A stretch of DNA of 20,095 nt from a bacterium (GTDB lineage: Bacteria; Bacillota; Clostridia; TANB77; RGIG9151): positions 1-20,095 of the forward strand of contig CAVHFU010000026.1 of the NCBI GenBank assembly GCA_963635575.1, in the 5' to 3' direction. The position numbers and the translations under genes are program-made. Shown one piece after another: positions 1-20,095 of the stretch. The first letter of the stretch is position 1, and the number at the start of each line of letters is the position of its first letter. The notes under the pieces are model-generated. The model made no database searches and had not been told where the DNA came from. It was given only the letters and a program-made list of their open reading frames with translations.

Positions 1-2
1 AT

Positions 3-314
3 AATGGAAATAGTTTGAAATTTAAAAATATTTATTATCAACCTTATGAAAATGGACAACTAAAATGTTTTAAACCTCATACTAAAGCACTTGTAATTAA
101 AGCATTTAATGGAGAATTGTTTGTTACTATTGATGAAAAGATTTACGAACTTAGAAAGCTTGAGAGCCATAAAAAATATTCAGAAGAATTTAATGAAATA
201 CCAGAAATTAAAGAGGAAAAGCCTAAATATGTTCCACCTATGAGCCATCCTTGGAAATTAGCATCGTTTATGTTACAAGTTAGAAAATCTCATAATGAAC
301 ATATTTATGCTTAA
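3..314 (+). CDS. Hypothetical small protein, probably 5'-partial at the window edge
   Basis: The frame is open from position 3 to TAA at 312-314. The ORF track starts it at TTG 15, but no Shine-Dalgarno precedes that codon, so the gene may continue upstream of the window. No family recognised. A hairpin terminator follows at 326-346. Confidence 0.45.
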   Translation, partial: NGNSLKFKNIYYQPYENGQLKCFKPHTKALVIKAFNGELFVTIDEKIYELRKLESHKKYSEEFNEIPEIKEEKPKYVPPMSHPWKLASFMLQVRKSHNEHIYA

Positions 315-325
315 AATAAAACAAA

Positions 326-346
326 AACGGGATAAATTTTCCCGTT
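326..346. terminator. Bidirectional rho-independent terminator between convergent genes
   Basis: Perfect 7-bp stem AACGGGA (326-332) / TCCCGTT (340-346) with a 7-nt loop. On the minus strand it is followed directly by TTTGTTTTATTTT (complement of 313-325), a strong U-tract. On the plus strand it is followed by AATGTTTAAATTTTTTT. Confidence 0.75.
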
Positions 347-519
347 AATGTTTAAATTTTTTTAGGACATTTTCAAAAATTATTGACAGACTTTGAAAAA
401 TGCCATAAGTCAACCAAATTTCATTGACCAATTGGGACAGGTCTAAAGCAGAGAAGTCGTGTAATTAACTTGTGACGCCAACTACACGACTTGATTTGAC
501 TGACCAAAAAGAACCGTCC

Positions 520-1200
520 CTAATGGTCACCCAAAATTCCTTTTATAAAGCTTATTCTATGTATCGGGCAAGGGCCATATTTTTTCAAAGCTTCTACATG
601 TTCGGCTGTTCCATATCCTTTATTTTTGGCAAACCCATACTCAGGATATATTTCATCATATGCCATCATCATTCTATCCCTTGTAACCTTAGCAACAATA
701 GAAGCTGCCGCAACTGATATGCTAAAAGCGTCCCCTTTTATTATTGGTGTTATTGGTATTTCTATACCTAAATTTACAGCGTCTATTAATAAGTGTTCTG
801 GGTAAACAGATAAATTGTGTACACTTTCAATCATTGCTCTTTTAGTTGCATTTAATATATTTATGTCATCTATTACTTTCTCACTCGACATTCCGATGCC
901 ATAAGCTACACAATTGTTGGTAATAACGTCATAAAGTTTTTCTCTTTTCTTCTCTGAAACTTTTTTAGAGTCATTAACGCCTTCAATTAACACATCAGGT
1001 TTTAATATAACTGCACAAGTTACAACAGGACCTGCAAGTGGTCCGCGTCCTACTTCATCAATTCCGGCAATATACTTTATTCCTTTTTCATATAAAGGTC
1101 TTTCAAACTGTTGCATTTTTATTAAACGTTCTTTTTCAGATTCAATTTTGCGAATTCTGGCATCAGTCATCTTTTTAGCTTCTATTTCTATAAATTCCAT
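520..1200 (-). CDS. rnhB: Ribonuclease HII
   Basis: 226 aa with the RNase HII active-site block GIDEVGRGPLAGPVV and a DSK motif. SD GGAAGGGA lies upstream of ATG 1200. It has the classic rbgA-rnhB neighbourhood. Stop is TAG at 520-522. Confidence 0.93.
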   Translation of the reverse strand: MEFIEIEAKKMTDARIRKIESEKERLIKMQQFERPLYEKGIKYIAGIDEVGRGPLAGPVVTCAVILKPDVLIEGVNDSKKVSEKKREKLYDVITNNCVAYGIGMSSEKVIDDINILNATKRAMIESVHNLSVYPEHLLIDAVNLGIEIPITPIIKGDAFSISVAAASIVAKVTRDRMMMAYDEIYPEYGFAKNKGYGTAEHVEALKKYGPCPIHRISFIKGILGDH

Positions 1201-1214
1201 ATATTTTTCCCTTC

Positions 1215-2081
1215 CTACATTGGTCTTTCAAGTGATATCTTGCCTATAACATTTTTTCTAAACTCATCCATTATGATATTGGCTGTTTTTGTATAATCAA
1301 TTTCACCACCGGAAATTTTACATCCTCGTTTATTTCCGATTTCCTCCATAACTTCTAAGTCAGTCTTTCCTTCAATATCAGAAAGTTTATATCTTTCACA
1401 TAGTTCCTTTAAGTAATTAACTCTTAACTTACCTATCAACTTCAATGCAAGTTCGGCATTATCCAAAATCTCATACTTTATAGCCCCTGTAAATGCTAAA
1501 TTTAGACCTATTTCTTCATTTTCAAATTTAGGCCAAAGTATGCCGGGAGTGTCCATAAGTTCAACTCCCGAATTCGTTCTTATCCATTGACGCGTTCTGG
1601 TTACTCCCGGTTTATTTCCTACCGCAGCTGTATTTCTATTAGCCACTTTATTTATGAAAGAAGACTTACCTGCATTGGGAATTCCTATAACTGCTACTCT
1701 TACACTTCTTCCTATTCTTCCTCTTTCATTACTCTTTTCTAGCTTGTCCTTAACTAAATTAGAAGCTCTTGCTAGTAGCTCTTTTATTCCCGCACCGGTT
1801 ATTGAGTTAATTAAAACAGCTTCTATTCCGTTCCCATTATAGTACTTAATCCATTCTTTATTTATAGTAGGGTCTGCAAGGTCAAACTTATTTAATGCTA
1901 TTATTCTAGGTTTAGTTCCAACAAGCTCCTCAAAATCTGGATTTCTACTACTTCGAGGTATTCTCGCATCTACAATTTCAATAACCACATCTACAAGTTT
2001 TAAATTTTCTTTTATTTCTCTTTTTGCTTTCACCATATGCCCTGGGAACCAGTTGATATTTGTTTTATTTTCATTATTCAT
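1215..2081 (-). CDS. rbgA: Ribosome biogenesis GTPase A (YlqF/RbgA, circularly permuted GTPase)
   Basis: N-terminal signature INWFPGHMVKAKREIKE..VDVVIEIVDARIP, NKFDL (G4) ahead of GIPNAGKSS (G1), and DTPGILWP. The ORF track starts at GTG 2090. ATG 2081 is preferred because AAAGGTG lies 6 nt upstream. Confidence 0.92.
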   Translation of the reverse strand: MNNENKTNINWFPGHMVKAKREIKENLKLVDVVIEIVDARIPRSSRNPDFEELVGTKPRIIALNKFDLADPTINKEWIKYYNGNGIEAVLINSITGAGIKELLARASNLVKDKLEKSNERGRIGRSVRVAVIGIPNAGKSSFINKVANRNTAAVGNKPGVTRTRQWIRTNSGVELMDTPGILWPKFENEEIGLNLAFTGAIKYEILDNAELALKLIGKLRVNYLKELCERYKLSDIEGKTDLEVMEEIGNKRGCKISGGEIDYTKTANIIMDEFRKNVIGKISLERPM

Positions 2082-3089
2082 TGTTTTCACCTTTTTCTAT
2101 GTCTAAATATAAATTTATTTCCTCTTCTGTTGGTAATTTATCTAGTAATTCTTTCGGTAATTGTTCTTTTAATTCATAAGTCGAAACACCAATAGGAACA
2201 TTTGTGGATTTTAAAGACCAATCTACCGTTACTCTATTTTTTCCTCTACATAATAATAAGCCAATCGTAGGTGTATCACATTCTTTTTTTATTGTTTCAT
2301 TAACTGCTGTTACATAAAATCCTAATTGTCCTATATATTCTGGTTTAAATTCACTTGCTTTTAATTCGACAACTACATAACACCTAAGTTCCAAATGATA
2401 AAATAGCAAATCAATATAATAATCTTGATTATCAACTGAAATTTTGTATTGATTACCGACAAATCTAAAGCCTTTTCCTAATTCTAGCAATACATTTCTT
2501 ATTTTAGTTATTAAAGCTGTTTCCAATTCTTTTTCTTTATATTCTTCTTTTAATGTAATAAAATCAAAAATATATGGATCTTTTATGGTATTATTCACTA
2601 AATCACTATCTTTTGGAGGTAACATTGCATTAAAATTATTGTTACTATTTCCTATTCTTTTATGAAATTCTGTTTCAATTTGAATAGCTAATATATTTCT
2701 ACTCCACCCATTTTTAATGGTATTTTCAGCGTATATTCGTCTAATATCTTTATTTTAATTTTTTCAATTAATAATAAATTATGTCCCCAAGGTAATTTGG
2801 CAACAAGTTGTTGCCACTTTTCATCATCAGCATATTCTTCATAAAATAATCTCATTGACCTTATGTTTCTTTCAGAAAAGCCCTTCATATTAGGAAAAGT
2901 TAATTTAAGTTCTGTTGACACTTGTTTCGCAAAATTATTTCCATATTGTTTGTTTTCTGAAACAATTTTTCCCAATTTAAAATACAACATAATTAAATTG
3001 CTATTGACTTCTTGCATAGTTTTAATTTGCGTATTTATAATTTCTTCTTTAATATTACTAATAATATCTTTAAAATTCTTTTCTAACAT
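2074..3089 (-). pseudogene. YhcG/DUF1016-family PD-(D/E)xK nuclease gene, split by a 1-nt frameshift into ORFs 2688-3089 and 2074-2625
   Basis: The N-terminal ORF (..SERNIRSMRLFY..LPWGHNLLLIEKIK) matches the DUF1016 N-domain. The C-terminal ORF carries the nuclease core (IDLLFYH..VVVELK). The bridge reads in the +1 frame as NKDIRRIYAENTIKNGWSRNILAIQIETEFHKRIG.., the conserved family linker. The frame change maps to the A4 run at 2753-2756 (T4 on plus). The restored product would be about 337 aa, typical of the family. Confidence 0.8.
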
Positions 3090-3122
3090 AATTCACATCC
3101 TTTCTATTGTTTTTCATATTTC

Positions 3123-3416
3123 TTATTCCTTATTTTCCTTTATATATTTAATCATAGGTACTAAATTGTCCTCTGTTACAAAATTTGCACCATTCTTAAA
3201 CATTTTTATCATTTCTTGATTTTCGGGCTTATTATCTTTCTCCATTGCGCTTCCTATAAGTTGCAATATTTTTCTTTTTATTCCCTTTAGCTTTGTATAA
3301 TCTAACCCGCCTTGCATATAAAATAATTCTTTATCTAATTTATTTGCTTCTTTTAAGCTCTTTGTATAACCATCATCCTTTGGGAAAACCCCGATATTCC
3401 AGCAACTGCAATGCAT
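3123..3416 (-). CDS. Hypothetical 97-aa protein (orphan, possibly a gene remnant)
   Basis: Open frame with ATG at 3416 and no recognised family. SD is poor: GAGG is only 2 nt from the ATG and AGAGGTGG is about 13 nt away. The frame stays open upstream to about 3476 without any ATG, GTG or TTG. Confidence 0.4.
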   Translation of the reverse strand: MHCSCWNIGVFPKDDGYTKSLKEANKLDKELFYMQGGLDYTKLKGIKRKILQLIGSAMEKDNKPENQEMIKMFKNGANFVTEDNLVPMIKYIKENKE

Positions 3417-3459
3417 AGCCTCATATTTACCACCTCTATGACAAGATAATTTTATTCTA

Positions 3460-4116
3460 CTAGTTTTCTTCCTTCGGTATCATATCTAATAAAGAATAGA
3501 AAAACATTAGTAAACAGCTTGATATAATTATGCCACCTATTATGTCAGTAAGCCAATGTACACCAGAAATTAGCCTTCCGACAACAGTTAGTGTAAGTGC
3601 AATAATTAATATGTAATTAATAAGTTTTGTCAATTTATTATGAAACTTTTTTTTATTCACTAAAACACCACTTCCGCAAATAAAAATCGCCATTAATGTA
3701 TGTGAAGATGGATAAGATGCTTCTAGTAGTCCGTCAATTAATGTTGGCCTATAATTAATAATTACTTTTTCAAAAAATACATATAAAGCCACTACTGCAA
3801 CATAAAATGCACCAAGTAGCATAATTTCTTTATCTACCTTTAAAAGGCTTTTCCTTTTTACTAATTGAACAAAGCCAATAATTGCAAATGCCATAACCGT
3901 TAAAACAGGAACTACTTCTAGATAATGTGTAATGTCGTACCACATCATATTTACGCCTGTTGTCTCAAACACAAGTTGATTAGATGTAGCAAACCCAATG
4001 TTTGTCCCATTTACACCTACTGCTTTTACATCTACTGTTTTAACTAAAATTGTAAAAACTATTGCCACTAAAAGCAATATACCACTAATAATAAAATTTT
4101 TTCTTTTGTTATCCAT
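3460..4116 (-). CDS. PAP2-superfamily membrane phosphatase (phosphatidic acid / undecaprenyl-PP phosphatase-like)
   Basis: 218 aa with several hydrophobic helices and the three PAP2 motifs: K..YRP, SYPSSHT and GRLISGVHWLTDIIGG (SRx5Hx3D-type). SD AAGGAG lies 8 nt upstream of ATG 4116. Confidence 0.82.
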   Translation of the reverse strand: MDNKRKNFIISGILLLVAIVFTILVKTVDVKAVGVNGTNIGFATSNQLVFETTGVNMMWYDITHYLEVVPVLTVMAFAIIGFVQLVKRKSLLKVDKEIMLLGAFYVAVVALYVFFEKVIINYRPTLIDGLLEASYPSSHTLMAIFICGSGVLVNKKKFHNKLTKLINYILIIALTLTVVGRLISGVHWLTDIIGGIIISSCLLMFFYSLLDMIPKEEN

Positions 4117-4184
4117 AACGAGCTCTCCTTAATTTTCTAGGTAATTAATCTTTTTACCTTGTTTAGTCGCATACTCTACTTTTT

Positions 4185-4430
4185 CTATTCACTGACACTT
4201 TTTATGTCCTGTAACTCGAATCTATATTTTTGTTTTACATTTGGATACTTTTCGTGATCCACTTCGGACGCAAACATATCGTATGGTCTTACATATAGCC
4301 CTGTGTCCCCATATAAAGCTCTATACACCACATATCTTTCTCTTGTTTCGCTATGTATAGCAATCCCCTCCACAATATACAAGTTTCCCTTAAAATGCTT
4401 ATAAATTGAATTAACTCTTATTTCATTCAT
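4185..4430 (-). CDS. DUF1653 domain-containing protein
   Basis: 81 aa matching the remembered DUF1653 consensus closely: [51 protein letters not shown]. Confidence 0.8.
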
Positions 4431-4458
4431 CTTTGTTCGCCCCTTAAATCCAAAATTC

Positions 4459-7050
4459 CTATAACTGTTCTTTTAACTTGTATAAAGTATTTAACGCATC
4501 TATCGGAGTAATTCCGTTTAAGTCTAATTTCTCCAATTCAGATGCAATCTTTGTACCTTTATAGTTGAACATATCTACTTGTCCCACAACAGCATTAGAC
4601 TTCTTTATATCTTTAGTATGCTTTTTACTTATATCCGCATCCTCTAATTGCTTTAATACTTCTTTAGCTCGATTCACAACAGCAAACGGAACACCGGCTA
4701 ACTTAGCAACATGAATACCATAGCTACCGTCAGCTCCTCCACGAATAATCTTTCTTAGGAAAATTACATCATCGCCCTTTTCCTTAACCGAAATGCAATA
4801 ATTTTTAACTCCTGTAATTTTATTCTCTAGTTCAGTAAGTTCGTGATAATGGGTAGCAAATAAAGTCCTAGACTTTAGCTTTTCACTTATATGTTCAACA
4901 ACAGACCAGGCGATGCTGAGTCCATCAAATGTACTTGTACCCCTACCTATTTCATCCAAAATAACTAAACTTCTGTTAGTAGCATTATTTAGGATATTAG
5001 CCACTTCTGTCATCTCTACCATAAAAGTAGATTGTCCCATAGCCAGATCATCTGATGCTCCAACCCTCGTAAAAATCCTATCCGCCACACCAATTTTCGC
5101 ATAACTTGCCGGAACGAAACTTCCTATCTGAGCAAGTAATACAATTAGTGCTACTTGACGCATATATGTAGATTTACCTGCCATATTAGGTCCGGTTAAT
5201 ATATCTATTTCATTTTCTTCAAAGTCCAAAAACGTATCGTTTGGGACAAATTCACCAGATGACAAGCATTTCTCTACAACAGGATGTCTGCCATCTTTAA
5301 TGTCAATTATGCCCGAATTATCTACAATAGGCTTCACATATCCATTTTTCTCAGCAGTTTCTGCTAGTGACACCAAAGTATCTGTCTGTGCAATAATAGA
5401 TGCAATTCTTTGTAACTTTTCAACCTGAGATGCAACATATTCTCTTACCTTGCAAAACAATTCATACTCCAGCACTATTATTTTTTCTTCTGCACCCAAA
5501 ATCGTTTCTTCAATTTCTTTTAATTCTTCGGTAATATATCTTTCTTTATCTGATAAAGTCTGTTTTCTTATATATGTAGGTGGAACTAAATCAAAATAAG
5601 ATTTTGTTACCTCTATATAGTACCCAAACACTTTATTAAAGCTAACTTTTAGGCTTTTAATACCTGTTTTTTCACGTTCTCTTGCCTCTATCTCAGCAAT
5701 TATAGACTTACCGTTAGTTCCGGCATATCTTAACTTGTCCACTTCATCGTTATAACCGGTCTTAATAATATTTCCGTCTTTTGTGCTAATCGGCGGTTCA
5801 TCAACAATAGCCTTGTCTATTATATCTACAACATCTTCTGCTAATTCCAAATTATCGTTTAGTTCATTTAATAGTTGATTATCAAATTGAGCCAAAATTT
5901 CTTTTACCTCAGGTAATTTCATTAATGAAAGCTTTAATGCAACTAAATCTCTGCCGTTTGCACTACCATATACAACACGTCCGCTAAGACGCTCTATATC
6001 ATAAATCTTATTTAATTTTTCAATTACATCAGACCTTAAAATAGGATTATTTTTAAGTACCTCAACCGCGCTATTTCTCTTATTAATTTTATTCACATCA
6101 ATAAGAGGTCTCTCTAGCCAACTATGTATCATTCTTGCTCCCATAGCCGTATTTGTATTATCAACTACCCACAGTAACGTACCCTTTCTGTTCTTTTCGC
6201 GCATTGTTTCGGTAATTTCCAAGTTACGTCTTGTAGACATATCTATGCTCATATACTTTTCTGACTCATATACATCTAAATTATTTATATGCTCCAAATT
6301 AGCCTTTTGGATTTCAGAAAGGTATCTAAGTAGCGCACCTGTTGAAATATATGCAAGTGAAAATCTTTCTTTATTTTCACTAAAATTCTCAATATGCTTT
6401 TTTATTAAAGTAATAGCCTCGCCCCTGTCAAAGAACTCATCTTCTGCCATAGAGATAAAACTGTTAAATCTCTTCCTAATTGAGCTTATTTCTGCTTCTT
6501 CATAAAATAGTGCTGAATTTACAACAATTTCAGATGGTTTTATTCTAGCTAGTTCATCAATCAAACTCATAAAGCTTCCGCCACCTAAAAACTCGGTGCA
6601 AGAAATCTCACCGGTGGTAACATCCGCACTTGCCAGACCAAAATTAATACCTAATTTATATATAGCACAAATGTAATTATTATTCTTTTCATCAAGCATT
6701 ATACTGTCTATAACTGTACCCGGTGTAACAACTCTTATTATGTCACGCTTAACCAGTCCTTTAGCAAGTCTCGGGTCTTCCATTTGTTCACAAATAGCGA
6801 CTTTATGTCCTTTTTTAACCAGTCTTGATATATATGTCTCCGCAGCATGATAAGGAACGCCACACATTGGTGCACGTTCCTCCTGTCCACAATCTTTTCC
6901 GGTTAGTGTAAGTTCGAGTTCTCGAGATGCCAAAATAGCATCATCGAAAAACATCTCATAGAAGTCTCCTACTCTAAAAAACATAATAGAATCTTTATTT
7001 TGTTCTTTCATCTCTAAATATTGCTTCATCATCGGTGTCATTTCTGCCAT
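4459..7050 (-). CDS. mutS: DNA mismatch repair protein MutS
   Basis: 863 aa. N-terminal mismatch-binding block [26 protein letters not shown], Walker [14 protein letters not shown], Walker [14 protein letters not shown] and FATHYHEL. Confidence 0.97.
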
Positions 7051-7071
7051 TTTTTCTATTCTCCTTCTAGC

Positions 7072-8856
7072 CTATCTACATCTACTTTCTCTACTTCTTT
7101 GATTAACTTTAGGAAGTTCTTCACTTAGTAATTTTATTTTTTCAGCATTATCTCCAAAACCTTTTATATATTCTTTGTATTTTCCTTGTTCAGCCTCAGT
7201 CTCGGGATATGTTTTACTCTTCTTTCCATTTGCTATACATTGCTTTAAATAACCGCTTCTATCCATTTCCAGTTGTGCCATAAGCTTATTTACATCAGGT
7301 ACTGTCAAAAATTCAGTAAAAAAATCATGCTTACTATCGCGTGTCAAAATCTTGGCTGCTTTTAAAATCTGTGCAATTTTAGTAACTTCCTCATTGCCAA
7401 ACTCATTCTTTTTACCCTCTTCTACCGTTTTATTCTTCATAAAACCTTCAAATCGATTAAAGTACAATGCATCAATTACTTCATCTATATCAGCTTTTTC
7501 ATTAAAAGCCCTATTTTCATAATTTTCTTCACTTTCAAAAGCGTCATAAATACTAATAAGAGAATTAGCAAAAAGAATTCTTCTGTTTTTCATATCTTTT
7601 TCCAGTATTTCTCTTGTTCCTCTTATATGACCGCCTTCTCTTAACAATTTATCTGCAATTTTGTTAAATGTACAACCATTTTCAAACCTAACAATTGCAT
7701 TAACTTGTGACTTAAGTTCGCCATTTACCTGCTTTTCATCTTCAAGTAGCATTTGCGACATATTCATTTCTTTAGCAAATCTTATACATTCTGTCTTATC
7801 CTTGGCTTTTTCGTTAAAATACTGTTCCATACCATTTAAGTAATCTAATAAAGTATTCGCACCAAATCTACCCGCAATCTTCTTATATTCCTCTTCATTA
7901 GACTGAGCTATTAGCGGACACATTACCTCATAATAAAATTTTGTGCAATTGCTATACTCTTGGTGTAATAAAATAGTATTTCCGATTTTTCTATCTAATG
8001 AATAATATTTACGCATAATGTTTCTGCCATCTTCTATCATCTGCTCAAACACTTGCTCTAAATCTTTTTTCTTTCCATTTTCATTATAAACTTTTTGAAG
8101 TATAGGGTAATTATATAAAGTTTTGGGATATCTCTTTACATACAAATCACACATTCCCCTAAAAAATGTATCGCGGTTTTCCATTTTTCCTTTTTCATAT
8201 ATTTTACCAATTTTTGAGTTAGTAAAGCTAATATCGTTAGCCTCTTTTATCTTTGAAATTATATCTTCCGGAATATCTCCACAAAGCAAATCAGACATAT
8301 TAAATCTTCCCCAAATGTCCGCATACGCCTCAGAGGTTAATCTATCATAATTAAAATCATAAAAAGACTCATCGGCAGCTGATTTTAACACCATTTCGTA
8401 TGCCATCTCCAAAACTTCCGGTCTTAATCTGCTACGATTTATAAAAGTTTTTTGCTTAGAATGTTCAACTTCGTGATAGATAGAAAGTAACATATCGCTT
8501 AAGCCTAAAATTCTTTTTTCCTTATCACCGGACCTAAAAAACTTTTGGTAAAAATACTCAACATTAATCCATATACAAGTATCTTTAGTTATGTCCTCGG
8601 CCTCGCTAGAAAAACCTAATGTACCTTCTTCGTCATCAATTTCTTCATTGTCTAAACTATGTAAAGTCTCATCATTCTCTTGAAATTCCAATTCAATTCT
8701 GTATGCTCCACACTCAAGTTCAGCCAATTCTTTAACTGACGTCTTTAGCATATTAAAATCTTCCTCGTTTAAAGGTCTCTCATTTAAAATATCCGCAAGT
8801 CTTTTTACAATCTCTCTTTGTTTTTCTTCATTCCCCTTGATACTAACGCTTTCCAC
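7072..8856 (-). CDS. Hypothetical 594-aa cytoplasmic protein with a zincin-like HExxH motif (function unknown)
   Basis: GTG start at 8856 preceded by GGGGGA 8 nt upstream. It lies 25 nt after the miaB stop and 21 nt before the mutS start. HEVEH is encoded at 8461-8475 (residues 128-132), with a candidate third ligand in SEAYAD (E176). Residues about 60-92 are acidic. No signal peptide or TM segment is visible and I recognise no family. Confidence 0.7.
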   Translation of the reverse strand: MESVSIKGNEEKQREIVKRLADILNERPLNEEDFNMLKTSVKELAELECGAYRIELEFQENDETLHSLDNEEIDDEEGTLGFSSEAEDITKDTCIWINVEYFYQKFFRSGDKEKRILGLSDMLLSIYHEVEHSKQKTFINRSRLRPEVLEMAYEMVLKSAADESFYDFNYDRLTSEAYADIWGRFNMSDLLCGDIPEDIISKIKEANDISFTNSKIGKIYEKGKMENRDTFFRGMCDLYVKRYPKTLYNYPILQKVYNENGKKKDLEQVFEQMIEDGRNIMRKYYSLDRKIGNTILLHQEYSNCTKFYYEVMCPLIAQSNEEEYKKIAGRFGANTLLDYLNGMEQYFNEKAKDKTECIRFAKEMNMSQMLLEDEKQVNGELKSQVNAIVRFENGCTFNKIADKLLREGGHIRGTREILEKDMKNRRILFANSLISIYDAFESEENYENRAFNEKADIDEVIDALYFNRFEGFMKNKTVEEGKKNEFGNEEVTKIAQILKAAKILTRDSKHDFFTEFLTVPDVNKLMAQLEMDRSGYLKQCIANGKKSKTYPETEAEQGKYKEYIKGFGDNAEKIKLLSEELPKVNQRSRESRCR

Positions 8857-8881
8857 TAACTTTATCCCCCGCTCTTTTAAG

Positions 8882-10285
8882 TTATTGTACTTTTATTTTC
8901 CCCGTTAAATACCACTTTCTCTGCTCCGTAATTTCTAAATCTATCATATTTCCAATAAGTTCATCCGAACCTTCAAAATTAACGACCTTACCGCCGTCTG
9001 TTCTTCCGGTTAATGTATTCTCATTAGTCTTACTATGACCTTCAACCAAAACTTTTTGAACTGTTCCTACTAATTTTGCATTCTCTTCTTCTAAAATTTC
9101 ATTAACAACATTAATAAGTCTTCCGATTCTCTCAGTTTTTATCTTCTCATCTACTTGGTCCTCCATTCTAGCCGCTGGAGTTCCTTCTCTCTTTGAATAT
9201 ACAAACGTAAATGCTGAATAATATCTTACCTTCTTTACAACATCCATTGTATCTAAAAAGTCTTCTTCAGTTTCGCCAGGGAAACCAACAATTATGTCCG
9301 TTGTAAACAATACATCGGGAATTTTATTTCTTATTTTTTCAACTAAGCTTAAATATTGTTCCTTTGTATACTTTCTATTCATTCTTTTTAGAATACTACT
9401 GCTACCAGATTGCAATGGTAAATGTAGACATCTAGAAATCTTTGGCTCTATTGCTATCAAATCAATTAGCTCGTCTGAAAAATCCTTAGGATGAGGACTA
9501 ACAAATCTTATTCTCTCAATTCCCTCAATCTTAGCCACTTTTTCTAAAAGTTTAGCAAACGACATAGGGTTCTCCAAATCTTTACCATAAGAATTTACAT
9601 TCTGACCAAGCAAAGTAATTTCCTTATATCCGTCTTTGGCTAACTGTTTAACCTCTTTAACAATATTCTCAGGTTCTCTGCTTCTCTCTCTTCCTCTTAC
9701 ATACGGCACTATGCAATATGAACAAAAATTATTGCAACCATACATAATAGTAACAGACGCCTTTATATTGCTATCTCTTTTAATCGGCATATCCTCGGCA
9801 ATCGTGCCATCAATATCCCAAATTTCAATAACCTTCTTTTCCTCAGTTATAGATTTATACAAAAGTTCAGGAAATTGATATAAATTATGCGTACCAAAAA
9901 TTATATCTAAATGCTGTCCATGAGTCTTATTAAACTTTTCAACCATATGAGGCTCTTGTGCCATACAACCACCAAGAGCAATAACCATATCCGGTTTACT
10001 ACGCTTTAATGACTTAAAGTATCCCAACTGTCCTAAAATTTTATCCTCAGCATTCTCTCTAACACAGCAAGTATTAAAAATAACTAAATCTGCCTCTTCA
10101 AGCGCTTCTGTAGCCACATAGCCCATTTTTTCTACCATACCCGAAATCTTCTCAGACTCGTTCTCATTTAATTGGCATCCCATCGTAAAAAGATGATACT
10201 TTTTCCCCTTAACTAAATGAGTTAATTTTTCAATATATTTGTTTTGTTCATCAATTTCCTCTGCCTTTAAAACACGAATTGCCAT
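8882..10285 (-). CDS. miaB: tRNA (N6-isopentenyl adenosine(37)-C2)-methylthiotransferase MiaB
   Basis: 467 aa. UPF0004 N-domain with TMGCQLNENESE, IFGTHN, radical-SAM cluster CNNFCSYCIVPYVRG, and a C-terminal TRAM-like domain. GCQxN and FGTHN favour MiaB over MtaB or RimO. Confidence 0.9.
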   Translation of the reverse strand: MAIRVLKAEEIDEQNKYIEKLTHLVKGKKYHLFTMGCQLNENESEKISGMVEKMGYVATEALEEADLVIFNTCCVRENAEDKILGQLGYFKSLKRSKPDMVIALGGCMAQEPHMVEKFNKTHGQHLDIIFGTHNLYQFPELLYKSITEEKKVIEIWDIDGTIAEDMPIKRDSNIKASVTIMYGCNNFCSYCIVPYVRGRERSREPENIVKEVKQLAKDGYKEITLLGQNVNSYGKDLENPMSFAKLLEKVAKIEGIERIRFVSPHPKDFSDELIDLIAIEPKISRCLHLPLQSGSSSILKRMNRKYTKEQYLSLVEKIRNKIPDVLFTTDIIVGFPGETEEDFLDTMDVVKKVRYYSAFTFVYSKREGTPAARMEDQVDEKIKTERIGRLINVVNEILEEENAKLVGTVQKVLVEGHSKTNENTLTGRTDGGKVVNFEGSDELIGNMIDLEITEQRKWYLTGKIKVQ

Positions 10286-10329
10286 CTCTACACCCTTCCA
10301 ACCTCTATATTTCAGCTTTCAATTATCTT

Positions 10330-11757
10330 CTACTTTAATCTTTCTAAAATTAACTTATTAATAACCTGTGGATTAGCTTTTCCACGACTTTCCTTCATTA
10401 CTTGCCCTACTAAAAATCCTACAACATTAGTCTTACCACGTTTGTAATCCTCTATTGATTGTGGGTTATTAGCAATAACTTTATCCACCATTTCTAAAAT
10501 AGCAGACTCATCACTAACCTGTGCAAGGCCTTTTTGGGCAATTATTTCCGAGACCTTTTTGCCGGTAGCCAAAATTTCCTCAAATACAGTCTTACCTGCT
10601 GTATTACTAATAGTGCCTTTAGTAATTTCTTTTATTAACTCAGCCAAAGTTTCAGGACTTATTTCAATTTCATTAATAGAAATCTCTCTTTCATTTAATA
10701 CCTTAGAAATATCCCCTAAAACCCAGTTACTTGCCGACTTAGGCACAGCACCGAAAGAAACTACTTTATCAAAATATTCAGACATTTCTTTGCTAGATGA
10801 AATAAGTTCAGCATCGTACTCTGTCAACTTATATTCTGTTAAATACCTAGCTTTCTTTACATCAGGAAGCTCCGGCAAATTCTTTCTAATATCTTCTATG
10901 TATTCTTTAGTTAAAACTATTGGTACTAAATCCGGCTCTGGGAAATATCTATAATCTTGAGCGTTTTCCTTAGTTCTCATAACAACGCTTTCGTCTTTAT
11001 CTTCATCCCATCTTCTAGTTTCTTGATGTATTTCTCCGCCATTTTCTACTACTTTAATTTGTCTCTTAATCTCAGTATCAATAGCATGTCCGGTTGCACT
11101 AAATGAGCTTATGTTCTTCATTTCAGTTCTCATACCGAATTTGTCTGAACCTTTGGGCATAATTGAAACGTTAACATCACATCTTAGTGAACCTTCTTGC
11201 ATTTTACAATCAGACACTTCTATGTATTTTAATATAGTTCTAATCTTTTCAAGTAGTGCCTTAGCTTCATCAGAATTTCTCATATCCGGCTCAGTTACAA
11301 TTTCAATAAGTGGAACTCCGCATCTGTTCATATCTACTAATGTACCATTGCCCCAAGCATTATGAAGTAACTTTCCGGCATCTTCCTCTATGTGAATTCT
11401 TGTAATTCCGATTCTCTTAGTTGAACCATTTACCTCTACATCCAAGTAACCATTCTTACAAAGTGGCAAATCATATTGAGAAATTTGATATGCCTTAGGT
11501 AAATCAGGATAAAAATAGTTTTTTCTATCTTGTTTGCTAAATAGTGAAATTTCACAATTCATAGTAAGTCCGGCCTTTACCGCATATTCAACAACTTTTT
11601 TATTCATAATCGGCAATGTACCAGGCATACCTGTACATATTGGACAGCAATGTGTATTTACATCGCCCCCAAATTCTGTTGTACAATTACAAAATATCTT
11701 AGTCTTTGTAGCTAACTCTGAATGTATCTCTAAACCTATAACACTCTCGTATTCCAT
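10330..11757 (-). CDS. gatB: Asp-tRNA(Asn)/Glu-tRNA(Gln) amidotransferase subunit B
   Basis: Begins with the canonical MEYESVIGLEIH.EL.T.TK.FC and continues HIEEDAGK and a YqeY-like tail. Start placed at ATG 11757, where AGGAGTGAG lies upstream and overlaps the gatA stop. The ORF-track start at 11790 would overlap gatA. Confidence 0.95.
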   Translation of the reverse strand: MEYESVIGLEIHSELATKTKIFCNCTTEFGGDVNTHCCPICTGMPGTLPIMNKKVVEYAVKAGLTMNCEISLFSKQDRKNYFYPDLPKAYQISQYDLPLCKNGYLDVEVNGSTKRIGITRIHIEEDAGKLLHNAWGNGTLVDMNRCGVPLIEIVTEPDMRNSDEAKALLEKIRTILKYIEVSDCKMQEGSLRCDVNVSIMPKGSDKFGMRTEMKNISSFSATGHAIDTEIKRQIKVVENGGEIHQETRRWDEDKDESVVMRTKENAQDYRYFPEPDLVPIVLTKEYIEDIRKNLPELPDVKKARYLTEYKLTEYDAELISSSKEMSEYFDKVVSFGAVPKSASNWVLGDISKVLNEREISINEIEISPETLAELIKEITKGTISNTAGKTVFEEILATGKKVSEIIAQKGLAQVSDESAILEMVDKVIANNPQSIEDYKRGKTNVVGFLVGQVMKESRGKANPQVINKLILERLK

Positions 11758-11767
11758 ATTCTCACTC

Positions 11768-13195
11768 CTACTCTTCACACTTACGTGCAACTCTTAAAAT
11801 TGTCTTTTCATCAAAAGCTTTACCTATAATCTGAATACCTATTGGAAGTCCTTTGCTATCCTTTGCAACAGGTACAGAAATTGCTGGAACACCGGCAATA
11901 TTTACAGGAACTGTACAAATATCTGATAAATACATTTCGAGTGGATTCTCAAACTTTTCACCAATCTTAAAAGCTGTTGTAGGAGCAGTTGGTCCTATGA
12001 TAACATCATACTTACTAAAAGCTTTATTAAACTCATTTATTACCAAAGTTCTAGCCTTTAGTGCCTTTTTATAATAAGCATCATAGTAACCTGAACTTAA
12101 AACATAAGTGCCAAGCATAATTCTTCTCTTTACTTCCGGACCAAATCCTTCACTTCTACTATTTTCATATAAATCATTTAATGTATCTGAGTTTTTACTT
12201 CTATATCCGTACTTTACTCCATCAAATCTAGACAAATTTGAACTTGCCTCTGCTGAAGATAAAATATAATAAATAGACAAAGCATAATCAACTATCGGCA
12301 TTGAGAACTCTTCAACAATAGCTCCCTTGCACTTTAATTCTTCAACCTTTTTCATAATAGCTTCTTTTACTTCCGCATTAATTCCTTCTCCAAAGAATTC
12401 ACGAGGAAGTCCAATTTTTAAGCCCTTTATACCATCATTTAAGCCTTCTGTATAATCGGTAATTCCTGTATCAACAGAGGTTGCATCACTGTCATCCCTA
12501 CCGGAAATAGCATTCATAACTAAAGCACAGTCAGTAACATCCTTTCCAAAAGGTCCGATTTGGTCTAATGAGGATGCAAAAGCAACAAGACCGAATCTAG
12601 AAACAGTTCCATAAGTAGGCTTTAATCCAACAATACCACAAAAAGATGCAGGTTCACGAATAGAACCACCTGTATCAGAGCCAAGTGAAATTAGAGCTTC
12701 ATCAGCAGCAACTGCGGCAGCAGAACCGCCACTAGAACCGCCCGGCACACATTCAGCATTGTGTGGGTTTGTAGTCTTGTAAAAAGCTGAATTCTCAGTA
12801 GAACCACCCATTGCGAACTCATCTAAGTTAGTTTTACCAATTAAAATACATTTGTTTTCATTTAGTTTTTCTATAACAGTAGCATTATACGGAGGCACAA
12901 AATCCTCAAGCATCTTAGATGCACAAGTTGTTTTAACTCCCTTTGTACAAATATTATCTTTAATCGCAACAGGAATACCAGCTAAAACCGGCATATCCTT
13001 ACCGGCATCAAACTCAGCTTGAATTTCTTCAGCTTTCTTTAATGCATTTTCTTTATCTAAAGAAATATACGCCTTAACCGTATCTTCTCTTTCTTCAATT
13101 CTCTTAAAAACAGACTCAACTACCTTCGGAACAGTAGTTTCTTTATTTCTATACATCTTCGCAAGTTCATGCGCAGTATATTCATACAATTCCAT
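11768..13195 (-). CDS. gatA: Asp-tRNA(Asn)/Glu-tRNA(Gln) amidotransferase subunit A
   Basis: 475 aa with the amidase signature [24 protein letters not shown] and the gatC-gatA-gatB order. Confidence 0.96.
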
Positions 13196-13241
13196 AATCT
13201 TCTTCCTTTCTTATAGTAAAAAGTTGATTCTCTTAAGCCTT

Positions 13242-13523
13242 CTACTGAACACTTGGTACAACCAAACAACCAGCCTCTTTAACAGGTGCATTTGCTATAA
13301 TATCATTTCTATTATACGAAGGCTTTACTTCGTCTTCTCTCATCACATTTTGCACCTTTAAAATGTGATTTGTAGGTTCAACATTTTCAGTATCTAATTC
13401 GCTTATCTTATTAGCAAACTCAACGATTCCGTCCATTTGATGTGTTAATGTTTCCATTTCACTTTCAGGTATTTTTAGCTTTGCAAGTTTAGCAACATAC
13501 TCAATATCCTTATTAGTTATCAT
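13242..13523 (-). CDS. gatC: Asp-tRNA(Asn)/Glu-tRNA(Gln) amidotransferase subunit C
   Basis: 93 aa from ATG 13523 (MITNKDIEYVAKLAKLKI...), the typical GatC N-terminus. GGAAGGA lies 8 nt upstream. This start overlaps the 3' end of the upstream glycosyltransferase gene by 11 nt. The ORF-track start at 13544 is an unlikely extension. Confidence 0.88.
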   Translation of the reverse strand: MITNKDIEYVAKLAKLKIPESEMETLTHQMDGIVEFANKISELDTENVEPTNHILKVQNVMREDEVKPSYNRNDIIANAPVKEAGCLVVPSVQ

Positions 13524-14658
13524 CTTTATTATCCTTCCCCTCATACAACTTTAAAATTCTATCAACAATCTTTGCACCGGCCTCTAAATCCCTAAATGCA
13601 AGTTGATTTTTTCTTATCTTTATAAATCTCTCTTTATCATTTACAATAAGCTTGTTTACGGTCTTAGCCAAGTCATTTGGCTTAGTGCAAAGAAGCCCTA
13701 AATCATTTAATAAAATAAAATCTATATTTCCTTCTTCTTGACCAGGAAGAGCACCTGTAATTATAACCGGTAAAGTACAAGTAATACACTCCATAAGTAC
13801 ATTAGGGCTACCCCTAACAATTCCAACATCATTAGTAGTCATAAGAGTTTCAACATCTTTAACATAACCATAAATCGTCACTCTATCTAATTGGTTTCTA
13901 AACTTAACTTCTAAAGTCTCCTTTAGCTTTGTATTTCTTCCGGCAACAGCAGATATTCTGGAATTAGGAATCTTAAGCAATCTTTCAATCGTAGCTCCCA
14001 TATCTCCAGAGCCTTCTCCACCACTCATAATTAAGAAATCTATATTTTTCTTTTCACGAATAGCCTTATCGTCTATCATTTTTATTTTTGCACCGGCTTT
14101 TAATATTTCTTTTCTTACAGGAAGATTGATAATAGCCATTTTTTCTTCATCCGCGCCATTTTTAATAGCATATACCCAAGCTGATTTTGTAGGTGCAATC
14201 ATTAAGTCAGCTCTAGGCTCAATCCAAAGTGGAGAAATAGAAATCAAATCAGCAAATACAGCAGCAAACTTGATTTTTTTCTTTCCTTTTCTTTCCTCAA
14301 GTAAGTCCATAACCGCATTATTAAATGCAGGGTGAACTGTGACAATAATATCCGGATTAAACTCGTCAACTAATTTATAAAACTTTCTCTTTATTATTCT
14401 TTTTACTACACTCTTTACTAAATGAGGTTCTGTTGCTGACATAGCATAAATAAATTTCCACATATCTTCGGAAGTTCTGATTATTGGTGCATACATTTTG
14501 CCAATTCTAAGTCCCATCTTACCTCCAAATTCAAATGCCTCGACAGACTTAAATTCAACATCTTTATACTTGCTAAGTTCTACCTCTAGGGCATTAGTTA
14601 TACTTTTATGTCCATGTCCTGTAACATATGATGTCAAAATTAATACACGTTTTTTCAT
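13513..14658 (-). CDS. MGDG-synthase-family (GT28-like) glycosyltransferase, probable diacylglycerol glycosyltransferase
   Basis: 381 aa. The N-terminus KRVLILTSYVTGHGHKSITNALE resembles the MGDG_synth/UgtP N-domain. The C-terminal half is GT-B like (GGEGSG.., ITGALPGQEEGN). SD GGGGGAG is upstream. Confidence 0.72.
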   Translation of the reverse strand: MKKRVLILTSYVTGHGHKSITNALEVELSKYKDVEFKSVEAFEFGGKMGLRIGKMYAPIIRTSEDMWKFIYAMSATEPHLVKSVVKRIIKRKFYKLVDEFNPDIIVTVHPAFNNAVMDLLEERKGKKKIKFAAVFADLISISPLWIEPRADLMIAPTKSAWVYAIKNGADEEKMAIINLPVRKEILKAGAKIKMIDDKAIREKKNIDFLIMSGGEGSGDMGATIERLLKIPNSRISAVAGRNTKLKETLEVKFRNQLDRVTIYGYVKDVETLMTTNDVGIVRGSPNVLMECITCTLPVIITGALPGQEEGNIDFILLNDLGLLCTKPNDLAKTVNKLIVNDKERFIKIRKNQLAFRDLEAGAKIVDRILKLYEGKDNKDDN

Positions 14659-14674
14659 ACGCTCTCCCCCTATT

Positions 14675-16663
<1,989 letters not shown>

Positions 16664-17122
16664 TTATAATATCTCTAGAACTTCCTTAGGAACCCATTTG
16701 TCAATATTTTTACCATACTTATGTAATTCCATAACAACAGATGAGCTTATATGTGCTGTTTTACCAGCTCTAAAATAAATTGTTTCGACACCAGAAACCT
16801 TGCTATTTACAACAGCCAAATTTTCCTCATACTCATAGTCCGTTCCGTTTCTTAATCCTCTTACTAAGAACTTTGCCCCCTTTTGCATCGCAAAATCAAC
16901 AGTAAGACCGTCAAACACGTAAACTTCAGCGTTATTAATTCCGTTACTTGCTATTACTTTTTGAATTGCACTTTTCATAGCTTCTTTATCCGTTCGTCTC
17001 TTTTTCTCACTATTAACCGCAATCGCAACATAAACGGTATCAAAAACCTCAGCCGCTTGCCTTAAAACGTGTAAATGTCCAATCGTAAATGGGTCAAACG
17101 ACCCCGCATATACAGCCTTCAT
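16664..17122 (-). CDS. coaD: Pantetheine-phosphate adenylyltransferase (CoaD-like cytidylyltransferase fold)
   Basis: 152 aa with AVYAGSFDPFTIGHLHVL (the (T/H)xGH nucleotidyltransferase motif), VRGLRNGTDYEYE and HISSSVV, matching the CoaD layout. SD AGGAGGG is upstream. Confidence 0.8.
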   Translation of the reverse strand: MKAVYAGSFDPFTIGHLHVLRQAAEVFDTVYVAIAVNSEKKRRTDKEAMKSAIQKVIASNGINNAEVYVFDGLTVDFAMQKGAKFLVRGLRNGTDYEYEENLAVVNSKVSGVETIYFRAGKTAHISSSVVMELHKYGKNIDKWVPKEVLEIL

Positions 17123-17138
17123 ATAAAGCCCTCCTAAA

Positions 17139-18182
17139 TTATGAATTAATTAAATTTATCAATTCTTCAACTATTTTTTCTTCTGGAACTTTTTTTATTA
17201 TTTCTCCCTTCTTAAACAGTAACCCACAGCCGTCACCACAAGCAACTCCAAAATCTGCTTCACTAGCCTCTCCTGGTCCATTCACAGCACATCCCATAAC
17301 GGCCACTTTTATATTTTTATCTATATTTTCTACTGCTTTTTCAACCCTCTCGGCAATTGGTAGCATATTTACCTTGGTTCTTCCACAAGTAGGACAAGAT
17401 ACGAACTCAACACCTTTATTTCTTATGCCCATTCCCTTTAAGATCTGCCAACCAACCTTTACCTCATCAACCGGGTCAGAAGTCAATGACACTCTTAGTG
17501 TATCTCCAATTCCTTCATTTAATAAAATTCCTATTCCCATAGAATTCTTAATCGTTCCGCCAAGTAACGTTCCGGCCTCTGTTACTCCAATATGTAAAGG
17601 ATAATCACATTTTTCAGACAATAATTTATAGGCTTTAATCGTATCAGGCACATTAGAAACCTTAAGCGAAACAACCATATTATTAAAATTCAAATCCTCT
17701 AAAAGCTTTACATGTTCATACGCGCTTTCAACCAGCCCATCAACAGTAACCTTTCCGTATTTTTCAATTACACGCTTTGCAAGAGAGCCACCATTAACTC
17801 CAACTCTTATCGGAATATCTCTTTCTTTTGCCGTATCAACAACAGCTCTAACCCTGTCAATATTCCCAATATTTCCGGGATTAATTCTTATTTTATCAAC
17901 TCCATTTTTCATTGCTTCAATAGCTAATCTATAATCAAAATGTATATCAGCAACAATAGGAATAGAAATTTGTTTTTTAATCTCACCTATAGCTTGTGCC
18001 GCTTCCATATCTAAAACAGCCACTCTTATTATTTCACAGCCTACATCTGTAAGTTCTTTTATTTGATTTACAGTAGCAGCAACATCTCTTGTATCTGTAT
18101 TGCACATAGATTGAACTAAAATAGGCTCGTTTCCTCCTATATATCTATCTCCAATTCTTACTTTCCTAGTCATTTTTCTCAT
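17139..18182 (-). CDS. ispG: 4-hydroxy-3-methylbut-2-en-1-yl diphosphate synthase (flavodoxin), IspG/GcpE
   Basis: 347 aa. TRKVRIGDRYIGGNEPILVQSMCNTDT, RINPGNIG, and the Fe-S cysteines in SCPTCGR and MGCAVNGPGE. SD GGGGGA lies 8 nt upstream of ATG 18182. Confidence 0.95.
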   Translation of the reverse strand: MRKMTRKVRIGDRYIGGNEPILVQSMCNTDTRDVAATVNQIKELTDVGCEIIRVAVLDMEAAQAIGEIKKQISIPIVADIHFDYRLAIEAMKNGVDKIRINPGNIGNIDRVRAVVDTAKERDIPIRVGVNGGSLAKRVIEKYGKVTVDGLVESAYEHVKLLEDLNFNNMVVSLKVSNVPDTIKAYKLLSEKCDYPLHIGVTEAGTLLGGTIKNSMGIGILLNEGIGDTLRVSLTSDPVDEVKVGWQILKGMGIRNKGVEFVSCPTCGRTKVNMLPIAERVEKAVENIDKNIKVAVMGCAVNGPGEASEADFGVACGDGCGLLFKKGEIIKKVPEEKIVEELINLINS

Positions 18183-18212
18183 ATCACTATCCCCCTAATT
18201 TACCACATATAT

Positions 18213-18240
18213 TTTATACATTTTTTTGCAAAACGTCAAA
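18213..18240 (-). promoter_or_regulatory. Candidate sigma-A promoter for ispG and the downstream cluster
   Basis: The minus strand reads TTGACG (18239-18234), a 15-nt spacer, then TG-TATAAA (-10 at 18218-13), about 30 nt upstream of the ispG SD. The spacer is short, so the call is tentative. The -35 overlaps one arm of the 18235-18276 inverted repeat. Confidence 0.35.
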
Positions 18241-18300
18241 CTTTCGGCAATATTTTATTTAGGACGGAAGTTTGACACTTGTGAATAAAAATAATTCTTA

Positions 18301-18327
18301 AAAGCATGATCAATGCTTTATTTTTTT
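18301..18327 (+). terminator. Small hairpin plus T7 tract, candidate read-through blocker upstream of the transposase promoter
   Basis: AAAGCAT (18301-07) / ATGCTTT (18313-19) with a 5-nt loop, followed by A and TTTTTTT (18321-27). No plus-strand gene ends upstream of it. The stem is AT-rich and therefore weak. Confidence 0.45.
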
Positions 18328-18348
18328 GTCAAATTTTTAATTTTAGTA

Positions 18349-18377
18349 TTGCGTACTTATCGTACTTGGTGTATAAT
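18349..18377 (+). promoter_or_regulatory. Candidate sigma-A promoter of the transposase gene
   Basis: TTGCGT (18349-54), a 17-nt spacer, then TATAAT (18372-77) with TG immediately upstream. GGAGGA (18388-93) follows, 7 nt before ATG 18401. Confidence 0.55.
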
Positions 18378-18400
18378 ATCTCTGTACGGAGGAAAAAGAT

Positions 18401-20095
18401 ATGAGATTAAAAATTACAAAAACAAATTCAGATACAAATTACTACATCATAAAAGATGTTACTAAGAACGGAAAAAGGACTACTCAAATATATGAAAAAC
18501 TCGGAAACATTAAGTGCATTTCTGAACGTGCTAATGGCGAATCACCTTTAGAGTGGCTTAATAAATACATAGAGAGTCTAAATAATGAACTGAAAAAAGG
18601 TAATGAAAATGTTGTAATAAAAAAATCAACTTCTTCATTATTGGAAAAAAATGTGCAAAATTCTTTTAATATTGGTTATGTGTTTTTACAAAAAATTTAC
18701 AATGCATTAAAACTAAATGAAATTTGTAAAAATATTTCTCAAAAATATAAATTTGAATATGACTTAAACTCAATTCTTTCAAGATTAATATATACAAGGA
18801 TTTTAGAACCTTCTTCCAAACTTTCTTCTTTTGAATCTTCTAAAAATTTTTTAGAACAACCTAATTTTGGACTCCATCATATTTACAGAGCTTTAGAAGT
18901 TATTGCTAAGGAAACTGAAAATATTGAAGCTGAGGTCTACAAAAATAGTTTAGATTTGGTTAAACGTAATTCTAAAATTTTGTATTATGACTGTACTAAT
19001 TATTTCTTTGAAACAGAACAACCCGAAGGAATTAAGCAGTATGGGGTATCTAAAGAACATAGACCTAATCCAATTGTTCAAATGGGCTTATTTATGGATG
19101 GAAATGGATTTCCTCTCGCTTTTTCAATAAACTCAGGAAATACAAATGAACAAATTACATTGAAACCTTTAGAACAAAGAATAATTAAAGACTTTGGATT
19201 ATCTAAATTTGTTGTCTGTACTGATGCTGATTTAGCTTCTAATGAAAATAGAATTTTTAACAATATGCAAAATCGTTCCTTTATTGTTACTCAGTCGCTT
19301 AAGAAAATTAAAGGTCACCTAAAAGAGTGGGCTCTTTCTCCTGAGGGATGGAGGAAAAATAATTCTAAAAAAGTTATAAATTTAGAAAACATAGACATCA
19401 TGTCTAATAATGATGATGTATATTACAAAGAACGTTGGATTAAAGAAAATGGCTTAGAACAAAGGTTAATAATTTCTTACTCACCTAAATATGCCGCCTA
19501 CCAAAAAGCCATTAGGAATTCTCAAATTTTAAGAGCACAAGAATTAATAAATAACCCTTCTAAAATTTCAAAAAGTAGACAAAACGATCCTAAACGTTTT
19601 GTTACTTCTAAAAGTATTACTGCTGATGGTGAAATTACTGAAAAAAGAGTTGTTTCCTTAAATGAAACTGCCATTAAAGATGAAGAAATGTTTGATGGCT
19701 TTTATGCTGTTTGTACCACCCTTGAAGATGACATTAGTGAAATTATTAAAGTAAATAAACGCAGGTGGGAAATTGAAGAATCTTTTAGAATCCTAAAATC
19801 TGAATTTAAGGCTAGACCTGTTTACTTAAAAAATGATGACAGAATAAAGGCTCATTTTACTATTTGTTTCCTTTCGCTAGTTGTTTACAGAATTTTAGAA
19901 AGCAAGTTAGAGAATCAATATACTAGCCATGAAATTATATCGAGCCTAAGAAATATGAATTTATTAAAAGAACAAACATCATATATTCCAACTTATACAA
20001 GAACTGATATAACAGATTTATTACATGATAAATTTGGGTTTAGAACTGATTATGAAATACTAAACAAGAAATATATTCAAAAAATATTAAAATAA
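18401..20095 (+). CDS. IS1634-family (IS4-related) DDE transposase
   Basis: 564 aa, uninterrupted. The N-terminus is of the type (M.LK.TK.....Y..I......GK......LG) typical of IS1634-like transposases. DDE candidates are YYDCTNYFFE, VVCTDADLAS and RRWEIEESFRILKSEFK (the Y-R-E-K block). The stop codon is the last triplet of the window. Confidence 0.88.
   Translation: MRLKITKTNSDTNYYIIKDVTKNGKRTTQIYEKLGNIKCISERANGESPLEWLNKYIESLNNELKKGNENVVIKKSTSSLLEKNVQNSFNIGYVFLQKIYNALKLNEICKNISQKYKFEYDLNSILSRLIYTRILEPSSKLSSFESSKNFLEQPNFGLHHIYRALEVIAKETENIEAEVYKNSLDLVKRNSKILYYDCTNYFFETEQPEGIKQYGVSKEHRPNPIVQMGLFMDGNGFPLAFSINSGNTNEQITLKPLEQRIIKDFGLSKFVVCTDADLASNENRIFNNMQNRSFIVTQSLKKIKGHLKEWALSPEGWRKNNSKKVINLENIDIMSNNDDVYYKERWIKENGLEQRLIISYSPKYAAYQKAIRNSQILRAQELINNPSKISKSRQNDPKRFVTSKSITADGEITEKRVVSLNETAIKDEEMFDGFYAVCTTLEDDISEIIKVNKRRWEIEESFRILKSEFKARPVYLKNDDRIKAHFTICFLSLVVYRILESKLENQYTSHEIISSLRNMNLLKEQTSYIPTYTRTDITDLLHDKFGFRTDYEILNKKYIQKILK

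Follow-up and report, generated by a model that had tools for sequence, protein, structure and literature searches.

The question raised by this locus is what kind of protein has come to lie between miaB and mutS, and what can be read from its position there. The window, i.e. the whole 20,095-nucleotide stretch of clostridial DNA analyzed here, carries the gene series gatC-gatA-gatB-miaB-X-mutS on one shared strand, in which X encodes a 594-residue protein that an earlier note, made from the sequence alone, had singled out as a possible metallopeptidase. X and its immediate surroundings are laid out as follows.

7072..8856, minus strand: gene X, complete ORF of 594 aa with a GTG start; orthologues in loci L001-L011
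8865..8870, minus strand: Shine-Dalgarno-like GGGGGA, 8 nt upstream of the gene X GTG, read directly
8882..10285, minus strand: miaB (UPF0004 / Radical_SAM / TRAM methylthiotransferase, from the Pfam architecture of its orthologue), upstream neighbour
4459..7050, minus strand: mutS (MutS_I-V domains in the L011 orthologue), downstream neighbour

X is a real gene, as had been proposed, and under purifying selection, because its dN/dS against the orthologues is 0.09-0.2 in every region, its start is conserved among them (MESVSIK / MQTVNI), and its GC (0.316) and GC3 (0.25) match those of its neighbours. The strong Shine-Dalgarno sequence that the earlier note described is present, with the hexamer GGGGGA at 8870-8865 lying 8 nt ahead of the GTG. 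The spacing is likewise as tight as reported, with 25 nt between the miaB stop and X and 21 nt between X and the mutS ATG, and no terminator-like or promoter-like site was found at either junction; across positions 4000-14000, the count of such sites is not above that in shuffled sequence. Given this packing and the terminator-free junctions, co-transcription with miaB and mutS is probable. Recent horizontal acquisition of X was considered and ruled out, its GC and GC3 being equal to those of its neighbours. The protein has no hydrophobic stretch (maximum Kyte-Doolittle 19-mer 0.41), no transmembrane segment and no signal peptide, in agreement with the note, and is predicted to be cytoplasmic.

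The statement that X belongs to no known family also withstood database searching. Even with the cutoff relaxed to E<=10, X matched no entry of Pfam, NCBIfam, PADLOC or the PDB sequences, and neither of its two matches in PHROGs was significant (E 0.25 and 1.7). A word-indexed search of 5.8 billion proteins with X returned only nine clusters (34-100% identity), and the same kind of search with an alignment of relatives (A2) recovered this close clade again and nothing further. An exhaustive HMM search with the nine-cluster alignment retrieved 212 representatives at E<=1e-3, of which 66 were at E<=1e-10. Most of these matches span positions 8-370, some are full length, and some cover solely positions 425-556, showing that the C-terminal module is also found without the N-terminal half in other proteins; Pfam analysis of ten proteins that share just this module revealed no partner domains. 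The wider-family members likewise matched nothing in PADLOC or PHROG, except for two isolated weak matches to unnamed families, both given by one short form. X is thus one representative of a family of more than 200 clusters (at 50% identity) from gut Clostridia, which has no name in any database.

The earlier note had recognized an HExxH motif at 8461-8475 followed by a glutamate 44 residues later, and both are confirmed as HEVEH (residues 128-132) and E176. An HExxH would be expected by chance 0.008 times in a protein with the composition of X; the motif alone is weak evidence, to which its conservation across the family adds weight. At approximately 18% identity, the columns without variation are precisely H128, E129, H132 and E176. 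Y257 is also invariant in a 46-sequence alignment and is a tyrosine in 176/182 sequences overall, while Q135, Y166, N169, A179, K264 and Y308 are near-invariant. When all retrieved proteins were aligned with hmmalign, H-E-H-E was present in 174 of the 175 wider-family sequences that cover the site, and E176 in all 179 wider-family and all 12 slot-clade sequences (those encoded between miaB and mutS). Conservation of HExxH among homologues, on which the note had made its assignment depend, therefore holds in nearly all of the wider family, and the motif is lost in part of one subclade, described below.

The note had further proposed that X be modeled with AlphaFold and compared using Foldseek. 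An AF2 model built from nine sequences had low confidence (pLDDT 65), and the Foldseek matches to it are meaningless. With 121 sequences a confident model was obtained (pLDDT 87.3, pTM 0.82), which together with the alignments defines the following parts.

8707..8856, minus strand: residues 1-50, N-terminal helical hairpin (H2-26, H31-50), AF2 pLDDT 94-96
8287..8706, minus strand: residues 51-190, predicted zincin core, from AF2 topology and the invariant H128, E129, H132 and E176
8581..8679, minus strand: residues 60-92, acidic insert between strands 1 and 2/3, pLDDT 63-71, poorly conserved
8461..8475, minus strand: HEVEH at residues 128-132 (H128, E129, H132), putative zinc ligands and general base
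8329..8331, minus strand: E176 in SEAYAD, putative third zinc ligand, 44 residues past H132
7762..8175, minus strand: residues 228-365, helical subdomain, pLDDT 90-98
7117..7737, minus strand: residues 374-580, all-helical C-terminal module, the most conserved part and the only one retained in truncated orthologues

In the model, helix 31-50 stands in for the N-terminal flanking helix of a zincin core, and the N-terminus containing it is conserved throughout the wider family. Strands 56-59, 81-85 and 93-97 precede helix 112-140, giving the mixed beta-sheet with an edge strand that lies ahead of the active-site helix in zincins. H128, E129 and H132 are carried by this conserved alpha-helix, and E176, whose metal contact is presumed, by the downstream helix 174-190; two helices (146-160 and 163-172) are inserted between them. 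The acidic N-terminal segment noted earlier is real (net charge -15 over residues 56-100). A hairpin (218-227) is followed by helices only, up to residue 580. The helical subdomain carries the superfamily motif L..YPILqK.YN.dG.kK, which includes the near-invariant Y257, and FYYE, which includes Y308. The C-terminal module contains the motifs NAIVRFxNG, LLREGGxIRGTRE, ANSLIxxYDAxESE, DIDEVxxALYxNRF, IPDVN and YPxTEAExGKY. The proposed modeling thus gave a confident structure of zincin-like topology. The comparison gave no neighbour, since Foldseek searches of PDB and BFVD with the confident model found nothing at E<1e-3, a result in which the whole-chain query may mask a small zincin core.

Significant profile or structural similarity to an established zincin was therefore not found in the HMM and Foldseek searches, and the assignment rests on motif invariance and predicted topology. 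On these grounds, the identification of the N-terminal half as a gluzincin-like zincin, as the earlier note had suggested, is well supported, and zincin membership of X is strongly suggested. X would then be a cytoplasmic two-part protein. The first part (residues ~50-270) would be a metallopeptidase domain of zincin type, resembling gluzincins: its zinc ion would be held by H128 and H132 of the active-site helix together with E176 of the later one, E129 would serve to activate water, and the segment containing Y257 probably lines the active site. The second part (residues ~374-580), an all-helical module with no known relatives, may bind a substrate or partner, and probably recognizes the target. 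What distinguishes this family is that its zinc-peptidase signature is nearly invariant, that its structure is predicted with confidence yet has no solved neighbour, and that it contains another conserved module, which is helical.

The genomic homes of the family differ between the slot clade and its distant relatives. All members of the slot clade, which come from metagenome-assembled genomes of uncultured Clostridia or 'Eubacteriales', have the arrangement miaB-X-mutS with gaps of 14-25 nt, even at 34% identity. Across this clade MiaB is 79-99% and MutS 70-99% identical; in L009, MiaB and MutS are 83% and 78% identical to those of the window and X just 39%, such that X evolves much faster than both flanking genes. 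The slot had been described as variable, and this is seen in an outgroup set of 80 miaB loci (MiaB identity 48-60%): in 56 of them miaB is followed by mutS in the same orientation, the gaps range from 6 nt to 2.8 kb, the slot is either empty or occupied by a YlbF/YmcA (RicA)-family, zeta toxin, mTERF-like or transporter gene, and none of the 80 loci has an X homologue. The pattern indicates that X in the slot goes back to a single ancestral insertion, inherited with collinear flanks. As a separate observation, mutL does not lie downstream of mutS in the X-bearing clade.

In the wider family, none of the members with retrieved context adjoins miaB or mutS. P0169 (819 aa, present on many contigs) belongs to a run of genes on one strand that also encodes PrgI, a VirB4-like ATPase, a sortase and a CHAP protein and represents a Gram-positive conjugative element (T4SS), and P0213 lies in an island with ThiF, amidoligase and DUF2779 genes; the mobile context consists of one integrative conjugative element (ICE), seen in three near-identical loci, and this one island, and the surroundings of the remaining members with retrieved context are chromosomal and uninformative. 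In these sequences from mobile elements the catalytic residues are invariant. An hhalign comparison of the slot clade with the ICE-type proteins gave a probability of 99.8% and E 3.4e-30 over residues 19-574 of X, which extends the homology with the ICE proteins to the C-terminal module. No match to X, P0049 or P0169 was found by tblastn in phage and plasmid collections, and a scan of IMG/VR with alignment A6 found no family member. Linkage of homologues to miaB and mutS thus holds within the slot clade and breaks down in the wider family. The connection with tRNA modification or mismatch repair that the earlier note had considered finds no support here, the distant homologues occurring in a conjugative element and islands and not beside miaB or mutS.

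The reading that we favour, at slightly better than even odds, is that X is a chromosomally captured member of a conjugative-element family, combining a gluzincin-like zinc peptidase with a C-terminal helical module. The family would ordinarily reside in gut Clostridia, on their conjugative elements and genomic islands, from which one copy was presumably captured into the variable miaB-mutS junction of a narrow lineage of uncultured Clostridia; the direction from element to chromosome is suggested by the distribution of the family. Since then X would have been transmitted vertically, and transcription of gatCAB-miaB-mutS probably runs through it as well. Because the catalytic residues are intact and constrained in the subclade of the window, X is there most likely an active enzyme, putatively an endopeptidase that depends on zinc and is directed at a particular target protein in the cytoplasm.

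This last step has to be weighed against the losses of domains within the slot clade, which consists of two subclades. In clade A, which includes the window and has a bootstrap of 100, all six clusters are full length with HExxH intact, and the dN/dS of the N-terminal domain (0.11-0.17) is near that of the rest of the protein. In clade B, P0007, P0010 and P0011 are intact, P0008 has HEVDY, with the second histidine replaced, and P0021 is a fragment from which the motif is gone. Two further architectures occur in this clade: P0009 and P0012 (~365 aa) start near residue 230 and lack the N-terminal domain, while P0013 and P0159-161 (~296 aa) keep the initial 'MQTV', then jump to ~265 and again to ~318, which corresponds to in-frame internal deletions. 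Even when shortened, these genes are complete, with little space separating them from miaB and mutS. The branching that bears on the number of independent domain losses has bootstrap values <=50. At long range, the C-terminal block 386-565 retains 52-58% identity, compared with 22-27% for the N-terminal part. Both the truncations, all of which keep the C-terminal module, and this difference in identity point to the C-terminal helical module, and not the HExxH core, as the obligatory part in the slot. Since clade B loses or mutates HExxH while keeping the module, proteolysis is apparently not what retains the slot gene everywhere. The family thereby offers a natural experiment, in which a catalytic domain that is invariant on mobile elements is dispensable in part of a chromosomal clade, so that the two halves of the protein are separated.

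These same observations are the basis for an alternative in which X is a binding or scaffold protein acting through its C-terminal module, and the HExxH domain is a remnant in the course of being lost, in the lineage of the window included. The higher identity of block 386-565, the retention of the module in the same slot by two truncation architectures and by the form with the H-to-Y change, and the occurrence of the module by itself in other proteins would all fit. The intact H-E-H-E in 6/6 clade A clusters, the N-terminal dN/dS of 0.11-0.17 and the invariance of the motif in the wider family speak against a remnant, and we regard this alternative as unlikely. A related account, to which we give a similarly low probability, is that X is a conjugative-element effector caught midway through domestication, whose C-terminal module was recruited for a task in the host for which proteolysis is not needed. 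It would explain why relatives shed an otherwise invariant zinc-peptidase domain and conserve the tail. If it were true, the module might sequester the target of incoming element-borne homologues, conferring immunity or exclusion, or alternatively might have a MutS-coupled role in a clade whose mutL is not adjacent.

The full-length homology to ICE-borne proteins can also be taken to mean that X is a conflict gene, i.e. a domesticated or selfish factor for exclusion of, immunity to or defence against related conjugative elements, with the truncated forms as decoys for whatever incoming homologues borne on such elements act upon. The island that combines a homologue with amidoligase, ThiF and DUF2779 genes is compatible with this, as are the fast evolution of X relative to its flanks and the zeta toxin found in the slot of an outgroup, and mobile-element effectors often contain zincin domains (PMC5512222). 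However, no member matches PADLOC or PHROG to any significant extent, X stands alone, unaccompanied by partner genes, an integrase or repeats, its inheritance is stable and vertical with a host-like composition, and dN/dS is well below 1 throughout, giving no indication, at this resolution, of an arms race. We accordingly regard a conflict role as unlikely.

The position of the gene suggests instead an operon partner, such that X would assist MutS in mismatch repair or MiaB in tRNA ms2i6A modification, as an accessory factor particular to this lineage. Such a role would be consistent with the strict gene order and the 14-25 nt gaps, which hold across the whole slot clade even where identity falls to 34%, with the junctions free of terminator-like sites, and with the absence of mutL downstream of mutS in the clade. 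The synteny, however, goes back to one ancestral event within collinear flanks, so it provides no independent evidence of coupling. Wider-family members with retrieved context have no linkage to miaB or mutS, the junction is empty or filled by unrelated genes in the 80 outgroups, X is only 39% identical where its neighbours are 78-83% identical, and no MutL, GHKL or SprT-type domain was detected. We consider this explanation quite improbable, and the locus serves as a caution that a tight, conserved gene order beside mutS and miaB does not here show functional coupling.

A further possibility is that HExxH...E forms a metal-dependent center acting on some substrate other than a peptide (another amide, an ester or a phosphoanhydride). 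In its favour, some zincin-fold proteins are not proteases, X has no significant peptidase family match, and nothing solved resembles its fold as a whole. Against it, proteolytic gluzincins have this motif and this topology, and the only weak echoes are to peptidase families; we consider it very improbable.

The preferred reading of X, as a captured zinc peptidase with a helical module, can be set against several known systems. With respect to genomic position, the counterpart is YmcA/RicA (Com_YlbF, PF06133), which in Bacilli and many Clostridia is the gene most often found in the same slot downstream of miaB, an arrangement documented in the ymcB(miaB)-ymcA operon of B. subtilis (PMC2952846). 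X is unrelated to it in sequence, has no PF06133 match and lacks the C-terminal Cys cluster, and RicA is much shorter (~126 aa). Kinship of the C-terminal module with RicA/YmcA was also tried, and was rejected at an hhalign probability of 0.2%. A substitute for MutL or SprT was rejected as well, with no Pfam/NCBIfam signal at E<=10 for GHKL, MutL_C or SprT-like domains; in contrast to SprT-type proteins, where the third ligand is a histidine, the conserved third candidate ligand of X is a glutamate.

In profile searches of PDB (alignments A2 and A5), the best echo, a marginal one, came from the M3 oligopeptidases (oligopeptidase A and thimet-type gluzincins), which are likewise cytoplasmic and have a glutamate as the third ligand. 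The consensus of the active-site helix, FHExxHxxQ, resembles tvFHEfGHalQ of 4ka8 (E 0.04). However, the match is confined to this helix and vanishes with a deeper profile, there is no fold match, and the spacing between HExxH and the glutamate is 44 residues in X, compared with ~25 in M3. The sole recurrent Pfam match is to DUF6782 ('putative metallopeptidase'), found on the HExxH helix of 6/56 wider-family members. These matches involve the relatives only, X itself giving none, and score 11-16 bits (best 15.7; E 0.0068-0.17), below the gathering threshold of 27, over 30-60 residues; a literature search on DUF6782 returned no papers.

A further comparison is with the zincin-like MPTase domains of proteins from conjugative elements and phages (e.g. 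the C-terminal domain of ArdC), in which a three-stranded sheet and an N-terminal helix are combined with an HExxH helix and a Glu helix, the latter two being separated by variable inserts (Iyer et al. 2017, PMC5512222). X differs from MPTase-PolyVal, ArdC and LPD in that neither it nor 56 relatives have a Pfam match to them, and from polyvalent proteins in that it has no ArdC-N or other polyvalent partner domain, the sole tie being carriage on an ICE. Unlike in ArdC-type MPTases, the zincin of X is N-terminal, within a fixed two-part architecture, and the copy in the window is chromosomal, in a housekeeping operon. The likeness lies in the predicted core topology with its inserts and in the setting, the X family being predicted to be cytoplasmic, carried on conjugative elements of Firmicutes, and joined to uncharacterized helical domains. 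X is thereby a predicted enzyme of a familiar superfamily, from uncultured organisms and known here through its sequence, which belongs to an unnamed family within that superfamily and carries a second module without precedent.

P0021, a 193-aa N-terminal fragment from sister clade B of the slot clade (the X proteins encoded between miaB and mutS), carries S-L-x-x-Q at the HExxH positions and is a further case of catalytic-site decay within this clade. Outside the slot, the 819-aa X homologue P0169 is encoded on an integrative conjugative element (ICE), which is a common one, given that P0169 has index entries on dozens of contigs. One copy of the element (L013, one metagenome) bears an insertion that is missing from the otherwise identical copies L014 and L015, found in two other metagenomes. 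A tiny ORF sits directly upstream of the wider-family gene both in the ICE and in an amidoligase island (L017), two contexts that are unrelated; these ORFs could be chance occurrences or a conserved small partner.

L013 4879-6263, rve-type IS insertion in the ICE carrying P0169
L013 7849-7995, upstream ORF of 48 aa
L017 7856-7984, upstream ORF of 42 aa

Other genes in the window include a YhcG/DUF1016 PDDEXK nuclease gene broken in two, with 62 nt between its DUF1016_N and YhcG_C ORFs; it is a split gene or else a pseudogene created by a frameshift. The GC3 of the YhcG_C part is 0.12, against much higher values for its neighbours. At the other end, a transposase ORF lies on the strand opposite to the housekeeping gene train. 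Inspection of window 3460-4430 (-) found no mutL directly after mutS, and two other genes come next; L011, a relative, has T2SSF and pilin genes after its mutS.

Window 2074-2625, (-), YhcG_C ORF, 183 aa, part of the nuclease gene
Window 2688-3089, (-), DUF1016_N ORF, 133 aa, part of the nuclease gene
Window 3460-4430, (-), genes after mutS, one for an 81-aa DUF1653 protein and the other for a membrane phosphatase of the PAP2 family
Window 18401-20095, (+), transposase ORF (DDE_Tnp_1) of 564 aa or more, continuing past the window end

Upstream of miaB, a relative at 70% identity carries a HipA_C gene (HipA-like kinase toxin) next to gatB, which is without counterpart in the window, so the operon varies at a second junction as well.

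L001 7655-8512 and L002 1796-2653, HipA_C gene between gatB and miaB

The miaB-mutS junction itself was compared across the outgroup miaB loci of other Clostridia (L021-L100; e.g. L046 4705-5085, L022 7622-8494 and L035 7339-7899). It is empty in some loci, with a gap of 6-60 nt, and its occupants elsewhere include proteins of the YlbF/YmcA (RicA) family, roughly 126 aa long with a C-terminal CxxxCxxCGGCH motif, as well as a zeta toxin, an mTERF-like protein and a SulP-like transporter.
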